IMG/VR virus record: IMGVR_UViG_3300047550_003584
Span: 12,777-76,776 of that record
Source: a virus
Strand: one strand, 5' to 3'
Length of the DNA: 64,000 nt
Part shown: piece after piece, positions 1-64,000 of the stretch
How the letters are laid out: the number at the start of each line of letters is the position of its first letter
Position numbering within the stretch: the stretch's first letter is position 1
Position numbers and translations under genes: made by a program
The notes under the pieces: generated by a model
Seen by the model: only the letters and a program-made list of their open reading frames with translations
Database searches by the model: none
What the model was told of the DNA's origin: nothing

Positions 1-2778
1 ATAGTTGGTGAATTGCGCTCTAGGTATTGGGCGTAATTGAGGAGTTGTTTCTCCAGTAGAAAGTAAACCTTTAGCGCTTTGCGCTGCGGTACTAGCCGTA
101 AGAACTTCACCAGTGCGGCGATCACGTACAACTTGAGGAGCCGTTTCAATACGGGGCGCAAGATATGCAGTGGCCCCTTCGTAGTCATCAGTGATTGACA
201 TTGGATCAACGCCGCCTGTCCCACGAATATCAACTTGTCCAGGAATTGGGCGTGCTTCTTTGGACATATCTACAGCGGGTACCCGCCCTTTTGCTGTTCG
301 TTCATACAGTAAACCGCCTTTCTCGCCAATCTTGACAGGGCGCCCAAACACAGGGCTTTCTTTGGTAACTTGAATAACATTGCTCATAAATTCATGAGCT
401 GTTTTGGGATAGTATTTATTGCCGCTTACTTTTGATGTTTGTGGTTGAAGAATAGGTAACTTGTACCCACGAGCCTGTAAACTCTTGTCTAAAGACTCGA
501 TAATAAAATCGTTATAAGAAATAGCATTACCTATTTCGCTTAATACCTTACCCTGCATCATGCCTTCCTCTAAAAGGTTGGGATGACGCCGAGCAAGAAA
601 CTCACGCTTAACAGAAGGATTATTAAGATATTGATCCTTTGCTTCTTCGGCAAGTTCGGTCAACGTTGCCAGGGGGAGAGAAACGGCTTGTGGTTTTTGA
701 TTCTTAAGAAAAACATAAGGGCCTTTTGAGCCATCCGGATTAGTTGTACGCGTGCCGCGTTGTGCAATTAAAGGCTCTTCTCCGGTAACTTCAGTTGCAC
801 TGGAATAAGCATAATAACGGCCATCACTGCCTTTAACAATACGAGTGTCTTTTGGTCCCACAGCAGCGGTAGACCGTCGTGCTGTAGTTGGTTGTGTCGA
901 CACCATGGCAGAAGGTTCGCCAGTTGCAGGCTGGAAGCCACCAATCAAACGCGTAACAAGCCTATCTTCGTAATCACCTTCCACCATCATGGTTGGATCG
1001 GTAGGTCGTAAGCGCCCACTAGGATCGCGTTCAGACGCGCCTTCAAATACAAGGCGGCCAGTTCCAGGGTCAATCCTGAAACCACGCGACGTATCACCCT
1101 CTTCTGTGCTACGTGTTGGCATCACACGATCAATGCGTTCTTGACGTGTGTAAAGTTCTTCGTTACTACGATTTAACGGACGAACGGCCCTTGGAGATTG
1201 TGAGCCACCAACTGCAAGTTGGTATTGACCTGGGAGATCGGTGCGGCTCTTGCCAGTGCGTTCGTCAAATGTACGACTAAGAGTTAAACCACCAGGGCCT
1301 TCACCTTCACCAAGATCAGTGGCCCCTTCATAATCTTCCCAAGATACGGTCTCAACGTATGGGGTATCACCCGCATACTCGTCATAAACTACCTCTTGGG
1401 ACATTTGTGCGCGACGCGCGGCTTGTTCATCTTTCCAGCCAGGTACCTCAGTCATGCTTGCCCTAGCACCAGGGGTAATCTCGTGCGTTAAATTTCTACC
1501 AACACGGCCCTGTTCAACTCGCAAGGCACTCCCAAGTAGACCACGAATTTTTTCGGTTGGTACTGTTGGATTTAAAAGTAATTGATGTTCGTAGGAGCCA
1601 GGGGTAAAGTTAGCAGCCGCAGAAATACGGTCAGCAATCTCAAGTTTGGATACAGTCGTGGGCGCCGTGCGCTGAGGAGACACATAATTTTTTATAGAAG
1701 GCCCTTGAACGGCGTCTTCAAAATCAGTCATATCCACATCTGCACCAAAGAAACCAGCAGATTCAGGATCTTTAGAAGGACGAAGATCTAAGCCTATTTG
1801 CTTGCCAAAGATTTTTCGTTCTTTTGGCGACATTTCAGAGACGCCGGGAAGATCGCCCCGTGCTCCGGATAAGTTAAAACCTGCAAGAGGAGTATTACGA
1901 GTTTCTTGTTGACGCAAGAAATTACCAAGATCATCAAGCACATGCTCTGGTGGTCCATCGGACCAATCATTTATTTCAAATTCATACGATGCGCGTTTTA
2001 ATGAAGTTGTTGGATCTTCTAAATTTGTTTTTGGAGCACCCACTTGACCCATCTCAGCCATGAGCCTTTGCTGGCGTGGAGTCAATTGTTCAGCAACTCC
2101 TGTATATTTTTCAACAGCAACAATAGGTTTGCTATAACGAACGGAATCTACGTCACGTTGAACTACGGATTCAAGTTTGGAGTCAAGTTGATCCGAGCCG
2201 CTCTCCAGGGAGTCAAGCGTATTTTCTGCAACCACAGGTGTGGTTTTTTGTTGAATAGTAACTAGATCATCAACTGCCGCTCTAACAAAAGATTGGGCGT
2301 CTACTTCAGCAGGAGGAACGTCAAACTCTTCTGTACTTGGTTGTGCACGAGAAGCTGCCGTTACATCAGAAAAAGGAACTTCAACGTATTTAGAAAGGTC
2401 AACTGTAGAAGATTTAACAGCAGCTTTAGGTTGACTAAGGGCAACTTTTGAAGGAGCAGGCTCTGTTGAACGCAAAGGAGTCTCTTTGACCTTGGCAAGA
2501 TCAGTCAGATTCACACCCAAGGGGGCTTGTGATGTTTTTTGCGCCTCTCGCCCACGTAATGCACGGACACCAAGGAACCCACCACCCAAAATGCCAGCGC
2601 CGGCAAGAGCAGCTCCCACCGCACCAAGGAGATTACCGCCTTGATCAGGGGCTTTGAGCTGATTACGGCGAAATTCCAGAACCTCTGGAGCCATTTCAGC
2701 CCTTTCTTCCGGATCTTCTGGTACCGGCACCCCGGTTGCACGGCTGTAGGCGTAAAAATCAGCGGGTGCTAGTGCCAT
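1..2778 (-). CDS. Large hypothetical protein, probably virion/internal protein (>926 aa, runs off the window)
   Basis: Manually translated open frame from ATG at 2778 (MALAPADFYAYSRATGVPVPEDPEERAEM...) to the window edge (...RAQFTNY). Gly/Ala hydrophobic stretch near the N-terminus; TAAAAT box at 2815-2820. Absent from the ORF track because there is no stop in the window. Confidence 0.85.
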   Translation of the reverse strand, partial: MALAPADFYAYSRATGVPVPEDPEERAEMAPEVLEFRRNQLKAPDQGGNLLGAVGAALAGAGILGGGFLGVRALRGREAQKTSQAPLGVNLTDLAKVKETPLRSTEPAPSKVALSQPKAAVKSSTVDLSKYVEVPFSDVTAASRAQPSTEEFDVPPAEVDAQSFVRAAVDDLVTIQQKTTPVVAENTLDSLESGSDQLDSKLESVVQRDVDSVRYSKPIVAVEKYTGVAEQLTPRQQRLMAEMGQVGAPKTNLEDPTTSLKRASYEFEINDWSDGPPEHVLDDLGNFLRQQETRNTPLAGFNLSGARGDLPGVSEMSPKERKIFGKQIGLDLRPSKDPESAGFFGADVDMTDFEDAVQGPSIKNYVSPQRTAPTTVSKLEIADRISAAANFTPGSYEHQLLLNPTVPTEKIRGLLGSALRVEQGRVGRNLTHEITPGARASMTEVPGWKDEQAARRAQMSQEVVYDEYAGDTPYVETVSWEDYEGATDLGEGEGPGGLTLSRTFDERTGKSRTDLPGQYQLAVGGSQSPRAVRPLNRSNEELYTRQERIDRVMPTRSTEEGDTSRGFRIDPGTGRLVFEGASERDPSGRLRPTDPTMMVEGDYEDRLVTRLIGGFQPATGEPSAMVSTQPTTARRSTAAVGPKDTRIVKGSDGRYYAYSSATEVTGEEPLIAQRGTRTTNPDGSKGPYVFLKNQKPQAVSLPLATLTELAEEAKDQYLNNPSVKREFLARRHPNLLEEGMMQGKVLSEIGNAISYNDFIIESLDKSLQARGYKLPILQPQTSKVSGNKYYPKTAHEFMSNVIQVTKESPVFGRPVKIGEKGGLLYERTAKGRVPAVDMSKEARPIPGQVDIRGTGGVDPMSITDDYEGATAYLAPRIETAPQVVRDRRTGEVLTASTAAQSAKGLLSTGETTPQLRPIPRAQFTNY

Positions 2779-2900
2779 GGGTCGTTTATTTGCTTATGTG
2801 ATCCTGTTATTTGTATTTTAGGGTATTAAAACGCACGTAGATGCGTTAAAGTAGTAGCAGAAGACGTAAGAATACCCTGAATCTAGGGATTTAACACGAG

Positions 2901-3107
2901 ATGAACCCTAAAAACCGGGCAGAACGCGTTGTTGCGTTAGATGCAATTACCGAAGAAGCGGAAAAGTTAGCGGCAGGCGGCGCTGATCCCCTTACCGTCA
3001 AGAGTTTTACGGTTGGTGCCAGGAAAGAACTAGCCGATCAACGGCCAGATGTGGAAAATTACTTTGATGCAGCCGTTGCTGCAAAGAAAGCAAAGAACAG
3101 TTTTTGA
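2901..3107 (+). CDS. Small hypothetical protein
   Basis: 68-aa ORF divergent from the large ORF, followed by a terminator. Confidence 0.75.
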   Translation: MNPKNRAERVVALDAITEEAEKLAAGGADPLTVKSFTVGARKELADQRPDVENYFDAAVAAKKAKNSF

Positions 3108-3139
3108 TTTTAGGTAACACAAAAGTAAATTCACATACA

Positions 3140-3167
3140 GCCGGGGATAATACCCCGGCATTTTTGT
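3140..3167 (+). terminator. Rho-independent terminator
   Basis: GCCGGGG-ATAATA-CCCCGGC followed by ATTTTT. Confidence 0.75.
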
Positions 3168-3399
3168 CTGTAAATTAGGGTAAAACCTTAAATAACGCGA
3201 CACTTTTTAGGTTTTGGTACGTTGTGATACAAAAGAAGGCCCCCTATAGGGTCGAAAAAGGATAAAAAATTATCTGAGCCTTCTCCAACACCCCACGCGT
3301 AGCGAAATACGTATAGAAAAAAAGAAAGGTGTGAGGGGTTGAAATAGTTATCGGGGGCTGCGCATCCGTGTAACGCAGAGTACCACCGCATTCAACACC

Positions 3400-3636
3400 A
3401 TGACAGACCGTATGCAGCGTTTTGAGACAGCAGCGGAAGCACTTGTCGCTGGCCGTAAGGTTAGCGTACCAGTTCGTGAGCTGCCACAAGGTAACGTGCA
3501 GGCTTGGCTAGCCGAGCTACGTAGTTACGTCATCTTTGGTCACACTGATCCAGGAGATGAAGTGACTTATCGAGTGTACGTTACCGTTAAGGAAGGCCGA
3601 GCAATTGCTCAGGCCAAGCTGACATACATCGATTGA
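3400..3636 (+). CDS. Hypothetical early protein
   Basis: 78-aa ORF preceded by the TTCAACACC leader typical of this region. Confidence 0.75.
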   Translation: MTDRMQRFETAAEALVAGRKVSVPVRELPQGNVQAWLAELRSYVIFGHTDPGDEVTYRVYVTVKEGRAIAQAKLTYID

Positions 3637-3790
3637 AGGTTACCTCTTCCCCTGGTGAAAGCCAGGGGTTTATGTAGCCCTCAATACCTGCTTCGTTGAT
3701 ACGAATTCGTATCGCGCGTGCGGGTTTTTGGGTATTCGCGGCACCGCTTCGCCAAGAACCGTTCTCGCGCAAGGGATCTCAGCGATTGCT

Positions 3791-3815
3791 CGTCAAGCTG
3801 GACGTTAAACGCAGC
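3791..3815 (+). repeat. Family A pseudoknot-type element (A1, divergent)
   Basis: CGTC-AAGCTG-GACG-TTAAAC-GCAGC; loop GCTG pairs with downstream CAGC. Confidence 0.7.
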
Positions 3816-3840
3816 AGACAACTCGGCGGTTGGTCACGAC

Positions 3841-3874
3841 CTTGGCATCCACACTTCAGTGGTGTAAGACCAAG
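3841..3874 (+). repeat. Family B bulged-stem element (B1)
   Basis: CTTGG-CATCCAC-ACTTCA-GTGGTG-TAAGA-CCAAG; compensatory variant of CTGGG/CCCAG. Confidence 0.75.
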
Positions 3875-3895
3875 CTCAACCTACGGAGTAACACC

Positions 3896-4057
3896 GTGAC
3901 CATCAACCCCACCAAGCTGCTCTCTCGTGAAGAGGTTGGCGACAAGATCATGCTTGAGATCCTTGATCTCCTTGAGCATGGTCATAGCCAGACTCTCGGT
4001 GAGCAGCACCTCCAGGTCATTAAGTCCTACGTGGACGAGATGCTGGAGAACAACTGA
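3896..4057 (+). CDS. Hypothetical early protein
   Basis: GTG start after leader; MTINPTKLLSREEVGDK... Confidence 0.7.
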   Translation: MTINPTKLLSREEVGDKIMLEILDLLEHGHSQTLGEQHLQVIKSYVDEMLENN

Positions 4058-4121
4058 TCCGTTAAAGCGGGTGACCAGGTGCAAACCCTGGTCCAGTTAT
4101 TGCCCCCTGTGGAGATGGGCA
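4052..4121 (+). repeat. Family D T-loop three-way-junction element (D1)
   Basis: AACTG/CAGTT closing stem, CCG-TTAAAG-CGG, GACCAGG-TGCAAAC-CCTGGTC, then a TATTGCCC..GGGCA hairpin. Confidence 0.75.
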
Positions 4122-4142
4122 CCACACACACGGAGAACACCC

Positions 4143-4424
4143 GTGATTGACCTGACTACTGGTTGGGTATCGCATCCTAATGTACCAGGTGGTTTCCACT
4201 TGGTTTACATCGATAGCCTCGTTGGCGAAATCTCTATCGTTACTGGACCCAAGGGTTCAGGACTGATGGCAGCCAACGATCCAGGTAATGAACCTACCTA
4301 TGAGGTATGGTTTCCAGGTATGTGCGACCCGACCGGTTACCTGACTCTTGCCCAAGTGAAAGGCATAATCATGTTCATGCGTCAGCGTGAGCAACAACGC
4401 CTTGCTTGGCAAGATGAAGACTGA
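4143..4424 (+). CDS. Hypothetical early protein
   Basis: GTG start; MIDLTTGWVSHPNVPGG...TYEVWFPG. Confidence 0.75.
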   Translation: MIDLTTGWVSHPNVPGGFHLVYIDSLVGEISIVTGPKGSGLMAANDPGNEPTYEVWFPGMCDPTGYLTLAQVKGIIMFMRQREQQRLAWQDED

Positions 4425-4487
4425 GTCCGTATAAGCGGCATTGGCAGGTGCAAACCCTGCCTTCAGTATTGCCACAATCCAGTGGCA
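4420..4487 (+). repeat. Family D element (D2)
   Basis: ACTGA/TCAGT, CCG-TATAAG-CGG, GGCAGG-TGCAAAC-CCTGCC, then GCCAC/GTGGC hairpin. Confidence 0.75.
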
Positions 4488-4505
4488 CCTACCTTATTCA
4501 ACACC

Positions 4506-4667
4506 ATGACTTACACCGTCATCATCAAGCATCACGACGTATTCTCTCAGTCCTATCTCCAGGGCTGTGAGCAATCGTTTGATACTGAGCAGCAAGCTCA
4601 GGACTACATTCAAACATTTGAGGATTGGGAACAAGATCTCCTGGAGATTGACTTCAATCCTTTCTGA
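4506..4667 (+). CDS. Hypothetical early protein
   Basis: MTYTVIIK..., acidic, 53 aa. Confidence 0.7.
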   Translation: MTYTVIIKHHDVFSQSYLQGCEQSFDTEQQAQDYIQTFEDWEQDLLEIDFNPF

Positions 4668-4728
4668 GTAACAGGCGTGATGCCGGGGGATCGAATCCCC
4701 CACTCAGTATTGCCACAACTCAGTGGCA
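4664..4728 (+). repeat. Family D element (D3)
   Basis: CTGAGT/ACTCAG, GGC..GCC, GGGGG-ATCGAAT-CCCCC T-loop, then GCCAC/GTGGC hairpin. Confidence 0.75.
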
Positions 4729-4748
4729 TTCACCTACACCACACCACC

Positions 4749-4937
4749 GTGATCAAAAGCGAATCCGTATTTGCATCTATCATCGTTACTGCATTTGGGC
4801 TAGGCATCCTTGCTGGCCCAGTCGCTGGGTACTTCATTGATCGGGCAACTGCCAAGCAATGCATCACCCATGACTGGCCTAAGGAGGCTAACCAAGTGCA
4901 TCGTGATTGGTGCATTACCAACGGCTACAAGATCTAA
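4749..4937 (+). CDS. Small membrane protein
   Basis: GTG start; N-terminal TM helix and a Cys pair. Confidence 0.7.
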   Translation: MIKSESVFASIIVTAFGLGILAGPVAGYFIDRATAKQCITHDWPKEANQVHRDWCITNGYKI

Positions 4938-4939
4938 GA

Positions 4940-4987
4940 CTCCTGCTCTGGGGACTACGGTCCCCTCAACAGGACTCAACATCCTGT
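4940..4987 (+). repeat. Family C element (C1)
   Basis: TCCTG...GGGGAC-TACG-GTCCCC...ACAGGA-CTCAACA-TCCTGT. Confidence 0.7.
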
Positions 4988-5009
4988 ATCCCACTGCTAA
5001 CTCAACACC

Positions 5010-5219
5010 ATGTCAATGATCAAGCACTGCACTGTCGTACTTTCCAACGGCAACGTCGTTGGGATGCATGCAAACGAAGCAGATGCAGAAATGCAAGCAA
5101 TGGAGCTGGCATACGAATGGCGCAGACAATCTGACTGCGGCTCTGAAGTACCAGCGCCTAGGCTTGCCGTCCTGTCATTCAATGACTGGATGCAACTGCA
5201 GAAAGAGTTTGCATTCTGA
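5010..5219 (+). CDS. Hypothetical early protein
   Basis: 69-aa ORF with CTCAACACC leader. Confidence 0.7.
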   Translation: MSMIKHCTVVLSNGNVVGMHANEADAEMQAMELAYEWRRQSDCGSEVPAPRLAVLSFNDWMQLQKEFAF

Positions 5220-5220
5220 C

Positions 5221-5293
5221 TCCTGCACTTAACCCTTCCGTTGTGGTATGTATGTACTACGACGGTGGGTTTTCTGCAGGCAATCAAGCCTGC
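5221..5293 (+). repeat. Family C element (C2)
   Basis: TCCTGCA-CTT-AACCC-[long hairpin]-GGGTT-TTC-TGCAGG-N8-CCTGC. Confidence 0.75.
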
Positions 5294-5313
5294 TATCCAA
5301 CTCAACTCAGACC

Positions 5314-5502
5314 ATGACTGCATTACACATCCGCAAGAACATTGCAGCACTGCTGGTCAACACAGCTGCTGCTGTAGAGAATGCCAAGCTTCCTGACAAG
5401 GAGGCTGCTCGTACCAAGCTGCATGACATCCGTTGTCGTGCAGCGGCACTCATGATGCCGAACGATATGGCATTCGTCATCACTCCCAAGAACAACATCT
5501 GA
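5314..5502 (+). CDS. Hypothetical early protein
   Basis: MTALHIRKNIAALL... Confidence 0.7.
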   Translation: MTALHIRKNIAALLVNTAAAVENAKLPDKEAARTKLHDIRCRAAALMMPNDMAFVITPKNNI

Positions 5503-5505
5503 TCC

Positions 5506-5709
5506 ATGTCAAACAATCACTTCTTTGATTCCTGTGTGGCTATCATTCTTGGCACTAGCGTGGGCTTACTCGCTTCTGTTGGAGCGCAGAAGCTTCTCAA
5601 CAGACACTACCAAGCAACGTGCCATGACCGACCAGGACACAATTTGATCTACACCCAAGGATTCTTGGGTGATACGTACTACTGCATCAACAGTAAGTAC
5701 ATGAACTGA
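5506..5709 (+). CDS. Small membrane protein
   Basis: TM helix plus C-terminal C...GDTYYC. Confidence 0.7.
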   Translation: MSNNHFFDSCVAIILGTSVGLLASVGAQKLLNRHYQATCHDRPGHNLIYTQGFLGDTYYCINSKYMN

Positions 5710-5710
5710 T

Positions 5711-5783
5711 CTCTGCACTTAACCTTTCCGTCTTGATACGAATTCATATCGGACGGTAGGTTTTCTGCAGGGTTCTCCCTGCA
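5711..5783 (+). repeat. Family C element (C3)
   Basis: CTCTGCA-CTT-AACCT-[hairpin]-AGGTT-TTC-TGCAGGG-TTCT-CCCTGCA. Confidence 0.75.
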
Positions 5784-5814
5784 CTACACCACACGACACC
5801 ACCAGGACTCAACC

Positions 5815-6060
5815 ATGACTCCTAAAGCTGTTGAACAACTGCTGACCCAAGACGCACGTCTATTGGCTCGCAGAGACTCCCCTGCCATTGACCAAGAGAT
5901 TGAAGAACAGCGTCAAGCTGCTCTCGATCTTTTCTTCCAATGGCAAGATGGGTTAGCCCAGTTTCAAGACCTAGTTCCCTTCGTTGCCATCGTGCAGCGT
6001 AAAGTAGATCTCAACCGGGATCTGCTGCGGTGGGAACGCAAGCAACTGGAACAAGACTGA
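5815..6060 (+). CDS. Hypothetical early protein
   Basis: 81-aa helical ORF. Confidence 0.75.
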   Translation: MTPKAVEQLLTQDARLLARRDSPAIDQEIEEQRQAALDLFFQWQDGLAQFQDLVPFVAIVQRKVDLNRDLLRWERKQLEQD

Positions 6061-6111
6061 CTCTTGCACTGAGGGCCTCCGGGCCTTCTCTGCAGGACTC
6101 AACATCCTGCA
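6061..6111 (+). repeat. Family C element (C4)
   Basis: TCTTGCA-CT-GAGGGCC-TCCG-GGCCTTC-TC-TGCAGGA-CTCAACA-TCCTGCA. Confidence 0.75.
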
Positions 6112-6136
6112 CCTAATCTTTATCTCAATTTAACCA

Positions 6137-6418
6137 ATGGCACTAACACTTACGCCACGTGAAATTTTTGATGCATTGCAACCTATCAATGCAAATTCAG
6201 ATGCTTGTTACTTGGAATTTACAGGTGACATTGTTTATTTGCATTGGACCACAGATAAGGAGAACGCTCAAATGTATGTAGACAACATCTTTGAGTGTTT
6301 AGATATCAAACTCTATGGTCATTGGGTAGACATCTGCGGGCAACACGAACGTGGTACCCCAGTTACATTGCCTAATGCAGCTTTGTTTGATTGTCGTTAT
6401 ATCCTTGCAACCAACTGA
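6137..6418 (+). CDS. Hypothetical protein
   Basis: 93-aa ORF in the operon. Confidence 0.7.
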   Translation: MALTLTPREIFDALQPINANSDACYLEFTGDIVYLHWTTDKENAQMYVDNIFECLDIKLYGHWVDICGQHERGTPVTLPNAALFDCRYILATN

Positions 6419-6419
6419 T

Positions 6420-6623
6420 ATGAGGACAATCTACTCCATGGGCAAGGGCAAGTATATCCATTTGGATTCTTACGGTGAGTCTCATGAGACGCGCCGTTGG
6501 TCTATTGCCATTGCCACCTTCTCCCTCATCATCGCCACCATCACCGCTACAGCGTTGGTTGGCGTTGATATGACACAACTCAATCCTCAACCTATCCAGG
6601 GACAAATCAATGAATCTCGCTGA
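6420..6623 (+). CDS. Small membrane protein
   Basis: MRTIYSMGKG..., one TM helix. Confidence 0.7.
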   Translation: MRTIYSMGKGKYIHLDSYGESHETRRWSIAIATFSLIIATITATALVGVDMTQLNPQPIQGQINESR

Positions 6624-6957
6624 ACACACTCAAGTCCTCGAAGCACGTATCAATGCTTTGATTGATAAGCTGCTCGAGAAGTACCACAAACAGTACGGAG
6701 AACTGGGCATCGAGTTTGACATTGTATGTGGCACTAAGTACTACAAGATCATTCAACGTAACATCAGACGTAACTGTCTTGGTGGCTACGAAGGCAGTGT
6801 CCATGCATTTGTCCACAGACAATCAGGTGCTGTCTACAAGCCTGCTTCGTGGAAAGCACCGGCCAAACACGTACGTTACAACTTGCTTGATGACGTATCA
6901 TATGGGACCTGCCTACACAATGCCGACTGGGCAGGCAGCTATCTGTACATGAAATAG
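6610..6957 (+). CDS. Conserved cyanophage hypothetical protein
   Basis: KYYKI...SVHAFV...GAVYKPASWKAPAKHVRYNLL...ADWAGSYLY motif, common in cyanophages. Confidence 0.85.
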   Translation: MNLAEHTQVLEARINALIDKLLEKYHKQYGELGIEFDIVCGTKYYKIIQRNIRRNCLGGYEGSVHAFVHRQSGAVYKPASWKAPAKHVRYNLLDDVSYGTCLHNADWAGSYLYMK

Positions 6958-6965
6958 CTACAATT

Positions 6966-7005
6966 CCCTGGGCATCCTCACGTAAGTGAGGTATAAGTCC
7001 CAGGG
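6966..7005 (+). repeat. Family B element (B2)
   Basis: CCCTGGG-CATC-CTCAC-GTAA-GTGAG-GTATAAGT-CCCAGGG. Confidence 0.8.
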
Positions 7006-7034
7006 GTTACATCATTTCAACCCAACATCTAACC

Positions 7035-7409
7035 ATGCGCAATCGCATCTCACTCGTCAAAGAAGATCGGATCTGGCATCTTAGGTGCCAGGGCTATGGC
7101 TACGAATCAATCGGCAGCATTGTCAACTGCAATCCTGGTTACATGACGATTATCTTACGTCGTGTAAGGCAGCGTCCACCGATTGAAGAAGATCCGATCA
7201 AACGAGGAAGAAGAACGAACTTCCTAAGTGATGCACAAGTAGATGACATTAGAGCACGCAAGGCCAAAGGCGAGACTTGTCATTCAATCTCCAAGGATTA
7301 TGACTTAAGTGAGTCCGCCATCTGGAACATTGCAAACCATGTCACCTACAAAGAACCAGCTTATGACAGCGGTTATCATTACAACTTTAGTAATCGGCTA
7401 ACACGCTGA
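7035..7409 (+). CDS. Putative DNA-binding protein (tandem HTH)
   Basis: Two HTH-like segments (GYGYESIGSIVNC; GETCHSISKDYDLSESAIWNI). Confidence 0.7.
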   Translation: MRNRISLVKEDRIWHLRCQGYGYESIGSIVNCNPGYMTIILRRVRQRPPIEEDPIKRGRRTNFLSDAQVDDIRARKAKGETCHSISKDYDLSESAIWNIANHVTYKEPAYDSGYHYNFSNRLTR

Positions 7410-7413
7410 TCAA

Positions 7414-7466
7414 CCTGGGCATCCACAATTGAGAACTCTTCTCAATAACGTGGTGTAAGTCCCTGG
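7414..7466 (+). repeat. Family B element (B3) carrying a Fur-box-like palindrome
   Basis: CCTGGG-CATCCAC-[ATTGAGAACTCTTCTCAAT]-GTGGTGTAAGT-CCCTGG. Confidence 0.75.
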
Positions 7467-7495
7467 CTTACTGTCCATCTCACTCAACTCACACC

Positions 7496-7642
7496 ATGAG
7501 AGACCCTAATTTCATTGACGAGCAACGTAACGCTGATTTGCTTGATGCCATGGCTGATCTTGCGTACCAGCAGGAGCAAGCCATGCGTGAAGAATACGAA
7601 CTCAACCCACCAGAACAGGAGACTTACGATGACCAAGCCTAA
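7496..7642 (+). CDS. Small acidic protein
   Basis: MRDPNFIDEQRNADLLDAMADLAY... (48 aa, below the ORF-track cutoff) with typical leader. Confidence 0.7.
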   Translation: MRDPNFIDEQRNADLLDAMADLAYQQEQAMREEYELNPPEQETYDDQA

Positions 7643-8060
7643 GTACACACTACGGCAAGCATGGGATGACGGTGACATCATCGTCATCCTGATCGCAATC
7701 ATCTCAATTATCATCACGGAGTTTGCATCATGTCTTACATCTCAGAACTCAAGAAGTTCTACCCCAAGTCCTACAAAGTGCGTTACGCAGTCAACGCCTA
7801 TAAGGTCCACAAGTACTTCGAACACGAAGATCCAACGGTCATTGTTATCCACGAAGTCAGGCTCTGCTACGGCGGACCAGAGGAAGGTGGATGGTGGTAC
7901 CACGCAGGAGACCCTGTCCTCAGCCACTGCATCTTTTCCAAGAAGCAGGCGATCCAAACCTTCATCCAGTACTTCGAAGAGTACGAGATCGAAGGGCAGC
8001 CGTCTCTTGGAGATACAACAACTCGATCCAACATCGAGCTTAGCTTCTCCAACGAGCTAG
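7629..8060 (+). CDS. Possible membrane protein with Ser/Thr-rich tail overlapping the next gene
   Basis: MTKPKYTLRQAWDDGD plus a TM helix; the tail is in another frame over 7730-8098. Confidence 0.45.
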   Translation: MTKPKYTLRQAWDDGDIIVILIAIISIIITEFASCLTSQNSRSSTPSPTKCVTQSTPIRSTSTSNTKIQRSLLSTKSGSATADQRKVDGGTTQETLSSATASFPRSRRSKPSSSTSKSTRSKGSRLLEIQQLDPTSSLASPTS

Positions 8061-8098
8061 CTAAGGCGTATCCTGAGTCCCGTCCACACTATTGCTAA
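7730..8098 (+). CDS. Conserved phage hypothetical protein
   Basis: YGGPEEGGWWY and C-terminal YPESRPHYC motifs. Confidence 0.8.
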   Translation: MSYISELKKFYPKSYKVRYAVNAYKVHKYFEHEDPTVIVIHEVRLCYGGPEEGGWWYHAGDPVLSHCIFSKKQAIQTFIQYFEEYEIEGQPSLGDTTTRSNIELSFSNELAKAYPESRPHYC

Positions 8099-8101
8099 GC
8101 C

Positions 8102-8344
8102 ATGCCAGCAACAACACTACCTGCACTCAGCATCAATCAACGCAACCTCTACGCATACTTCCTGAATCACAGGAAGAAGTATGGGAATACACCATGTTTT
8201 GTACCTAAGCTTCCAGCGCAAAGCTCAAGGCTTGAGCAATATCTCCAGGCCTTGGTGCGACTGGAAGAATACGGATTGATACGTGTAGACAGAAGCAGTG
8301 ATAACTACACAGCATGGATCATGCTTGCGCCTAAGAGCGCATGA
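8102..8344 (+). CDS. Hypothetical protein, winged-helix-like
   Basis: LSINQRNLYAYF...ALVRLEEYGLIRV. Confidence 0.7.
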   Translation: MPATTLPALSINQRNLYAYFLNHRKKYGNTPCFVPKLPAQSSRLEQYLQALVRLEEYGLIRVDRSSDNYTAWIMLAPKSA

Positions 8345-8420
8345 CGTAGGTATTTATACTTAATATTGTTTGCTATTGGAAAATAGCCAATACATGCCAA
8401 TACTTCAGTCATAGCCTCAC

Positions 8421-8463
8421 TCCTGGGCAGCACCGATGTAAGTACGGTGTATAAGTCCCAGGA
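8421..8463 (+). repeat. Family B element (B4)
   Basis: TCCTGGG-CAG-CACCG-N9-CGGTG-TATAAGT-CCCAGGA. Confidence 0.8.
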
Positions 8464-8491
8464 TTTACCTCAACCCAACTTCACATCAACT

Positions 8492-8779
8492 ATGGAACAA
8501 GCTAAGAAGTATCCAGCAATTGACTGGACCAAAAATGAGTACCATCAACTGCAGCTGGTAGTTGATGCACTCAAAGCCATTTGTGCTCGCGAAGATAAAC
8601 GTCATCAAATGGACGAGCATCTCGATCCACACATGCGTAACGTTATCGATGAAGTGATCGGTATGTTAAGCGATGAGCTTGACTACGATCCAACGCCTAA
8701 CGAACCTGGTGAACCACCCATGACAATGAATGAAATGCACAGCGCTGCATGGAAAGAACATCAGGAGATGCATCGGTAA
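8492..8779 (+). CDS. Hypothetical protein
   Basis: MEQAKKYP...GEPPMTMNEMHSAAW. Confidence 0.75.
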   Translation: MEQAKKYPAIDWTKNEYHQLQLVVDALKAICAREDKRHQMDEHLDPHMRNVIDEVIGMLSDELDYDPTPNEPGEPPMTMNEMHSAAWKEHQEMHR

Positions 8780-8797
8780 CAGCCGACCAGGGGGACT

Positions 8798-8811
8798 AGT
8801 ACATAAGTACT
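8798..8811. promoter_or_regulatory. Cyanobacterial LexA-box-like palindrome
   Basis: AGTAC-ATAA-GTACT matches RGTACNNNDGTWCB; intergenic. Confidence 0.5.
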
Positions 8812-8924
8812 TCCCCCCTCAAACTCCCCCGTTGGAGCACCAGGGAATCCTTGGATTTATATAGGAAATACTTATGTCCCAATCCTTGACTTCTCTGGTA
8901 TTTATATCTAATTAACCTTTGATC

Positions 8925-9428
8925 ATGACACACCTTCCATTGCCTTCACTTGATTGGCTTAAGCAATATCTTGCTGTTGATCCAAGTCAGCCTAGTGGTT
9001 TGATCTGGATCAAGAACTATGCCAACAGGAAGGCGCAAACAATGGCAGGTTCCGTGAATACAAACGGATATTATCAAGTCAGAATCAAAGGTAAACTTTA
9101 CCTAACTCATAGAATCATTTATTTTTTACTAAACGAGAGAGACCCAGCTGACCAGGTTGTTGATCATGTTTACTCCAAAGCTAATCATGTAGATGTTCGT
9201 TGCGCAAACTATGTTCAGAATTCTTTCAACTCTAAACATCAAGCGACTGTTACATCGAGTGATTACAAAGGAGTTACATGGGATCGCAACAAATGGAAGG
9301 CTCGTATTTCCTATGGAGGAATAACTTATGACTTAGGAAGATTCGATGATGAAATCAAAGCTGCTCAAGCATATGACCTCAAAGCTGTCGAGCTTGATCC
9401 AGAGTTTGCATTTCTTAACTTTCCATGA
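8925..9428 (+). CDS. HNH endonuclease with AP2 domain
   Basis: HRIIY..VVDH..N..N; YKGVTW..KWKARI..LGRFDDEIKAAQAYD. Confidence 0.9.
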   Translation: MTHLPLPSLDWLKQYLAVDPSQPSGLIWIKNYANRKAQTMAGSVNTNGYYQVRIKGKLYLTHRIIYFLLNERDPADQVVDHVYSKANHVDVRCANYVQNSFNSKHQATVTSSDYKGVTWDRNKWKARISYGGITYDLGRFDDEIKAAQAYDLKAVELDPEFAFLNFP

Positions 9429-9480
9429 GGGGCTTGCGCTCCCTGGTAGACTTACCTCGTTACTCAACTCATCTCAACTC

Positions 9481-9690
9481 ATGACTGACAACACTCCTTG
9501 CATACCAGACTCCATGGATATGCAAAGACTTCAAGCTATGCAACTTGTTGCCAAGATGAAGGAATCTGCAGAGAGACATGGCATTGGATTCATTGGTGGA
9601 TTCATCTCACCTAACGGTGAGAAGTTTGTAATGACCAACATGACAAACGATGATGACATCAATGCACTAATGCCGGAGGATCTCAAATGA
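9481..9690 (+). CDS. Hypothetical protein
   Basis: MTDNTPCIPDS..., CTCAACTC leader. Confidence 0.75.
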   Translation: MTDNTPCIPDSMDMQRLQAMQLVAKMKESAERHGIGFIGGFISPNGEKFVMTNMTNDDDINALMPEDLK

Positions 9691-9926
9691 CTCAACAACA
9701 CCCTGTTGTTCCAACCAAATATCTATTTGATGCTTGGCGTCAACAATACATAGAACATGAGAAAGACTTTAGTGAACTTCTTACTGAAGCTGCACAGTGG
9801 GGTGCAGATATTGAATTAGAAGAATGCTGTGCATTATTCAAATCTAATTCGGTATGTGGCACCAAGTTCCAACGTGACTCTTCTGTGCGGGATCTACGCA
9901 ATAAACGTAGACCGAAACCGAAGTAA
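9687..9926 (+). CDS. Modular 'QHP..P / AAQWGAD.EL / RRPKP' family protein, copy 1
   Basis: Shares blocks with 15031 and 17397. Confidence 0.8.
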   Translation: MTQQHPVVPTKYLFDAWRQQYIEHEKDFSELLTEAAQWGADIELEECCALFKSNSVCGTKFQRDSSVRDLRNKRRPKPK

Positions 9927-9993
9927 ACAACATTGACAGTATCAATTACTGGTACTGAAGATGAACTTGAACAACTCATTCGTAAACTCAAAG

Positions 9994-10191
9994 ATGACCG
10001 ACAAATCTCCGTTAAATTTTGACAAGACTATTGCTGGATTCAACGTCACTGAAAAGGGCGTTCAATCGTACAGCAAATCGTTTCAACTTGGTCCGTTTCA
10101 ACTCACACTCAATGCTCGTGAGTCTGGTGTCCGTGGATCAATCAGTATCCCTGGCACAGGATTAAGCAAACGAAACATTAAATTATTCTAA
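9994..10191 (+). CDS. DUF4236-like small protein
   Basis: KSFQLGPFQLTLN...GSISIPGTGLS. Confidence 0.6.
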   Translation: MTDKSPLNFDKTIAGFNVTEKGVQSYSKSFQLGPFQLTLNARESGVRGSISIPGTGLSKRNIKLF

Positions 10192-10192
10192 A

Positions 10193-10228
10193 GATCCTGG
10201 GCATCCTTACGGTGTAAGTCCCAGATCC
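10193..10228 (+). repeat. Family B element (B5, minimal)
   Basis: CTGGG-CATC-CTTAC-GGTG-TAAGT-CCCAG. Confidence 0.8.
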
Positions 10229-10251
10229 CGTCCACTTACTCAACTCAACTC

Positions 10252-10437
10252 ATGTCTGCTTACGTCGAGAACCTTACCCTGTTTGATCGCATCAATCTTG
10301 CTGCCTGCGCACAACGCAGGGCATCAGCAAATGTGTTGGATTCAACACGATTTAAAGGCGAGTTTGACACGGCACGTCTGTGGACTAAGTATCGCCTTGT
10401 CAAGACCACTACCTATTCCTACATCGAGGACAACTAA
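10252..10437 (+). CDS. Hypothetical protein
   Basis: 61 aa, CAACTCAACTC leader. Confidence 0.7.
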   Translation: MSAYVENLTLFDRINLAACAQRRASANVLDSTRFKGEFDTARLWTKYRLVKTTTYSYIEDN

Positions 10438-10688
10438 TGACAGTACTTGCTATTGAACACACATCATTTACTGAGACTCATGTCACAGTTACAGCAGTTG
10501 TTGACGAAATGCGCCTGCTCTATCGGGCAACTTACCTTGACCCTGAAGAGTGGGCTCCTGCATTGTGTCAAGCAACTATTGAACTGGATCCAGAGGAACC
10601 GATTCCTCTTGACGAAGATGGCTTCTGCAGTTATCTTGATCAGCTCGATCCTCAATGGGAATTACTAGACAAGGATGACATCGAATGA
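10437..10688 (+). CDS. Hypothetical acidic protein
   Basis: ATYLDPEEWAPALC motif; coupled stop/start. Confidence 0.75.
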   Translation: MTVLAIEHTSFTETHVTVTAVVDEMRLLYRATYLDPEEWAPALCQATIELDPEEPIPLDEDGFCSYLDQLDPQWELLDKDDIE

Positions 10689-10867
10689 TTGGATTCTCAA
10701 TTGAATTCAAACGTTGGTACTTTGTACTACGTGGTCCTAAAGGTCGCGTCTATCTAGCTACTGGCTTTGCTAAGCACATGCCAGTATTTGTTAATAACCG
10801 TAGCATTCATCTTCATGATCTTACTGATGATGATATGAGTTACGGCACTTATCGTTGCGACCTTTAG
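10685..10867 (+). CDS. Hypothetical protein
   Basis: ATGA overlap with the previous gene. Confidence 0.65.
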   Translation: MIGFSIEFKRWYFVLRGPKGRVYLATGFAKHMPVFVNNRSIHLHDLTDDDMSYGTYRCDL

Positions 10868-10872
10868 TTAAT

Positions 10873-10901
10873 CGTCCTGGACATGACGTTAAACTGTCCA
10901 G
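10873..10901 (+). repeat. Family A element (A2)
   Basis: CGTC-CTGGACAT-GACG-TTAAAC-TGTCCAG. Confidence 0.85.
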
Positions 10902-10920
10902 TTCAATTACATTTTGCCCA

Positions 10921-11220
10921 ATGGAAATCAATTCTCCAACACCTCCTTTAGATCTTGTCAATGATTGGATGACGCATTGGTATGACGACAACCAAACAGA
11001 TGAACTGCAATATGTGTACGTTACAAACAAAGCTGCAATGTGGGGTGCCATCTGGGGTGCTACCAATGCTTTGGAAACAGCTATCAAAGACACGGCACCT
11101 GTTCATTGGCGTGTAGCAGGTGGCGCAGAAGATGGCCAACAGGTAGTGCGTGTTATTGATCTAATGGAATGGCTTGAACAATTCCGCAAAGAATACGAAG
11201 AAAAGATGTCTTGTAATTAA
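10921..11220 (+). CDS. Divergent/chimeric member of the TPP..LV..W / AA.WGA family
   Basis: TPPLDLVNDW...KAAMWGA, then an unrelated C-terminus. Confidence 0.75.
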   Translation: MEINSPTPPLDLVNDWMTHWYDDNQTDELQYVYVTNKAAMWGAIWGATNALETAIKDTAPVHWRVAGGAEDGQQVVRVIDLMEWLEQFRKEYEEKMSCN

Positions 11221-11225
11221 TCAAC

Positions 11226-11253
11226 CGTCCTGGACATGACGTTAAACTGTCCA
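11226..11253 (+). repeat. Family A element (A3), identical to A2 over 28 bp
   Basis: CGTCCTGGACATGACGTTAAACTGTCCA. Confidence 0.85.
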
Positions 11254-11280
11254 TTCCACCACACACCACCACACCATGCA

Positions 11281-11823
11281 ATGAAACCTAGGCCACTTCC
11301 ACCTGTTGACTACTTGCAACAAATGTTTTATCTAGATACAACATCTCCTAGTGGTTTACGTTGGCTTAAAGCGCCAAGTGCCTGGACCAAAGCTAACTCT
11401 GTTGCAGGTGTTCAACGTACTAAAGATCATTACTGGCGTGTTCGCTGGAAGTATCAAGGTAAAGCGGTGGATTACATGGCTCATCGGATTGTGTATGCAC
11501 TACAACATGGCTCTGATCCAGGGGATATGTTCGTAGATCATATACACAATGACAAAGACAACAACAAACCATTGCGATTGGCTACTAAATTACAAAACTC
11601 ACATAATCGTAACGGTCGCAAAAACACAAGCAGCATTTACAAAGGTGTCTGTTTAATTAAAGCGACTGGTCGATGGCGTGCATCCATTCGTGTTGATAAA
11701 CAATTCAAACACATTGGTGTGTACGCAACACAAGAAGAAGCAGCCTTGGCTTACAACCAAGCTGCTTTGCTAAACTTTGGTGAGTTTGCTCGCCTTAATC
11801 AAATCAATTCAACCGAGAACTAA
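11281..11823 (+). CDS. HNH endonuclease with AP2 domain
   Basis: AHRIVY..VDHIHNDKDNN..LRLAT..QN..N; YKGV..WRASI..IGVYATQEEAALAYN. Confidence 0.92.
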   Translation: MKPRPLPPVDYLQQMFYLDTTSPSGLRWLKAPSAWTKANSVAGVQRTKDHYWRVRWKYQGKAVDYMAHRIVYALQHGSDPGDMFVDHIHNDKDNNKPLRLATKLQNSHNRNGRKNTSSIYKGVCLIKATGRWRASIRVDKQFKHIGVYATQEEAALAYNQAALLNFGEFARLNQINSTEN

Positions 11824-11825
11824 TC

Positions 11826-13562
11826 ATGCAATTTGCTCTACCATCTAATCTGCAAACTGAACTGATTGCCTATGATCCAACGCTCAAGGTGTTGGCTAAG
11901 CAAGCTAACAAACCTGCAGCCAAGAAACCTACATATCCACTTGGCAAGATTCCTTGCTTGATACCAACGCATATTGTGCGTGAAGCTGATCAGCAAGATG
12001 TAATTGCTCAGATCAATCAGCGTCCAGCACCACAGCGTTATCAAGTGTTTACTACGCCTGTAGATGTAGCAACACCACAGGCTAGGCTTAAGGTCATTGC
12101 CATCCTGTATCACTACGAACAAGTGTGGTATGCAGCATGGCTACCTTCTAAAAAGGAGAAGGATGATTATGTGTTTGGTCATGCATATGCATTCAAGAAC
12201 ACATCAACTACACATAAAATTGCGCCAACTTGGATATGGAATAGTAAAGATGATTGCGTTGTCCACGACATTGGTCGTGGCTCACAACTCTTTGTGCATA
12301 GCAAAGTTGTAACTAAAGCAGATATCTGTGGTCAAAACTATGATAGCTGGCGTAGTTATCCATGGCGAGCAGGTAACCTTTACTGCCAGAAGGGTTATAC
12401 AATTCGTGACAATGTTGTTACTGAATTTGATAACAGCCTAAGGGAAGATCTCCCAACATGGGAGGATTCACGTGGATTGTTTGACAGAATACGCTGCAAG
12501 AATATCTTTGATGCAGCAGAAATACCGTCAATGATGTCAAAACATCTTGACGAAACTCAAGGCTTGACTGTTGATAACTTCATTGCTGGTTCACTTGCAT
12601 TCAAAGAAGAGCATGGTTATAGCTCCATAACATACTCTATTGTCACGAGGATTCAGCACATTGTCGCTAAACCTACTATCAAGAAACTATTGCAAGCAGA
12701 GTTGAATCGTAGTATTGATGCATACAATGATCCTAATAACAAACATCAGCAACCTATTAAGCAAGGCTTTTTAACTTTTGTACAGATTCTTAACTCAATT
12801 GAGTGGATCAATAACATTTGGCCAGACTGCCCTATTGATTACTATCAGACTTACTTCAAGGAACTCAAGTATCTTCGCTTGACTGAAGTACGTGTACGCA
12901 ACGGAGCTACACAAGAACCTTGTTTAATTAATTGGTTACGTGCGCACATGCCTATTGCATCATTGTTTACAATCATGCGCAAGTACTTGGATAGACAACT
13001 TACTGAATACAATGGTCGCTGGGTTGATAGTGATGTTGGTTACCAGCGTCAACGCTTTGGTGAACTAAACGATACATTCTCCATGATGAGTAAGATCTTG
13101 GATGCAGGTAAAACACTAGAGCCACCAAAGCGTTGGCGACTGACTGAGTTCCATGACTACGTGCAATCTGAGGCATGGAAGATTGAGAATCCAAAGGAAT
13201 CTTTACGGCAAGATTTATTCCCTGAACCTATTAAAGTCAAGCGTCTTGATAATGTATGGACATTCTTCCAGCCTATTGATACACATCAACTATCTATGTG
13301 GGGTCAAGCCGTACGCAATTGCGTTGGCTCTGCATCCCACTATGCGGATGACATCAAGAAACGTAAGCACTTCATTGTGCTGTGCATGATTGATAGCAAG
13401 CCCACCTTCACAATTCAATTGGTTGTGGACCAGGGCATGATGTCTGTCAAACAGATTGCTGGTGTTGGTAACCAGCGATTGACTGACGACCAACGTGAAG
13501 CTTACACAGAAGCTTTCCGTGAGGTCTTGCAGCAACGCGAGAAACAGCTAGCATGTAGCTGA
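11826..13562 (+). CDS. PcfJ-domain protein
   Basis: C-terminal FHD..., QPIDTHQLSMWGQAVRNCVGS..Y...TFTIQL...QIAGVGN pattern typical of PcfJ-like domains. Confidence 0.7.
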   Translation: MQFALPSNLQTELIAYDPTLKVLAKQANKPAAKKPTYPLGKIPCLIPTHIVREADQQDVIAQINQRPAPQRYQVFTTPVDVATPQARLKVIAILYHYEQVWYAAWLPSKKEKDDYVFGHAYAFKNTSTTHKIAPTWIWNSKDDCVVHDIGRGSQLFVHSKVVTKADICGQNYDSWRSYPWRAGNLYCQKGYTIRDNVVTEFDNSLREDLPTWEDSRGLFDRIRCKNIFDAAEIPSMMSKHLDETQGLTVDNFIAGSLAFKEEHGYSSITYSIVTRIQHIVAKPTIKKLLQAELNRSIDAYNDPNNKHQQPIKQGFLTFVQILNSIEWINNIWPDCPIDYYQTYFKELKYLRLTEVRVRNGATQEPCLINWLRAHMPIASLFTIMRKYLDRQLTEYNGRWVDSDVGYQRQRFGELNDTFSMMSKILDAGKTLEPPKRWRLTEFHDYVQSEAWKIENPKESLRQDLFPEPIKVKRLDNVWTFFQPIDTHQLSMWGQAVRNCVGSASHYADDIKKRKHFIVLCMIDSKPTFTIQLVVDQGMMSVKQIAGVGNQRLTDDQREAYTEAFREVLQQREKQLACS

Positions 13563-13613
13563 GTCCGCACGGCTTACCAGCCTTAGCCTCGATACTAGGG
13601 CTGGTTTCTACCC

Positions 13614-13835
13614 ATGACTGACTACACCGACGATCAGCTACTTGCCATGGCTATGGCCAACATTGGTGAGTACATCACGGACAACTCACCACAGTACATC
13701 TTGATTGAAGAAGATCCTCGCAATGAGGATGATTACGATAGCTGGACTTACGGAATGGAAGTCCTACCTCAAGACCACACTTGGCAGTCAGATTCAATTG
13801 ACGTAAGTCCAAGTGATGCAGACATGGCGGAATAG
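13614..13835 (+). CDS. Small acidic protein; stop codon lies inside tRNA-Leu
   Basis: 73-aa ORF; TAG at 13833-13835. Confidence 0.7.
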   Translation: MTDYTDDQLLAMAMANIGEYITDNSPQYILIEEDPRNEDDYDSWTYGMEVLPQDHTWQSDSIDVSPSDADMAE

Positions 13836-13903
13836 GTAGACGCAACGGACTTAAAATCCGTAGGCCATTGGCCGTGAGAGTTCAAGTCTCTCTGTCTGTA
13901 CCA
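13818..13903 (+). tRNA. trnL: tRNA-Leu(UAA) with encoded CCA
   Basis: GCAGACA/TGTCTGT acceptor, ACGGA-CTTAAAA-TCCGT anticodon arm, long variable arm, GAGAG-TTCAAGT-CTCTC T arm, ACCA. Confidence 0.95.
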
Positions 13904-13924
13904 ACCCACAATCAATTCAAAACC

Positions 13925-14287
13925 ATGCAAATCTTTGCAGCTTTCAAGCACATCATCCCTGAGTTCCATGCATTCAGTGATGAAGACAAGCGTTACAACA
14001 TTGGTGCTACTTGGACTGATGGCGATGGCTTGCGTGACTTCCACAATCTTGAGATGCGGTATGTCCGTAACTCAGAGCGTCTTGCTCTCCAAGGGGAGCC
14101 TCAACCTGATGGGTCATGGAAGTACGTAGAGCCCAACGGCAACACGCATGTCATCTCAGCGGACCGTGCACGTCACTTCATGGAGACGACTCAAGCTCAT
14201 GCCAGCATGATGTGTGACATGCTTGAACGCCTCAAGAAGGCTGGTCTCTATGACAAGTTCATTGACACTGAAGCCAAGCCCGCCTAA
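13925..14287 (+). CDS. Hypothetical protein
   Basis: MQIFAAFKHIIPEF... Confidence 0.75.
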   Translation: MQIFAAFKHIIPEFHAFSDEDKRYNIGATWTDGDGLRDFHNLEMRYVRNSERLALQGEPQPDGSWKYVEPNGNTHVISADRARHFMETTQAHASMMCDMLERLKKAGLYDKFIDTEAKPA

Positions 14288-14305
14288 GCTTACAACGGAA
14301 TGTTC

Positions 14306-14333
14306 GGCCCCTGCGCAAGCGGGGGTCTTTCTC
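14306..14333 (+). terminator. Rho-independent terminator
   Basis: GGCCCCTGC-GCAA-GCGGGGGTC-TTTCT. Confidence 0.65.
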
Positions 14334-14334
14334 T

Positions 14335-14658
14335 ATGACAAACGACACCATTGATCTTGATCTTGTTGACAAAACAATTGAGTTGATACCAGAGAGAGCT
14401 TGGTCTCAGGTAAGACAAACGATTGTTACAGCCTTGGTTGACAACATGCCGGGGTCTGTAGTTGAACGTTTAACTGGTTCTTATGATGACTTTGATCAAG
14501 CAGAAAAATTTTTATTTGATTACTACGAATTGCCTCAAAAGAAATGTGAGTTAATTATTGATTCATTTAAGATCATGGGCGCATTTAATTGCCTTGAACT
14601 ACTAAATACATTGAACCTATCTGCTGAAGATGGTATTTCAGAAACCAATCCTTCCTAA
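14335..14658 (+). CDS. Hypothetical protein
   Basis: 107-aa ORF. Confidence 0.75.
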   Translation: MTNDTIDLDLVDKTIELIPERAWSQVRQTIVTALVDNMPGSVVERLTGSYDDFDQAEKFLFDYYELPQKKCELIIDSFKIMGAFNCLELLNTLNLSAEDGISETNPS

Positions 14659-15034
14659 TTGTCCTCAATGTAATCAACCTGCACTCAAAATTATTGATTC
14701 AAGAAAGACTGGTTTATCCACCAGGCGTCGCAAAGAATGTGAATGCTGTAGCTACAGGGTTACAACCCATGAAGTAACAGCAGACTTCTTTGAAGAAGCT
14801 AAGCGCAATCTCTATCTTGTTGAACAGTTTCACAAACTTATGACAAATCAACCACTCACATCCGGGGTGGAACCACCCCCGTCTGGAGTGAGTGCATCTG
14901 AATTCAAGGCACTCAACAAATGCAGTGACTGCCAGCACAACATTGATGGTTGTCACTGTGCCTTTGACTTTCCTGAGTACGACACTGCTGAGTCGTACGA
15001 CTGCAATCACTTTCAACTTTGGAAATCGAAATGA
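14630..15034 (+). CDS. NrdR-like zinc-ribbon protein (no ATP cone)
   Basis: CPQC..IIDSR..RRRKECECCSYRVTTHE, plus a C-terminal Cys cluster. Confidence 0.75.
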   Translation: MVFQKPILPNCPQCNQPALKIIDSRKTGLSTRRRKECECCSYRVTTHEVTADFFEEAKRNLYLVEQFHKLMTNQPLTSGVEPPPSGVSASEFKALNKCSDCQHNIDGCHCAFDFPEYDTAESYDCNHFQLWKSK

Positions 15035-15378
15035 CACAAGAACATCCCATTACCCCACCGCCTGAGCTGGTGCGACAGTGGCTTGGTGAGTTCTTCGGCT
15101 GCACGGTTAGCGGTGAGCTGAGTGATTCAGAGCGTTTTCTTGCCACCCGCGCCGCCCAATGGGGCGCGGACAAGGAGCTTTTGGCTTGTGGCAACTACCT
15201 CAAACAGTGCGCTGTATGGGAAGAAGAGGATGTGACCGAGTTCTATAACTATCGCCGCCCCAAGCCACCGAGCTTGAAAGAGCAAGCGCTAAAAGAGATA
15301 AAAGAACTTGCGCGTGAAGCTGTTACAGGCTGTAATCTTGACATTCTGGAACGCGCTATTAAATCAATTCCTGATTAA
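15031..15378 (+). CDS. Modular MTQEHPITPPPELV family protein, copy 2
   Basis: Paralog of 17397-17729. Confidence 0.85.
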   Translation: MTQEHPITPPPELVRQWLGEFFGCTVSGELSDSERFLATRAAQWGADKELLACGNYLKQCAVWEEEDVTEFYNYRRPKPPSLKEQALKEIKELAREAVTGCNLDILERAIKSIPD

Positions 15379-15382
15379 TTCC

Positions 15383-15685
15383 ATGACAACCAAACGCCAG
15401 TACGACTACACCATTGGGGATCGCGTAGCAGAGCGTCCCAAAGCGCATGGCATTTTTGCTGTACGCAATGAAACTAAAGAACGCATCCAGCAGTACAGAA
15501 GCCAACGCTATGGCACTGTTGTTGGTATCAACTTAAAACCAAACAAGTCAGGAGCTAAGCAGAAGTTTTTGCTTGTGAAATGGGATCACCTCAAGTCACC
15601 CACTGAACATGCACAGATGAGGATCTGTCCTGCTGATCAGCTCCAGCGGTTACAATCTGAAGGCTATGGCTTTGAGGTAGAGTGA
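15383..15685 (+). CDS. Hypothetical protein (SH3-like)
   Basis: YTIGDRVAE...RYGTVV...LVKWD. Confidence 0.75.
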   Translation: MTTKRQYDYTIGDRVAERPKAHGIFAVRNETKERIQQYRSQRYGTVVGINLKPNKSGAKQKFLLVKWDHLKSPTEHAQMRICPADQLQRLQSEGYGFEVE

Positions 15686-15891
15686 TAAATCACAGAACTA
15701 GCATGATTTTTCAGGCTATTGCGTGGGGTTTAATCTTTGGAACATTCATTGTACTTTTTATTGCAATGATCTTTGATACGCCAGAGACAACTAAGGAAAA
15801 ATTCAAAGTTGTTGACAGCTACAAAGGTTGCGATATTGTTCAGTACACTGATCCATCTCAGCGTTACCAGTACTTCCTGCACTGCTCATGA
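15682..15891 (+). CDS. Small membrane protein
   Basis: TM plus FKVVDSYKGCDIVQY...YFLHC, a common cyanophage motif. Confidence 0.75.
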   Translation: MINHRTSMIFQAIAWGLIFGTFIVLFIAMIFDTPETTKEKFKVVDSYKGCDIVQYTDPSQRYQYFLHCS

Positions 15892-16526
15892 ACGTACAAC
15901 TTACTTGGGCAACGCCCAATGCAGAAGAAATGATCGTCAAGATGGCACGAGTTTCTGCACCCAAGAACCAAGACAACATGGATACAGCTTTACGGTTGTT
16001 ACGGTATCTGATCAAGCATTCCCACTGGAGTCCGTTTGAGATGGCGGGGATGTGTGTAGAGATTGAAACCACGCGTGCAATCTCACAACAAATTCTTCGT
16101 CATCGGTCATTCTCATTCCAGGAATTTAGTCAGCGTTATGCAGACACCAATGAACTGGGCTCAGCTGTTATTCCACATCTACGTAGACAAGATCAAAAGA
16201 ACAGGCAAAACAGTATTGATGACTTATCTCCTGATCTTGTTGGTAATTATTATCGACGCATTAGTGAACTGTACGAGAACTCAGAACATCTGTATCGTGA
16301 GATGGTAAGCAATGGTATTGCTAAAGAATGTGCTAGGTTTATTTTGCCACTTTCGACACAGACCCGTTTGTTCATGAACGGTACACTCAGATCGTGGATC
16401 CACTATCTTGATCTTCGTTGCTCCAATGGAACCCAACTCGAACACCAACAAATTGCCAGAGAAATCAAAAGAATCTTCTGCAAAGAATTCCCCATCATTG
16501 GAGAAGCAGCCTTTGCAGAAGACTGA
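15888..16526 (+). CDS. thyX: Flavin-dependent thymidylate synthase
   Basis: HWSPFE, RHRSFSFQEFSQRY, ARFILP, LRSWIHYLDLR. Confidence 0.97.
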   Translation: MNVQLTWATPNAEEMIVKMARVSAPKNQDNMDTALRLLRYLIKHSHWSPFEMAGMCVEIETTRAISQQILRHRSFSFQEFSQRYADTNELGSAVIPHLRRQDQKNRQNSIDDLSPDLVGNYYRRISELYENSEHLYREMVSNGIAKECARFILPLSTQTRLFMNGTLRSWIHYLDLRCSNGTQLEHQQIAREIKRIFCKEFPIIGEAAFAED

Positions 16527-16658
16527 TGAACTTAAGCAGTGGCGATCAGAAGGTCGCGGCGCTTTGTTTTTTTAATTCAGTGGTGGCATGCTTGGACTCC
16601 ACATCCTTGCGTGCCAGCTTTTTCCGTTTGTCCACCAGGTAGACGATCAGTGCTTTGT

Positions 16659-16811
16659 TCATTCGATTTGTCCTCCAGTGACGTAAGGAAAGTAGCAGAT
16701 GTTACGGTAAGTCAGGCAAAGCCAGGGACGGTGGGCTAAGTTCCACCAAGCTCTGTCTTTTTGAGCCTGCTCCTCTTGGTTGTACTTGCAACCACGATAC
16801 GTTAACGTCAT
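16659..16811 (-). CDS. DUF4278-like small protein
   Basis: MTLTYRGCKY...LTYRNICY; two (L)TYRGxxY-type repeats; isolated minus-strand gene. Confidence 0.7.
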   Translation of the reverse strand: MTLTYRGCKYNQEEQAQKDRAWWNLAHRPWLCLTYRNICYFPYVTGGQIE

Positions 16812-16818
16812 GGGTTCT

Positions 16819-16842
16819 GTATCTATTGATACGGAAAGTATA
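16819..16842 (-). promoter_or_regulatory. -10 box TATACT with adjacent NtcA-type site GTA-N8-TAC
   Basis: GTATCTATTGATAC at 16819-16832; TATACT (minus) at 16842-16837. Confidence 0.55.
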
Positions 16843-16897
16843 TGACGATTGATGTATGTGATGTTGTTCACCTTGTAACACAACACCAAACAATCTC

Positions 16898-17080
16898 ATG
16901 ACACTTCTTGTTAATCGAATGGATGATGATTGGAGCGAAGATTATCCAGATGAAATGTTTGAATTTGGATCTCAGTTTATGTACATGAGTGGCTATGACT
17001 CTTATCTAGATCTTGATTCGTTAATGGTTTTACTTTGGAAAATGAATCAACGTATTAAGGAGTTGGAAAACAAGCAATGA
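16898..17080 (+). CDS. Hypothetical protein
   Basis: 60-aa ORF. Confidence 0.65.
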   Translation: MTLLVNRMDDDWSEDYPDEMFEFGSQFMYMSGYDSYLDLDSLMVLLWKMNQRIKELENKQ

Positions 17081-17373
17081 AAGGTTTTGGTTCAACTCAA
17101 CAACCAACAAAGTCAGCATCGTATTGGATAGCTGCCTACACCAAAGACAATGAGGACGAACCGCTTGGCATTCACAAAAAAGTCTTGTCTTACAAACCAG
17201 GGCAAGACAAAGAACTCTTGATGATTCGTTACTGCAATTCAATCATGAAAATTAACAAAAACATATGGGAGATCCTGGTCCATCAAGGACCAGATGATAC
17301 CCCAGATTCTGGTGACCAAATTGTTTTGCGTTTATCCAGGGGGAAATTCAAGGGCTCTGCCCAAGTAAACTAA
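17077..17373 (+). CDS. Hypothetical protein
   Basis: MKGFG start typical of cyanobacterial/cyanophage small proteins. Confidence 0.75.
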   Translation: MKGFGSTQQPTKSASYWIAAYTKDNEDEPLGIHKKVLSYKPGQDKELLMIRYCNSIMKINKNIWEILVHQGPDDTPDSGDQIVLRLSRGKFKGSAQVN

Positions 17374-17396
17374 CTAGCCATTACCACTAATCACCC

Positions 17397-17729
17397 ATGA
17401 CACAAGAACATCCCATCACCCCACCGCCAGAGCTGGTGCAGCAGTGGCGAGAGCAGGCTCCGCGTTGCCGTGACAGTGGCATTGCTCGTGAAGACTGGCT
17501 GATAACGCGTGCCGCCCAATGGGGCGCCGACCAGGAGCTGGAGGCGTGCTGTGAGTGGCTGGAGGACTGGGTGGGCAATGACAGTTATGCAATCCCGATG
17601 CGGGCCGCCAGACGCCCCAAGCCGCCGAGCTTGAAGGAGCAAGCGTTGGCTGCTGCTGCTGAACTTGAAGGCTTTAAGGGCGTTGACATCATCCGCCGCG
17701 CCCTTGAACAACTACCCGACAACGAGTAG
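17397..17729 (+). CDS. Modular MTQEHPITPPPELV family protein, copy 3
   Basis: GC-rich; paralog of 15031. Confidence 0.85.
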   Translation: MTQEHPITPPPELVQQWREQAPRCRDSGIAREDWLITRAAQWGADQELEACCEWLEDWVGNDSYAIPMRAARRPKPPSLKEQALAAAAELEGFKGVDIIRRALEQLPDNE

Positions 17730-17743
17730 TCACCTTCTTTAAT

Positions 17744-17771
17744 GGACCTGAGTATGTCCCTAAACTACTCA
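17744..17771 (+). repeat. Family A element (A4)
   Basis: GGAC-CTGAGTAT-GTCC-CTAAAC-TACTCA; compensatory changes in both stems. Confidence 0.85.
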
Positions 17772-17806
17772 TTAGTTTTTCTTATCATTCACTTCAACTC
17801 AACACC

Positions 17807-18571
17807 ATGAAACTCCTCAAGTTTTCCACCGGCAATGGCAAGCTCAAGAATCGTTTGATCTTCAATTTGCCTGCTGGGTACGCATGCCCTCACGCTGGTG
17901 TGTGCAAGACCTTTGCTGATCGCACCACAGGGCAGATCACTGACTTGCCTCAGTACACAGGCGTGACGGCAACACAGGACTTCCGTTGCTTTGCTGCCAT
18001 GGCAGAGACACGTCCTGCCGTACGGGAAGCACGTTGGTACAACTGGGATCTGTTGCGTGAAACTATTCACATGAATGGGAACCAGGCTGTGCTATTGCGT
18101 GACCTGATCGACCTATCGCTCTTGATGCAACCAGTTAAAGAGTTGATTCGCATCCATGAGTCTGGTGACTTCTGGACTGAGAATTACATGCGAGCTTGGA
18201 TCATGGTGGCCCAAGGTCGGCCGCAACAAAAGTTTTACGCATACACCAAGTCTCTTGGCATGTGGTACAACTTGCGTGATATGATCCCATTCAATTTCTA
18301 TCTCACTGCATCGCACGGTGGCACACTCGACTACTTGATCGATAAGTATCCTGAGGTGTACCAGCGGGTTGCTTATGTTGTGTACACAGAAGAGGAAGCA
18401 GCAGAGCGTGGATTGCCCATTGATCACAGCGACAGTCATTGTTTAGGTGACAAACCGTTTGCGCTTTTGGTCCATGGATCCCAACGTGCTGGTTCTGATG
18501 CCATGGCTGCTATCACACAACGCAAGAAAGAAGGCAAGTTTGTAGGGTATAGCAAGAAGAATCGGGAATAA
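17807..18571 (+). CDS. GP88-like phage protein
   Basis: GNGKL..FNLPAGYACPHAGVC...CFA...RIHESGDF...FYAYTK. Confidence 0.75.
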   Translation: MKLLKFSTGNGKLKNRLIFNLPAGYACPHAGVCKTFADRTTGQITDLPQYTGVTATQDFRCFAAMAETRPAVREARWYNWDLLRETIHMNGNQAVLLRDLIDLSLLMQPVKELIRIHESGDFWTENYMRAWIMVAQGRPQQKFYAYTKSLGMWYNLRDMIPFNFYLTASHGGTLDYLIDKYPEVYQRVAYVVYTEEEAAERGLPIDHSDSHCLGDKPFALLVHGSQRAGSDAMAAITQRKKEGKFVGYSKKNRE

Positions 18572-18633
18572 TTCCGTAAGCACTTGCGGATCAGGTGAAA
18601 TCAGATATCATCTATCTGTCTTTCATCTGATCC

Positions 18634-18867
18634 ATGTCTTACGTAATTGCTTGTTGGCAATGGGGCAAAGCCCATGCCATCACTGCTAATAGTGAAACCA
18701 ATAAGTTTGAGTTGATTCCACTAGACTCTGATGTAGCTTTAAACAAGATCTTGTCGCTTCCGTATCGTGCGGGTGCACAGCAAATCTTGAAGTGGATCAA
18801 CAGTAACGATGAAGACCTTGCCTGTAAAGAACTCTCAATTCAAGATGAAGCCCGCTTCCGTAAGTGA
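18634..18867 (+). CDS. Hypothetical protein
   Basis: 77-aa ORF directly after a long hairpin. Confidence 0.7.
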   Translation: MSYVIACWQWGKAHAITANSETNKFELIPLDSDVALNKILSLPYRAGAQQILKWINSNDEDLACKELSIQDEARFRK

Positions 18868-20668
18868 TAAGTTCTACGTCTTTGACTTGGAATCTGATGG
18901 TCTTTATGACAAGGTTACTAAGATCCACTGCATTGTCATCCATGACATCACCGGCCAACAAACTTTTAGCTATGGGCCTGATCGCATTGCTGATGCTATT
19001 GCTCATCTGGCAACCGCTGATGTTTTGATAGGTCATAACCTGCTTTTTTTCGACATTCCTGTTCTGCAAAAGTTGCATTCATTTGACTGCAAAACACGCA
19101 TCATTGACACACTCATCTGTACACGATTGATCTGGCCCAAGGAAAAACTCTATGACCTTGACATTGAACAATATCCGCAGGTTCCACCGAACCAGCGAGG
19201 TGCCGCATCACTTAAGGCCTGGGGATGGAGGTTGGCCGATCATAAGATCAGCTTCAAAGACTTCTCCACATATTCTCAGGAGATGTTGGACTACTGTATC
19301 CAAGACGTTGCAGTTACTACAAAACTCTGGGAGCATATCACCAAACAGAACTATCCAGAGCCAGCGCTCAAGCTTGAACACGACTTTGCTTTGGCGATTA
19401 ACAAACAAATTAGAGCAGGCGTTCCTTTTGATGTGGATGCAGCTCTTGATCTTGTGGATGATCTCCGAGCAAAAGAAGCACAACTTGAGCCACAGCTAAA
19501 GGAAATCTTTCCTCCAATCAAACACAGCACATGGTTTACCCCTAAGGTAAACAACACCAAACGTGGTTATGTCAAAGGAGTTCCATTTGAAAAAATACGA
19601 TACGAAGAATTCAATCCTGGATCTCGTGACCAAATTGCTGATCGCCTTAAGAGTAAGTACGGATGGCAACCAGAAAAATTTACTGCGAAAGGAAATCCAG
19701 TCGTTGATGATGAAGTGTTAGAGCAGTTGCCTTATCCGGAGGCAAAAGCTTTGGCAGAATACATGCTTGTCAAGAAACGTCTTGGACAAATTGTTAATGG
19801 CAACAATGCTTGGCTCAAGTTGGTTAATAATGACAGCGGTCGCATGCACGGTGACGTTGTTACTAATGGTTGTATCACTGGTCGTTGTTCTCACCGATAC
19901 CCAAATATGGGTCAAGTTCCAGCGGGGTATTCGCCATACGGTAAAGAATGCCGTGCATTATTTCATGCACCGCAAGGGTGGGACATGATTGGCATTGACG
20001 CCAAAGCATTGGAGCTACGTTGTTTGGCTGGTTACCTTGCTTATTGGGACCAGGGGGAATATGCGCGTATCGTAACAAATCCTGAGATTGACATCCATGT
20101 GTATAACCAGGAACGTTTTGGTGTAGAGACTCGTGATATAAGTAAGAGGTTGCTGTACGCTGTATTATATGGCGCCGGCAATCTCAAAGCTGGTACCATT
20201 ATTAACCCGAAGGAAAAAGATGACGAAGTTCTCCGTCAACTAGGAAGAACTGCAATCAATTCATTCATGAAAGGTGTACCAGCTCTTAAATCACTCAAGG
20301 AAAAGATTGATGAAAACATTGGATCCAGGGGTTATCTCATTGGGCTTGATCGTCGTATTTTATATTGTCGCTCAGCTTTCAAAGGACTGAATGTTCTATT
20401 GCAATCAGCAGGTGCAATCCTGATGAAGCAAGTTGTTATTAACATTCACAACAACATTGAACAAAACCTTGGCTTGACCCACGGCAAGGATTGGGAGCAA
20501 GTCCTTATGGTTCATGACGAAGTGCAACTGGTTTGTAACCCACAGCACACGGAGCGCATCCGTGACCAGGCCATGGCAGCTTTCCCGCAAGCTCAGAAAT
20601 TCTTTGGGTTCCAATGCGAAATTGAAGGCGACTCTCGTGTAGGATCCTCGTGGGCTGAAACGCACTAG
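18845..20668 (+). CDS. polA: Family A DNA polymerase (T7 gp5-like) with 3'-5' exonuclease
   Basis: Exo FDLESDG, GHN..FDIP, YCIQDV; motif A DAKALELR, motif B RDISKRLLYAVLYGAG, motif C HDE. Confidence 0.97.
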   Translation: MKPASVSDKFYVFDLESDGLYDKVTKIHCIVIHDITGQQTFSYGPDRIADAIAHLATADVLIGHNLLFFDIPVLQKLHSFDCKTRIIDTLICTRLIWPKEKLYDLDIEQYPQVPPNQRGAASLKAWGWRLADHKISFKDFSTYSQEMLDYCIQDVAVTTKLWEHITKQNYPEPALKLEHDFALAINKQIRAGVPFDVDAALDLVDDLRAKEAQLEPQLKEIFPPIKHSTWFTPKVNNTKRGYVKGVPFEKIRYEEFNPGSRDQIADRLKSKYGWQPEKFTAKGNPVVDDEVLEQLPYPEAKALAEYMLVKKRLGQIVNGNNAWLKLVNNDSGRMHGDVVTNGCITGRCSHRYPNMGQVPAGYSPYGKECRALFHAPQGWDMIGIDAKALELRCLAGYLAYWDQGEYARIVTNPEIDIHVYNQERFGVETRDISKRLLYAVLYGAGNLKAGTIINPKEKDDEVLRQLGRTAINSFMKGVPALKSLKEKIDENIGSRGYLIGLDRRILYCRSAFKGLNVLLQSAGAILMKQVVINIHNNIEQNLGLTHGKDWEQVLMVHDEVQLVCNPQHTERIRDQAMAAFPQAQKFFGFQCEIEGDSRVGSSWAETH

Positions 20669-20670
20669 TT

Positions 20671-20847
20671 ATGAAACTCAACAAAGAGAACTCTGGTGTA
20701 GTTGCAAAAGCAATTGCATCTGCCATTATTGGCATTGTAATTTGGTGCGGTCTTAAATACGCATTTAATTTCACTTGGTTTCAAAGCTTTATGCTTGCTT
20801 GGTTGTATTGCATTCTTAGAGATTCAGTTATTCATTCCAAAGAATAA
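20671..20847 (+). CDS. Small membrane protein
   Basis: MKLNKENSGVVAKAIASAIIGIVIW..., two TM segments. Confidence 0.6.
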   Translation: MKLNKENSGVVAKAIASAIIGIVIWCGLKYAFNFTWFQSFMLAWLYCILRDSVIHSKE

Positions 20848-20851
20848 AGTT

Positions 20852-20879
20852 ACGTCCTAAGCATGACGTTAAACTGCTT
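20852..20879 (+). repeat. Family A element (A5)
   Basis: ACGTC-CTAAGCAT-GACGT-TAAAC-TGCTT. Confidence 0.85.
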
Positions 20880-20900
20880 TAACACAACCCTTTTGATCCG

Positions 20901-21716
20901 ATGAATTACGTTGATGTTTGCGCAATCCTGAACGAGAATCCTCGTCAGGTGTACACCAGTTCAACCACATTCAACTACTGCGCTGAAGTAACACTTCCGC
21001 CAGTTGGCAACAAAGCACCCACTATCCTTGTACTCAATGTTTACGGGAAAACCGGAGATGCTTTCCGATCCCTCAACAAAGGAGATCGGGTGTACATTCA
21101 CGGCTCCAAGCTACGGTTTGATCTCGAATCAAAAACGTACTCGCTCAATGGAGGAGTTGTTGCTCAAGTTACTGAAGCATTCCCTGTCTTCAACGACGTC
21201 ATCTTGACGGGACGTTGCATCAAAGACATTGATCAAACAGATGCACGTGCTTTCAAGACAACCGCAGATGGTTTGATGATTGCCAATCAAACACTCTCGG
21301 TAAACACTGGGCGCAACCAAGCTGATCTCTTTAACTTCTACGCAATTAACACGGCACAAGATAAGTTCAACCAAGCTGAACTTCTTGTGAACATGACGCG
21401 CAAAGGCACTGGTCTTACGATTCGTGCCAGGATTGTGACCGATGCCTGGACCGATAAAGAGTCCAATCAACGGCGCAGCGTCACCAAGTTGCAGCTTGTG
21501 CAGATGACACTGGCTCCCAAAACAAATGAGTCTCAGCCGAAACAAGTGACATCCCAAACAACTGTGGCATCCACAGAGAATGTTGCTAGCCTATGGGGCG
21601 GCAAGACCGTTGAGGAGTCCAGCGATCCCTGGAATGCAGGCCCCAACACTGGGCTGCCTGATCTCCCCGGTCAATACGGCAACGCACCTGAATTCAACGA
21701 CGAAGTTCCATTCTGA
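20901..21716 (+). CDS. ssb: Single-stranded DNA-binding protein with tandem OB folds
   Basis: Two SSB-like repeats (LNKGDRVYIHG; NDVILTGR...RKGTGLTIRARIVTDAWTDKES) and acidic tail FNDEVPF. Confidence 0.85.
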   Translation: MNYVDVCAILNENPRQVYTSSTTFNYCAEVTLPPVGNKAPTILVLNVYGKTGDAFRSLNKGDRVYIHGSKLRFDLESKTYSLNGGVVAQVTEAFPVFNDVILTGRCIKDIDQTDARAFKTTADGLMIANQTLSVNTGRNQADLFNFYAINTAQDKFNQAELLVNMTRKGTGLTIRARIVTDAWTDKESNQRRSVTKLQLVQMTLAPKTNESQPKQVTSQTTVASTENVASLWGGKTVEESSDPWNAGPNTGLPDLPGQYGNAPEFNDEVPF

Positions 21717-21970
21717 TGTCAACTCAACCTGAAGATCAGTTCACTCTCCTTTATGAGGATGGTAAACGAAAAGTTCTGCATGAGTTCCAGTGCATTGGCA
21801 CTGATGAAATTGTTGATGAGTTCATTAATTTCATGCGTGGTGTTGGGCATCTTGAGCTAAACATCATCGAGCGAATGTACGAAATCTCAAAGCAGTATCT
21901 TGCTTTGTACCAAGGGGAGCCAGCTATTCAGTTACCTCTCCAACAAGATGATCTTGAGAAAGTAGCTTAA
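21716..21970 (+). CDS. Hypothetical protein
   Basis: EIVDEFINFMRGVG motif. Confidence 0.75.
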   Translation: MSTQPEDQFTLLYEDGKRKVLHEFQCIGTDEIVDEFINFMRGVGHLELNIIERMYEISKQYLALYQGEPAIQLPLQQDDLEKVA

Positions 21971-21975
21971 CTTCC

Positions 21976-22002
21976 CGTCCTCTGGTACGACGTTAAACTG
22001 CC
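21976..22002 (+). repeat. Family A element (A6)
   Basis: CGTC-CTCTGGTAC-GACG-TTAAAC-TGCC. Confidence 0.75.
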
Positions 22003-22024
22003 TGTCCTTGACTACGAACTAACC

Positions 22025-23044
22025 ATGACTGCTTCAATGACTACTAAGAAAACCTCTGCACTTGCAACACGTGGGCTGGATTCCTTCAAACTTTTCCAAG
22101 ATAAAAAGTTTGTATCCGGATACCAGAATCTTGTCACCATCCAACCTCTCAACAAGTCCAAGATCCGAGGTTGGTTCGTGCGGAAGTCAGACCTTGATGC
22201 TTGTGGATGGAACGCCACTGAAGATCAATTTGCTAAGGGTTCAGTTATCTGGGACTACAAGCAAACTTTTGGTATGGCTCCCAACACTTCAATTGAAGAA
22301 GGACTCAATTTCATTGAGCCTCGTTTGCAAATCCTTTTGCGTTCTCCCCTCATGGTTGAGGAAACCACAGGGATGAGACAGACGATTGGAACCTTTGAGG
22401 ATCCAGATGTCAAAGAAATGTTTGATAACGACAAGGTTGCCGCTGATCTTGCCAACAGCAAAGGCGAGATGTATAAGCGTAAGTACAGTGTACGTACAAA
22501 GTACCTGGTCTACGTCTTGACCCAGGACAACAAACGTGCTCACAAGATTCCCATGGTGCTTACGCTCAAGGGTCTTAACGGCACCGACGTCAGCGACAAG
22601 GTCAAACTGTATGAAAAGGAAATGTCTAAGTGCTTGAGCAAAGCACTGGACTCTGAGGTACCTTTGGCATTCAACGAAAAGTTTTATGCCACCACAGTGT
22701 TTGCTCCCGTACTTGCCAACGAGATGCGTGGTGCAAACAATGTAGAGATTTGTGCTATCGAATCGTTTGAGATTCCTGATTACAGCTCTCAAGATGAAGC
22801 GATTACTTCGCTGAATCGCCTCAGCATTCCCGATGAAGATCGTGAATCAACCTGGAAGTTCCAGGAGATGTTCAGTGATTACATCAATCAACATGCACGA
22901 CAAGATGCACAAAAGCTCGGTGGTGCATACGGAATCAAAGAAGGAGTTGAGATCCTGCCTGTCTCTCGGACTACGGATACAGTTGATGTCAAGGCATTAC
23001 CTGCTCGTGATCCCCTGACTGGTGAGGATGCAGATCTGAGCTGA
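22025..23044 (+). CDS. Cyanobacterial DUF5895-like protein, possibly recombination-related
   Basis: PRLQILLRSPL...KYLVYVL..DNKRAHKIPMVLTLKG; next to ssb. Confidence 0.55.
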   Translation: MTASMTTKKTSALATRGLDSFKLFQDKKFVSGYQNLVTIQPLNKSKIRGWFVRKSDLDACGWNATEDQFAKGSVIWDYKQTFGMAPNTSIEEGLNFIEPRLQILLRSPLMVEETTGMRQTIGTFEDPDVKEMFDNDKVAADLANSKGEMYKRKYSVRTKYLVYVLTQDNKRAHKIPMVLTLKGLNGTDVSDKVKLYEKEMSKCLSKALDSEVPLAFNEKFYATTVFAPVLANEMRGANNVEICAIESFEIPDYSSQDEAITSLNRLSIPDEDRESTWKFQEMFSDYINQHARQDAQKLGGAYGIKEGVEILPVSRTTDTVDVKALPARDPLTGEDADLS

Positions 23045-23499
23045 TGACTAAAGCAAACACGTCTGTTGATTTGCTTGGAATGATTGACCCCTCCGGGGGT
23101 CTTTATTCCTGTTGGCCTTACATTGGTCGACGATGGCATCGAGATGGCTATGGTTATCCAAAGCGTAACCAAAAAGCAATTCTTGCTCATCGTTGGAGCT
23201 ACGAGCATCATTACGATGTTGAGTTAACTCCTAAGATTGTTATCCGACACAAATGTGATAACCCTGCATGTTGTAATCCTTTACATCTAATGCCTGGTTC
23301 TCAAGCCGACAACATCAATGACATGCATCAAAGAAAGCGCTGGAAGCCTGGGAGGCATCCTTTAACTTTAAATGAAAAGACTATTTGTCAAATCATTGAG
23401 TTAAGAAAACAGGGTTTATCGCAAGACAAAATTGCCAAGATTGTTGGTTGCTCTCAGCCAACAGTTGGTAAATACCTTTTGTTTTGCGACAGCCTGTGA
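23044..23499 (+). CDS. HNH endonuclease with C-terminal HTH
   Basis: CWPYIG..DGYG..AHRWSY..IRHKCDNPACCNPLHL..GSQADN. Confidence 0.92.
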   Translation: MTKANTSVDLLGMIDPSGGLYSCWPYIGRRWHRDGYGYPKRNQKAILAHRWSYEHHYDVELTPKIVIRHKCDNPACCNPLHLMPGSQADNINDMHQRKRWKPGRHPLTLNEKTICQIIELRKQGLSQDKIAKIVGCSQPTVGKYLLFCDSL

Positions 23500-23718
23500 T
23501 TAATCGTTGATAGCTGGGAGCTTATGAGAGTAATTATCTTTCATAAGCTCCATTGCATCAGCAACTAATCCTTTGATTGCAATCTGACGCTGCGTGGCAA
23601 TCTTGGTTAACAAGGTTGCCATTTCCTTTAGCTCACTCATTGAACTGCAATCATTAATGCTACGTATCATCTTCTCTTGCCAGAACATATCCTCTGGCGA
23701 CATTTCAAATTTCAACAT
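23500..23718 (-). CDS. NblA-like protein (picocyanobacterial type)
   Basis: MSPEDMFWQEKMIRSINDCSSMSELKEMATLL...QRQIAIKGLV two-helix pattern; own TAGAAT box. Confidence 0.55.
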   Translation of the reverse strand: MLKFEMSPEDMFWQEKMIRSINDCSSMSELKEMATLLTKIATQRQIAIKGLVADAMELMKDNYSHKLPAIND

Positions 23719-23797
23719 GTTATTCAATTGGTTCAGTTTATTCTACGCCTTCATTTAAACTTGACTTGATTCCACTGAATGTGTTAAGGATTACCAA

Positions 23798-24001
23798 ATG
23801 AAACCTGAAGACAAAGCCGCACTCAAGGTTGGTGGTGCCACGGCTCTCATCGTTGGTACCATTGCGTTTTGCGCACCAAACCCTGCTGCTTGGGCCGCTG
23901 TGATCTGGGGATCGTATAAGATGGGCAAGCAGGCCAGGGATCGAGAGATTGACCGGCAAGCCAAAAGACGTTGGTCAACTGACCAAGATCACTGCATCTA
24001 A
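23798..24001 (+). CDS. Small membrane protein
   Basis: Hydrophobic N-terminal half. Confidence 0.65.
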   Translation: MKPEDKAALKVGGATALIVGTIAFCAPNPAAWAAVIWGSYKMGKQARDREIDRQAKRRWSTDQDHCI

Positions 24002-24019
24002 CACCACACCATTCAACTC

Positions 24020-24964
24020 ATGACAACGCAACTTCAGCAACAAGAACTTAACGCTGCTCAGTCTCTGATCTACACACGTACTAACATTGGTCGTGCGTTC
24101 CAGGATTTTGATGACACCGAAATTGCTGGCATTTATCTGCGAGATGACAATTGTCTTGTGGTGCGTCGTGATGGTAGCGAGCAGGCTTACCCACGGGAGC
24201 TGATTAAGCTAGCCTTCACGAATTACACCAACCGTCTCAAAGATTTCTTTTCTTACCTTGGCCCTAATTATCGTGGCCCTAGTGTATGGCACAACAATGC
24301 TTACGTATTGTTTAAGGGCTGGAACTACACACACGCACTCGGACACCTGACTTCCAATGCAAAACTACAAGCTCACTGGGCAGACAAATTTATACACATA
24401 TCAGACGTTGCCAAAATCACAACCATCCTTCAGTCTGACCAAACGGACATTGGCCATTTGGTTGCGCCGGACGGGATGCGGCTTGCGAATCGGCCGATTG
24501 ATATGGACTCTGAACTGGACGATGGCACCAAACAAGACTCGATGTTTGGCGAACCTACATGCTCATGTGGGTCCTTTCAACGTCAGCTCAGTAACCTATC
24601 TTTTTTCCAAGAAGAGATCCAGGGATTTAAACCATGGTGCATCCACCTGAGTTGGTTTAACAAGTACCGTGAGCTGCTGTGCAAGCGCACAGATGCGCGT
24701 AACGCTAGTCCCAGTGGAACACCTGAGAAGTGTGTGGCATGGTTCTATGCACCGCCCAAAGACTCGGTCAGTGATGGACGTTTTGTTTTGTTGTATACCA
24801 ACCAAGGGGCACAAGCTCCGCTGACCCATTGGCGCAACTACAAACCTAACGAAGTGTTCACTCAACACCATGCATGGGATCTATTCTTCAATATGATGGA
24901 TGCGTCCTATGTGCCATTCCCTGGCATTGCTTTACCTCAACTCAAGTCTGCTATCAAGAAATGA
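24020..24964 (+). CDS. SWIM zinc-finger protein
   Basis: TCSCGSF...PWCIHL. Confidence 0.7.
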   Translation: MTTQLQQQELNAAQSLIYTRTNIGRAFQDFDDTEIAGIYLRDDNCLVVRRDGSEQAYPRELIKLAFTNYTNRLKDFFSYLGPNYRGPSVWHNNAYVLFKGWNYTHALGHLTSNAKLQAHWADKFIHISDVAKITTILQSDQTDIGHLVAPDGMRLANRPIDMDSELDDGTKQDSMFGEPTCSCGSFQRQLSNLSFFQEEIQGFKPWCIHLSWFNKYRELLCKRTDARNASPSGTPEKCVAWFYAPPKDSVSDGRFVLLYTNQGAQAPLTHWRNYKPNEVFTQHHAWDLFFNMMDASYVPFPGIALPQLKSAIKK

Positions 24965-25179
24965 CTGACGACATTCTTGAATACGCACGTCAATTAGCTA
25001 TGCGACCACGCAACGACACAATCATGGGCGACAAACGTTATGATCTTGAGATTCCAGAGGACACTCATTGGGAGCTTGTAAAGCTAGCTGCAGACCTTAA
25101 AATGCACCACGAAGACTACGCACAAAACGTATTAATTGGTCATGTTGAATCTGAACTGGATCGAAAAGCTCAAGCTTGA
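24961..25179 (+). CDS. Hypothetical protein (ribbon-helix-helix-like)
   Basis: YDLEIPEDTHWELVKLAADLKM. Confidence 0.65.
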   Translation: MTDDILEYARQLAMRPRNDTIMGDKRYDLEIPEDTHWELVKLAADLKMHHEDYAQNVLIGHVESELDRKAQA

Positions 25180-25360
25180 ATGTATTGATGAAGAAGATGG
25201 CACCATGTCCATCAACATTGAGTGGGATGAAAAAGATCCTGACCTTGACTACTGGACTTCTCTAGGTCCAGAAGGTCAAGAAGAATTTGTTCTCACTGCA
25301 CTGCGTGAAGCCTGTGCCTCTTACACTGACACCGAATCTTTTGATGATCATGTCGATTGA
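25136..25360 (+). CDS. Hypothetical acidic protein
   Basis: EEDGTMSINIEWDEKDP. Confidence 0.65.
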   Translation: MVMLNLNWIEKLKLECIDEEDGTMSINIEWDEKDPDLDYWTSLGPEGQEEFVLTALREACASYTDTESFDDHVD

Positions 25361-25751
25361 CACCTACGGCCTTAGTTCTGAGCAGTATACCGAGTTCTTC
25401 CATAAAAACTTGCGGTTTGCTGCCAAGCTTTACCTTGATACCTGCAACATCTTGAGCAGTGAAGGAGTCGGTAATATTGACTTCAAAACTGTCTCAGAGA
25501 TGTACCAGGAAACTGTATACACAACAAACGATGATTGTCGTCGTTACCAAAAGAGCAACAACCCTGAGGTATTGAAAGAAGTTACCGCTGATCTTTATGG
25601 TATTAGTCCCAGTAGGGAAGAGCTGATGGATGAGATTCAATCGCTTAGCGCCAAGGTGGAATCCCTTGTTGACTACATTGGTAACTTGGTCACTATCACT
25701 ACGGCAGGCCTTGAGGGTATTGCCACTACCCTTGATGACAAGGTAGACTGA
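25350..25751 (+). CDS. Hypothetical protein
   Basis: MSIDTYGLS..., coiled-coil C-terminus. Confidence 0.75.
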   Translation: MSIDTYGLSSEQYTEFFHKNLRFAAKLYLDTCNILSSEGVGNIDFKTVSEMYQETVYTTNDDCRRYQKSNNPEVLKEVTADLYGISPSREELMDEIQSLSAKVESLVDYIGNLVTITTAGLEGIATTLDDKVD

Positions 25752-25776
25752 GCACGCACAAACCCTGCAGAGTTGC

Positions 25777-25804
25777 CGTCCTGGTCATGACGTAAAACTG
25801 ACCA
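25777..25804 (+). repeat. Family A element (A7)
   Basis: CGTC-CTGGTCAT-GACG-TAAAAC-TGACCA. Confidence 0.85.
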
Positions 25805-25825
25805 CCACACCATCTCAGCTCAGTC

Positions 25826-25939
25826 ATGTTTGAATCCTTGTTTGCCGCCGTACTTCCGGTGTTAAAAGACATCTTGTGGGCAGCAGCCGGAGCGCTGATG
25901 ACCTATGCACTTAACAAATTCCAATCTCAATTCAACTAA
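25826..25939 (+). CDS. 37-aa hydrophobic peptide
   Basis: MFESLFAAVLPVLKDILWAAAGALMTYALNKFQSQFN, directly after the A7 leader. Confidence 0.6.
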   Translation: MFESLFAAVLPVLKDILWAAAGALMTYALNKFQSQFN

Positions 25940-25942
25940 GTC

Positions 25943-26656
25943 ATGTCACAAATTACCCAGGCTAAACTCAAGGACTTATCTGTTATCAAACTTTACGAGC
26001 ATTATGCTGCTCTCGAAAAGTCTTTGCCTCTTCTCACTCCTGAGTCCCAGGAACTGGCTAAAGCCGAGCTTGAATCTTGCGCCGACTTACGGTCAGAAAA
26101 AATTGATCGCATCTATTACGCCATGGCGGCGCATGAAGATGCCCTTGAACGCATCAAGAAAGAAGGTGATCTCATTACGCAAGCCAAGCGTCACCACGAA
26201 TCCCAACTGCGGTCGCTCAAAGGTTTGCTAAATTATTTGCGTCGTGTCCTACCACTGGACACGAACAAAATCACCGGTCGCAATTACCAGTTCACCCTTG
26301 TTAAAAAGAAAGAACTTACAGTCGAGGTCTCATCGGACCCGGAGTTTTGGCACTCTAAAGAAAGAGAACTTTATTGCGTTACAGAAGAAGTCACCACAAC
26401 TAAACGAGTTGTGTTACGTTCAATGTCAGGAGAAATCCTTAACGAAAGGATTGAACCCAAAACAACCACTAAAGTCCTCCCTAACCTTGATGCCATACGC
26501 AGCGCCTATCAAGAAGGTCAACAACTCCCAAGCGGAGTCAAAGTCCAACAAGAATACTCCGTCCGTTCCAAACGAATCTTCTCAGAACCACGACTGGACT
26601 TGGTATCATCCGAGTATCCAGGAGAGTTTCTACCAGAAGATTCCAGCGCCGACTGA
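25943..26656 (+). CDS. Siphovirus Gp157-like protein
   Basis: EKIDRI...IKKEGDLI...LKGLLNYL...DAIRSAYQEGQQLPSGVKV. Confidence 0.75.
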   Translation: MSQITQAKLKDLSVIKLYEHYAALEKSLPLLTPESQELAKAELESCADLRSEKIDRIYYAMAAHEDALERIKKEGDLITQAKRHHESQLRSLKGLLNYLRRVLPLDTNKITGRNYQFTLVKKKELTVEVSSDPEFWHSKERELYCVTEEVTTTKRVVLRSMSGEILNERIEPKTTTKVLPNLDAIRSAYQEGQQLPSGVKVQQEYSVRSKRIFSEPRLDLVSSEYPGEFLPEDSSAD

Positions 26657-26678
26657 TGGTGAAGACGCTCGTATCAAG

Positions 26679-26903
26679 ATGAGCTGTCATGATCATGCGA
26701 TTAAAGACTTTGATCTCCAACTGGAGATGAATGGTCTGCAAATGGAAATGCTTATGGAAGAGGGCAAGGTGTTAGACTACCACATGAGTGAGTATGAAGA
26801 CCTTGAGCAAAAAAAGCTCAAGCTTCTAGTTGGTAAACGGTTTCACCAAAATGCAGCTAATGCCTATTGGTATTGGACGCAACGGGAGAAAGCTGGTAAA
26901 TAA
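26679..26903 (+). CDS. Hypothetical protein (start uncertain)
   Basis: 3' part of the 26244-26903 frame. Confidence 0.55.
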   Translation: MSCHDHAIKDFDLQLEMNGLQMEMLMEEGKVLDYHMSEYEDLEQKKLKLLVGKRFHQNAANAYWYWTQREKAGK

Positions 26904-26937
26904 ACTGCAATACAATAAGTAAAGCAGTAGGAGTTCC

Positions 26938-27201
26938 ATGGGCGGTGATCCCGTTTTAAACAAATTAATTGCTGGGTTCACCCAAGATGGGACTCCTTTA
27001 TCAGCAACCATTGGTTCTAAAATGGAGCATGGTGTTGTCATTTTGACGGCAGCCATGCTTTCTAATGAAAACCTTGCTGCATCAATGGATGCAGAAGAGA
27101 TGGTAGATGCTGCCATCAATTACTACAACTTGATTCAAAAACGTCTTGGGTATTACCAAGAGCATCAGGCCCATTCCCTTGAGCGTTTGTTAGGCAGCTA
27201 A
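26938..27201 (+). CDS. Hypothetical protein
   Basis: 87 aa; SD-like GGAG and TACAAT upstream. Confidence 0.75.
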   Translation: MGGDPVLNKLIAGFTQDGTPLSATIGSKMEHGVVILTAAMLSNENLAASMDAEEMVDAAINYYNLIQKRLGYYQEHQAHSLERLLGS

Positions 27202-27236
27202 TTACTGCTACAGTAATTGCACCCTTACGACAAGGA

Positions 27237-27431
27237 ATGGAACCCGTCTACGTACCAAAGCTCACCGTGTCTTTTGCGGTTGACCTTGAGTTGGAGTACA
27301 ACTCTTTCGGCGGTAAAACCGCAGATGAAATTACAGAGGCCCTCCAAGACGAGCTGGATGATCTATTATTTGAGTTGCCTAACGTGACCGGTGTCTACAC
27401 AAGCTGTACTGCCATCCAATTCAATGACTGA
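27237..27431 (+). CDS. Hypothetical protein
   Basis: 64 aa. Confidence 0.7.
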   Translation: MEPVYVPKLTVSFAVDLELEYNSFGGKTADEITEALQDELDDLLFELPNVTGVYTSCTAIQFND

Positions 27432-27702
27432 CGACCTTGCCACCAGGCTCAATACAGCCGGTGCATTTGATACGCCTTGGCTCAAAGAACAACTGCAAAG
27501 TTGGAATGTAATTACTGAGCAAAAGAAAGCCGACTTTATGGAACACATGTACAAGTGTTCAGGTCGTACCAGCGGTCTTTACACTGGGCTATGGCAAGAC
27601 TTTTGCATCCGTGAAGCAGGCCCTATCATGCGGGAACGGTACTTTGAAATGCTCGAAGCAATCCGTCTCTATGAAGAAGGTTTGCTTGAACCTATTTCTT
27701 AA
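27424..27702 (+). CDS. Hypothetical protein
   Basis: KADFMEHMY..SGR..GLYTGLWQ motif. Confidence 0.75.
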   Translation: MTDDLATRLNTAGAFDTPWLKEQLQSWNVITEQKKADFMEHMYKCSGRTSGLYTGLWQDFCIREAGPIMRERYFEMLEAIRLYEEGLLEPIS

Positions 27703-27729
27703 GGTTTACACTGAACTGACACATTTGTT

Positions 27730-27762
27730 AGGGCGTGCCACGATAGTGGTGCGTCCCTTTTA
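27730..27762 (+). terminator. Probable terminator
   Basis: GGGCGTGCCAC-GATA-GTGGTGCGTCC-CTTTT. Confidence 0.55.
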
Positions 27763-27765
27763 GTT

Positions 27766-28110
27766 ATGACTACAGCCAACGAACCTGTCGAGGCCATTGC
27801 TAAATGGCAAGAGTGGTATCGCAAACATCGTGTTGTTCCTGAAATTAACGCACCACTTGTCACCCAAGATTCTGGTACTCTGGATGCCAGCAACAATCTA
27901 TTGACTGACTACTGCACAACTATGTCATTTGAAAAAGCCAAAGAGTATTTTGCCGATACTCTTGCTGAATTTGCCAATGAGTTATCCGGCAAAGAACTCT
28001 ACAAAGCTTTCTATGCCGCTGCCATGGACAACATGGATTGCGCAGAAAAAGAATACAACAAAGCCAAGCAACTTGTTGACATGCTACGTCATAACAATGT
28101 CGCGCCTTAA
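27766..28110 (+). CDS. Hypothetical protein
   Basis: 114 aa. Confidence 0.7.
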   Translation: MTTANEPVEAIAKWQEWYRKHRVVPEINAPLVTQDSGTLDASNNLLTDYCTTMSFEKAKEYFADTLAEFANELSGKELYKAFYAAAMDNMDCAEKEYNKAKQLVDMLRHNNVAP

Positions 28111-28351
28111 AGATCCCGACTACCCAACTTGGGTCTGTGATACCTGTGGCCAAGACTATGGCACCTGGTACAAAAAGGGTTCCTACATTGGACCGCCACA
28201 TCACTATGCCACTTATCACAACGGTACATGTGGTGTCTGTGGTGCAGAAAACATCCCCGTCACGGAGCCCAGGGACTATGGGCATCTAGCTGGTGAGTGG
28301 AGGGCTGCGATAATAAAGAGACGTAAGCCTAAGTCCGATGCCAATCTATAG
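28097..28351 (+). CDS. Small zinc-binding protein
   Basis: WVCDTCG...ATYHNGTCGVCG...VTEPRDYGHL. Confidence 0.75.
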   Translation: MSRLKDPDYPTWVCDTCGQDYGTWYKKGSYIGPPHHYATYHNGTCGVCGAENIPVTEPRDYGHLAGEWRAAIIKRRKPKSDANL

Positions 28352-29657
28352 AGAAGCAGGCGAACCTCTTTTATATGAAGTTGTAAAGGTACAAACTTGC
28401 AGTGGTCAACCCCTTGAGGTAACTACTGCAAGTGGTAATACTGTTTATATACAACCGGCAACTACGGCAGGTGATGCGTTTGGGCGGCTGCGGACGTCAA
28501 GTCCGCTGACGCTTTTTGATTCCAGTCATCGTTATCGCGATAATGGATTGTGGGCTACTTCCACAGGAACAGGTGGTACCTACACATTTAGTAGTGGAGA
28601 AGGTCTTGTCAACCTAAATGTAACCACCGCGTCCGGCGCGGAAGTTCTTAGAGAAACCACCAAAGTGTGCTCATACCAACCAGGGAAATCCCTGCAGGTT
28701 ATGAATACATTTGTCATGGCTTCTGGTAAAGCAAACCTGAGACAACGGGTTGGTTACTATGGCACGGATAATGGCATCTACATTGAAGTTAGTGGGGTTA
28801 GTGCTCCTTCTTTTGTTGAAAGGAACTCCGTGTCAGGCGTTGTTGCTGAAACACGAGTTCCTCAGACCCAGTGGAATGTAGACCAGCTAGATGGCAATGG
28901 CCCTTCTGGTTTTACGCTTGACATCACCAAAGCTCAGATCCATTGGATTGATGTGGAATGGTTGGGGCTTGGTACCGTGCGTACTGGTTTTGTAATCAAT
29001 GGGCAACTAGTCCATTGCCATTCATTTCACCATGCAAATCTTATTGCTTCAACCTATATGACAACGGCGTCTTTGCCGGTGCGTTATGAAATCACAAACC
29101 TTGGTACGACTGCAAGCAGCAGCACACTGAAACAAGTATGTACAACAGTGCTATCAGAAGGTGGCTACGAATTACGTGGTGCACAGTCCTCTATTGGTAC
29201 ACCGATTGCCTCTCCGCGTGATTTAACAAATACCTCAACGGATTATCCGGTTGTTGCAATTCGTCTTAAATCAACTCGTCTTGATGCGGTTGTTATCTTG
29301 ACCGCTATTTCTTTAATGGGCATTACCAATAACTCCAACTACAACTGGAAAGTTATTGTTGGTGGTGCAACCAGTGGTGGAACATGGTCTGAAGTAAGTT
29401 CTGATTCTTCGGTTGAATACAACATTACTGGCACGTCTTATACCCAAGGAACAGGGCGGGTGCTAGCTGGCGGTTTTGCCACAGGTTCCAACCAAGGATC
29501 AACTGTGATTGACATCTTGAAAGAAGCATTGTTTAAATTCCAGCTAGAACGTAATAGTTTTACTAGTACGCCAACAGAACTTACGCTTGTGTGCAGCAGT
29601 GCCCAGGCTGGATCCGATGTGCTGGCTTCTTTAGACTGGGAAGAAATTTCAAGATGA
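28338..29657 (+). CDS. Virion structural protein (beta-rich; decoration/tail)
   Basis: DAFGRLRTSSPLTLFDS, YQPGKS, IDVEWLGLGTVRTGF, WEEI C-terminus; family common in cyanophages. Confidence 0.75.
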   Translation: MPIYREAGEPLLYEVVKVQTCSGQPLEVTTASGNTVYIQPATTAGDAFGRLRTSSPLTLFDSSHRYRDNGLWATSTGTGGTYTFSSGEGLVNLNVTTASGAEVLRETTKVCSYQPGKSLQVMNTFVMASGKANLRQRVGYYGTDNGIYIEVSGVSAPSFVERNSVSGVVAETRVPQTQWNVDQLDGNGPSGFTLDITKAQIHWIDVEWLGLGTVRTGFVINGQLVHCHSFHHANLIASTYMTTASLPVRYEITNLGTTASSSTLKQVCTTVLSEGGYELRGAQSSIGTPIASPRDLTNTSTDYPVVAIRLKSTRLDAVVILTAISLMGITNNSNYNWKVIVGGATSGGTWSEVSSDSSVEYNITGTSYTQGTGRVLAGGFATGSNQGSTVIDILKEALFKFQLERNSFTSTPTELTLVCSSAQAGSDVLASLDWEEISR

Positions 29658-29701
29658 GTCGTTAATACGCTATAATTTACAGGCGCGTTACCGCTTGTTT
29701 T

Positions 29702-30259
29702 GTGTCCATCCTCTTAAAAAACAGGCTTTCCCTAAAAGCCCATCGTACTTTGATTGAAGGACGCTTCTACATTTGTACAGAATCCCCCAGTGGATTGCGG
29801 TATAAAGTAAACTTACGTGGCTCTGCCAAAGCAGGTGCTGTTGCAGGTTCTTGTAATCACAACGGTTATTGGCAAATTGGTATCCGCATAAATGGAACAT
29901 ATAAAAAATTTCAAGCACATCGTATTGTTTATTTTCTTCAAACAGGTACAGATCCCGGTGAGTTAATTGTTGATCACGCACAAGGAGTTGAAAACCCGCT
30001 TGATTTAAGGGGAGGTACTCAAAGCGATAACTTAGGTAACGCAAAAAAAAGATTGTTGGTAAATGGTAAACCAACAACAAGCAAATACAAAGGAGTTAGT
30101 TGGTTTACTTCCACACAAAAATGGCGAGTTGAAATAAGACATCAAGGTAAATCAATTCATCTTGGTTATTTTGACGATGAAGTTACTGCTGCTTTGATGT
30201 ATGATGCAAAAGCATTTGAGTTACGTGGAGACAAAGCACGTTTAAACTTTCCGCATTAG
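29702..30259 (+). CDS. HNH endonuclease with AP2 domain
   Basis: AHRIVY..IVDH..N; SKYKGVSW..KWRVEI..HLGYFDDE. Confidence 0.92.
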   Translation: MSILLKNRLSLKAHRTLIEGRFYICTESPSGLRYKVNLRGSAKAGAVAGSCNHNGYWQIGIRINGTYKKFQAHRIVYFLQTGTDPGELIVDHAQGVENPLDLRGGTQSDNLGNAKKRLLVNGKPTTSKYKGVSWFTSTQKWRVEIRHQGKSIHLGYFDDEVTAALMYDAKAFELRGDKARLNFPH

Positions 30260-30292
30260 CCGCTGATAAACTAGAACTATTGAGAAAACACC

Positions 30293-30835
30293 ATGTATAC
30301 TCCTGGTCCTCAAACGCAACAACCACCCCAGATGGGGGTGACTCCAGAGCCGCAAGCAAAGCCCAAGGCGCCTGGTAAATCAAAGAATGGTGATGTTGGG
30401 GCCTTTATCCAGCAATGTATTTCCCTCTGCTCCTACCTCAAGGAACTTCAAACACAAGCGCACTTGGTCCATTTAAATTTTGAGGGATCAAACTTTCTTG
30501 GCGTGCATGCTTTTCTTAAAGAACAATATGAAGCTCATCTAGAACAGTTTGATACGTTAGGTGAGTTTATTCGTTCTTTAGATTATTTAATGCCGATGTG
30601 CGCCAGGGGGCTGGCAGATGCTGGCCCAGGTATTCAGCATGTTACTAGCTATAAAGGTACTGATCAACTTGCTACGTACTACAAAAATCTTGAAGAGCTT
30701 GGCATGAAAGCTAAAAAACTTGAGCCTATTGCGGCCAAGGTAGGTGCTATTGACGTGCAAAATTATATGGCAGAGCTTTGCGGCCAAGCTTTTAAAGCTG
30801 CTTGGTTCTGTAAAGCTACTCTACGTAATGGGTAA
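30293..30835 (+). CDS. dps: Dps/ferritin-like protein
   Basis: HLVHLNFEGSNFLGVHAFLKEQY...FDTLGEFIRSL retains the H, H, D, E ferroxidase pattern. Confidence 0.85.
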   Translation: MYTPGPQTQQPPQMGVTPEPQAKPKAPGKSKNGDVGAFIQQCISLCSYLKELQTQAHLVHLNFEGSNFLGVHAFLKEQYEAHLEQFDTLGEFIRSLDYLMPMCARGLADAGPGIQHVTSYKGTDQLATYYKNLEELGMKAKKLEPIAAKVGAIDVQNYMAELCGQAFKAAWFCKATLRNG

Positions 30836-31070
30836 GACGGTGACAGTTGCAACATAATAGTATACACTTGCTAATCTCTTCTTCTACGCGTTTCCAGGCG
30901 TAGCCATGGTTCACCATGCTGGAGATGTTATTGTCCTTGTCTCCAATGTGGTGGAACTCAAGGACACGATGATCATTCAAACCACACTTCTCGCATTGCA
31001 GAGTCTTCTTGTACTCCAGAAGCTTTTGTCGGTTCTTGTTGATGCGTTCCTTGGATTGGCTCCAGGGCAT
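30816..31070 (-). CDS. Small HNH endonuclease
   Basis: CEKCG..LEFHH..EISKCILLCCNCHR. Confidence 0.85.
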   Translation of the reverse strand: MPWSQSKERINKNRQKLLEYKKTLQCEKCGLNDHRVLEFHHIGDKDNNISSMVNHGYAWKRVEEEISKCILLCCNCHRLTHYVE

Positions 31071-31123
31071 TTATAAAATTTATTCGTGTAATTAATATAA
31101 CGCTTTTATTGATGTTTGTTATA

Positions 31124-31195
31124 TCGAGATGACAGGGATTGAACCTGTGACCCTCTGCTCCCAAAGCAGATGCGCTACCGCTGCGCTACATCTCG
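31124..31195 (-). tRNA. trnP: tRNA-Pro(UGG)
   Basis: CGAGATG/CATCTCG acceptor, TCTGC-TTTGGGA-GCAGA, ACAGG-TTCAATC-CCTGT; no encoded CCA. Confidence 0.95.
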
Positions 31196-31198
31196 GAG

Positions 31199-31282
31199 CA
31201 GGGCAAGAGTATCCGCCTACGATAATCTACGATGCGGCCTAGGGGACTCTTTGTTTAATGCAACGTTCCTTGTTGCACCCTG
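31199..31282 (-). ncRNA. Unassigned structured RNA
   Basis: CAGGG/CCCTG closing stem; TGCAAC/GTTGCA, AAGAGT/ACTCTT and CCGC/GCGG stems. Confidence 0.65.
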
Positions 31283-31283
31283 A

Positions 31284-31354
31284 TCGGTCGTGCTGGAATC
31301 GAACCAACTTTCTCGTGCATTGTCTGCCCGTCCTTACCAATAGACTACCGACCG
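31284..31354 (-). tRNA. tRNA-like RNA with aberrant anticodon arm
   Basis: Acceptor CGGTCG/CGACCG, D arm GTCT-ATTGGTAA-GGAC, T arm GTTGG-TTCGATT-CCAGC; anticodon arm short and lacking U33. Confidence 0.7.
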
Positions 31355-31359
31355 AGTGA

Positions 31360-31441
31360 CCCCCTGGTTTGTGCATCATCCTGAAAACCATTTTGTTGAC
31401 GTCAACAAAATGGTCTACGTATCGGAGCTAAGCATAGGGGG
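31360..31441 (-). ncRNA. Unassigned structured RNA containing a 28-bp perfect palindrome
   Basis: CCCCCT/AGGGGG closing stem; ACCATTTTGTTGACGTCAACAAAATGGT at 31387-31414. Confidence 0.6.
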
Positions 31442-31448
31442 TGTTGTT

Positions 31449-31533
31449 AATAGATGGATGCAGTGTAACTGGCTTACCGACAATCGGGCTGTGAGTTAAC
31501 CAGGCGTATCCAGACAGTGACTGCACCTCTATC
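31449..31533 (-). ncRNA. Unassigned structured RNA
   Basis: ATAGA-GGTGCAGT/ACTGCATC-TCTAT closing helix; internal CTGGTTA/TAAGCCAG and CCGA/TCGG stems. Confidence 0.55.
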
Positions 31534-31537
31534 ATTG

Positions 31538-31690
31538 TTACTCCGGGGCCTTTGCTGACAGAGAGCAAAGGTTGGTAACCCGGAGAGGCCAGAATAAATC
31601 CTGGACTTAATCTTGGGCTCTCCTTCTAGGCTATCTGCCTAACGAGTCACCCAGCCTTCGCGCTTGCCGAATCGGTCCCCGGCGCATCAG
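31538..31690 (-). ncRNA. manA-RNA-motif-like element
   Basis: GCGCCGGG...GACTCGTTAGGCAGATAGCCTAGAAGGAGAGCC...CTCCGGG/CCCGGAG, recalled as similar to manA RNAs found beside cyanophage tRNAs; not verified. Confidence 0.5.
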
Positions 31691-31725
31691 CGGCCAACTG
31701 AGCCCCATCGAAAGAGAGGGGGAAC

Positions 31726-32382
31726 TCACATATTATACACACAACTTACATCACGGTACTTTAAAAACGTGTCATACATGAAATGATCTGACGTCTCAAT
31801 CATCCGTGAGTTCTCAACACTGTACTCATTCAGGTCAATCTCGTAGCCAGGGTTCTTATCAATCCTGTTGCGTAGCCAAGCGTCATCGTACCAAATGATT
31901 TTGTTATTGGGGTACGCGTAGAAGTTTCCGTTGTCCATACGAAAGAAATGCGCACACTTATGTTCAGGCGTTTCGCTGAAGTTAGTGTTAAGAGTTGCTT
32001 TGGATTCCCAAGACCAATCCAGCGTGAACATGTAAACGCCTTGATTGCGTTCTTCTTTGTAGTTAATTAGCTCTGCGCGTAAGTTGGCAAGACGTGAGCG
32101 CACCTGCACATCGATATAGGGAGAGAAGCAATCCCACCACATACACTCGTTCAACACAGGGACTGGTGCATCTGGTTTCCAGCACAACGCATGGATTGGG
32201 CGACGGGTCCAGTTGACGCCATTCTCCAGAAACACCTCAAACAAAGGTACGCGTTTCTCCAGGGATGCTACAGAGTGTACGTCGCAAGGCGTTACCTCGC
32301 CCTGACCTTGCTTGTGGTTGTATAAAAACTCGTTGCGTATATAGCAAGTGAAGGTAGGTAGGTTGTGGTTGAGATATGCCAC
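31726..32382 (-). CDS. Conserved phage hypothetical protein
   Basis: MAYLNHNLP..YIRNEFLY...WWDCFS...YMFTLDW...EHKCAH...GNFYAYPNN. Confidence 0.85.
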   Translation of the reverse strand: MAYLNHNLPTFTCYIRNEFLYNHKQGQGEVTPCDVHSVASLEKRVPLFEVFLENGVNWTRRPIHALCWKPDAPVPVLNECMWWDCFSPYIDVQVRSRLANLRAELINYKEERNQGVYMFTLDWSWESKATLNTNFSETPEHKCAHFFRMDNGNFYAYPNNKIIWYDDAWLRNRIDKNPGYEIDLNEYSVENSRMIETSDHFMYDTFLKYRDVSCVYNM

Positions 32383-32500
32383 AAAAAATCCCGGTTGTTA
32401 TACCGGGATCTTAGCTTCCTTCCTTGCTCTTGTGAGCACTACATTCATAACGTGAAAGGGGTTTCGACTATTACCCCTAGAGCGAAATTGCTCCGTGTGT
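32383..32500 (-). ncRNA. Putative small RNA ending in a terminator
   Basis: Hairpins GAGC/GCTC, AGGGG/CCCCT, TGCTC/GAGCA, then ATCCCGGT/ACCGGGAT-TTTTT. Confidence 0.5.
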
Positions 32501-32521
32501 CAGGATATCACAACACGAGCG

Positions 32522-32671
32522 TTACTTTTTCTTTTTGGCTGCCGCTTCTTTTTTCTTGGCAATCATTTCTTTAAACTTGTCGCGTGCTTCGGTCTGCTTG
32601 GCAGATGCACCACCTTTGCCCTTAGGAGGCACAGCACCTTTCTTGGGAGGCACGGGTTTCTTTTTTTCCAT
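32522..32671 (-). CDS. Small Lys-rich basic protein
   Basis: MEKKKPVPPKKGAVPPKGKGG...AAAKKKK (49 aa). Confidence 0.7.
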   Translation of the reverse strand: MEKKKPVPPKKGAVPPKGKGGASAKQTEARDKFKEMIAKKKEAAAKKKK

Positions 32672-32715
32672 GGTAAAAAGGAATCTTTGTTAAGTATAGG
32701 AGCTGTTAATTGTAA

Positions 32716-33600
32716 TTACCAAGCCCAAACACGAACATAACCACTGGCGCCATTACCACCAGCGCCGGAATTACCAGATCCGCTGCCGCCTCCACCGCCG
32801 CCTCCGCCGCCAGGAAAAGCTCCATCACCGCCGTTCCCGCCAGTACCGGTAGAACCACCGCCACCGCCACCGCCATCACCTCTTGTAGAACCTGCAACAC
32901 CTGAACCGCCTCCAGTTCCTCCCGCACCGCCACCACCTAAAGCTGTTGATCCGGTAGCGCTATTTTTTTGTTCAGAAAATCCTTCTCCGCCCGCAGCGCC
33001 TGTAGTTGTAGCGTTAATGGTTGTAGCACCACCGCCACCACCGCCACCACCTGGTCCTAAAGATGCTCTAGTAGCGCTTGTTGCAGTTCCTCCGCTAATA
33101 GAAGCAGTTCCACCCGAACCTCCATATAAACCGTTTGCACTAAAACCATATTGACTAACTGTTCCTGCAGTAATTGATACAGTACTACCGCCACCGCCAC
33201 CAGTGCTACTTGCAGTAATAAGTAAAGTTCCAAAAGAAGAAGAACCTCCATCGCCTCCTGGGCTACCGTCTCCAGTACTTGTACGTGCAGCTCCACCTGT
33301 GCCTCCTGCACCAACTGTAACCGTTACAGTTGCACCAACTTCGGAAGCTGGAAACCAACGACTAACAAATTTTCCTCCTGCACCTCCTGCACCTCCTGGT
33401 CGTGCAGTTGAAGTAGTGGCATTTTTACGCCCACTGCCGCCACCACCACCACCACCAACGCACTCAACATAAACAAAGCTTACGTTGTCTGGCTTTGTCC
33501 AGGTCCCATTACTTGTAAATTCTTGATATGAAAGCGTGGCTGAAGAAGAAGAACCTGTATTATCAAACGTCCCAGTAAAGGGATTAAACTCGTAGGCCAT
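32716..33600 (-). CDS. Glycine-rich tail-fibre-like protein
   Basis: FTSNGTWTKP..VECVGGGGGGG...GNGASGYVRV. Confidence 0.85.
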   Translation of the reverse strand: MAYEFNPFTGTFDNTGSSSSATLSYQEFTSNGTWTKPDNVSFVYVECVGGGGGGGSGRKNATTSTARPGGAGGAGGKFVSRWFPASEVGATVTVTVGAGGTGGAARTSTGDGSPGGDGGSSSFGTLLITASSTGGGGGSTVSITAGTVSQYGFSANGLYGGSGGTASISGGTATSATRASLGPGGGGGGGGATTINATTTGAAGGEGFSEQKNSATGSTALGGGGAGGTGGGSGVAGSTRGDGGGGGGGSTGTGGNGGDGAFPGGGGGGGGGSGSGNSGAGGNGASGYVRVWAW

Positions 33601-33604
33601 TTAA

Positions 33605-33847
33605 TTAACTCTTGGTAACGCTTGTTAAATTCCCGCCGCTATATGTAAGTGCTAGTGTTGCAATAGTTGTGCCACCTGAGCCTCCTGTTTTGTATTCAAC
33701 ACCTGTCAAAGTAGTGCCGCTATAGCTTAAAGAAATATGGTCATAGCTAGGAATACTAAAGCCTTCTTTAATTTCTAAAGGTTTTCCGCTAACTGTTGAT
33801 ACTTTGTAATGCGTATATAGCGCATTACCCTCCCAAACATTTGGCAT
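33605..33847 (-). CDS. Small virion protein
   Basis: IPSYDHISLSY..LTGVEYKTGG..ATLALTYSGGNLTSVTKS. Confidence 0.75.
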   Translation of the reverse strand: MPNVWEGNALYTHYKVSTVSGKPLEIKEGFSIPSYDHISLSYSGTTLTGVEYKTGGSGGTTIATLALTYSGGNLTSVTKS

Positions 33848-33897
33848 TTTTATTCTCCTGGTAACTCTATTTTATCAAATAAAACTGTTGGACAGTT

Positions 33898-34110
33898 TTA
33901 TTTGCTGTTTTTCTTGTAGCGTTTTGCTACACGGGCAGCACGTCCTGCTTTTTTTGCGGTATCTGTGTTAGGTACAAACTGTTTACCTTCGCGGCTACCA
34001 GCTCTTTTCTTTTGATCTGTCTCTTGACGCTCTTCTTTAGACAGCGATGCCCACGCAGCCTTTGGTAGGTAACGCTTGGTATATCCCTTTTGTATAGCCT
34101 TGTCTGGCAT
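33898..34110 (-). CDS. Basic protein (C-terminal half of DUF5872-like family)
   Basis: RYLPKAAWASLS..TDQKKRAGSREGKQFVPNT. Confidence 0.75.
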   Translation of the reverse strand: MPDKAIQKGYTKRYLPKAAWASLSKEERQETDQKKRAGSREGKQFVPNTDTAKKAGRAARVAKRYKKNSK

Positions 34111-34394
34111 CACTTGTTCTCCTTGTATTTTTTAGCGGCAGCTTTAGCTTTACCACGTTTCTCGTATTCATCCTTAGTCATCCATTTTTCAGATGACCAT
34201 TTCTCTAACGACTTTTGTTTTTCTCCCTTGCCACCTTTATATCCACCACCAGCCTTTTCATATTCCTGGGCAAGTAGTTGACTTTTCCTAGCACTCCACT
34301 GACCTTTTCGAGCGCCACGATCACCTGCCATAATGCGATCTTTAATTCGCTCGCGTAACTCAGGTTTTGTGTACTTGCTATCATCCTGCGCCAT
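34110..34394 (-). CDS. Basic protein (DUF5872-like)
   Basis: YTKPELRERIK..GQWSARKSQLLAQEYEKAGGGY. Confidence 0.8.
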   Translation of the reverse strand: MAQDDSKYTKPELRERIKDRIMAGDRGARKGQWSARKSQLLAQEYEKAGGGYKGGKGEKQKSLEKWSSEKWMTKDEYEKRGKAKAAAKKYKENK

Positions 34395-34621
34395 TAGCGT
34401 AAAACCCCCATACGACGTGCATCTTCTAAAGTGCCAGGAGCTGTTGCTCCTGCATTTAAAGTCATAACGCCTAAAGCAGGAATAGAAACATAAGGTAAGC
34501 CAAAGAAAGTAGCAGCGCCTTTATTTAACGGATCATTACTGCTTGCAACCATTCCTTGAGAAATAGCGGCTTTTCCAAACGGATTGTTTAAGAATTTACC
34601 AGCTAACTGAAAGGGATTCAC
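34394..34621 (-). CDS. Small late protein with LAGKF N-terminus
   Basis: 75 aa; TAAAAT box upstream. Confidence 0.65.
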   Translation of the reverse strand: MNPFQLAGKFLNNPFGKAAISQGMVASSNDPLNKGAATFFGLPYVSIPALGVMTLNAGATAPGTLEDARRMGVLR

Positions 34622-34752
34622 TTCACTTTTTCTTGCGTTCTTCTATTATTTTACGATACTTACATGGACGCAACAAAGCATCGTCAACGTCACGCTTGGT
34701 GATGTACGGAAACTCTCGCTCTAGTTGAGCAAAGTATTTAGCTAGACGCTCT

Positions 34753-34959
34753 TCATCGCTTTGGGGACTGAGCATCGTTCTTGCTGGAGAAGTGCTGCAT
34801 CAATTCGTCCACTTGCTCCAGGGATTCGAGACGGCACAACAGATCGGAAATCGTGTTAACGGTCAATGGATGCTCAGTGCGTGCAGCAAAGGCAAGGGCG
34901 TCGCGCAAGCAATTGGAAGCTTGATCGACTGCTTCTTTAACTTGGGTGGAAAGAGCCAT
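34753..34959 (-). CDS. Conserved cyanophage hypothetical protein
   Basis: MALSTQVKEAV..LRDALAFAARTEHP. Confidence 0.8.
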   Translation of the reverse strand: MALSTQVKEAVDQASNCLRDALAFAARTEHPLTVNTISDLLCRLESLEQVDELMQHFSSKNDAQSPKR

Positions 34960-35081
34960 TTCAGATTCCTTGGGTTTACGAAGTACAGGAACGATGATCA
35001 TGTCAATATCGTAGCAACTAATGTATTGTTGCACGATAAAAAGAAAAGCCTTGGTGTAATACTACTACCAAGGCATATGGT

Positions 35082-35687
35082 TTACTCGTATTCTTCTGAC
35101 CAAATCCAACCGATTTGGTATTTGTCAAACAAAGGTTCGATACCAAGAGCATCCATCAGCTCGTAAATCAAGCGTCCTTTGCCCAGGCGTTTGCCGGTTG
35201 GTGTCTTGATGTTGTCATCAACAACGATCAAAGTCCCAGGGACAATTAAGTTTTTTGCGGCAAATAATTCTTTGAGGTGATGGGCGGCCGGTGCCCAATC
35301 ATTGTTCCAATCTGTGATGTTGTATGAATCTAAATACAGCAAAGAAACTTTCTCATTACTTGTATGCTCTCCTAAAAACTCAACTGAGTCAGAACAAGCA
35401 ATCCAAGAACCTGAATAGATAACACTTTTGCCTGCTAATTTACATGCAACGGGATCAATATCAACAGATACCAGGGTTCCTTCATTTCTGAAAGCAAGGT
35501 AGTTGTCGAATAAAAGCGTTGAACAACCGTCGCCTGTGTAATTGTTTTCTTCTCGATAGGTGCCAGTTTCAATAATGTACGGATCTTTAAACTCGTCTAG
35601 GTAATTAAAAATCTGTTTAAAGGTGTTGCCACGGGCGCCCAGCTTGGGATATACCTCCCGAAAATAACTATCCCAAGAAGAAGCCAT
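35082..35687 (-). CDS. Class I SAM-dependent methyltransferase
   Basis: IIETGT..SVDIDP..DSVEFL..LLYLDS..HHLKEL..IVVDDN..GKG. Confidence 0.85.
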   Translation of the reverse strand: MASSWDSYFREVYPKLGARGNTFKQIFNYLDEFKDPYIIETGTYREENNYTGDGCSTLLFDNYLAFRNEGTLVSVDIDPVACKLAGKSVIYSGSWIACSDSVEFLGEHTSNEKVSLLYLDSYNITDWNNDWAPAAHHLKELFAAKNLIVPGTLIVVDDNIKTPTGKRLGKGRLIYELMDALGIEPLFDKYQIGWIWSEEYE

Positions 35688-35848
35688 CAGAAATCAACGC
35701 GCGTATAAGAAATGTCTTGTGATTGTAACTCAGTTTCGTACTGATCGGCTTCAATGGTTTCTACATCAAGGAAAGAAAGTCCCTCAAAGCAACCAGTACG
35801 GCAATCTTCGTCAAATTCAAAATAAAATCTCGTTAAGTTTGATGTCAT
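35687..35848 (-). CDS. Small acidic protein
   Basis: MTSNLTRFYFEFDEDCRTG... (53 aa); coupled to the methyltransferase. Confidence 0.6.
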   Translation of the reverse strand: MTSNLTRFYFEFDEDCRTGCFEGLSFLDVETIEADQYETELQSQDISYTRVDF

Positions 35849-36059
35849 GGGTGATGCACCAGATCAAGAGAAAAGTAAGGGCAAGCATGGCAATGCGCCC
35901 ATTGACACGTTCGGCATACCAGATGTGATCGTCAAGGTTTGTGTGTCGTTTCCAAAACTTGAGGTCGGGGGATTCCTCCCAAATAAATTTGAGGATTGCC
36001 CCAGGGATCCAGGAGACGCAGGAGAAATACCCTTGAAGACCAAGCCAGAACTTGTTCAT
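35817..36059 (-). CDS. hli: High-light-inducible protein (Hli)
   Basis: AERVNGRIAML chlorophyll-binding motif plus TM helix. Confidence 0.85.
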   Translation of the reverse strand: MNKFWLGLQGYFSCVSWIPGAILKFIWEESPDLKFWKRHTNLDDHIWYAERVNGRIAMLALTFLLIWCITHDIKLNEILF

Positions 36060-36178
36060 TGCCGTGACAACACTTCTGTGAAGAAGAGGTAGGCATCCAT
36101 GCTAATCACAACGAGCATTGCGCCAAGGATTGAGGCAATTGCGTAGTTGAATCCTTCCATACCAATCTGTTGATTCAT
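36056..36178 (-). CDS. 40-aa membrane peptide
   Basis: MNQQIGMEGFNYAIASILGAMLVVISM...; ATGA overlap with hli. Confidence 0.55.
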   Translation of the reverse strand: MNQQIGMEGFNYAIASILGAMLVVISMDAYLFFTEVLSRQ

Positions 36179-36211
36179 CTGTTAAGCTAGCAGCAATATA
36201 CAAAACCGTCG

Positions 36212-37066
36212 ATGGTTGCTAAGATAGATACATCCGATCCTTGGATTAAGGCCAAGGAAGAGCAACCAGAAGTTATGCGGTCGATTAATAAGACCGCAGC
36301 CAGAATTACGCTTAACGGTAAAAGACACTACACAACGCCGTTACCCACTGGACCTGCGCCGTCTGTAACTACTATCATTGGTGAGACAGCTTCCGAAGCA
36401 AATAAACGGAAGCTCGAAATGTGGTCCAAAAATAATCCAGGTGTCAAGGAAGCTGCCGCTGAAAGGGGTACAGCGATCCACTATGGCATGGAACAGTATC
36501 TCAAAGGGAACAAAAATCCAGAGATCAAAGAGGATTATGCGGACTTTTGGGCGGGTATGCCAGCGATTCTTGATCAGTTTCAGGAAGTTCTCTGGGCTGA
36601 ATCTCCCGTGCTGGACAAATTTAATTTTACTATTGGTGCTGATGACGTGGCTCGTGTCTGGGGTTGCGATCCCGAGGGCCGTGCTTGGGCTGGCGCTCCT
36701 GACATTATTGCTGTTGCCAACAACAAACTGACGCTTGCTGACCTAAAAACCAGCGTCAAACCTTACAGTCGCAAGTGGCCTAAAGACTTAGAGAAGGGCT
36801 CCCAAGAGTGGAGGGATCTGCTCGGCGGTCACATGAAATTTAAAAAGACCTGCAAGCAGTTGGCAGCCTACGATATTGCCATCGAACAGACCCTGGGCAT
36901 GAAGGTTCAGCAGGCAGCAATCTTGGTATCGACTCCGATTCGTACCCAGGTATTTAAAATCTCCCGCAGGTTTTTAGACTCGCTGCGGGATGATTGGTAC
37001 AAAATCGTAGAGGAGTACTATACGCAAATTGAAAACTGTAATGTCTACGATCCAGATCTCATCTAA
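36212..37066 (+). CDS. PD-(D/E)XK exonuclease
   Basis: PSVTTI..RGTAIH..E..WAGAPD..ADLKTS..KQLAAY. Confidence 0.9.
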   Translation: MVAKIDTSDPWIKAKEEQPEVMRSINKTAARITLNGKRHYTTPLPTGPAPSVTTIIGETASEANKRKLEMWSKNNPGVKEAAAERGTAIHYGMEQYLKGNKNPEIKEDYADFWAGMPAILDQFQEVLWAESPVLDKFNFTIGADDVARVWGCDPEGRAWAGAPDIIAVANNKLTLADLKTSVKPYSRKWPKDLEKGSQEWRDLLGGHMKFKKTCKQLAAYDIAIEQTLGMKVQQAAILVSTPIRTQVFKISRRFLDSLRDDWYKIVEEYYTQIENCNVYDPDLI

Positions 37067-37081
37067 ATCCTTTGGTAGACT

Positions 37082-37264
37082 GTGTCTTACAACCCGAACG
37101 GCAAGATGGAATGCAGGAAGCGCCTGGCATGGACGATTGCCTGTGAGCGGGCGGTCGTCACAAAAGAAGACGCTATTACGTTATACAACAAGATGATGAA
37201 AGAGTTTGAATCCATTGACAAACGCTCGGCATATAAAGAGCACGAGTCTAGTGAGGCCCAATAA
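37082..37264 (+). CDS. Hypothetical protein
   Basis: 60 aa. Confidence 0.6.
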   Translation: MSYNPNGKMECRKRLAWTIACERAVVTKEDAITLYNKMMKEFESIDKRSAYKEHESSEAQ

Positions 37265-37330
37265 CTGTTACAATTAAAGGGCAGCGGTGCGTCAACACCC
37301 TGCCCAACGGCAACCACTTGTACTGGTCAC

Positions 37331-37864
37331 ATGGACATCCTACCTGGTTTTAAGCTTTGTCGCAAAGGACTTCATCAATATCCTGTTACAAATAAAAGAT
37401 GTTTAGAATGTAAAAAATTATATTACAAAAAGTGGGCAAAAAATAACCGTAAAAAACTAAACAAACTTCAACGTGAATGGAAGGAAGCCAACAGGGTCAG
37501 ATATCGTCAACTTGTAAATAACTGGAGAAATAAAAATATAGATAAAGCACGAAAAAGAAATAGAGAATGGGCTAAAAACAATACCCATAAAAGAGCCGCA
37601 TTAAAAATGAAAAGAAAGGCGGCGAAAACGTTTGCTATAGCTTCTTGGGCTGACCATGAAAAAATAAAATACCTATACAAAAAAGCTGCTGAATTAACAA
37701 AAAAGACGGGTATAAAACACCATGTAGATCATATTTATCCACTACAAAGCAAATACCTTTGTGGTTTGCACGTGGAAACAAATCTTCAAATCCTAACAGC
37801 TGAAGAAAATATAAAGAAAGGAAATCGTAGCTGGCCCGGTCAACTTGACTGCCAAAAAGAATGA
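37331..37864 (+). CDS. HNH endonuclease
   Basis: [35 protein letters not shown]; AT-rich. Confidence 0.92.
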
Positions 37865-37953
37865 GTCTACTAAGACTTGGGAATCTTAACTTTGTTTTGG
37901 GAGGCGGAACAGCTTGGGCGCCGTAAACTAAAGGAACGTCGAACAGGTCTTCC

Positions 37954-38142
37954 ATGTCAACCCATGTCATCAGCATGGGGCAGTGGATGAATGCGCTTAT
38001 GCACAGCATGCAAACTGCTGTGGATGAAGACGTGTTCTTACTGCCCACACTTATGCACCTCCATGCCTACAACATCATGAAGGAGGACTTTTTCCCAGAC
38101 AGAACCTTTAAAGTAGAAATCAAGAATTCGGTGGACGCATGA
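37954..38142 (+). CDS. Hypothetical protein
   Basis: 62 aa, coupled to the primase. Confidence 0.65.
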   Translation: MSTHVISMGQWMNALMHSMQTAVDEDVFLLPTLMHLHAYNIMKEDFFPDRTFKVEIKNSVDA

Positions 38143-40772
38143 CAAATCAATCCGTTAAACCAGGCGAAATTCGTCTTGATCTCATCCCACTGGATTGGCC
38201 ACTTACTCCCTTGGGTGGCAACAAGGATCCCTACATCCAAGGATGGCAGAACAAACCCTTTAGTGTCAAAGAAATTGAAGAAGAGCTAGCAACAGGTGAC
38301 TGCAAAGCAATCGGCGTCCTTGGTGGTCCTGTCTACAACCATCCCTTTGGCCTTGTATGGGTGGATGTGGATGGCCCAAGCGTATACTCCCTTGTCGAAC
38401 AGATCAGTGGACTCCCCCTCCAGGATGCGCTGCCTGCCACCCTTACCATCTTCAGCGGTAAAATTGGCCGCGAACGCAAGCTCTACAAACTAGATCGGGA
38501 GAAACACAAGCACTTCCTCCGCAACAAATACGTCTGGCACGCAGAGGAAGATAAAGAAAAACTTGAGATCTTGTGGAAGCGGCACCAAGGTGTGCTGATG
38601 GGTGTGCATCCACAAACGGATGGGTATTACACAGGAGAAAACCTTGGTTTTGAGTGGGCCAGTGATCTGCCTGAACTGCCGGAATGGATCCTGAATGGCA
38701 TCATCACCAAAAACGCCAAGTTAGGGAAGCCATCCCAGGAAACATCACGGGTCATTGGTCCAACGTTTGCTATCCAATCCGTTGTTGGTCTTGATCGAGA
38801 CATCAAGCTTGCTACGGAAGCAACTTGGGGCATGCCTCCAGAGGCTACTGATGACTACGACATCTGGATCATGGTCGGTCAGACGCTTCATTCGTTGGAT
38901 GAATCGCTGTTGGACGTATGGGATGAATGGTCCAAACAATCCGATAAGTACAAAGAGGGTGAATGCCATAAGCGTTGGCTTTCCTTTAGCCGGAATGGTG
39001 GTCGTGGGATTGGTTCTCTAATTCATGCTGCAAAGGAGTATGGGTGGGTTCAGTCTGAGGATCACCGTGTTCAGAGTGTTGATGATGAGACAATAACCGC
39101 TGTATCTGAAATTCTTCCTCAACTTGAACAGGACATTGCAGACCACATGGAAGCACTTGTTGAATTGGTAGATCCTTCTGCACGTAGCGTTCAATCGACA
39201 ACGACTCCGGTGTCATGGAACTCCAACAAGAAAGAAGACTCAAAAAATGAAAAGCCGAAGAGATTGCCATCGAGCGTCATCGCGGATCAGGTCTTCGCCA
39301 TGTTCAATGGAGATCTCCGGTTCAGTCAACCTCATAATCAATTCTTTTTATACGACAAGCGTAAAGGATTATGGGAGCGTATGACCAGGGTGGAGATGAT
39401 GGGCTCCATCCGGACAAAAATGCAGTACCTTTCCACTACTGATTGGTTGCCCAATGGTTTCACGCAAAACCTGCTAGAGGACATCTACAAACAGCTCCAG
39501 TCCATGATTCCGTTTGATGAGTGGTATGACGGTGCTGAATACCTGCTTTTCACCAACGGTGTATTAGAAGTAGCCACCAGAGAGCTGCATGCTTTCCGTC
39601 GTGATTTTTACATGACGCAACAAATGCCGTATGAGTACGACGCATCGGCTACTTGTGAAGACATCATTAAATGGTTGAAGCACACTCAACACAATTCTTG
39701 GAATCGCACCCAGGTACTTAGGGCATGGCTGCGGGCAACACTACTTGGTTGCTACGAGATTCAGAAGTTTGTTGAGATTGTGGGTCCTGGTAAGTCAGGT
39801 AAATCAACCTACGCAAACTTGGCAGTAGCACTGGTTGGCAAGAGCAATACCTACTCCACGGACTTTGAGAACATGGAGAAGAACCGCTTTGAAGCAGCGG
39901 CTTACATGGGTAAAAAGCTCCTGCTGTTCCAGGATGCTGATCGTTGGGGTGGTTCCGTATCCAAACTGAAAGCAATCACGGGTGGTGACTGGATTCGTTC
40001 TGAGCGTAAGTACCAGGGGGAGACGTTAGATCCTTTTCAGTACCACGGAATGGTCATCATTACTGCTAATGAAGCCATCCAGTCCACTGACTACACCTCT
40101 GGTCTTGCTCGTCGTCGTCTCACTATTCCATTCGATCGTCCGTTTACGGGCGCACAACACGAACAAAAAGAACTGATTAAGTTCGATGCCAAGGGGAATC
40201 CGCAGGGAATTTTTTCTCCTTTGCTGCCAGGGCTTGTGAACTGGCTCCTGGACATGTCGGAAGAAGACATGCGTTCCTACCTGATGGAAACCGCTAAGCA
40301 TGTTGATTTCTTCCAGCGGTATGAGAAGGAGCAAAGCCTGCGTTCCAACCCTGTGCTCGATTGGATGGACAAGCATCTGGTCTTTGATCCAGGTGTACGG
40401 TCAGTCCTTGGTATTTGTAAAGCTGCACAAGGAACCAACAACTACTACAACAACTGGAATCAATGGTTGTATCCCAGCTACGCTGAGTTCTGCCGTGGTA
40501 CCAACATTGGTTCCGTTGGTCGTGGTCGCTTTGAAGTGCTCTTCTTTGACATCTGTAAGCACCAGCTTAAGATCAACGTCTTCTCCAAGAAGACCACCAA
40601 GGGTTTACAGATCTTTAATGTGGCAATCAGGGAGTCCAACCCATCCAAATATGAGAACTACCCATCGGTGGTAGAAGTGGCCGCTAATCCTGAAAAGTAC
40701 GCCCCTATGTACGGGGTTGACCCAACCATGGATAACCATGAGAGAATGGAAGAACCTGTAGAAGCGCTGTGA
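38139..40772 (+). CDS. Primase-helicase (PrimPol + PriCT-2 + D5/SF3 helicase)
   Basis: WVDVDG PrimPol motif; YDIWIMVGQTLH..WDEWSKQSDKY PriCT-2; LLFTNG; GPGKSGKST Walker A; KAITGGD; IITAN; RRRL. Confidence 0.93.
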   Translation: MTNQSVKPGEIRLDLIPLDWPLTPLGGNKDPYIQGWQNKPFSVKEIEEELATGDCKAIGVLGGPVYNHPFGLVWVDVDGPSVYSLVEQISGLPLQDALPATLTIFSGKIGRERKLYKLDREKHKHFLRNKYVWHAEEDKEKLEILWKRHQGVLMGVHPQTDGYYTGENLGFEWASDLPELPEWILNGIITKNAKLGKPSQETSRVIGPTFAIQSVVGLDRDIKLATEATWGMPPEATDDYDIWIMVGQTLHSLDESLLDVWDEWSKQSDKYKEGECHKRWLSFSRNGGRGIGSLIHAAKEYGWVQSEDHRVQSVDDETITAVSEILPQLEQDIADHMEALVELVDPSARSVQSTTTPVSWNSNKKEDSKNEKPKRLPSSVIADQVFAMFNGDLRFSQPHNQFFLYDKRKGLWERMTRVEMMGSIRTKMQYLSTTDWLPNGFTQNLLEDIYKQLQSMIPFDEWYDGAEYLLFTNGVLEVATRELHAFRRDFYMTQQMPYEYDASATCEDIIKWLKHTQHNSWNRTQVLRAWLRATLLGCYEIQKFVEIVGPGKSGKSTYANLAVALVGKSNTYSTDFENMEKNRFEAAAYMGKKLLLFQDADRWGGSVSKLKAITGGDWIRSERKYQGETLDPFQYHGMVIITANEAIQSTDYTSGLARRRLTIPFDRPFTGAQHEQKELIKFDAKGNPQGIFSPLLPGLVNWLLDMSEEDMRSYLMETAKHVDFFQRYEKEQSLRSNPVLDWMDKHLVFDPGVRSVLGICKAAQGTNNYYNNWNQWLYPSYAEFCRGTNIGSVGRGRFEVLFFDICKHQLKINVFSKKTTKGLQIFNVAIRESNPSKYENYPSVVEVAANPEKYAPMYGVDPTMDNHERMEEPVEAL

Positions 40773-41119
40773 GCAACGGCCGTCACCTTATTTTGGATCT
40801 GTACGACTGCGATAAGCAGATCCTTGATGACTATGAGGAGCTTCAACGATTGCTTGAGGCTTCTCTTGTGATGGCAAAAGCTACCATCCTTCGGATCTTT
40901 GGGGAAAAATTCCAGCCGCAAGGGGTAACGCTACTTGCTTTGCTAGCGGAATCGCATGCCTCTATCCATACGTGGCCAGAAATTGGTTATTGCGCAATCG
41001 ATCTCTACACTTGTGGTGATACTACACAGACACACAAGGCCGCAAGATTTTTATCGGAAAAGTTAAAAGCTGGTACTGTAGAGCAGAAAGAGTTAGAACG
41101 GTCAGTAACTCCGACCTAG
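40769..41119 (+). CDS. speD: S-adenosylmethionine decarboxylase proenzyme family
   Basis: GRHLILDLYDC..FQPQGVT..LAESHASIHTWPE..DLYTCG. Confidence 0.93.
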   Translation: MSNGRHLILDLYDCDKQILDDYEELQRLLEASLVMAKATILRIFGEKFQPQGVTLLALLAESHASIHTWPEIGYCAIDLYTCGDTTQTHKAARFLSEKLKAGTVEQKELERSVTPT

Positions 41120-41995
41120 CTGGCGTTCTAGCTCTTCAATCTTTTTATCCTTTTCTGATTTGATACCAAGTGCTCCTGATAGCGCGCCGCCAAGACCCAT
41201 CCCAAGAGCAACGCCTACTTCATCACCAATAAAACGGCCCGCTGCGCGTCCCAAGTGTTCCCCAGTAATTGGTTTTGCATCTTTTAGAAGAGCTTCAAAC
41301 GCAGATCCAATGTTTATATCCGTTCCGGGGACGGTTTTGCTCTTATTGAGCATTGCCATTTTCATAAGATTGTTATCTAAATGCGCTGCAGCTTGAGTAT
41401 TAATTAAATGCTCAACTTGATTAAACCCTTGTTCCATTACTTGTTGAGCAGCAGCGCCTAGTTGCTTGCGTTGTTCTGGAGAAAGATTTTCCAATGTCTC
41501 CAGCCCGGCACGTGCTTGGCTAGCCGCTCCTACAGCCGTATGATATTTTTTAAAAGTTTCAGGATTAACTCCATATTTACCAGCAAATGCTTGTGGATTT
41601 TGTAAAGCTTCGTTTAAAAGTTGAGCGGAAGTCTGCTCTTTTATCTCTTGTTTAAGCTGTCCTTTTGCATAGCGAGCTTGTTCGGCTGCGCCTTTGGCTA
41701 AAGTTTTTTGTCCTGTTGTTCGGCCTATGGTTGCTAAGACGCCTTCTTGATTTTTTAAAGCGTTAGGATTAATTGCTTTACCTATACGTGCTCCAATAGA
41801 TTTTCCTAATAAGCCAATGCCTACACCGCCAGCAATTCCCGCCAAGGTTTGAATCGCAACCTGAGCTGGCGGCGTGTCAGTACCAAGTTGGGTAAGGCCT
41901 GCTGTTCCGCCAAGTAGCGTTCCTTCTACAGCTTCTTGGAATAAATCATTTTGTTGTAACTGTAGAAACTTCCCGGCAAGCGCAGCTTGATTCAT
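41102..41995 (-). CDS. Probable internal virion protein (LAGKF N-terminus)
   Basis: Gly/Ala/Gln-rich helical protein with glycine-zipper segments. Confidence 0.7.
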   Translation of the reverse strand: MNQAALAGKFLQLQQNDLFQEAVEGTLLGGTAGLTQLGTDTPPAQVAIQTLAGIAGGVGIGLLGKSIGARIGKAINPNALKNQEGVLATIGRTTGQKTLAKGAAEQARYAKGQLKQEIKEQTSAQLLNEALQNPQAFAGKYGVNPETFKKYHTAVGAASQARAGLETLENLSPEQRKQLGAAAQQVMEQGFNQVEHLINTQAAAHLDNNLMKMAMLNKSKTVPGTDINIGSAFEALLKDAKPITGEHLGRAAGRFIGDEVGVALGMGLGGALSGALGIKSEKDKKIEELERQLGRSY

Positions 41996-42055
41996 AATAT
42001 AGTTTTTTTCTAGTCTACGTTCTTTTAATTTTCGGTATAGTAAATCAAGTTACTC

Positions 42056-43345
42056 TTGATTGCCTTGACAAAAAAAACAAAAGTATTGTGGTGTGGTGAC
42101 ATTGTTGCAATGACCGGCTTTGCTCGTGTCACTGAAAACGTCATCTATCGCCTTAAGGATGATTTTGAAATTGTAGTCCTTGGTCATAACTGGTGGGGGG
42201 ATCCGTGCGAGCAACAGAAAGACTTCAAGATTTATCCGTCATCCAATCGATTCCAAACCGCACCCTTCGGTGAGCAACGCATTCGCGAGATCGTTGAACG
42301 TGAACAACCTGACATTGTGTTCACCATCAATGACATGTGGATCATCAATGAACAATACCGGCAGATTGAAGACCTACATAAGCAGGGCAAATTCAAGTTC
42401 GTGGGTTATGCCCCCATGGATTCGTATGGGTGGATTGGTTGCCTCGCTGATACCGCCAACGATTGGGATGCCATCATTTCGTACACAGAATTTGGTGCGC
42501 ACGAATTTGTGGCCGGCGGGATCCGCAAGCCCATTGCCGTCATTCCCCATGGCGTAACACCAGGGCAGTTCTATCCACTGGATAAGAAGGAGTGCCGTCG
42601 CAAGCTGGGACTTAAAGAAGACTTATTCATTGTTTTCAACGGGAACAGGAACCAGTTCCGCAAACGAATTGACATCACGATCCAGGGCTTTGCTCGCTTT
42701 GCAGTCGATAAGCCGGAAGCGCAACTGTATCTACATATGGGGCTTAAGGACCAGGGCTGGGATGTGATGGGTGTCTTTGCACGAGAAATGTCACGGGTGG
42801 GGCTGGATCCGAACGGACGCATCATCATGACTACGCAGACGGAAGGGCCGCCGAACGTATCGGTGGACATGCTGAACACCATCTATAACGCTGTCGATGT
42901 GGGCGTCAACACCTGTAAGGGCGAGGGCTGGGGCCTTGTCAACTTTGAACACGCAGCCTGTGGTGTGGCGCAAGTGGTGCCTGACCATACGTCATGCAAG
43001 GAGATCTTTGAGGGATGTGGCGAGCTGATCCGTTGCGACCACATCGATGTGGATACTAACTACGCACGTGAGATGCCATGCCCGTCCTCTGAGCACCTCA
43101 CTGAACTTCTAGACATTTTGTACTACGACACAAAACGTCGGGATCGAGTGGGTGAGGCCTGCTACCAGCGGGTAACAGATCCTCAATTCTCATGGGATAC
43201 GGTTGCGTCTCAGTTTGGCGGCATCTTCGAGGACGTCATGAATCAAGTTGATCACTCGGTCTCAAATGAGATCAGTGAGCAACCGAAGCGAAAAGCAAAG
43301 CGTCGCAAGAGTCCCAAACGAGAATTAGCCAGTTTGCGCAATTGA
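42056..43345 (+). CDS. Glycosyltransferase family 4
   Basis: TGFARV..VIPHGV..NRNQFRKRID..YNAVDV..GEGWGL..EHAACG. Confidence 0.9.
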   Translation: MIALTKKTKVLWCGDIVAMTGFARVTENVIYRLKDDFEIVVLGHNWWGDPCEQQKDFKIYPSSNRFQTAPFGEQRIREIVEREQPDIVFTINDMWIINEQYRQIEDLHKQGKFKFVGYAPMDSYGWIGCLADTANDWDAIISYTEFGAHEFVAGGIRKPIAVIPHGVTPGQFYPLDKKECRRKLGLKEDLFIVFNGNRNQFRKRIDITIQGFARFAVDKPEAQLYLHMGLKDQGWDVMGVFAREMSRVGLDPNGRIIMTTQTEGPPNVSVDMLNTIYNAVDVGVNTCKGEGWGLVNFEHAACGVAQVVPDHTSCKEIFEGCGELIRCDHIDVDTNYAREMPCPSSEHLTELLDILYYDTKRRDRVGEACYQRVTDPQFSWDTVASQFGGIFEDVMNQVDHSVSNEISEQPKRKAKRRKSPKRELASLRN

Positions 43346-43357
43346 TGAGATTGTCAC

Positions 43358-43393
43358 AAGCCCCAGGCCTCCACGTCAGTGGGGGCTTTTTTA
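43358..43393 (+). terminator. Rho-independent terminator
   Basis: AAGCCCC...GGGGCTTTTTT. Confidence 0.65.
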
Positions 43394-43526
43394 TGGCCTG
43401 AAAAGGTGTCAAGAGTGCGTCTAAAACAAGATGGATGCGACAAGGAAAGAAGGGAGGGTAGGACTCTGGTGATGCAACCATCCTTATGGGCGCAAAAATT
43501 GGTGTGACAAGGCGGATCTATAACCC

Positions 43527-43656
43527 TATATAAGCAATACGACAGTTTTACAAAAGTGTCGTAGTTTCTCAAAGTAAGAAAAGGATGAGACAATGGATAC
43601 GTGATGCAACAGGGCTAATGCGACACTTTCTGCAAGTTGTCGTAAAACCTTATATA
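43527..43656. repeat. Nested inverted repeat; candidate replication origin
   Basis: Arm 43527-43563 (TATATAAG..TACGACAG..AAAGTGTCGTA) inverted at 43619-43656; further (G/C)GACA motifs over 43437-43740. Confidence 0.55.
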
Positions 43657-43754
43657 AGAAAAATAGAGTGCTTGCAACACCTATTTTTACCCCTTTTCCG
43701 CCCTGCTTTGCGTGACAACACCTGCTATGCTGTGACAACACCCTATCCCTGGTA

Positions 43755-44198
43755 TTGGTGGCCCGTACTTACCAGAAAATGCTGCCGCTCTGGTGGTTGC
43801 AAGAGCAGGTGGACCTCTCAAATGAATACCCGTCAGGTCTGGTGTGGCGCTCAGAAGGGCGCTACCACAAGCCCGGAGAGATGGCTGGTACCCAACGGGC
43901 AGACGGTCGTTACTACTACGTCTTCCTGGCGGGCACCCGCTACACAGCGCATCGGATCGTCTACTACCTACGCACAGGTGAAGACCCTGGTACTGCTGAC
44001 GTGATGCACGGTGCTGACAACCCCACCCGTGACAACCGCCTTGAGTTGACCTTGTTTCAACGCAAGCCCAAACCTGCACCTAAGTGGCGAAGGCGCGTAC
44101 GAAACGCAGAAGGACAACTTGTGTACAGCCATCTCGCCAAAGACGGCGTCTCCGTCAGGCAACTTGAGCGGGAACAGGGCATCAAAATTGAGGAATAA
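43755..44198 (+). CDS. HNH-family protein, degenerate, lacking AP2
   Basis: YPSGLVW..AHRIVYYLRTGEDPG..DVMH..DNRL, paralogous to the HNH-AP2 N-termini. Confidence 0.75.
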   Translation: MVARTYQKMLPLWWLQEQVDLSNEYPSGLVWRSEGRYHKPGEMAGTQRADGRYYYVFLAGTRYTAHRIVYYLRTGEDPGTADVMHGADNPTRDNRLELTLFQRKPKPAPKWRRRVRNAEGQLVYSHLAKDGVSVRQLEREQGIKIEE

Positions 44199-44199
44199 C

Positions 44200-44916
44200 A
44201 TGGCTAATAACTTGAATCGCATGTTGGACATTGCTAAATCACGCTCCGGTTTTCGCCATGTACCCAACATTGAACAGCTTTCTCCCCAACAACTGGAAGC
44301 ACATGGTTATTACGTGGGTTTCCCATGTGCCTATGGTCATCGGATACGTGATACCAGCCAGCATTGGTGCTATGACTGCGTGCGCAAGATCCAAAGCAAC
44401 AACTGCGCTTTTGACTTGAATTACGTCCATGCAGCGTACAAGACACGTCTTCTGATGATCTGGAAGCAGATCTCAGTTGGTCACTTTGAAGACTGCTGGG
44501 AAGCCCCATCTTTGGTCAACGCTCGCATTCGCTTTCCTTCGTATCGTTCCATAGGCGACAAACGCCTTTCGGATAACATCTCAGCCCACAAGGTGATTTA
44601 CCAATGCACCTGGGGAGATGTCGGCAAGATGTTTGTGACTCGTCTGTGCAAAAACAAGGCGTGTCTCAACCCTCTCCATATGGTCTCAAGTTGGAACCGC
44701 ACGTTTCCACCGGAGGTCATTCATCCGTTTGATTATGAGTTCAACCCTGAAAAACTGATGTATGCAGCACGGAATCAAATGCGTGAGGAACCAGAGCAAA
44801 TCATAGAAAAGCAATACAAAAGCACAATTCAACATCCGTTAGTAAACAAAAATACCCCGGATTATGATGAAGATAAGGCCATGTGTTACGAACCATATGT
44901 CGAGGAGTGCACTTAG
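44200..44916 (+). CDS. Zn-binding HNH-like protein
   Basis: PCAYGH..CYDC; DCWE..AHKVIY..RLCKNKACLNPLH. Confidence 0.75.
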   Translation: MANNLNRMLDIAKSRSGFRHVPNIEQLSPQQLEAHGYYVGFPCAYGHRIRDTSQHWCYDCVRKIQSNNCAFDLNYVHAAYKTRLLMIWKQISVGHFEDCWEAPSLVNARIRFPSYRSIGDKRLSDNISAHKVIYQCTWGDVGKMFVTRLCKNKACLNPLHMVSSWNRTFPPEVIHPFDYEFNPEKLMYAARNQMREEPEQIIEKQYKSTIQHPLVNKNTPDYDEDKAMCYEPYVEECT

Positions 44917-45808
44917 TCAGTCACAACGCACCCAAAACGATCCATTACTACTTGGTACGTTTAGCCAGACTACGCTGCGCTATTTGAAGGGTACGCTTGG
45001 TGCTCAATACAAACCAATTGGACGTGCGGATACCAGGCAAATCTCTAACGGTGGTATTGGCGGCGGTACTTACAACCACTGGTTCCAAGTCAATTTGACT
45101 GAGCCAGCTTGGATTATCTTGACAAAAGGACCGCCGCGCCCCAAGTACATTCAAGTTTCCGCATACGATCTCAATAAGACTCCAATCCAGGGAGATCCTA
45201 TATTTGATGCAGATTCTGTTCAATCGTCAACCAACGGAACGCGTTATATCCCGTATTTAGATACGGTGATGAGTGTCCAGTCGGATCTTTATAACACCTT
45301 TGATCGTTTACGTCTTGATCGTGGTGATGACCGCTACTTCCCCCTGGAAACAGGTAGCTATCTCATCTGTGTTTCATCAACGCGCAATGAACCCCTTGCA
45401 TACGAGCTTGGTGTTGTCATTGAGTTTCCAACGGATGAAGCGTTCTTTGAGCTGGAAGATGTTGATGGTAGTGTTTGCTTACAAGAAACTGAAATTGACG
45501 CCGCCGAAATTGTTGGACCTATCCTTGTTGATACTGTTATTAGCGCCAATGCTTTTTCTGAAACAAGCTGTGAGATTGCAGCAGGCGTGACGGTGACCGT
45601 GAATCCAGGTATTACTTGGCTGATCGGCGAGCGTATCCCTGCTGCAGACTACGACAACTATAAAATTATTCTTGAGGTAGGCGATGATGCGTATTACAAC
45701 ACAGTACATGATCATTCCTTGTCAGAATGGCAGAATGCATGGGAGAGGGAACATCAAGACACTGATCGATTCCCTGAACTCTTTGTTCCTTTAACGAACA
45801 GACCATGA
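44897..45808 (+). CDS. Probable structural protein
   Basis: Acidic, beta-rich; ends with a fibre-like IAAGVTVTVNPGITW segment. Confidence 0.7.
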   Translation: MSRSALSQSQRTQNDPLLLGTFSQTTLRYLKGTLGAQYKPIGRADTRQISNGGIGGGTYNHWFQVNLTEPAWIILTKGPPRPKYIQVSAYDLNKTPIQGDPIFDADSVQSSTNGTRYIPYLDTVMSVQSDLYNTFDRLRLDRGDDRYFPLETGSYLICVSSTRNEPLAYELGVVIEFPTDEAFFELEDVDGSVCLQETEIDAAEIVGPILVDTVISANAFSETSCEIAAGVTVTVNPGITWLIGERIPAADYDNYKIILEVGDDAYYNTVHDHSLSEWQNAWEREHQDTDRFPELFVPLTNRP

Positions 45809-45927
45809 TTAAATTTTTGTTAAACCTGTTTAAAAAACCTGTAGCAAAACATTCGCCTGCACTAGCTTGGGCACAGTATTGTGTTAGTAATCCAAGCGCT
45901 CCTGACTGCCGTATTTACGATGTCTGA
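45805..45927 (+). CDS. cp12: Minimal CP12-like protein (40 aa)
   Basis: ...LAWAQYCVSNPSAPDCRIYDV matches the CP12 C-terminal C..NP....CR.YD motif; ATGA overlap. Confidence 0.75.
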   Translation: MIKFLLNLFKKPVAKHSPALAWAQYCVSNPSAPDCRIYDV

Positions 45928-46048
45928 AGAAAAGCAAAACGAAAAAGAATCTAAAGATTTGCAAAACAATCCCAGAATCACTGAGGCAACTCAACGTGAT
46001 TGGGATGATTTTTTCGCAGCACAAGAAGACAATTTATTTGACCGGTAA
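45920..46048 (+). CDS. Small acidic peptide
   Basis: MSEEKQNEKES...DWDDFFAAQEDNLFDR (42 aa). Confidence 0.55.
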   Translation: MSEEKQNEKESKDLQNNPRITEATQRDWDDFFAAQEDNLFDR

Positions 46049-46083
46049 TAGGGTATCTAGAATAAAAGAAATGGAATATAACC

Positions 46084-46248
46084 ATGGCTCACCTTAACCA
46101 GTATCTTGAAGTTGCTCTTGCTATCCATGCAGCAGCTTCCGCAATTTGTGCTCTGACCCCAACACCTTCCGATGACAAGCTTGTCGGCAAGCTCTACAAA
46201 TTAATTGAGATTGCAGGTCTTGTCATTGGTCGCGCTAAGCAGCGCTGA
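46084..46248 (+). CDS. Putative holin
   Basis: ASAICALTPTPSDDKLVGKLYKLIE motif; convergent with the endolysin. Confidence 0.65.
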   Translation: MAHLNQYLEVALAIHAAASAICALTPTPSDDKLVGKLYKLIEIAGLVIGRAKQR

Positions 46249-46410
46249 TCAATCAGGTAATACCTGCGTCCAAAATACGACGCCTCCCTGTTCTTCTACC
46301 CAATCCCTTGTTTCATATGCGTGTTCCCTTGGTAGGGTCGCGCATTTCTTTTCGTCGCCAATCTGCCAGCACATATTGATGCGCGTTGGCTTCTCCTTAT
46401 GTTTTTTCAT
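46249..46410 (-). CDS. Hypothetical protein
   Basis: MKKHKEKPTRINMCWQ... Confidence 0.65.
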   Translation of the reverse strand: MKKHKEKPTRINMCWQIGDEKKCATLPREHAYETRDWVEEQGGVVFWTQVLPD

Positions 46411-46411
46411 A

Positions 46412-47431
46412 TCAATAATCCCATCTGACTTTTGGGCGGCCTGGTCGAATTCCAAGGTGGCAAAATCCTTTTGGTGCTCCATATCCTAATGAGTACGCCC
46501 AGTTTCTGTCACACCATTCTTGCACAGCATAGATACCTGCGCCTTCGATGTAAAAATCAACGGCACCTTTAGACGGAGCATCGTAAGTGTGCTCGCTGTT
46601 CTTAGCACCACCCACTTGTGTATTGATGGGCTCTGGACGAGAACCACTGGTGATGATCAAAGGTTTGTTGCCAAATTGTTTACGGACCTTTTCCAGGAAT
46701 AAACAGAGTTCTTTTGCTGTGTCACATTGATATTGTTTAGTAAAACGGCGCTTTTCCTGGTTGAGAGTCAACTCTCCATACGTGATGTTAGGCGTGATTT
46801 TGTAGTTGAAAGGGCTCCAGGGATTGAAGTTATTGCTGTGTGGATCAGCAGGATCTTGCTTGGTGCCGCTGTTTTGTAGTTGACGGTCAAGGATCTGGAT
46901 CAACTTAGTCGCATATTCAGGATCAGTTGCGTACCCTTCCTCGATTAAAAGCTGCGCACATTCGTTCCGTGACTGCGCACGGTTAACACCTTTGAATCGG
47001 CCAAAATCTTTGTACCAGCGATCTACAAGGTATACAACACAGGTTTCCAAATCAGGAAAATCAAGGAACCCGGCTTTGATTGTGATCCATTTTCCGTTGA
47101 TGAATTCTTGAGTACTGACCGTAGAGCCAGATCCTTTTAATCCAAAGTAGTTATTTTTACCAGATGTGTGTTTACCCCAGCCCGATTCAAGTGCCCACTG
47201 CGCACTAACACATTCCGGAAATTTAGCGCCAGCTTGTTTTGCTGCAGCGTAAACACCGTCCCAAGTGTTGCCTGCTTCTAAAGAAGGCTTAGGTGCAGGC
47301 TTAGTTCTGTACTTAGACGCAAAAGTGTCCAGGGTCTCTGGTGCAAGAGTTCCCTGGAGCCAATCCCATGCTTCAATTTGATGCGGTTCTTCGTTAAAAA
47401 ACTCAGCCGCATCAACGAGTTTAATAGACAT
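46412..47431 (-). CDS. Endolysin: GH73 glucosaminidase + peptidase M15A
   Basis: AQWALESGWG..NNYFGLKG..GYATDPEY; ITSGSR..N..VGGAKNSEH..AVDF..FCHLG. Confidence 0.9.
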   Translation of the reverse strand: MSIKLVDAAEFFNEEPHQIEAWDWLQGTLAPETLDTFASKYRTKPAPKPSLEAGNTWDGVYAAAKQAGAKFPECVSAQWALESGWGKHTSGKNNYFGLKGSGSTVSTQEFINGKWITIKAGFLDFPDLETCVVYLVDRWYKDFGRFKGVNRAQSRNECAQLLIEEGYATDPEYATKLIQILDRQLQNSGTKQDPADPHSNNFNPWSPFNYKITPNITYGELTLNQEKRRFTKQYQCDTAKELCLFLEKVRKQFGNKPLIITSGSRPEPINTQVGGAKNSEHTYDAPSKGAVDFYIEGAGIYAVQEWCDRNWAYSLGYGAPKGFCHLGIRPGRPKVRWDY

Positions 47432-47474
47432 ATCGACCTAGGGCGTTAGTACAACTCTAGGTCAAGTCTATTTT

Positions 47475-47648
47475 TCACTCAGCAATTTCTTCGGTCGGTT
47501 CTCCGGTTTCTTCTGGAGCAAACTCAAGGGTTTCAATCAATTGACCGATAAGGTTACCAGCGAAAGCAACAAGGTTGCCGTCACCAGTAGCACGTGCAGC
47601 TCCAAATGAATTGATAGCGGAAATCAACTCAGCTTTAGTGCAAGCCAT
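47475..47648 (-). CDS. Small hypothetical protein
   Basis: MACTKAELISAINSFGAARATGD... Confidence 0.65.
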   Translation of the reverse strand: MACTKAELISAINSFGAARATGDGNLVAFAGNLIGQLIETLEFAPEETGEPTEEIAE

Positions 47649-47682
47649 AATGAAGCAATAACTTCAAAAAGTATAACAAAAA

Positions 47683-48006
47683 TCACCAAGGAACGCCAGA
47701 TTCAGAAGTTGGGTGCAGTTTGGTTTGGATCTGGTTGTGCAGTGCTTCTTCAATCGAAACAACTTGATCAACACCAAGTGCTGCCAGAGTCCAATTTACT
47801 ACTTCTTCTTTGGTGAGTTCACCGAAAGGAGTGAAGTTATCAGGGTCGGGTTCACCAAGGCCAACGCTGCCGTAACAACCGGCAGTTTCACCATCTTCTT
47901 CCAGGGATGCAGTCCAATGGACGGTATATACAGCGCCATCAGGACAGGTGTCACCATCAGGAAGATGACGTTCGAGGTTGGCAATATCCCAAACAGTATT
48001 AGCCAT
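47683..48006 (-). CDS. Tail-fibre-associated small protein
   Basis: WDIANLER..VYTVHW..YGSVGL..LTKEEVVNW..GVPW. Confidence 0.8.
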   Translation of the reverse strand: MANTVWDIANLERHLPDGDTCPDGAVYTVHWTASLEEDGETAGCYGSVGLGEPDPDNFTPFGELTKEEVVNWTLAALGVDQVVSIEEALHNQIQTKLHPTSESGVPW

Positions 48007-48059
48007 AATCAACAATGTTTTCTTTTTATTTTACCAGGGGTGATCAGTGAGTAGGACTA

Positions 48060-50081
48060 CTAGCTCAAGCGATAGGTCACAAACGTATTCGCAGCCGTGC
48101 GCCGTGAGGCGAAGCGACCGGATGTGCCGGTGGCAACCGAGCCAGAACCCACGATGGTGTGAGCAGTGCCAGCCAACACACGCACCAAGCTGGGGCCTGT
48201 GTTGATGACGCTCCATTCAAACGTCATGTTCGTGTAGATGCCACTGAATCCAGCTTCTGTATCGGTTCCAGTAGGCAGCGTCATGTCGGTTGCTGCGGCT
48301 GACGTGCTGGTGATAATGCCGGTTTTGAGGTTGGCAACAGTCAGCGTTGCAGTGGCGTTGACGGCAGCAGGGGCGCCTTGGTTGTAAGCATGAACACCAT
48401 CATTGGTGATGCGAACTCGCTCCGTCGGGCTGCTCGCTCCATCGGCGGTGGTCGAGAAGACAAGCCTGCCCGGCATGTCGTTAGTGCCGGGGGTGCCGTC
48501 TACCTCAGCAAAGATTGTTGCTGCTTGCTTGAAATCAGTACCATCAGACCCTGTAAAGCGAATAGTGCCAAGCCTTGCACCATCAACAACAACTGTATGC
48601 GTGCCTAGTGTGTCGCTATAAGAACGCCTAAAATGAAGCTGGGAAGCAAATCCCGTCGAAGTTCCGCACCAAGTAGTTAAACTTGTAATTGATTCCGAGC
48701 TTGCTCCATTCTGCGAAAACTGAACTTGTGGCGTAGAAAGCCCTGATGCGCCAACGCTCGTAGACGTCCCCACCAACAATCTGCCGGAGCTGTCGATGCG
48801 GGCGCGTTCTTGGCTAATTCCACCTGCTGTTCTTGTATGGAATCCAAGCTCACCAGCGGCTGAAGCCACCCGATAGCCCCTAATTTCACAAGTAGAGTTC
48901 GCGGTTACATCAACGGTGGATCCGTTCCAAACGATTGCGGAATAATCGTTTGCAGTGGTGCTATTAAGGTCAAGCGTAATGTTATTACCTAGTCCTCTGA
49001 CAGTTAGGGGAGAGTAAGGACTCGTGGTGCCGATGCCGACGTTGCCTGCAGATGTGATTCGAACTCGCTCCGTCGGGCTGCTCGCTCCATCGGCGGTGGT
49101 CGAGAAGACAAGCCTGCCCGGGTAGTCAGATGCAGACCAACCAGCATCAGCTTGTGCTGTAATCCACGCGGCTTCACCGCCTTCGCCATTACCAAAGGCA
49201 ACGCGGCCAAGGCTTTCTCCTGCTCCAATTCCGGCAGCAATGGTTCTGCCTGTGAATAGGGCTAGCTTTCCTTCAAATGTTGATCCCGAGCTGTTGCCAC
49301 GGACCTGAATCAGCGAGTCTGACCAGTTGCCGGCGCTAAGGCTAGAAGACGTGCCAACCAACAACCTGCCGGAGCTGTCAATGCGGGCGCGTTCGGAACC
49401 AGCAGTTCTAAACTGCATTGAATCGGAAGCATGCAGATACTCGATGAGACCTTGAGCACGAGCGTTTGCATCTGAAAACGCAACAAAGCCAGTTGTACTT
49501 GTGGTGAGGTTGATGCCATGAACGCTGCCTTCAATCTTGAAAGCATCTGCACTATTAGCTGCCCATGCTTCAGTTACATCTCCTGCTCGCACATGTAATA
49601 AATTATCTGGACTCGCAGTGCTGATGCCGACCTTCCCATCACTTGCAACAAACAACCGCCCAGTGCCATTAGTCGAGATGGCTACTTGGTCTGCGCCGGG
49701 GGAGTAAATGCCGGTGTTGAGGTCAGAAACAAAACTAATTGATGGGCTTGCTGCAGTACCTAACGCAAATACACCCGATGTAATGGTATGAGTGCCGCCA
49801 CTGATATTGGTAAAATTACCACTAGTAAAGTCTGCAGTGGTACCAGTGACAGTAACCCCTGTTAATGAAGTAAAGGTTCCACTGGTAAATTGAGCAGTTG
49901 TTCCAGTGATTGTAACACCTGAAATTGTTTGACCTTGTACGGTATTACCAGAGATAGTTCCGGTTACGGTAACGCTTCCTGTAAAAGTAGGATTCTGAAC
50001 TAAACCAGAAACTGCAACGCTCTTATCAATACCACCATCAGTAAAGGTGATTGTATCAATCTTGATAGTGCCGTACGCCAT
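48060..50081 (-). CDS. Tail fibre protein with repeated modules
   Basis: ERARIDSSGRLLVGTS and PGRLVFSTTADGASSPTERVRIT, each twice. Confidence 0.9.
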   Translation of the reverse strand: MAYGTIKIDTITFTDGGIDKSVAVSGLVQNPTFTGSVTVTGTISGNTVQGQTISGVTITGTTAQFTSGTFTSLTGVTVTGTTADFTSGNFTNISGGTHTITSGVFALGTAASPSISFVSDLNTGIYSPGADQVAISTNGTGRLFVASDGKVGISTASPDNLLHVRAGDVTEAWAANSADAFKIEGSVHGINLTTSTTGFVAFSDANARAQGLIEYLHASDSMQFRTAGSERARIDSSGRLLVGTSSSLSAGNWSDSLIQVRGNSSGSTFEGKLALFTGRTIAAGIGAGESLGRVAFGNGEGGEAAWITAQADAGWSASDYPGRLVFSTTADGASSPTERVRITSAGNVGIGTTSPYSPLTVRGLGNNITLDLNSTTANDYSAIVWNGSTVDVTANSTCEIRGYRVASAAGELGFHTRTAGGISQERARIDSSGRLLVGTSTSVGASGLSTPQVQFSQNGASSESITSLTTWCGTSTGFASQLHFRRSYSDTLGTHTVVVDGARLGTIRFTGSDGTDFKQAATIFAEVDGTPGTNDMPGRLVFSTTADGASSPTERVRITNDGVHAYNQGAPAAVNATATLTVANLKTGIITSTSAAATDMTLPTGTDTEAGFSGIYTNMTFEWSVINTGPSLVRVLAGTAHTIVGSGSVATGTSGRFASRRTAANTFVTYRLS

Positions 50082-50117
50082 TTTGTTGTCTCTTTTTGTC
50101 TATTTTAACTGAAAGAA

Positions 50118-51974
50118 TTAAGGAAGAATAACCAATGGTCCTTGGATAATTAAGCCGTTTGCAGCACCACCGGAAATAACACCAGAACACACAATGGCAG
50201 GTGTTGCGCCAGAGGGGGTTGTGACTGCAAGCGTGCTACCGGTAATTGAAGTAAATGCTCCAGTAGTGCCAGTGACCGTAGCTCCTGATATGCAAGAGGT
50301 AAATACACCGGAGGTGAACGTTGCCGTGACGCCAGTAGTTGTGGTACCGGTAAGCGAAGTAAAAGAACCGGTCGTAAACGTAGCGGTAATACCAGTTGTT
50401 GTTGTGCCCGTTAACGAAACAAAGGTTCCAGTTGTTGCTTGAATTGTTGTTCCGGTAATGGTTGTGCCACTAAGTGTTCCTGTAATTTGTACACCAGATG
50501 CAAAAAATCCGGAGCCAAGAACGTTTAGGTCGCCGGATACGGTGGTGTTTGTAAACGATAAGTTGGTTGCTTGAAGGGTGTTAAAGACACCAGTCGTAGC
50601 ATTGACCGTCGTTCCAGTAATGGTCGTGCCCCTGAGATTAACAAAAACACCTGATGTCCCCTGGACGGTATTGCCAGTGATCGTGGCACCGGAAACACTT
50701 GTGGTGAAGATACCTGCAATACCGGTCAGATTTGTAAAAGCACCCGTGTTGCCGGTAACGGTTAGGCCAGAAACAATTGTTGTAAAGGTACCCGTGGCGC
50801 CAGTGACTGTTGTGAAGTTTGCGCTGTCTCCGGTGACTGCACTTCCACTGAGGTAGCTGCTGAACGTACCAGAGATACCATTGACAATTGAAAATAAACC
50901 CGAAGCACCTGTAATAGTCATGCCTGAAACACGACTATTAAAGACACCAGATACACCGGAAATTATTGTTGCGTTGACGTTGGTGCCAGTAATAGTTGCA
51001 CCGGAAACATTGGTGAATGTCCCAGAAACACCTGTAAGTGTTGTGTAGTTTCCGATATCACCAGTAATAAAAGCCCCTGACAACACCTGGGTAAAAACAC
51101 CCGAGATGCCGCTGACGTTGCCAAAGGATCCCGTATTTCCTGTTACGGTTGCACCAGAAACCCTGGTCGTAAAAGTACCGGATACACCGGTGACATTCGC
51201 AAAACGTGCCGTGTCACCTGTAATGGTGGCGCCTGAAAGCAGTGTTGTGTAGACTCCAGATACGCCAGTAACGGTCGTAAATTGAGCTGTAGTTCCGGTG
51301 ATGGTTGTTCCAGAAAGCGTCCCGGTGGCTTGGACGCCGTTTGCAAACTGAGCTGTACCAGTGACGGTCAATCCGCTTGCAACGGAGAGGTTACCACTGA
51401 CGTTAAGAACGGGAGTACTAAGAGTTTGGAATGTGCCCGTCGTTGCGGCAACCGTTGTTCCAGTAATTGTTGTACCGCTTAGCGCCGTAAAAACACCACT
51501 GGTGGCCGATAAATTATCTCCAGTGATCGTTGCGCCGGACAAAGTTTGATAACGACCACTGGTGAACAGTGCTGTCGTACCGGTTGCAGTCGTTGTTGTT
51601 ACGGTACCTGCATTAAGGGTTGTCCCCTGGAGGGCAGTGCCTGTAATGGTAACTCCACTGATGGTGCCGCTGACTGTTGCATTATTTTGAACAATGATGG
51701 CACTGAACGTTCCTGTACCAGACGCCGTTACGGTATTGAATGTGCTGCTGCCTGAAACCGATAAGTTACCAGCGATATCAATGTTGCCACTGATGGTTTC
51801 ACCGCTGATATTTGCGTAGTACTGATCAAGGTATGAACGAAACTGCGTAAAGGTAATTTTTTTGTTGCGCAGTGTCGGATCCACCTCAAAAACGTGGACT
51901 AGAGTAAGTAGATCCTGCTCGTCAATATCGATCCCGCTAATTGCGGGAAATTCTGAAATCCTACGGTTTGCCAC
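50118..51974 (-). CDS. Thr/Gly-rich repetitive tail fibre/spike
   Basis: MANRRISEFP start; many (L/V)SG.T(I/V)TG and G.F repeats. Confidence 0.85.
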   Translation of the reverse strand: MANRRISEFPAISGIDIDEQDLLTLVHVFEVDPTLRNKKITFTQFRSYLDQYYANISGETISGNIDIAGNLSVSGSSTFNTVTASGTGTFSAIIVQNNATVSGTISGVTITGTALQGTTLNAGTVTTTTATGTTALFTSGRYQTLSGATITGDNLSATSGVFTALSGTTITGTTVAATTGTFQTLSTPVLNVSGNLSVASGLTVTGTAQFANGVQATGTLSGTTITGTTAQFTTVTGVSGVYTTLLSGATITGDTARFANVTGVSGTFTTRVSGATVTGNTGSFGNVSGISGVFTQVLSGAFITGDIGNYTTLTGVSGTFTNVSGATITGTNVNATIISGVSGVFNSRVSGMTITGASGLFSIVNGISGTFSSYLSGSAVTGDSANFTTVTGATGTFTTIVSGLTVTGNTGAFTNLTGIAGIFTTSVSGATITGNTVQGTSGVFVNLRGTTITGTTVNATTGVFNTLQATNLSFTNTTVSGDLNVLGSGFFASGVQITGTLSGTTITGTTIQATTGTFVSLTGTTTTGITATFTTGSFTSLTGTTTTGVTATFTSGVFTSCISGATVTGTTGAFTSITGSTLAVTTPSGATPAIVCSGVISGGAANGLIIQGPLVILP

Positions 51975-52019
51975 CTACTGTACTACGCAATCCTTTGTAT
52001 CAATTATAGGTCTGCTTAT

Positions 52020-52337
52020 TTAGCGCACCTTAATCTCAACACGGGGCAAAATATTGGATAATGTGTTCCAGGTCCACTGAATTCCTGTTACAATTCCACA
52101 GGAAAGCAGTAATACCAAAAGGACTTCAGCAACGGTCAAGTTACGGCGTAAGTAAATAACTTGCGGCGGTTGAGGCGGTTGCTGTTGTTGAAGGGCAGCT
52201 TGCTGAGCAATGGTTTGTTGAATGGCAAGTTCCCTGGCACGAGCCTTCAATTCAGCCAATTGTTCAGGCGTAATTTGGTTCTCCATCTGCGGAGGCATTG
52301 GCATCGGTGGTTGACTAGCGGGAATTTGTTCTTCCAT
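52020..52337 (-). CDS. Gln/Pro-rich membrane protein
   Basis: C-terminal TM helix. Confidence 0.7.
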   Translation of the reverse strand: MEEQIPASQPPMPMPPQMENQITPEQLAELKARARELAIQQTIAQQAALQQQQPPQPPQVIYLRRNLTVAEVLLVLLLSCGIVTGIQWTWNTLSNILPRVEIKVR

Positions 52338-52389
52338 GGTCGCAAATTGTTTTCTCACAGGTTAGCATCTAAACAAAGCGTGTGTAGGT

Positions 52390-52827
52390 ATGCAGTACGG
52401 ACTTCGTAAAAGTTTGGAAGATATTGCGCATGAACTAAAAGGAATCAGAAATATCCTTGGTTCTATGTGGCACTCTCGTTATTCCAACGGGGAGACAGAC
52501 GTCTTGAGTCCCCAGGCTTTTGCCGATGAGTATATCTCGACAGAAGAATGCGGTAGGCGACTTGGTGTATCAGATCAAACCATCCGTAACTGGATGTCCA
52601 TTGGCAGAAAACAACCAGGAAAAGGTTGGGTCGAAGGCATTCATTATGTCAACGTTTCCCCTGATCCAAAAAAGAAGGCAGTCCTACGGATCCCTTGGAA
52701 CCAACTGATTCAATCTTTTTCCAAAAACCCGGAGGTTTTGACGGTTGATCTTAACCCTCAACGTCAAGATCGCAAACCAATGTACCAAAAAACGTGGGAT
52801 CCTACTGAGAATGGCGCACCGTTTTAA
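52390..52827 (+). CDS. MerR/excisionase-like HTH protein
   Basis: YISTEECGRRLGVSDQTIRNW..WVEGIHY. Confidence 0.8.
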   Translation: MQYGLRKSLEDIAHELKGIRNILGSMWHSRYSNGETDVLSPQAFADEYISTEECGRRLGVSDQTIRNWMSIGRKQPGKGWVEGIHYVNVSPDPKKKAVLRIPWNQLIQSFSKNPEVLTVDLNPQRQDRKPMYQKTWDPTENGAPF

Positions 52828-53269
52828 TGGTATTGATCTTGATGCAGTGACCGTAGAGAACCACGGGGAACTGCTTCCGGAATCCTTGGTCAGGCAAGTG
52901 GAGATGTTCTTGCCGCCCAGTGGTTCTTTTGATGACGGGTGCTTACGCCGTTACCTGGAAAACTTAAAAAATTATGAAGAAGAAGACGCTAATTCCGGTA
53001 TGACACTTGCCAACAGGTTGCGTCTTGCTTTTTGTGATCTGCAGCCGGATACAATCTGTGGCAAATTCCCGCAGGCTGAATTGCCTCTTAAGAGGAGACT
53101 CCGCTGTGTTGCGGAATATCTGATCCGATCTGGAGAATTTGATAAGGTAAGAGATGACCTTGGCAAGCTTGTCAAGAAACGCGGCGTACTTGGCAAGCTA
53201 GTTGTCATGTACCAACCAACGCCAAAGCTTTTAGAATCTTTAAACCGACAAGGATTGTTGCAAAAATGA
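52811..53269 (+). CDS. Hypothetical protein
   Basis: 152 aa in the operon. Confidence 0.75.
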   Translation: MAHRFNGIDLDAVTVENHGELLPESLVRQVEMFLPPSGSFDDGCLRRYLENLKNYEEEDANSGMTLANRLRLAFCDLQPDTICGKFPQAELPLKRRLRCVAEYLIRSGEFDKVRDDLGKLVKKRGVLGKLVVMYQPTPKLLESLNRQGLLQK

Positions 53270-53649
53270 ACCGACGTGAAAAATTAATTGCTTCTGTGAT
53301 TGGTCCAGAGATGGACGAAACAAAAGCCAGGATGCTCGATGCAACAGTCAAGTTGATGCTTGGTGATATGGGTGAGTATTACGTCAAGATGTGGGAAGCA
53401 GAAGGCCCTGGCGTGATGTGTTTTCAACCTACGGCTGAACGCACGATGTTCTTCTTGACACTCAAAGAACTGCATGCGGCTCAGGAAGAGGAAGAGCGCA
53501 ATAACAACGGTGATCTTGCTGAGACTTTTAGGCGTATTTTATCTGCTGCTCAAAAGATTGACCCACAGGAAAAAGCTGGATATCTGATTAACGATGGCGC
53601 CGGTATTCGGTACTGTGAGGTGGACTATAACAAAGTGTCGGAGCAATGA
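53266..53649 (+). CDS. Hypothetical protein
   Basis: WEAEGPGVMCF motif. Confidence 0.75.
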   Translation: MNRREKLIASVIGPEMDETKARMLDATVKLMLGDMGEYYVKMWEAEGPGVMCFQPTAERTMFFLTLKELHAAQEEEERNNNGDLAETFRRILSAAQKIDPQEKAGYLINDGAGIRYCEVDYNKVSEQ

Positions 53650-54242
53650 GTAACGAAGGGCTTCAACGTACGTCGAACCGACGAGAAGGCATTGAGCTGA
53701 TCACAAGTTCAGATCTAATCATCGCTGCAAACGAACTGATGGGTGGCATCACATTAGATGTTGCCAGTTCCAAGGTTGCCAATGAGTATGTCGGCGCCGA
53801 AAACTTTTACACACCAGCGGATGATGGACTGAATGCCCAACAGTGGTACGGCAAGGCTTACTTGTTTCCACCTGCGGGTATGTACTTCTGGGATAAGAAG
53901 AATGGACGCTGGAAAAAAACAAGGGCTTCTGCTGTATCGCTGACATCGTCCCATGCCGTATGGTTTCGACGGATGTACCATGCCTGGATCTCTGGTGAGA
54001 TAGAGCAGGGGCTGTATTTCAGCAACTGCCCTGACATGATTCGTTACGAACCTAAAATCTTTAGCTTTCCGATGTGCATCTTGCGTACACGACCAGTGTT
54101 GCAGGAGTATGACGGAAAGAAATTTTCGCGCCGCCAAACGTGCACTTCATTTGTTGTCTACCTACCTCCCACCGATTTAACAGATGATGCTACCGAACGG
54201 TTTAGAAGTATCTACGAAGATCGTGGGCATATTCTCATCTGA
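53646..54242 (+). CDS. Phage Dam-type DNA methyltransferase homolog with altered catalytic motif
   Basis: LDVASSKVANEYVGAENFYTPADDGL..WYGKAYLFPP (NPPY expected). Confidence 0.75.
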   Translation: MSNEGLQRTSNRREGIELITSSDLIIAANELMGGITLDVASSKVANEYVGAENFYTPADDGLNAQQWYGKAYLFPPAGMYFWDKKNGRWKKTRASAVSLTSSHAVWFRRMYHAWISGEIEQGLYFSNCPDMIRYEPKIFSFPMCILRTRPVLQEYDGKKFSRRQTCTSFVVYLPPTDLTDDATERFRSIYEDRGHILI

Positions 54243-54275
54243 TCTCTGTATACTGAAGGACGATTACAAGGATCT

Positions 54276-54863
54276 ATGAGCGTCCTGGCCGACTGGGAAA
54301 TCAAAAAACTTGCTGAAGAAGAGGAGATGATTGCTCCTTTCGTTGATCACTTGATCAACAAGGAAGATGGCCGCAAGCTCCTAAGCTATGGCCTTAGCTC
54401 ATACGGATATGACATCCGCCTTTCTCCCAAGCAGTGCTTGATTTTTGGCAAAGTTCAAGCTGGTGATTGCGATCCAAAAAACTTTGATCCTGATATCTTG
54501 AAGCCCGCTGATCTCCTGGAGGATGAAAGAGGTCAATACTTTTTGTTGCCTCCGTACGGATACTGTCTTGGTGTTGCGCAAGAACGTCTGAAACTTCCCA
54601 GGGATGTCACTGTTGTTGCCGTAGGTAAATCTACCTATGCACGTTCAGGTATCTTGGTTAATATCACGCCTGCCGAAAGTGGATGGGAGGGTTACCTAAC
54701 GCTTGAGATCAGTAACTGCACAGGACTCTTCAATCGTATTTACGCAAATGAAGGGATCACGCAATTGTTGTTCTACCGTGGCAACCCTTGTCATACCACG
54801 TACCAAGACCGGAAAGGCAAGTATCAAGACCAGCCTAACAACGTGGTCTTTTCTCAGGTCTAA
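54276..54863 (+). CDS. dcd: dCTP deaminase
   Basis: SYGLSSYGYDIRL, GKSTYARSG, WEGYLTLE, YQDRKGKYQ. Confidence 0.96.
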   Translation: MSVLADWEIKKLAEEEEMIAPFVDHLINKEDGRKLLSYGLSSYGYDIRLSPKQCLIFGKVQAGDCDPKNFDPDILKPADLLEDERGQYFLLPPYGYCLGVAQERLKLPRDVTVVAVGKSTYARSGILVNITPAESGWEGYLTLEISNCTGLFNRIYANEGITQLLFYRGNPCHTTYQDRKGKYQDQPNNVVFSQV

Positions 54864-55346
54864 TTAGGAAAACCCATCTCTCCAAGAGTAAGATTTGCCG
54901 GCAAATGGTTTTGGTTTGTCGGCATAACCAGTTGATCCGCTCTTGCCGCCGGATGTGCCCATAGAAGGTGTTTCTACGGCGCCATAAGCTGGGCCAAAAG
55001 TAGAGACATTCATGTAACCAGGATTTCTTGGGGTTTTTCCTTTATTTGTGTATTCTCTTAATGAGCTTGCGACTTGAAAGCGACCTGCAGCTTTTGCTGA
55101 TTTGATAAATTTTTCCGCTCTTTTTTGATTAATAGCATCTCCTTCATTTGTATACGAAGGACGCTCTGGCCAGGAACCAGGGGTTAATGTGGGCGCATCT
55201 GCTCTTCTTTTATATATATCTTCATCAGCATCTCCGTATCGAAGGTCAATATTGTAATCTGATCCCGGATTTAAATCAGACGCTTCGGCTCCTGACGTAC
55301 CAGAGTCCTTTCCAGAATCGTAAGTAGATTTAAAGATGTTTGCCAT
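54864..55346 (-). CDS. Probable virion protein
   Basis: MANIFKSTYDSGKDSGTSG..., TACAAT upstream. Confidence 0.7.
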   Translation of the reverse strand: MANIFKSTYDSGKDSGTSGAEASDLNPGSDYNIDLRYGDADEDIYKRRADAPTLTPGSWPERPSYTNEGDAINQKRAEKFIKSAKAAGRFQVASSLREYTNKGKTPRNPGYMNVSTFGPAYGAVETPSMGTSGGKSGSTGYADKPKPFAGKSYSWRDGFS

Positions 55347-55384
55347 CCTATTATTGTAGAAGCAGTGAATCAATTAATCCCGTG

Positions 55385-55726
55385 ATGAATTCCGCCGCAA
55401 GCTTCCTTGACGCATTTGTGCAGGATGAAGTCAAGTGTCGTTGTCTTGATGAGGAAACATTTGGCGCACCTCTGGACAACACAGAGAGCGACGTTCCGCT
55501 GTACGATATGTATAATCGCGGTTTAGTTGCATGCGAACAGGGTCTAGAAAGGAATCCGTTGAATCTCGAGGGGGCACGTCCTGGAATGACGGGCTATATC
55601 CCTTCGATGGAGCAGGGCTTGGCATTGGGAGCCTCTCCGAAGCCGAAGGCTCTGGTACTGGAGCTGGAGGAGCCGGACGAGGAGGAGCAGATGCTGTCGG
55701 CAAAACGTCGTGGTTTGATCCGATAA
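55385..55726 (+). CDS. Hypothetical protein
   Basis: 113 aa, acidic. Confidence 0.7.
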   Translation: MNSAASFLDAFVQDEVKCRCLDEETFGAPLDNTESDVPLYDMYNRGLVACEQGLERNPLNLEGARPGMTGYIPSMEQGLALGASPKPKALVLELEEPDEEEQMLSAKRRGLIR

Positions 55727-55758
55727 AAGTCGATTCTGTACCAGAGAACCAGCCCGTG

Positions 55759-56046
55759 ATGGAATGTAAGGACGGTGTTTGCCCGGTACCCTGGGCAGTC
55801 AAGGAAGGATCTCCTGTCCTTCTTCCAGATGTAGTGAATCACCCTCCGCATTACACGGAAGGCGAGATTGAATGCATTGAAGCGATTGAAGCCGGCTTAA
55901 CGCTGGAAGAATTTCGTGGTTACTGCAAGGGTAACGTGATGAAATATAACTGGCGGGAGCGCCATAAAGGCGGAACCGAATCACTGAAAAAAGCGCTGTG
56001 GTATCTGGAGCGTCTTATCCAGCTTGATGAAGCTCAGAAGGGCTGA
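55759..56046 (+). CDS. DUF3310 protein (T7 gp1.7-like nucleotide kinase family)
   Basis: VNHPPHYTEGEIECIEAI..GNVMKYNWR..KG..LKKALWYL. Confidence 0.85.
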   Translation: MECKDGVCPVPWAVKEGSPVLLPDVVNHPPHYTEGEIECIEAIEAGLTLEEFRGYCKGNVMKYNWRERHKGGTESLKKALWYLERLIQLDEAQKG

Positions 56047-56336
56047 AGCTCATCTTCATCATCGTCGTACTCGTCGTCCATGCAAGCGGCGGCGAGTTCG
56101 GCCAATTCAAGATCGGTTGGATGATCCCAGTCGATTTCAATGTTTTCGGACGCCATGATGTCTCTGATAGCGTGCCACTCCATCATGCGTTGGTGGTAGA
56201 GGCTAAGCAGAGCGTAACGTAGTTCCTCCCATGTCATCTCGGCCGATTGAAGTTCCGCCTTACGCATGGCAAATTGCAGTTCCAGGGGGAGTTCAAATTC
56301 CCGTGGCTCAACTGAACGCTCCATTCCGCTCTGCAT
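56034..56336 (-). CDS. nblA: Phycobilisome degradation protein NblA with acidic tail
   Basis: LPLELQFAMRKAELQSAEMTWEELRYALLSLYHQRM fits the NblA L.LEQ.F...MS.EQ...L..LY.Q.M pattern. Confidence 0.75.
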   Translation of the reverse strand: MQSGMERSVEPREFELPLELQFAMRKAELQSAEMTWEELRYALLSLYHQRMMEWHAIRDIMASENIEIDWDHPTDLELAELAAACMDDEYDDDEDELQPF

Positions 56337-56360
56337 TTGCTCGTTGCAATTATTCTAATC

Positions 56361-57020
56361 CTAGCTATTAAAGAGCAGATCGAGTTCCTGATCTACAAAC
56401 TCATCCCACTTGTTTTCGTCAATGCGAAATGCATTGGCAAATTCGGACAAAAGATAAGGGCTAATGCGCTCTTCCAGTTGTCGAACTGCACGTACCTCAT
56501 GGGGAGCAGCACTGTAACTGCGGAACGCAGTCAACAAAATTTCGGTAGAGGACCAGGGATTGGCGTCAATTTCCTGGAGAAACAGATTGATTTCTTCCCG
56601 GCGGCGATCCAAAAGTCCACCAATGACGTTGTGGTCTTCATCAAAAATCCAATGACCCATTTCCTGTGTAGCGCCACAAAAGTTCTCTGCTTCGATACAA
56701 TCAATGACGTGACTGTACAAGAAAGGATCCCAGCCTACCGAATGGATGAATGAGATTAGAGCCTGGCGCATGCTGTTGTCCAGGCCAAGGTTGAGTTTGG
56801 CAAGCTGGTTATCAATGACATTGATCTCGTGGAAGAGGTATTCCAAAGCTTTCTCACGAGTGCAGCATTGGCCACGCTTAACGGGAGAACCATCGGGATA
56901 GAACTGAGTCCCAAACCCGATGGTATAGGGATCTTCACCGGTCGTCGGATCTGGATATGCTTTTTCGCTATACCCTTCGTATTTGCGGATTAAGTTAACC
57001 GCATGCGAAAGATCCGACAT
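56361..57020 (-). CDS. GH24 lysozyme with C-terminal extension
   Basis: EGYSEKAYPD..YTIGFG (E/D/T), ALISF..VG, GLLDRRREE. Confidence 0.9.
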   Translation of the reverse strand: MSDLSHAVNLIRKYEGYSEKAYPDPTTGEDPYTIGFGTQFYPDGSPVKRGQCCTREKALEYLFHEINVIDNQLAKLNLGLDNSMRQALISFIHSVGWDPFLYSHVIDCIEAENFCGATQEMGHWIFDEDHNVIGGLLDRRREEINLFLQEIDANPWSSTEILLTAFRSYSAAPHEVRAVRQLEERISPYLLSEFANAFRIDENKWDEFVDQELDLLFNS

Positions 57021-57056
57021 AGGAGTAACAATTAGTACTCCTAATATACATAACTT

Positions 57057-57179
57057 TTACTTGCCTTGACCACGAGAAAGCTTGCGTCCGTGATTAGGAC
57101 GTGAATGCTTACCATCACCTTGACGTGTTTTCTTGGGCTTGGATTCAATTTGAATGACTGTGGATTTGGGTTTTGCCAT
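57057..57179 (-). CDS. Small basic protein
   Basis: MAKPKS..PKKTRQGDGKHS..RGQGK, a common cyanophage peptide. Confidence 0.7.
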   Translation of the reverse strand: MAKPKSTVIQIESKPKKTRQGDGKHSRPNHGRKLSRGQGK

Positions 57180-57203
57180 GGATAGCAGGATGGCTTACGT
57201 GGC

Positions 57204-57455
57204 TCAGCTTAGGGCATCAAACGCTTGTCCGCGCAATGCGTTGATTTTTGTTTGTAATTGCAAGGCCTGCTGGGAACCGGGATCAGCAAGTTCCAGGTAA
57301 CCAAGTAGTTTATTCAACTCTTGGCGTATTGCTGGTTCAGTTGTGTACAAATCGGTTGACTCTGTCCACTGTTGGCGGTTAACGAGATCACGCCTACTAA
57401 GGAAAGGATTAACCGCCCCCTGACCAATTTGTTTATACTTACCTGCTAATTCCAT
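57204..57455 (-). CDS. Small late protein with LAGKY N-terminus
   Basis: MELAGKYKQIGQG... Confidence 0.7.
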   Translation of the reverse strand: MELAGKYKQIGQGAVNPFLSRRDLVNRQQWTESTDLYTTEPAIRQELNKLLGYLELADPGSQQALQLQTKINALRGQAFDALS

Positions 57456-57727
57456 CACCAAGCCTTGCAGGACCAGTAGCCCGCCGTAAGTTTACTCTTG
57501 GGCTCGTCGCAATTATGGCGAGCACGAAAATTCTTGCGTCGTTCTGGATTATCGCGTTTAATTTCCATATTGGCATCACCAAAACGAACTATTTTTTCTT
57601 GGCCGTTTTCGCACGCCTTCACAACAGATTTTTTTCCACCTTGCACGTCACGTCTCGGCTTATTGCAAGGCATTGAATCCTTTGCAATCTTGGAAGCTTT
57701 TGCTGCTTTTTTATATTTATCTGACAT
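57455..57727 (-). CDS. Conserved basic phage protein
   Basis: KIVRFGDANM..ERRKNFRARHNC..AGYWSCKAW. Confidence 0.85.
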   Translation of the reverse strand: MSDKYKKAAKASKIAKDSMPCNKPRRDVQGGKKSVVKACENGQEKIVRFGDANMEIKRDNPERRKNFRARHNCDEPKSKLTAGYWSCKAW

Positions 57728-57730
57728 GTG

Positions 57731-59971
57731 TTATTGACCGAAGAAAGAGCCAAAGCTGCCAAGAAAATCTTGAGCAGACGGAGATTTGCTAGCCGTTGTC
57801 TTGCTACTTCCTATTTTAAAGTATGAGGGCGCACCTTCATCCTCTTCATCGGTAAAGATACTGAAATAACTTTTCTTTGTAGGTAACTCGGGTTTTTTTG
57901 CACTGCTGTCTTCAAACATGCTACCAATAGAGGACATAGCGGCAAATGGATCGGACATGTCAGGCATGGAGAAGCCAAACAAACCTTGCATCCCTCCTTT
58001 GGTAGATACTGTACCGTCTACTTTGCCAAGATTTTTGTCTTCTTCTGTTGCATCAGGAAAGAAATCACGATAGAACTCGGATTCTGTTCCGTTGTATCCG
58101 GCTTTTTTAAAAATGTTAAAGAGGGCTGTACCGCCGGCAGGGGCTCTTGGTTTTTCATCTGTATCTCGTTGAATGTAACCAGCCCCTAATTCCTCCTGTG
58201 TTGGTTTAATTTGTTGCTCATTAAGTAGACGAATTTTTTCTCGTATTTCAGAAGCAGGTTCTGTCCTTAAAAATTCAGCAAGATAAGCTTTAACTTGTTC
58301 AGCAGGCGTTTCATTAGGATCCAGGCCAACACCTTTTAACTGTGCCAGGTACTCCTCCGGAAGATCTTTTAGGTTTAATTTATCAACCAGCTCTTGTGTC
58401 TTTGTCTCAGCGGAAACAAAGTCCAAGAATACCGGATTGCTATACGATGCTTTTTCATTTTGCAATGCGGTTGCTAAATCCTTTTGAATGTAAGAAGCAA
58501 GATCATCTCGTGTATAAGAGTCTGCTACCGGATCATATCCCTGAGGTTTACCCACCAATTCGTAATGCAGTCTTGCAAAATCATCTTTGTTATTGACGTC
58601 TAATCCGTATTCATAAGCCCATTGCGCCCAAGTTTTTCCGTCTTTTACGGCATTGGCAGAGGCTCTATTTTCCCACGCTCCGTTAACACTTGCTTTCTGT
58701 TGAGCATATAGATTTGCTTTGCTCGTGACATCTGTACCACTCAATAATTCAGGATTTAAATAAAACTTAGGGTCAAACGCTTTACTTGTTGTTTTTGTTG
58801 CAAGGTCACTTAGATAATTATTGGCTTGTTTGTTGGCAAAATCTTTCAATGCACTTGATGCAAGCTGAGTCTGCAAAACGTTTTGTTCATTTTCAGCCAC
58901 ATCCATGTAGCTGACAAATTCGGTAATTGACTTTGAGGTATCAAAACGTGGTTTCAAATAATCGTTGATGAATTTGTTCGCAAACTCTTGTTCAATTTTG
59001 TACGTTGTTGCCGCATCTTTTGGATCCTTAATTTCTTGCATATTGCGATAACGCTCAGCAAGCGTTTCATCAAACCACTTCTGCCAGTTGTATTTAACTG
59101 AGGATCCAATGCCAAGGCTTTTATCAAGAGACTTGGAAAGACCTTGTCCAAAACTTGTAAAACCACCGCCACCCAGATCACCGAGAATTGAGTTTTTGAT
59201 GTCTTGTTTAAAGCCATTCACATCAGGCATGCCCATTCCTTGGAACATGGAACTCATCTGCTCTTGCTTCAGAGTTTTTGAGTATTGATCCAGGGTTTGC
59301 TTGAGGACATCAGCGGAGAGCGCACCAAAGGTTTGCTCCCCTTGGCGGTCAACGTACTCCTGCGTGGATAGCTCAACCAAAGAAGTTGGCTGCTCAGCAG
59401 AAGTACCCAGTAAGGTTTCCCGTAAAATCTGGCGTTCTCTATCGGTGGGAGGTCGAAGAGTCTCCTTGTAATCCGTAAGTTGTCGTTGTTTACCAGGGAG
59501 GCCAGCCGGTGACCCAACAAAGCTATAGTCTGCGTGAAGGTAACTATCTAGACTGGGATATTGCTTGGTGATATCAACGTCTGCAATCTTTTGCCCTGCA
59601 AAAGTAACTGCCGTGTTTGCTTCTTTCCAGGTTTTAGCTTTATCTGGGACAAGTCCGGCATAAAACTTTGCGTCAAATTCAGCGAGGTTCTTGCCCTGCT
59701 TGGTTGAGTCCCAAGGTTTTATGCCTGCTGCTTTTTCATAAAAAGATTCAATAGTGCCAATGGTATCTGCGTCAATAACTTCTTTTGTTGCAACACCTTT
59801 GCTTTGAAGATCTTTATCAATACCCTCCATCAATGTTTTATAGCTTCCTGCTGATCCTTGAAAAGCATTTAACCGTGCAGCAATAAGTTCTGCAGCCTCT
59901 TTTTCTTCAGAAGAAACATCCTCCGCAAGAGTAGGTGTTAAACGTCCGCTGGATACGATAAAACGAATCAT
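57731..59971 (-). CDS. Large probable virion protein
   Basis: 746 aa; two FD.KFY repeats; late cluster. Confidence 0.8.
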   Translation of the reverse strand: MIRFIVSSGRLTPTLAEDVSSEEKEAAELIAARLNAFQGSAGSYKTLMEGIDKDLQSKGVATKEVIDADTIGTIESFYEKAAGIKPWDSTKQGKNLAEFDAKFYAGLVPDKAKTWKEANTAVTFAGQKIADVDITKQYPSLDSYLHADYSFVGSPAGLPGKQRQLTDYKETLRPPTDRERQILRETLLGTSAEQPTSLVELSTQEYVDRQGEQTFGALSADVLKQTLDQYSKTLKQEQMSSMFQGMGMPDVNGFKQDIKNSILGDLGGGGFTSFGQGLSKSLDKSLGIGSSVKYNWQKWFDETLAERYRNMQEIKDPKDAATTYKIEQEFANKFINDYLKPRFDTSKSITEFVSYMDVAENEQNVLQTQLASSALKDFANKQANNYLSDLATKTTSKAFDPKFYLNPELLSGTDVTSKANLYAQQKASVNGAWENRASANAVKDGKTWAQWAYEYGLDVNNKDDFARLHYELVGKPQGYDPVADSYTRDDLASYIQKDLATALQNEKASYSNPVFLDFVSAETKTQELVDKLNLKDLPEEYLAQLKGVGLDPNETPAEQVKAYLAEFLRTEPASEIREKIRLLNEQQIKPTQEELGAGYIQRDTDEKPRAPAGGTALFNIFKKAGYNGTESEFYRDFFPDATEEDKNLGKVDGTVSTKGGMQGLFGFSMPDMSDPFAAMSSIGSMFEDSSAKKPELPTKKSYFSIFTDEEDEGAPSYFKIGSSKTTASKSPSAQDFLGSFGSFFGQ

Positions 59972-60324
59972 GATGCCGCTTTATATTCTTGCATATCAAT
60001 TAAGTTTACATTCTCCGGCTGCATCCAGGTCTTTATTGCATCTAACCTTGCTTGTTCAAAAAAGTCTTGTTGTTTGTACCAGGTTTCCATGTGCGATGAA
60101 GCTTTGTTTGCATTGCAGCGACAACAAGCTGGGATCAAGTTGTGTCGGTTAGAACACCCCGATTTAAACCGTGGGATCACGTGATCAAGGCTTGTGGCAG
60201 TATTGCCGCAATAACCACATTTGTGATCCCAGGCTTGATATATACTTTCTCTGAAACGTTTCTTGGCAAGTTTTGGAGTGATTTCAACTAGCAGGGCGAG
60301 AGGCTCGTGCTGGCTGCAAAACAT
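59968..60324 (-). CDS. HNH endonuclease (McrA-like)
   Basis: CGYCG..LDHVIPR..NLIPACCRCNANK. Confidence 0.9.
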   Translation of the reverse strand: MFCSQHEPLALLVEITPKLAKKRFRESIYQAWDHKCGYCGNTATSLDHVIPRFKSGCSNRHNLIPACCRCNANKASSHMETWYKQQDFFEQARLDAIKTWMQPENVNLIDMQEYKAAS

Positions 60325-60459
60325 GCTCTTCAATTGCCGTTAATTCATTTTAAGTTGTCCACACTGTTACAGGTTTGAGCATAAAGATAAATTTTAAATA
60401 AAGACCCTTGACGCCGCACTAATCTTGTGTAAGGTGAGAGAGTTGCTACTACCGCCTAC

Positions 60460-60678
60460 ATGGCCTCGCATCCTGGTTGGGTTTCTGCTCAGAAGCTAGA
60501 AGAACTTCTTGGCATTGACCGTAAGACACTCTTCAAGTTCCGCGATGACGGCACCCTGAAGCTTGGCCCTCATTATGCGGCATTCCCGGAGACCCGCTCC
60601 AGGGATAGCTACCGCTGGAACGTAACGGCAGTACGCAAACAACTTACAAAAGCTGGTATGATGCCAATGGCCGCCTAG
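60460..60678 (+). CDS. Excisionase-like HTH protein
   Basis: WVSAQKLEELLGIDRKTL..LKLGPHY..YRWN. Confidence 0.75.
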   Translation: MASHPGWVSAQKLEELLGIDRKTLFKFRDDGTLKLGPHYAAFPETRSRDSYRWNVTAVRKQLTKAGMMPMAA

Positions 60679-60692
60679 GGGACGGCCGGGGG

Positions 60693-60730
60693 AAAAGAAA
60701 CGGTCCTGTCAGTGATGGGGCCGTTTTTTA
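60693..60730. terminator. Bidirectional terminator between convergent genes
   Basis: AAAAGAAACGGTCCTGTC-AGT-GATGGGGCCGTTTTTT. Confidence 0.7.
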
Positions 60731-62257
60731 TGGCTTGTATGGCCTGCCGTCTTTATCAAACATGGTAAAGCCTTGCATCAAAATGAACTCTGGTGGAACG
60801 TTGAATAGCTTCTGCATCATTGGCATCATCATCACGGATTGACAGTTGTAGGGAGGGACATCCATCTGAGATAGCGAAAACCTATTCAATGAAGAGGCTT
60901 GAATAGATAACTGTTCATTCTCGGTTTGGTCCACAAGGCGTTGCTCCCATGCTGCCATGCTTTCTCTCCCGACAGGAAAATCAGAAGGCTCTGGCGGAAA
61001 CGTATTATCCGCAAACTTAAGTGCATAGATATGCTTGCAGTAACGCATTTCATCAAGCAACGGTTCCCAGTTGTCTGTTAATGAGGTGATTTCTCCTTGC
61101 TCAGCAGAGTAATCATTGTATCCAGGTAAGCCTTCTGCCTTGGCACCCGTAATGCCTGGGTTTGCGGTACTTCTGATGTAGGTGGCGCCAAAATCAGCAT
61201 AAATGCCGGGATTATCTCTAGTTGCTTTATTATCGACAACACTGTCGGCAACATTGTATGGAAGCTGGAAACCAGAAGGTGCATAGACCTCCATCTGACG
61301 ATTGACGTTGCCAGGTGTCATGGCGCTGTTGTCAATCTCCCCGCCTCTCCTCATTAATTCAAAACGTCCTGGCTTAACAGAAGATGCGCCACTTCTTGGG
61401 AAACGCGTCTTAATACTCTTCGTAATATCCCGCATGAATGCATAATCACGGTGCGTAAAGTCCTGACAAGAACAACAGAATCGTGCACCTGTAATAATGT
61501 ATCGGCCAGGGGTAAAACTAATGGGAGACGGCGTTAAGTACTCTTGGTCAGGTGTGACCTGCACGGACCCAGCCTTACGTAAAGTAAGGATGCCCGTTGT
61601 TGGGTTTGTAGCTGTCAGTACAGCTTGAACATAGCCGTACCGTTTTTGTGTCGTGGGATCAATCGTATCTTTGTCAATGATTTGACCACCAGGAGTAATG
61701 ACGCGATCTTCGATAATTTCACTGTTTAACGGGGTAAGACCCCCTGGTACGCCTGGGATCGCAACATAGAAAGGAGGGGGAAGTGGGTTGGCTGCACTCC
61801 AGGCTCCTGCAAGCTTTACATACCAATTCTCTGTATCTTCTGTAACTGATTCAATGTAAAGACCACTCGTGGTAATGGGATCAACAAGACGATCACTACG
61901 CATGGAGCCTGCATAACGCCAGCCAGCCCAATGCATGCCCATCTCTTTGTTCTTGGTCGGAAACCCTACAAATGTTCCTGAGATGATTGGAGCAGGATTT
62001 GCAACAGAACTTGGTGTACCAGAGGGAACAGGAATTTGATATTGGAAAGGATATTCGTAGCTGTTATCAAAAAACGTAGCAGTTGCCAACTCATACCCAC
62101 GGCGCCAGCGAGACCAGGCTGATTCCCTGTTTGCGGCGTAAATAGAATCTGGCACCGAGCCACGCGAAAACTCAGTCGTAATCGGCTTTATCCCATTGGG
62201 AGCACTGATTGCCGACTGAGTAAAATTACCAAAAGAGCTTCCACTCTTTTTGGCCAT
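60728..62257 (-). CDS. Late-region protein with split SWIM-like Zn finger
   Basis: FCCSCQDF ... YCKHIYAL. Confidence 0.75.
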   Translation of the reverse strand: MAKKSGSSFGNFTQSAISAPNGIKPITTEFSRGSVPDSIYAANRESAWSRWRRGYELATATFFDNSYEYPFQYQIPVPSGTPSSVANPAPIISGTFVGFPTKNKEMGMHWAGWRYAGSMRSDRLVDPITTSGLYIESVTEDTENWYVKLAGAWSAANPLPPPFYVAIPGVPGGLTPLNSEIIEDRVITPGGQIIDKDTIDPTTQKRYGYVQAVLTATNPTTGILTLRKAGSVQVTPDQEYLTPSPISFTPGRYIITGARFCCSCQDFTHRDYAFMRDITKSIKTRFPRSGASSVKPGRFELMRRGGEIDNSAMTPGNVNRQMEVYAPSGFQLPYNVADSVVDNKATRDNPGIYADFGATYIRSTANPGITGAKAEGLPGYNDYSAEQGEITSLTDNWEPLLDEMRYCKHIYALKFADNTFPPEPSDFPVGRESMAAWEQRLVDQTENEQLSIQASSLNRFSLSQMDVPPYNCQSVMMMPMMQKLFNVPPEFILMQGFTMFDKDGRPYKP

Positions 62258-62259
62258 GA

Positions 62260-63042
62260 TTAGAAGAAGCCGCCTTGAGCAACGATATGAGCGCCAGGGG
62301 TGTAGCCAGAGATGTTAGGACCGTCTGGGAACACACCGACGTAAATACGGTCGCCCCGTTCCAGGTAAATGCCTTTGTTGCGGAGAGGAGCTGTGGAGCC
62401 AAGGCCAGCGGTATTACCTGCTTGTGCCACAGGAGCTGCCAGTTGCGGCATCAGATCTGAACAGTCAACAGTACCACTGTTGGCAGGGACTGTCTTGGCG
62501 AACAGCACACGGTAATCACCTGACGCAGGAATAGGTACTGTCGTTCCACGAGTGTGGTAGAACACAAAGGTGACTGCAGGCTGATAGCCGTAAGCAACAC
62601 CGTTGTACGTGAAACCGCTCGATGTACCACCTGAGTAGTGCAGAGCGGTATTAACGCCCGTCAAGGTCGTTGCACCGGTGTAGGTGTAGTAACCAACGCC
62701 ACTGGCCGGGGTGGTTGCAGTGATAACACCCGTGGTCGTTACGTAAACAATCTGTCCACTAACCAGGGAGATAACAGTGCCTGAAGTAGAGGCATTGATG
62801 GTGTAGTCAGGTGCACGATAGAAGTCGTTGCGACTGATGGTGATTGAATCAACAACGCCACCATTGTTGTTGTCTTCCTGGATAGCGGCATCCATGTCGA
62901 CCAGGATCGACGGTGCTTGCCCACCTTGCACAAAGAGGGTATTAGTAGTGGAGCTGCCAACCGTCTGCGTGGTTACTCGGACCGAATCGAATAACGGACG
63001 ATCGATTAACAGTGGCTGCTTGTTCGTTGCGGATGACGACAA
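62260..63042 (-). CDS. Probable structural protein
   Basis: TNKQPLLIDRP start; beta-rich; AQGGFF end. Confidence 0.75.
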   Translation of the reverse strand: MSSSATNKQPLLIDRPLFDSVRVTTQTVGSSTTNTLFVQGGQAPSILVDMDAAIQEDNNNGGVVDSITISRNDFYRAPDYTINASTSGTVISLVSGQIVYVTTTGVITATTPASGVGYYTYTGATTLTGVNTALHYSGGTSSGFTYNGVAYGYQPAVTFVFYHTRGTTVPIPASGDYRVLFAKTVPANSGTVDCSDLMPQLAAPVAQAGNTAGLGSTAPLRNKGIYLERGDRIYVGVFPDGPNISGYTPGAHIVAQGGFF

Positions 63043-63085
63043 TGTTCTACTTCCTACTTGTTTACATTATAAAGCTTGTTTTCAA

Positions 63086-63769
63086 TCAAGCGTACGGATT
63101 AAGGTAGCTTGAAAGAAAATCAAGGGGACCCGCCATGGTCTGAGGGGAGAATAGTTCCATTACTAATCTTTCTTTCAAGATATCTTTCATGGACGCTTGC
63201 TTGGTGTTACTGCCGGACATTGCCGCCATAAAACCTTTCAAGAAGCCATTGCTAGACAGATCTTGCTGTTGCTGTCCCTGAGAAGCTTGGCCAGTAGAAG
63301 GCAACGTGCCATAACCCTCAGGAATGTCCCCTAAAACACGTTGAGCATTTTTAAAGAGATCTCCACCTTCTTTAAAACGTGGCAAAGCACTCCTTACGGA
63401 TGTACCAAAAGAATCTTTAGCGTCTAGCGATACGTTTGGATTTCCACCAAGAACTGTTGCATAGGCACGCCCAATATCCATCCCAGGCTTAAAGCCACGG
63501 TCTTGAAAATATTTCAAGACAGCAGACATCTGACCAGCTCTTGTTTGCGGTCCAGTAATGCCGTAAAGTTTTTGTTCGTTTTGCCCAAACTGAATTAAGC
63601 CTTTATGTCGACCTCCTGCACCACCAACAATGTTGGGATCCATGTTGGGTCCGGATTCCAGAGAAAGGAATCCACCAAACTCATAAGGATGCAATCCTAG
63701 TTGCTGTGCCCCACGGAAGATTGCCATCCGCTCTTCATGGGGAAGGATACCAACGCGTGGAGTAGACAT
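63086..63769 (-). CDS. Lytic-transglycosylase-like virion protein
   Basis: AQQLGL..LSLESG..GLIQF..Y..VL.GNP. Confidence 0.75.
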   Translation of the reverse strand: MSTPRVGILPHEERMAIFRGAQQLGLHPYEFGGFLSLESGPNMDPNIVGGAGGRHKGLIQFGQNEQKLYGITGPQTRAGQMSAVLKYFQDRGFKPGMDIGRAYATVLGGNPNVSLDAKDSFGTSVRSALPRFKEGGDLFKNAQRVLGDIPEGYGTLPSTGQASQGQQQQDLSSNGFLKGFMAAMSGSNTKQASMKDILKERLVMELFSPQTMAGPLDFLSSYLNPYA

Positions 63770-64000
63770 AAGAGCCGAAGTTTTATTCTCCTACCCAATT
63801 TGATTGTGCTTTGAGACCAGGAATGAAGACTGCTTGTACTGCAACAACCAGGCTTAGTTTGGCAGCAAGGCGTTTAACAAAATTGGGACAAAGAATCATT
63901 GGTTTAAAGCAACAACACTGGCCCCCGTGAATCAAAGATTCGTGTCCAGTTGGATTGGGCTTACATGCAACGCAATGCCAATGAATCAAGACTTTGCTTG

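Follow-up and report, generated by a model that had tools for sequence, protein, structure and literature searches.

Structured RNAs in the tRNA locus of a freshwater cyanophage

A freshwater cyanophage carries a minus-strand non-coding block of about 600 bases that consists of one normal tRNA and six to seven small folded RNAs. The block lies in a stretch of viral DNA of 64,000 nt, referred to here as the window, and is very probably a cassette of structured RNAs. The original prediction, that several structured RNAs of which only one is a normal tRNA stem from one precursor, fits the data: five families show covariation, and contigs from RNA libraries bridge neighbouring units. Four of the families, namely motif A, U2, the GACAA tRNA-like RNA (U4) and U5, are absent from Rfam 15. 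The best reading overall, held with somewhat less than even confidence, is that of a co-transcribed, tRNA-punctuated cassette of stable RNAs that would act as decoys.

The RNA block and its flanking genes

The block extends from 31124 to 31725 on the minus strand and, as had been claimed, is non-coding, with no open reading frame longer than 50 amino acids. It is flanked by two reading frames on the same strand. Just upstream is a conserved frame of 218 amino acids (31726–32382), the stop codon of which abuts the RNA block. It has at least 595 relatives in IMG/VR and matches phrog_3704; neither a Pfam family nor an informative PDB match came out of the searches, and nothing connects it with RNA. 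Just downstream is an HNH endonuclease-like frame of 84 amino acids (30816–31070), which matches PHROG HNH families at an E-value of 4.5e-21 and the Pfam HNH family weakly. The HNH frame also follows the array in several relatives.

The number of units, originally put at six, has to be raised to seven or eight modules once a stretch termed manA-like is split. Packing is about as tight as was proposed (1–7 nt between units), the spacers being read as 5, approximately 7–11, 5, 1–2 and 3 nt. With Rfam 15, the only matches in the block are tRNA-Pro and, weakly, U4. The three units that had been left unassigned, U5, U3 and U2, hold at their predicted positions, and compensatory changes are seen in the family of each. 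The statement that their functions are unknown can be narrowed for U3, which is a relative of the abiF RNA.

The sequence TATAAT at 31732–31737 (minus strand) is a candidate −10 box. It was read from the sequence, was not reported by a consensus scan, and has no good −35 element; if transcription began 6–8 nt downstream of it, the first nucleotide transcribed would be the first of the RNA block. The scan for promoters and terminators gave nothing above shuffled expectation, and neither a terminator nor a sigma-70 promoter that has a −35 element was found. When the whole block is folded for minimum free energy, U2 and U3 stay closed and long-range pairings appear elsewhere; this fold is not informative.

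The tRNA and the tRNA-like RNA

The one normal tRNA is a canonical tRNA-Pro(UGG) at 31124–31195 (minus strand), as predicted; it is called by ARAGORN and scores 70.3 bits with the Rfam model RF00005, above the Rfam cut-off. A tRNA-like unit, also foreseen, was found at 31284–31354 (minus strand) and is termed U4. Its acceptor stem has 6 bp and a G/A mismatch, and the D and T arms are normal. In place of the anticodon arm there is a 4 bp stem, which carries a bulged A and is capped by an invariant GACAA pentaloop, so that U4 has neither the 5 bp anticodon stem, nor a 7 nt loop with U33, nor an anticodon. The 'Cys-ACA' call made by ARAGORN for U4 is an artefact, because the anticodon arm is non-canonical. 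Against RF00005 (cut-off 29 bits) U4 scores 31.1 bits in a search confined to 1.1 kb, and it is not listed in the gathering-threshold scan of the whole window.

U4 forms a distinct covarying family. Members score 85–99 bits on the family's own model vs. less than 38 bits for real tRNAs, and an alignment of 12 sequences is 100% paired, with compensatory changes in 11 of 19 pairs, all four pairs of the mini-arm among them. The signature is present in at least 120 IMG/VR contigs, which represent 97 distinct sequences with a conserved GACAA arm. No member was found in the 151 cyanobacterial genomes searched.

The three-way junction RNA

U5 (31199–31282, minus strand) is an 84 nt three-way junction RNA with an invariant UUAAA junction, an AAGGAAC loop, a CCCCU internal loop and a 17 nt loop made up of two AUCGUAG half-sites. 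It carries approximately 35 invariant unpaired nucleotides. The family, found in phages S-CREM1 and DSL-LC03 and in 16 IMG/VR contigs, is 98.8% paired, and 11 of 20 pairs show compensatory changes. A tRNA or tRNA-like unit begins 0–9 nt downstream of U5 in 13 of 16 loci. U5 has no Rfam match at E ≤ 10, and the family was not found in 151 cyanobacterial genomes.

The U5 loop has no complementary target in the window besides U5's own gene. A 16-mer from the loop matches 37 times in 185,579 prokaryote genomes, a number estimated not to exceed chance. Only one of the matches is a true U5 (in L103), and the source is probably a phage contig binned into a metagenome-assembled genome, since this U5 is identical to the S-CREM1 copy.

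A resemblance to the pistol ribozyme (RF02679) deserves mention. U5 has the pistol order of hairpin, A-rich linker, helix, internal loop, hairpin, 2 nt joint and return strand. However, U5 does not have the 6 bp pseudoknot, a possible pseudoknot being limited to two or three invariant pairs; the conserved G-U cleavage site is absent, the joint varying between AU, AC and GU; and the conserved GCG is missing, whereas U5 has a large invariant loop of its own. The pistol model gave no match at E ≤ 10, and the assignment to pistol was rejected.

A unit related to the abiF RNA

U3 (31360–31441, minus strand) can be aligned with Rfam-grade abiF RNAs of S-CREM1, of the phage contig L004 and of cyanobacteria. 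Judged by this alignment, U3 is related to the abiF RNA, the antitoxin RNA of AbiF/Abi_2 HEPN toxins. It keeps the RF03085 P1 helix (5–6 bp), a gap of one or two nucleotides, a 3 bp P2 and the 3′ junction CAAACC (consensus CAAAYC), and the core aligned with Rfam-grade members is 95.7% paired, with four compensatory pairs. In U3 the place of the 11 nt terminal loop of abiF (CUCUCAACGAU) is taken by a longer arm, about 56 nt in length, which contains a palindromic hairpin (31387–31414). With the Rfam abiF model (RF03085, cut-off 37 bits) U3 gives no match even at E ≤ 10. As the conserved 11 nt loop is missing, binding of AbiF may be lost.

Minimal phage copies of abiF (L001:2059–2095, L004:9976–10012 and one in L025) exceed the Rfam cut-off, the phage minimal forms scoring 50–52 bits, and their loops are nearly identical to that of a cyanobacterial copy that lies directly upstream of an Abi_2 gene. 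Abi_2 is present in 25 of 401 cyanobacterial genomes searched. Searches of this phage, the sequence of which is 97% complete, of S-CREM1 and of three related contigs found no Abi_2 gene (PF07751). Whereas the abiF RNA lies upstream of Abi_2, U3 lies upstream of a tRNA-like RNA in a tRNA array, and it is a single copy with no tandem pair.

AbiF is neutralized in trans by the abiF RNA (PMC12373285). Phage PhiTE overcomes abortive infection with pseudo-ToxI, its own copy of an antitoxin RNA of the host (PMC3475682), which provides a model for reading the abiF-like unit as a decoy. It differs in that pseudo-ToxI is a tandem repeat that matches ToxI. A host toxin–antitoxin locus with the same RNA was found for the abiF type only, and none for U5, U4 or motif A in the 151–401 cyanobacterial genomes searched.

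Hairpin cores with nested modules

U2 (31449–31533, minus strand) consists of a 38 nt hairpin core (GAUAGAGG ... UCCAUC) with a 47 nt insert in the loop. The family has 32 distinct members with at least six types of insert, including a 38 nt minimal form, and some members nest one or two copies of motif A. It is 97.8% paired, and all five variable P2 pairs are compensatory.

The stretch at 31535–31725 had been taken for a single manA-like unit. Neither part of this description stands. No match to manA (RF01745) was obtained at E ≤ 10 between 30900 and 32000, the control, manA of phage S-CREM1, scoring 96.6 bits with the same tool, and the stretch consists of motif A, a module B nested in it and a separate insert, U1b. 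Motif A is a 38 nt hairpin family, represented here by U1a (31615–31705, minus strand). In U1a the outer stem is GGGCU/AGCCC, the middle stem CUC/GAG and the inner stem UAGGC/GCCUA, with an AGAUA loop and a GU/GAAG internal loop. The core is present in 83 IMG/VR contigs; 42 distinct variants are 94% paired, with seven of eight variable pairs compensatory. At two mismatches, motif A gave four matches in 401 cyanobacterial genomes vs. about 11 for the control, i.e. chance level.

Module B (31653–31699, minus strand), which has a GGCAAG motif, sits in the 5′ bulge of motif A in U1a. Motif A without module B is present in relatives, module B stands free in three other loci (L023, L027 and L030), and an RNA contig of a relative omits exactly the module B segment. 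Six variants of module B show changes from GCGC/GCGC to GAGC/GCUC and differ in their outer stems; this evidence is limited.

U1b (31531–31609, minus strand) is a 79 nt insert with two hairpins. Its border is ambiguous by a 3 nt GAT repeat that is common to the start of U2. U1b is missing from the closest relatives (L019–L021), and in RNA contigs from three studies it is skipped, 31530 lying directly next to 31610. The main hairpin has no exact match in IMG/VR, one RNA contig (X20) holds a variant of the insert, and U1b has so far been seen in this lineage only.

Distribution and transcription

The families of the block are found almost exclusively beside tRNAs and on the same strand. Motif A lies at a median of 12 nt from the nearest tRNA, on the same strand in 58 of 59 cases, and within 600 nt of motif A sites U2 occurs at 44, U4 at 25, U5 at 18 and abiF at 17. 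In S-CREM1, a phage of Synechococcus CB0101, U4 and U5 fill an unannotated gap between tRNA-Met and tRNA-Leu, and the array also carries wcaG, manA and abiF. Among related phages, modules are exchanged, deleted and nested in each other's loops.

Contigs from the RNA libraries of four metatranscriptome studies bridge U5-U4-U3 and U3-U2-U1a; being contigs, they show bridging but no RNA ends, and RNA libraries can contain DNA. No RNA contig of four runs falls on 30600–31068 or 31739–32340, which is not evidence of differential expression. Short pieces of RNA contigs on 31133–31180 and 31315–31353 were rejected, as their ends are loose and they come from the tRNAs of other organisms.

The searches for cellular counterparts covered U5, U4 and motif A, and their outcome should be read as 'not found in the genomes searched' and not as 'absent'. 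The idea that U5, U4, motif A and U2 mimic host RNAs has no support, in the case of the first three because no counterpart was found in the cyanobacterial genomes searched.

Relation to other RNAs of tRNA clusters

The tRNA gene cluster of phage T4 encodes two stable RNAs, C and D (species 1 and 2), the function of which is still unknown; these are small non-tRNA RNAs that lie among tRNA genes and are made from the same precursor. The cyanophage units are also encoded among tRNA genes and on the same strand. They differ in that the families are modular and nested, and here outnumber tRNAs six or seven to one; the comparison is one of arrangement.

tRNA shapes that do not decode are familiar from the mascRNA of MALAT1 and from the tRNA-like parts of the murine gammaherpesvirus 68 TMERs, which recruit RNase P or RNase Z and so release linked small RNAs. 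Those systems are eukaryotic or herpesviral, and in U4 the conserved GACAA mini-arm suggests that the RNA has a function in its own right. The manA (RF01745) and wcaG (RF01761) RNAs of T4-like cyanophages (PMC2864571; for S-CREM1, PMC9964418) are structured RNAs that occupy the same cyanophage tRNA arrays. Neither matches the window, however, and the units of the block are other families.

Proposed function and alternatives

A terminal helix, on which the original proposal of processing was based, is by itself insufficient to make an RNA a substrate of RNase P or RNase Z. It is nevertheless plausible that tRNA-processing enzymes release the units, because two tRNA-shaped units punctuate the block and U5 abuts a tRNA or tRNA-like unit in most of its loci, and tRNA-punctuated processing of the cassette is rather likely. 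The block would be transcribed as one unit and give rise to a series of small stable RNAs. The host's RNase P and RNase Z would cut at U4 and tRNA-Pro and so set free U5, in a form about 88 nt long, along with either a 5′ piece of some 370 nt (U1a-U1b-U2-U3) or smaller fragments. Once released, the RNAs may bind defence proteins of the host in trans and so serve as decoys, a function that is possible and is put forward more tentatively than the cassette reading as a whole. U3 and its minimal relatives would copy the AbiF antitoxin RNA and could keep the host AbiF, a HEPN RNase, silenced, since a search of five phage records turned up no toxin gene. The anticodon-less U4 could soak up enzymes that recognize the tRNA body without itself entering translation.

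Other explanations have to be weighed against this. The units might be regulatory RNAs (aptamers, riboswitch-like elements or small RNAs, acting in trans or in cis) that adjust the metabolism of host or phage, a role proposed for manA and wcaG, with tRNA clusters merely hosting them, being strongly transcribed and tolerant of insertions. The presence of manA and wcaG, long-standing riboswitch candidates, in the same arrays of S-CREM1 and L004 is in keeping with such a role, as are the invariant unpaired nucleotides of U5, which recall RNAs that bind a ligand or partner. Yet the neighbours are tRNAs or other modules and not a conserved downstream gene to be regulated, and the U5 loop finds no complementary target within the window; both parts of this explanation are considered unlikely. 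Somewhat less likely again is the notion that the units help in tRNA processing or stability, as spacers, exonuclease blocks or self-cleaving RNAs, and have no function after release. Small ribozymes beside phage tRNAs are known, i.e. the theta ribozymes (PMC10879173), and U5, with its position against tRNA 5′ ends in 13 of 16 loci and a helix order and UUAAA linker reminiscent of pistol, could be a new self-cleaving class. Against this, Rfam ribozyme models give no match at E ≤ 10, the pistol G-U dinucleotide and full pseudoknot are not kept, tRNA 5′ ends are already made by RNase P, and seven modules for a single tRNA seem disproportionate.

The mobility of the modules invites a further explanation, in which they are selfish sequences that move among the tRNA islands of phages, perhaps along with the neighbouring HNH endonuclease, and persist at no benefit to the phage. 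Insertion at short repeats (GAT at the U1b borders), mutual nesting, differences among close relatives and an HNH gene after the array in many loci are what this would lead one to expect. Spread alone, however, would not keep invariant loops and compensatory stems across Kyanoviridae and S-EIVl-like phages, and mobility and function can coexist; as a full account it appears improbable. That the units are decayed tRNA genes or chance intergenic hairpins is most improbable of all. Single-sequence folding is indeed unremarkable for U2 (z = −1.2) and U4 (z = −1.6), but covariation is strong across the families, with clean shifted-register controls for U5, U4, motif A and U2, and the GACAA arm is conserved in the 97 distinct U4 sequences; the covariation counts already contradict this reading.

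Significance

Phage tRNA clusters are usually looked at only as devices for codon usage or against tRNases; in the present tRNA locus most of the RNA is not tRNA. Motif A, U2, U4 and U5 are widespread among uncultured cyanophages and also occur in two that have been cultured. As cleanly covarying families that are absent from Rfam 15, they are ready to be registered and tested. That one RNA module should lie nested in the loop of another is also an unusual mode of RNA evolution.

To return to the decoy cassette, a wider and more doubtful proposal is that cyanophage tRNA islands are RNA anti-defence islands, in which a decoy toolkit is shuffled, each RNA is directed against a different defence protein, and release is by tRNA punctuation. 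Such a toolkit would hold an orphan copy of the AbiF antitoxin, an anticodon-less GACAA tRNA body and at least three further families of aptamer-like RNA, namely motif A, U2 and U5. The link between U3 and the AbiF antitoxin RNA provides a concrete hypothesis, namely that RNA serves counter-defence in those phage–host systems that are the most abundant in the sea and in fresh water.

Setting of the RNA block

The parent virus record is 76.8 kb in length and 97% complete. Freshwater metagenomes give the best DNA matches to the window, and Synechococcus phage S-EIVl is the sole cultured phage with similar DNA beyond a tRNA-sized stretch. The RNA block (31124–31725; its units are all on the minus strand) is bordered on one side by a conserved 218-aa ORF, which ends at 31726, and an 84-aa HNH endonuclease-like ORF (30816–31070, start at 31070) directly follows the array, both also on the minus strand; no minus-strand ORF of more than 50 aa was found between them. 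An HNH-like ORF directly follows the array also in contigs L003, L009 and L019–L031, and it may be linked to cassette mobility. A perfect TATAAT is present at 31732–31737 (minus strand), within the final codons of the upstream 218-aa ORF; a candidate transcript start 6–8 nt downstream would be the first base of the block. A scan for a –35 element or terminator for the block found neither.

The original prediction described six packed structured RNAs from one precursor, one of them a normal tRNA, one manA-like and three unassigned. That the block holds several structured RNAs, with tRNA-Pro as the only canonical tRNA, is borne out: five of the units belong to covarying families. Besides tRNA-Pro, only the unit U4 has an Rfam score, of 31.1 bits. 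It is close to certain that the block is a cassette of structured RNAs under selection. tRNA-Pro(UGG), at 31124–31195, is found by ARAGORN and Rfam (70.3 bits); beyond the tRNA matches, a scan of 30900–32000 with all 4227 families of Rfam gave obvious noise only at E ≤ 10. Elsewhere in the window, on the plus strand and distant from the block, 13818–13903 encodes another canonical tRNA, Leu(UAA). The cultured cyanophage S-CREM1 has a comparable tRNA array, for which abiF, wcaG and manA have been listed on the basis of Rfam only (PMC9964418). A literature search for U5, the GACAA tRNA-like RNA, motif A and U2 found no description of them.

RNA families of the cassette

U4 (31284–31354) has a tRNA-like acceptor stem, D arm and T arm. 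For 31282–31355 ARAGORN reports 'tRNA-Cys(ACA)' as a further gene, and the Rfam tRNA model gives its 31.1 bits here only in a small search space. The acceptor stem consists of 6 bp and a conserved G-A or G-G mismatch, and the usual anticodon arm gives way to a stem of 4 bp that bulges an A and ends in an invariant GACAA pentaloop. The 12 sequences compared are 100% paired, with compensatory changes at 11 of 19 pairs, including all four of the mini-arm. A family model scores members at 85–99 bits, two divergent members at 52–55 and real tRNAs below 38; one divergent member retains GACAA on a new stem. The signature pattern occurs in at least 120 IMG/VR contigs, and the matches listed include 97 distinct sequences and at least six covarying stem variants. 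A search of 151 cyanobacterial genomes found no member of the family. U4 is an RNA under selection rather than a tRNA gene in decay, and it cannot decode.

U5 (31199–31282) is a three-way junction RNA. BLAST places it, with the preceding tRNA-like unit, within a gap that carries no annotation in the tRNA array of S-CREM1, and phage DSL-LC03 has U5 alone. The loop sequence as query retrieved 16 IMG/VR contigs. The fold, drawn from 16 distinct sequences, is closed by a short stem. A hairpin of 6 bp has the loop AAGGAAC, the joint UUAAA is invariant, a helix of 7 bp bulges one A, the internal loop reads CCCCU, and a 4-bp helix is capped by a 17-nt loop of two AUCGUAG half-sites. The layout recalls that of the pistol ribozyme, but U5 is not a pistol. 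Pairing holds in 98.8% of the pair cells of these sequences, compared with 37–47% in a shifted-register control, and both sides have changed at 11 of 20 pairs. The loop was the search key and its conservation is partly circular; the stems are free of that circularity. In two close relatives (L019:3952–4078 and L020:3919–4045) a 43-nt hairpin lies exactly between the half-sites. The covariance model finds U5 once in this phage genome and in phage DNA only, with none in the 151 cyanobacterial genomes. The exact loop has 37 matches in 185,579 prokaryote genomes, one of them a true U5 (L103:342–425, in a MAG labelled Acidimicrobiaceae) on a contig identical to S-CREM1; L103 probably belongs to a cyanophage and entered the MAG through binning. 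At 13 of the 16 loci the U5 3′ end is 0–9 nt ahead of a tRNA or tRNA-like unit.

U3 (31360–31441) is abiF-like. The abiF RNA is a trans-acting antitoxin for the AbiF HEPN toxin (PMC12373285), and in its Rfam consensus P1 has 6 bp and P2 has 3 bp, the loop is 11 nt long and the joint reads CAAAUC. U3 shares P1, P2 and the joint, but has ~56 nt, including a perfect palindromic hairpin, in place of the conserved loop. Its first 10 and last 21 nt are nearly identical to Rfam-grade abiF of S-CREM1 and contigs L004 and L025, and in alignment A6 with abiF members pairing reaches 95.7% and four pairs are compensatory. The hairpin centre GACGUC is changed to GGCGCC in a relative. The Rfam abiF model does not detect U3. 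Because stems and joint are kept, the loop is replaced and the model is blind to it, U3 is an insertion-bearing abiF derivative that fails the curated membership test. Among 151 cyanobacterial genomes sampled, abiF is above cut-off in three. One cyanobacterial copy is directly upstream of an Abi_2 gene (176 bits), and at a second locus, retrieved separately, abiF (43 bits) likewise directly precedes Abi_2. A further cyanobacterial abiF (L141:1501–1537, 48.9 bits) is followed by a uracil-DNA-glycosylase-family ORF (1568–2341), not Abi_2. Of the 401 cyanobacterial genomes searched for Abi_2 genes, 25 have them, and these include genomes of 2 Mb, a picocyanobacterial size.

U2 (31449–31533) belongs to a family whose core is a 38-nt hairpin, seen in minimal form at L023:2581–2618. 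The flanks GAUAGAGG and UCCAUC are invariant, and all five pairs of the 5-bp stem covary. The 32 distinct members carry at least six insert types in the loop, some of which are motif A, in single copy or two in tandem; the 47-nt insert of the window's U2 is common to close relatives only.

The 'manA-like' label finds no support: manA is unmatched in 30900–32000 at E ≤ 10, and the same Rfam search works on the S-CREM1 array (manA 96.6 bits, wcaG 92.7 bits, abiF 52.2 bits). Nor is 31535–31725 a single unit, but a composite of motif A, a nested module B and U1b. Motif A (U1a, 31615–31705) forms a hairpin of three stems whose loop reads ASAUA and whose internal loop is GY/GAAG. It is free-standing in L004 (38 nt, between a tRNA and U5) and nested within U2 in further relatives. 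The motif A core is carried by 83 IMG/VR contigs; 42 variants are 94% paired, with compensatory changes at seven of the eight variable pairs, and the inner stem covaries also in L033 and L182. At L182:11405–11502 one U2 scaffold encloses a tandem pair of motif A copies, the second with inner stem UGGGC/GCCCA, not UAGGC/GCCUA. Module B (GGCAAG motif, 31653–31699) sits in the 5′ bulge of motif A; it is free-standing elsewhere and missing from the RNA contig of a relative. U1b (31531–31609) is an insert of two hairpins that the nearest relatives lack. The motif A 3′ strand reads GAAGGAG (31620–31626, minus strand), which is Shine-Dalgarno-like, and purine-rich stretches are exposed too in the U2 bulge (AGAGG, 31526–31530) and the U5 loop (AAGGAAC, 31265–31271).

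Variation, possible expression and proposed processing of the array

The median distance between a motif A site and a tRNA is 12 nt, and the two share a strand in 58 of 59 cases. Up to 600 nt away from motif A, U2 is present at 44 sites, U4 at 25, U5 at 18 and abiF at 17. Close relatives of the window have different sets of units: U1a-U2-tRNA, U1a-U2-X-U5-tRNA and U1a-U2-U3-U5-X-tRNA. In some other relatives the array is on the opposite side of the conserved 218-aa ORF. The unassigned, structured-looking unit X (L019:3858–3950, L020:4046–4137) occupies a different slot in these two closest relatives and is missing from the window.

Contigs from four metatranscriptome studies cover the block. 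One runs from the U5 end through the whole of U4 to the U3 start and has a single mismatch. In three others U3-U2 is linked to U1a, skipping U1b (one at depth 126), and another holds a U1b variant whose changes preserve the hairpins. These contigs are multi-unit RNA or DNA carry-over in the libraries, and bear on neither ends nor abundance. The simplest route by which the pieces would be freed is cutting at U4 and tRNA-Pro by the enzymes RNase P and RNase Z; such tRNA-type release has precedents in T4, mascRNA and the herpesviral TMERs.

Possible functions

Rival readings take the cassette RNAs as regulators or aptamers, as helpers of processing or ribozymes, or as selfish modules. The function we favour, tentatively, is that of protein decoys against host defences. 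Two observations count against decoys: the abiF loop is lost from U3, and the genome searches turned up no host counterpart of U5, U4 or motif A. The decoy reading is suggested because the sole unit with a recognizable relative is a copy of an antitoxin RNA, whereas this phage, S-CREM1 and three related contigs yielded no Abi_2 toxin gene when searched. It is also suggested because a tRNA body with no anticodon would be well suited to titrate tRNA-directed enzymes, and because pseudo-ToxI offers a precedent (PMC3475682).
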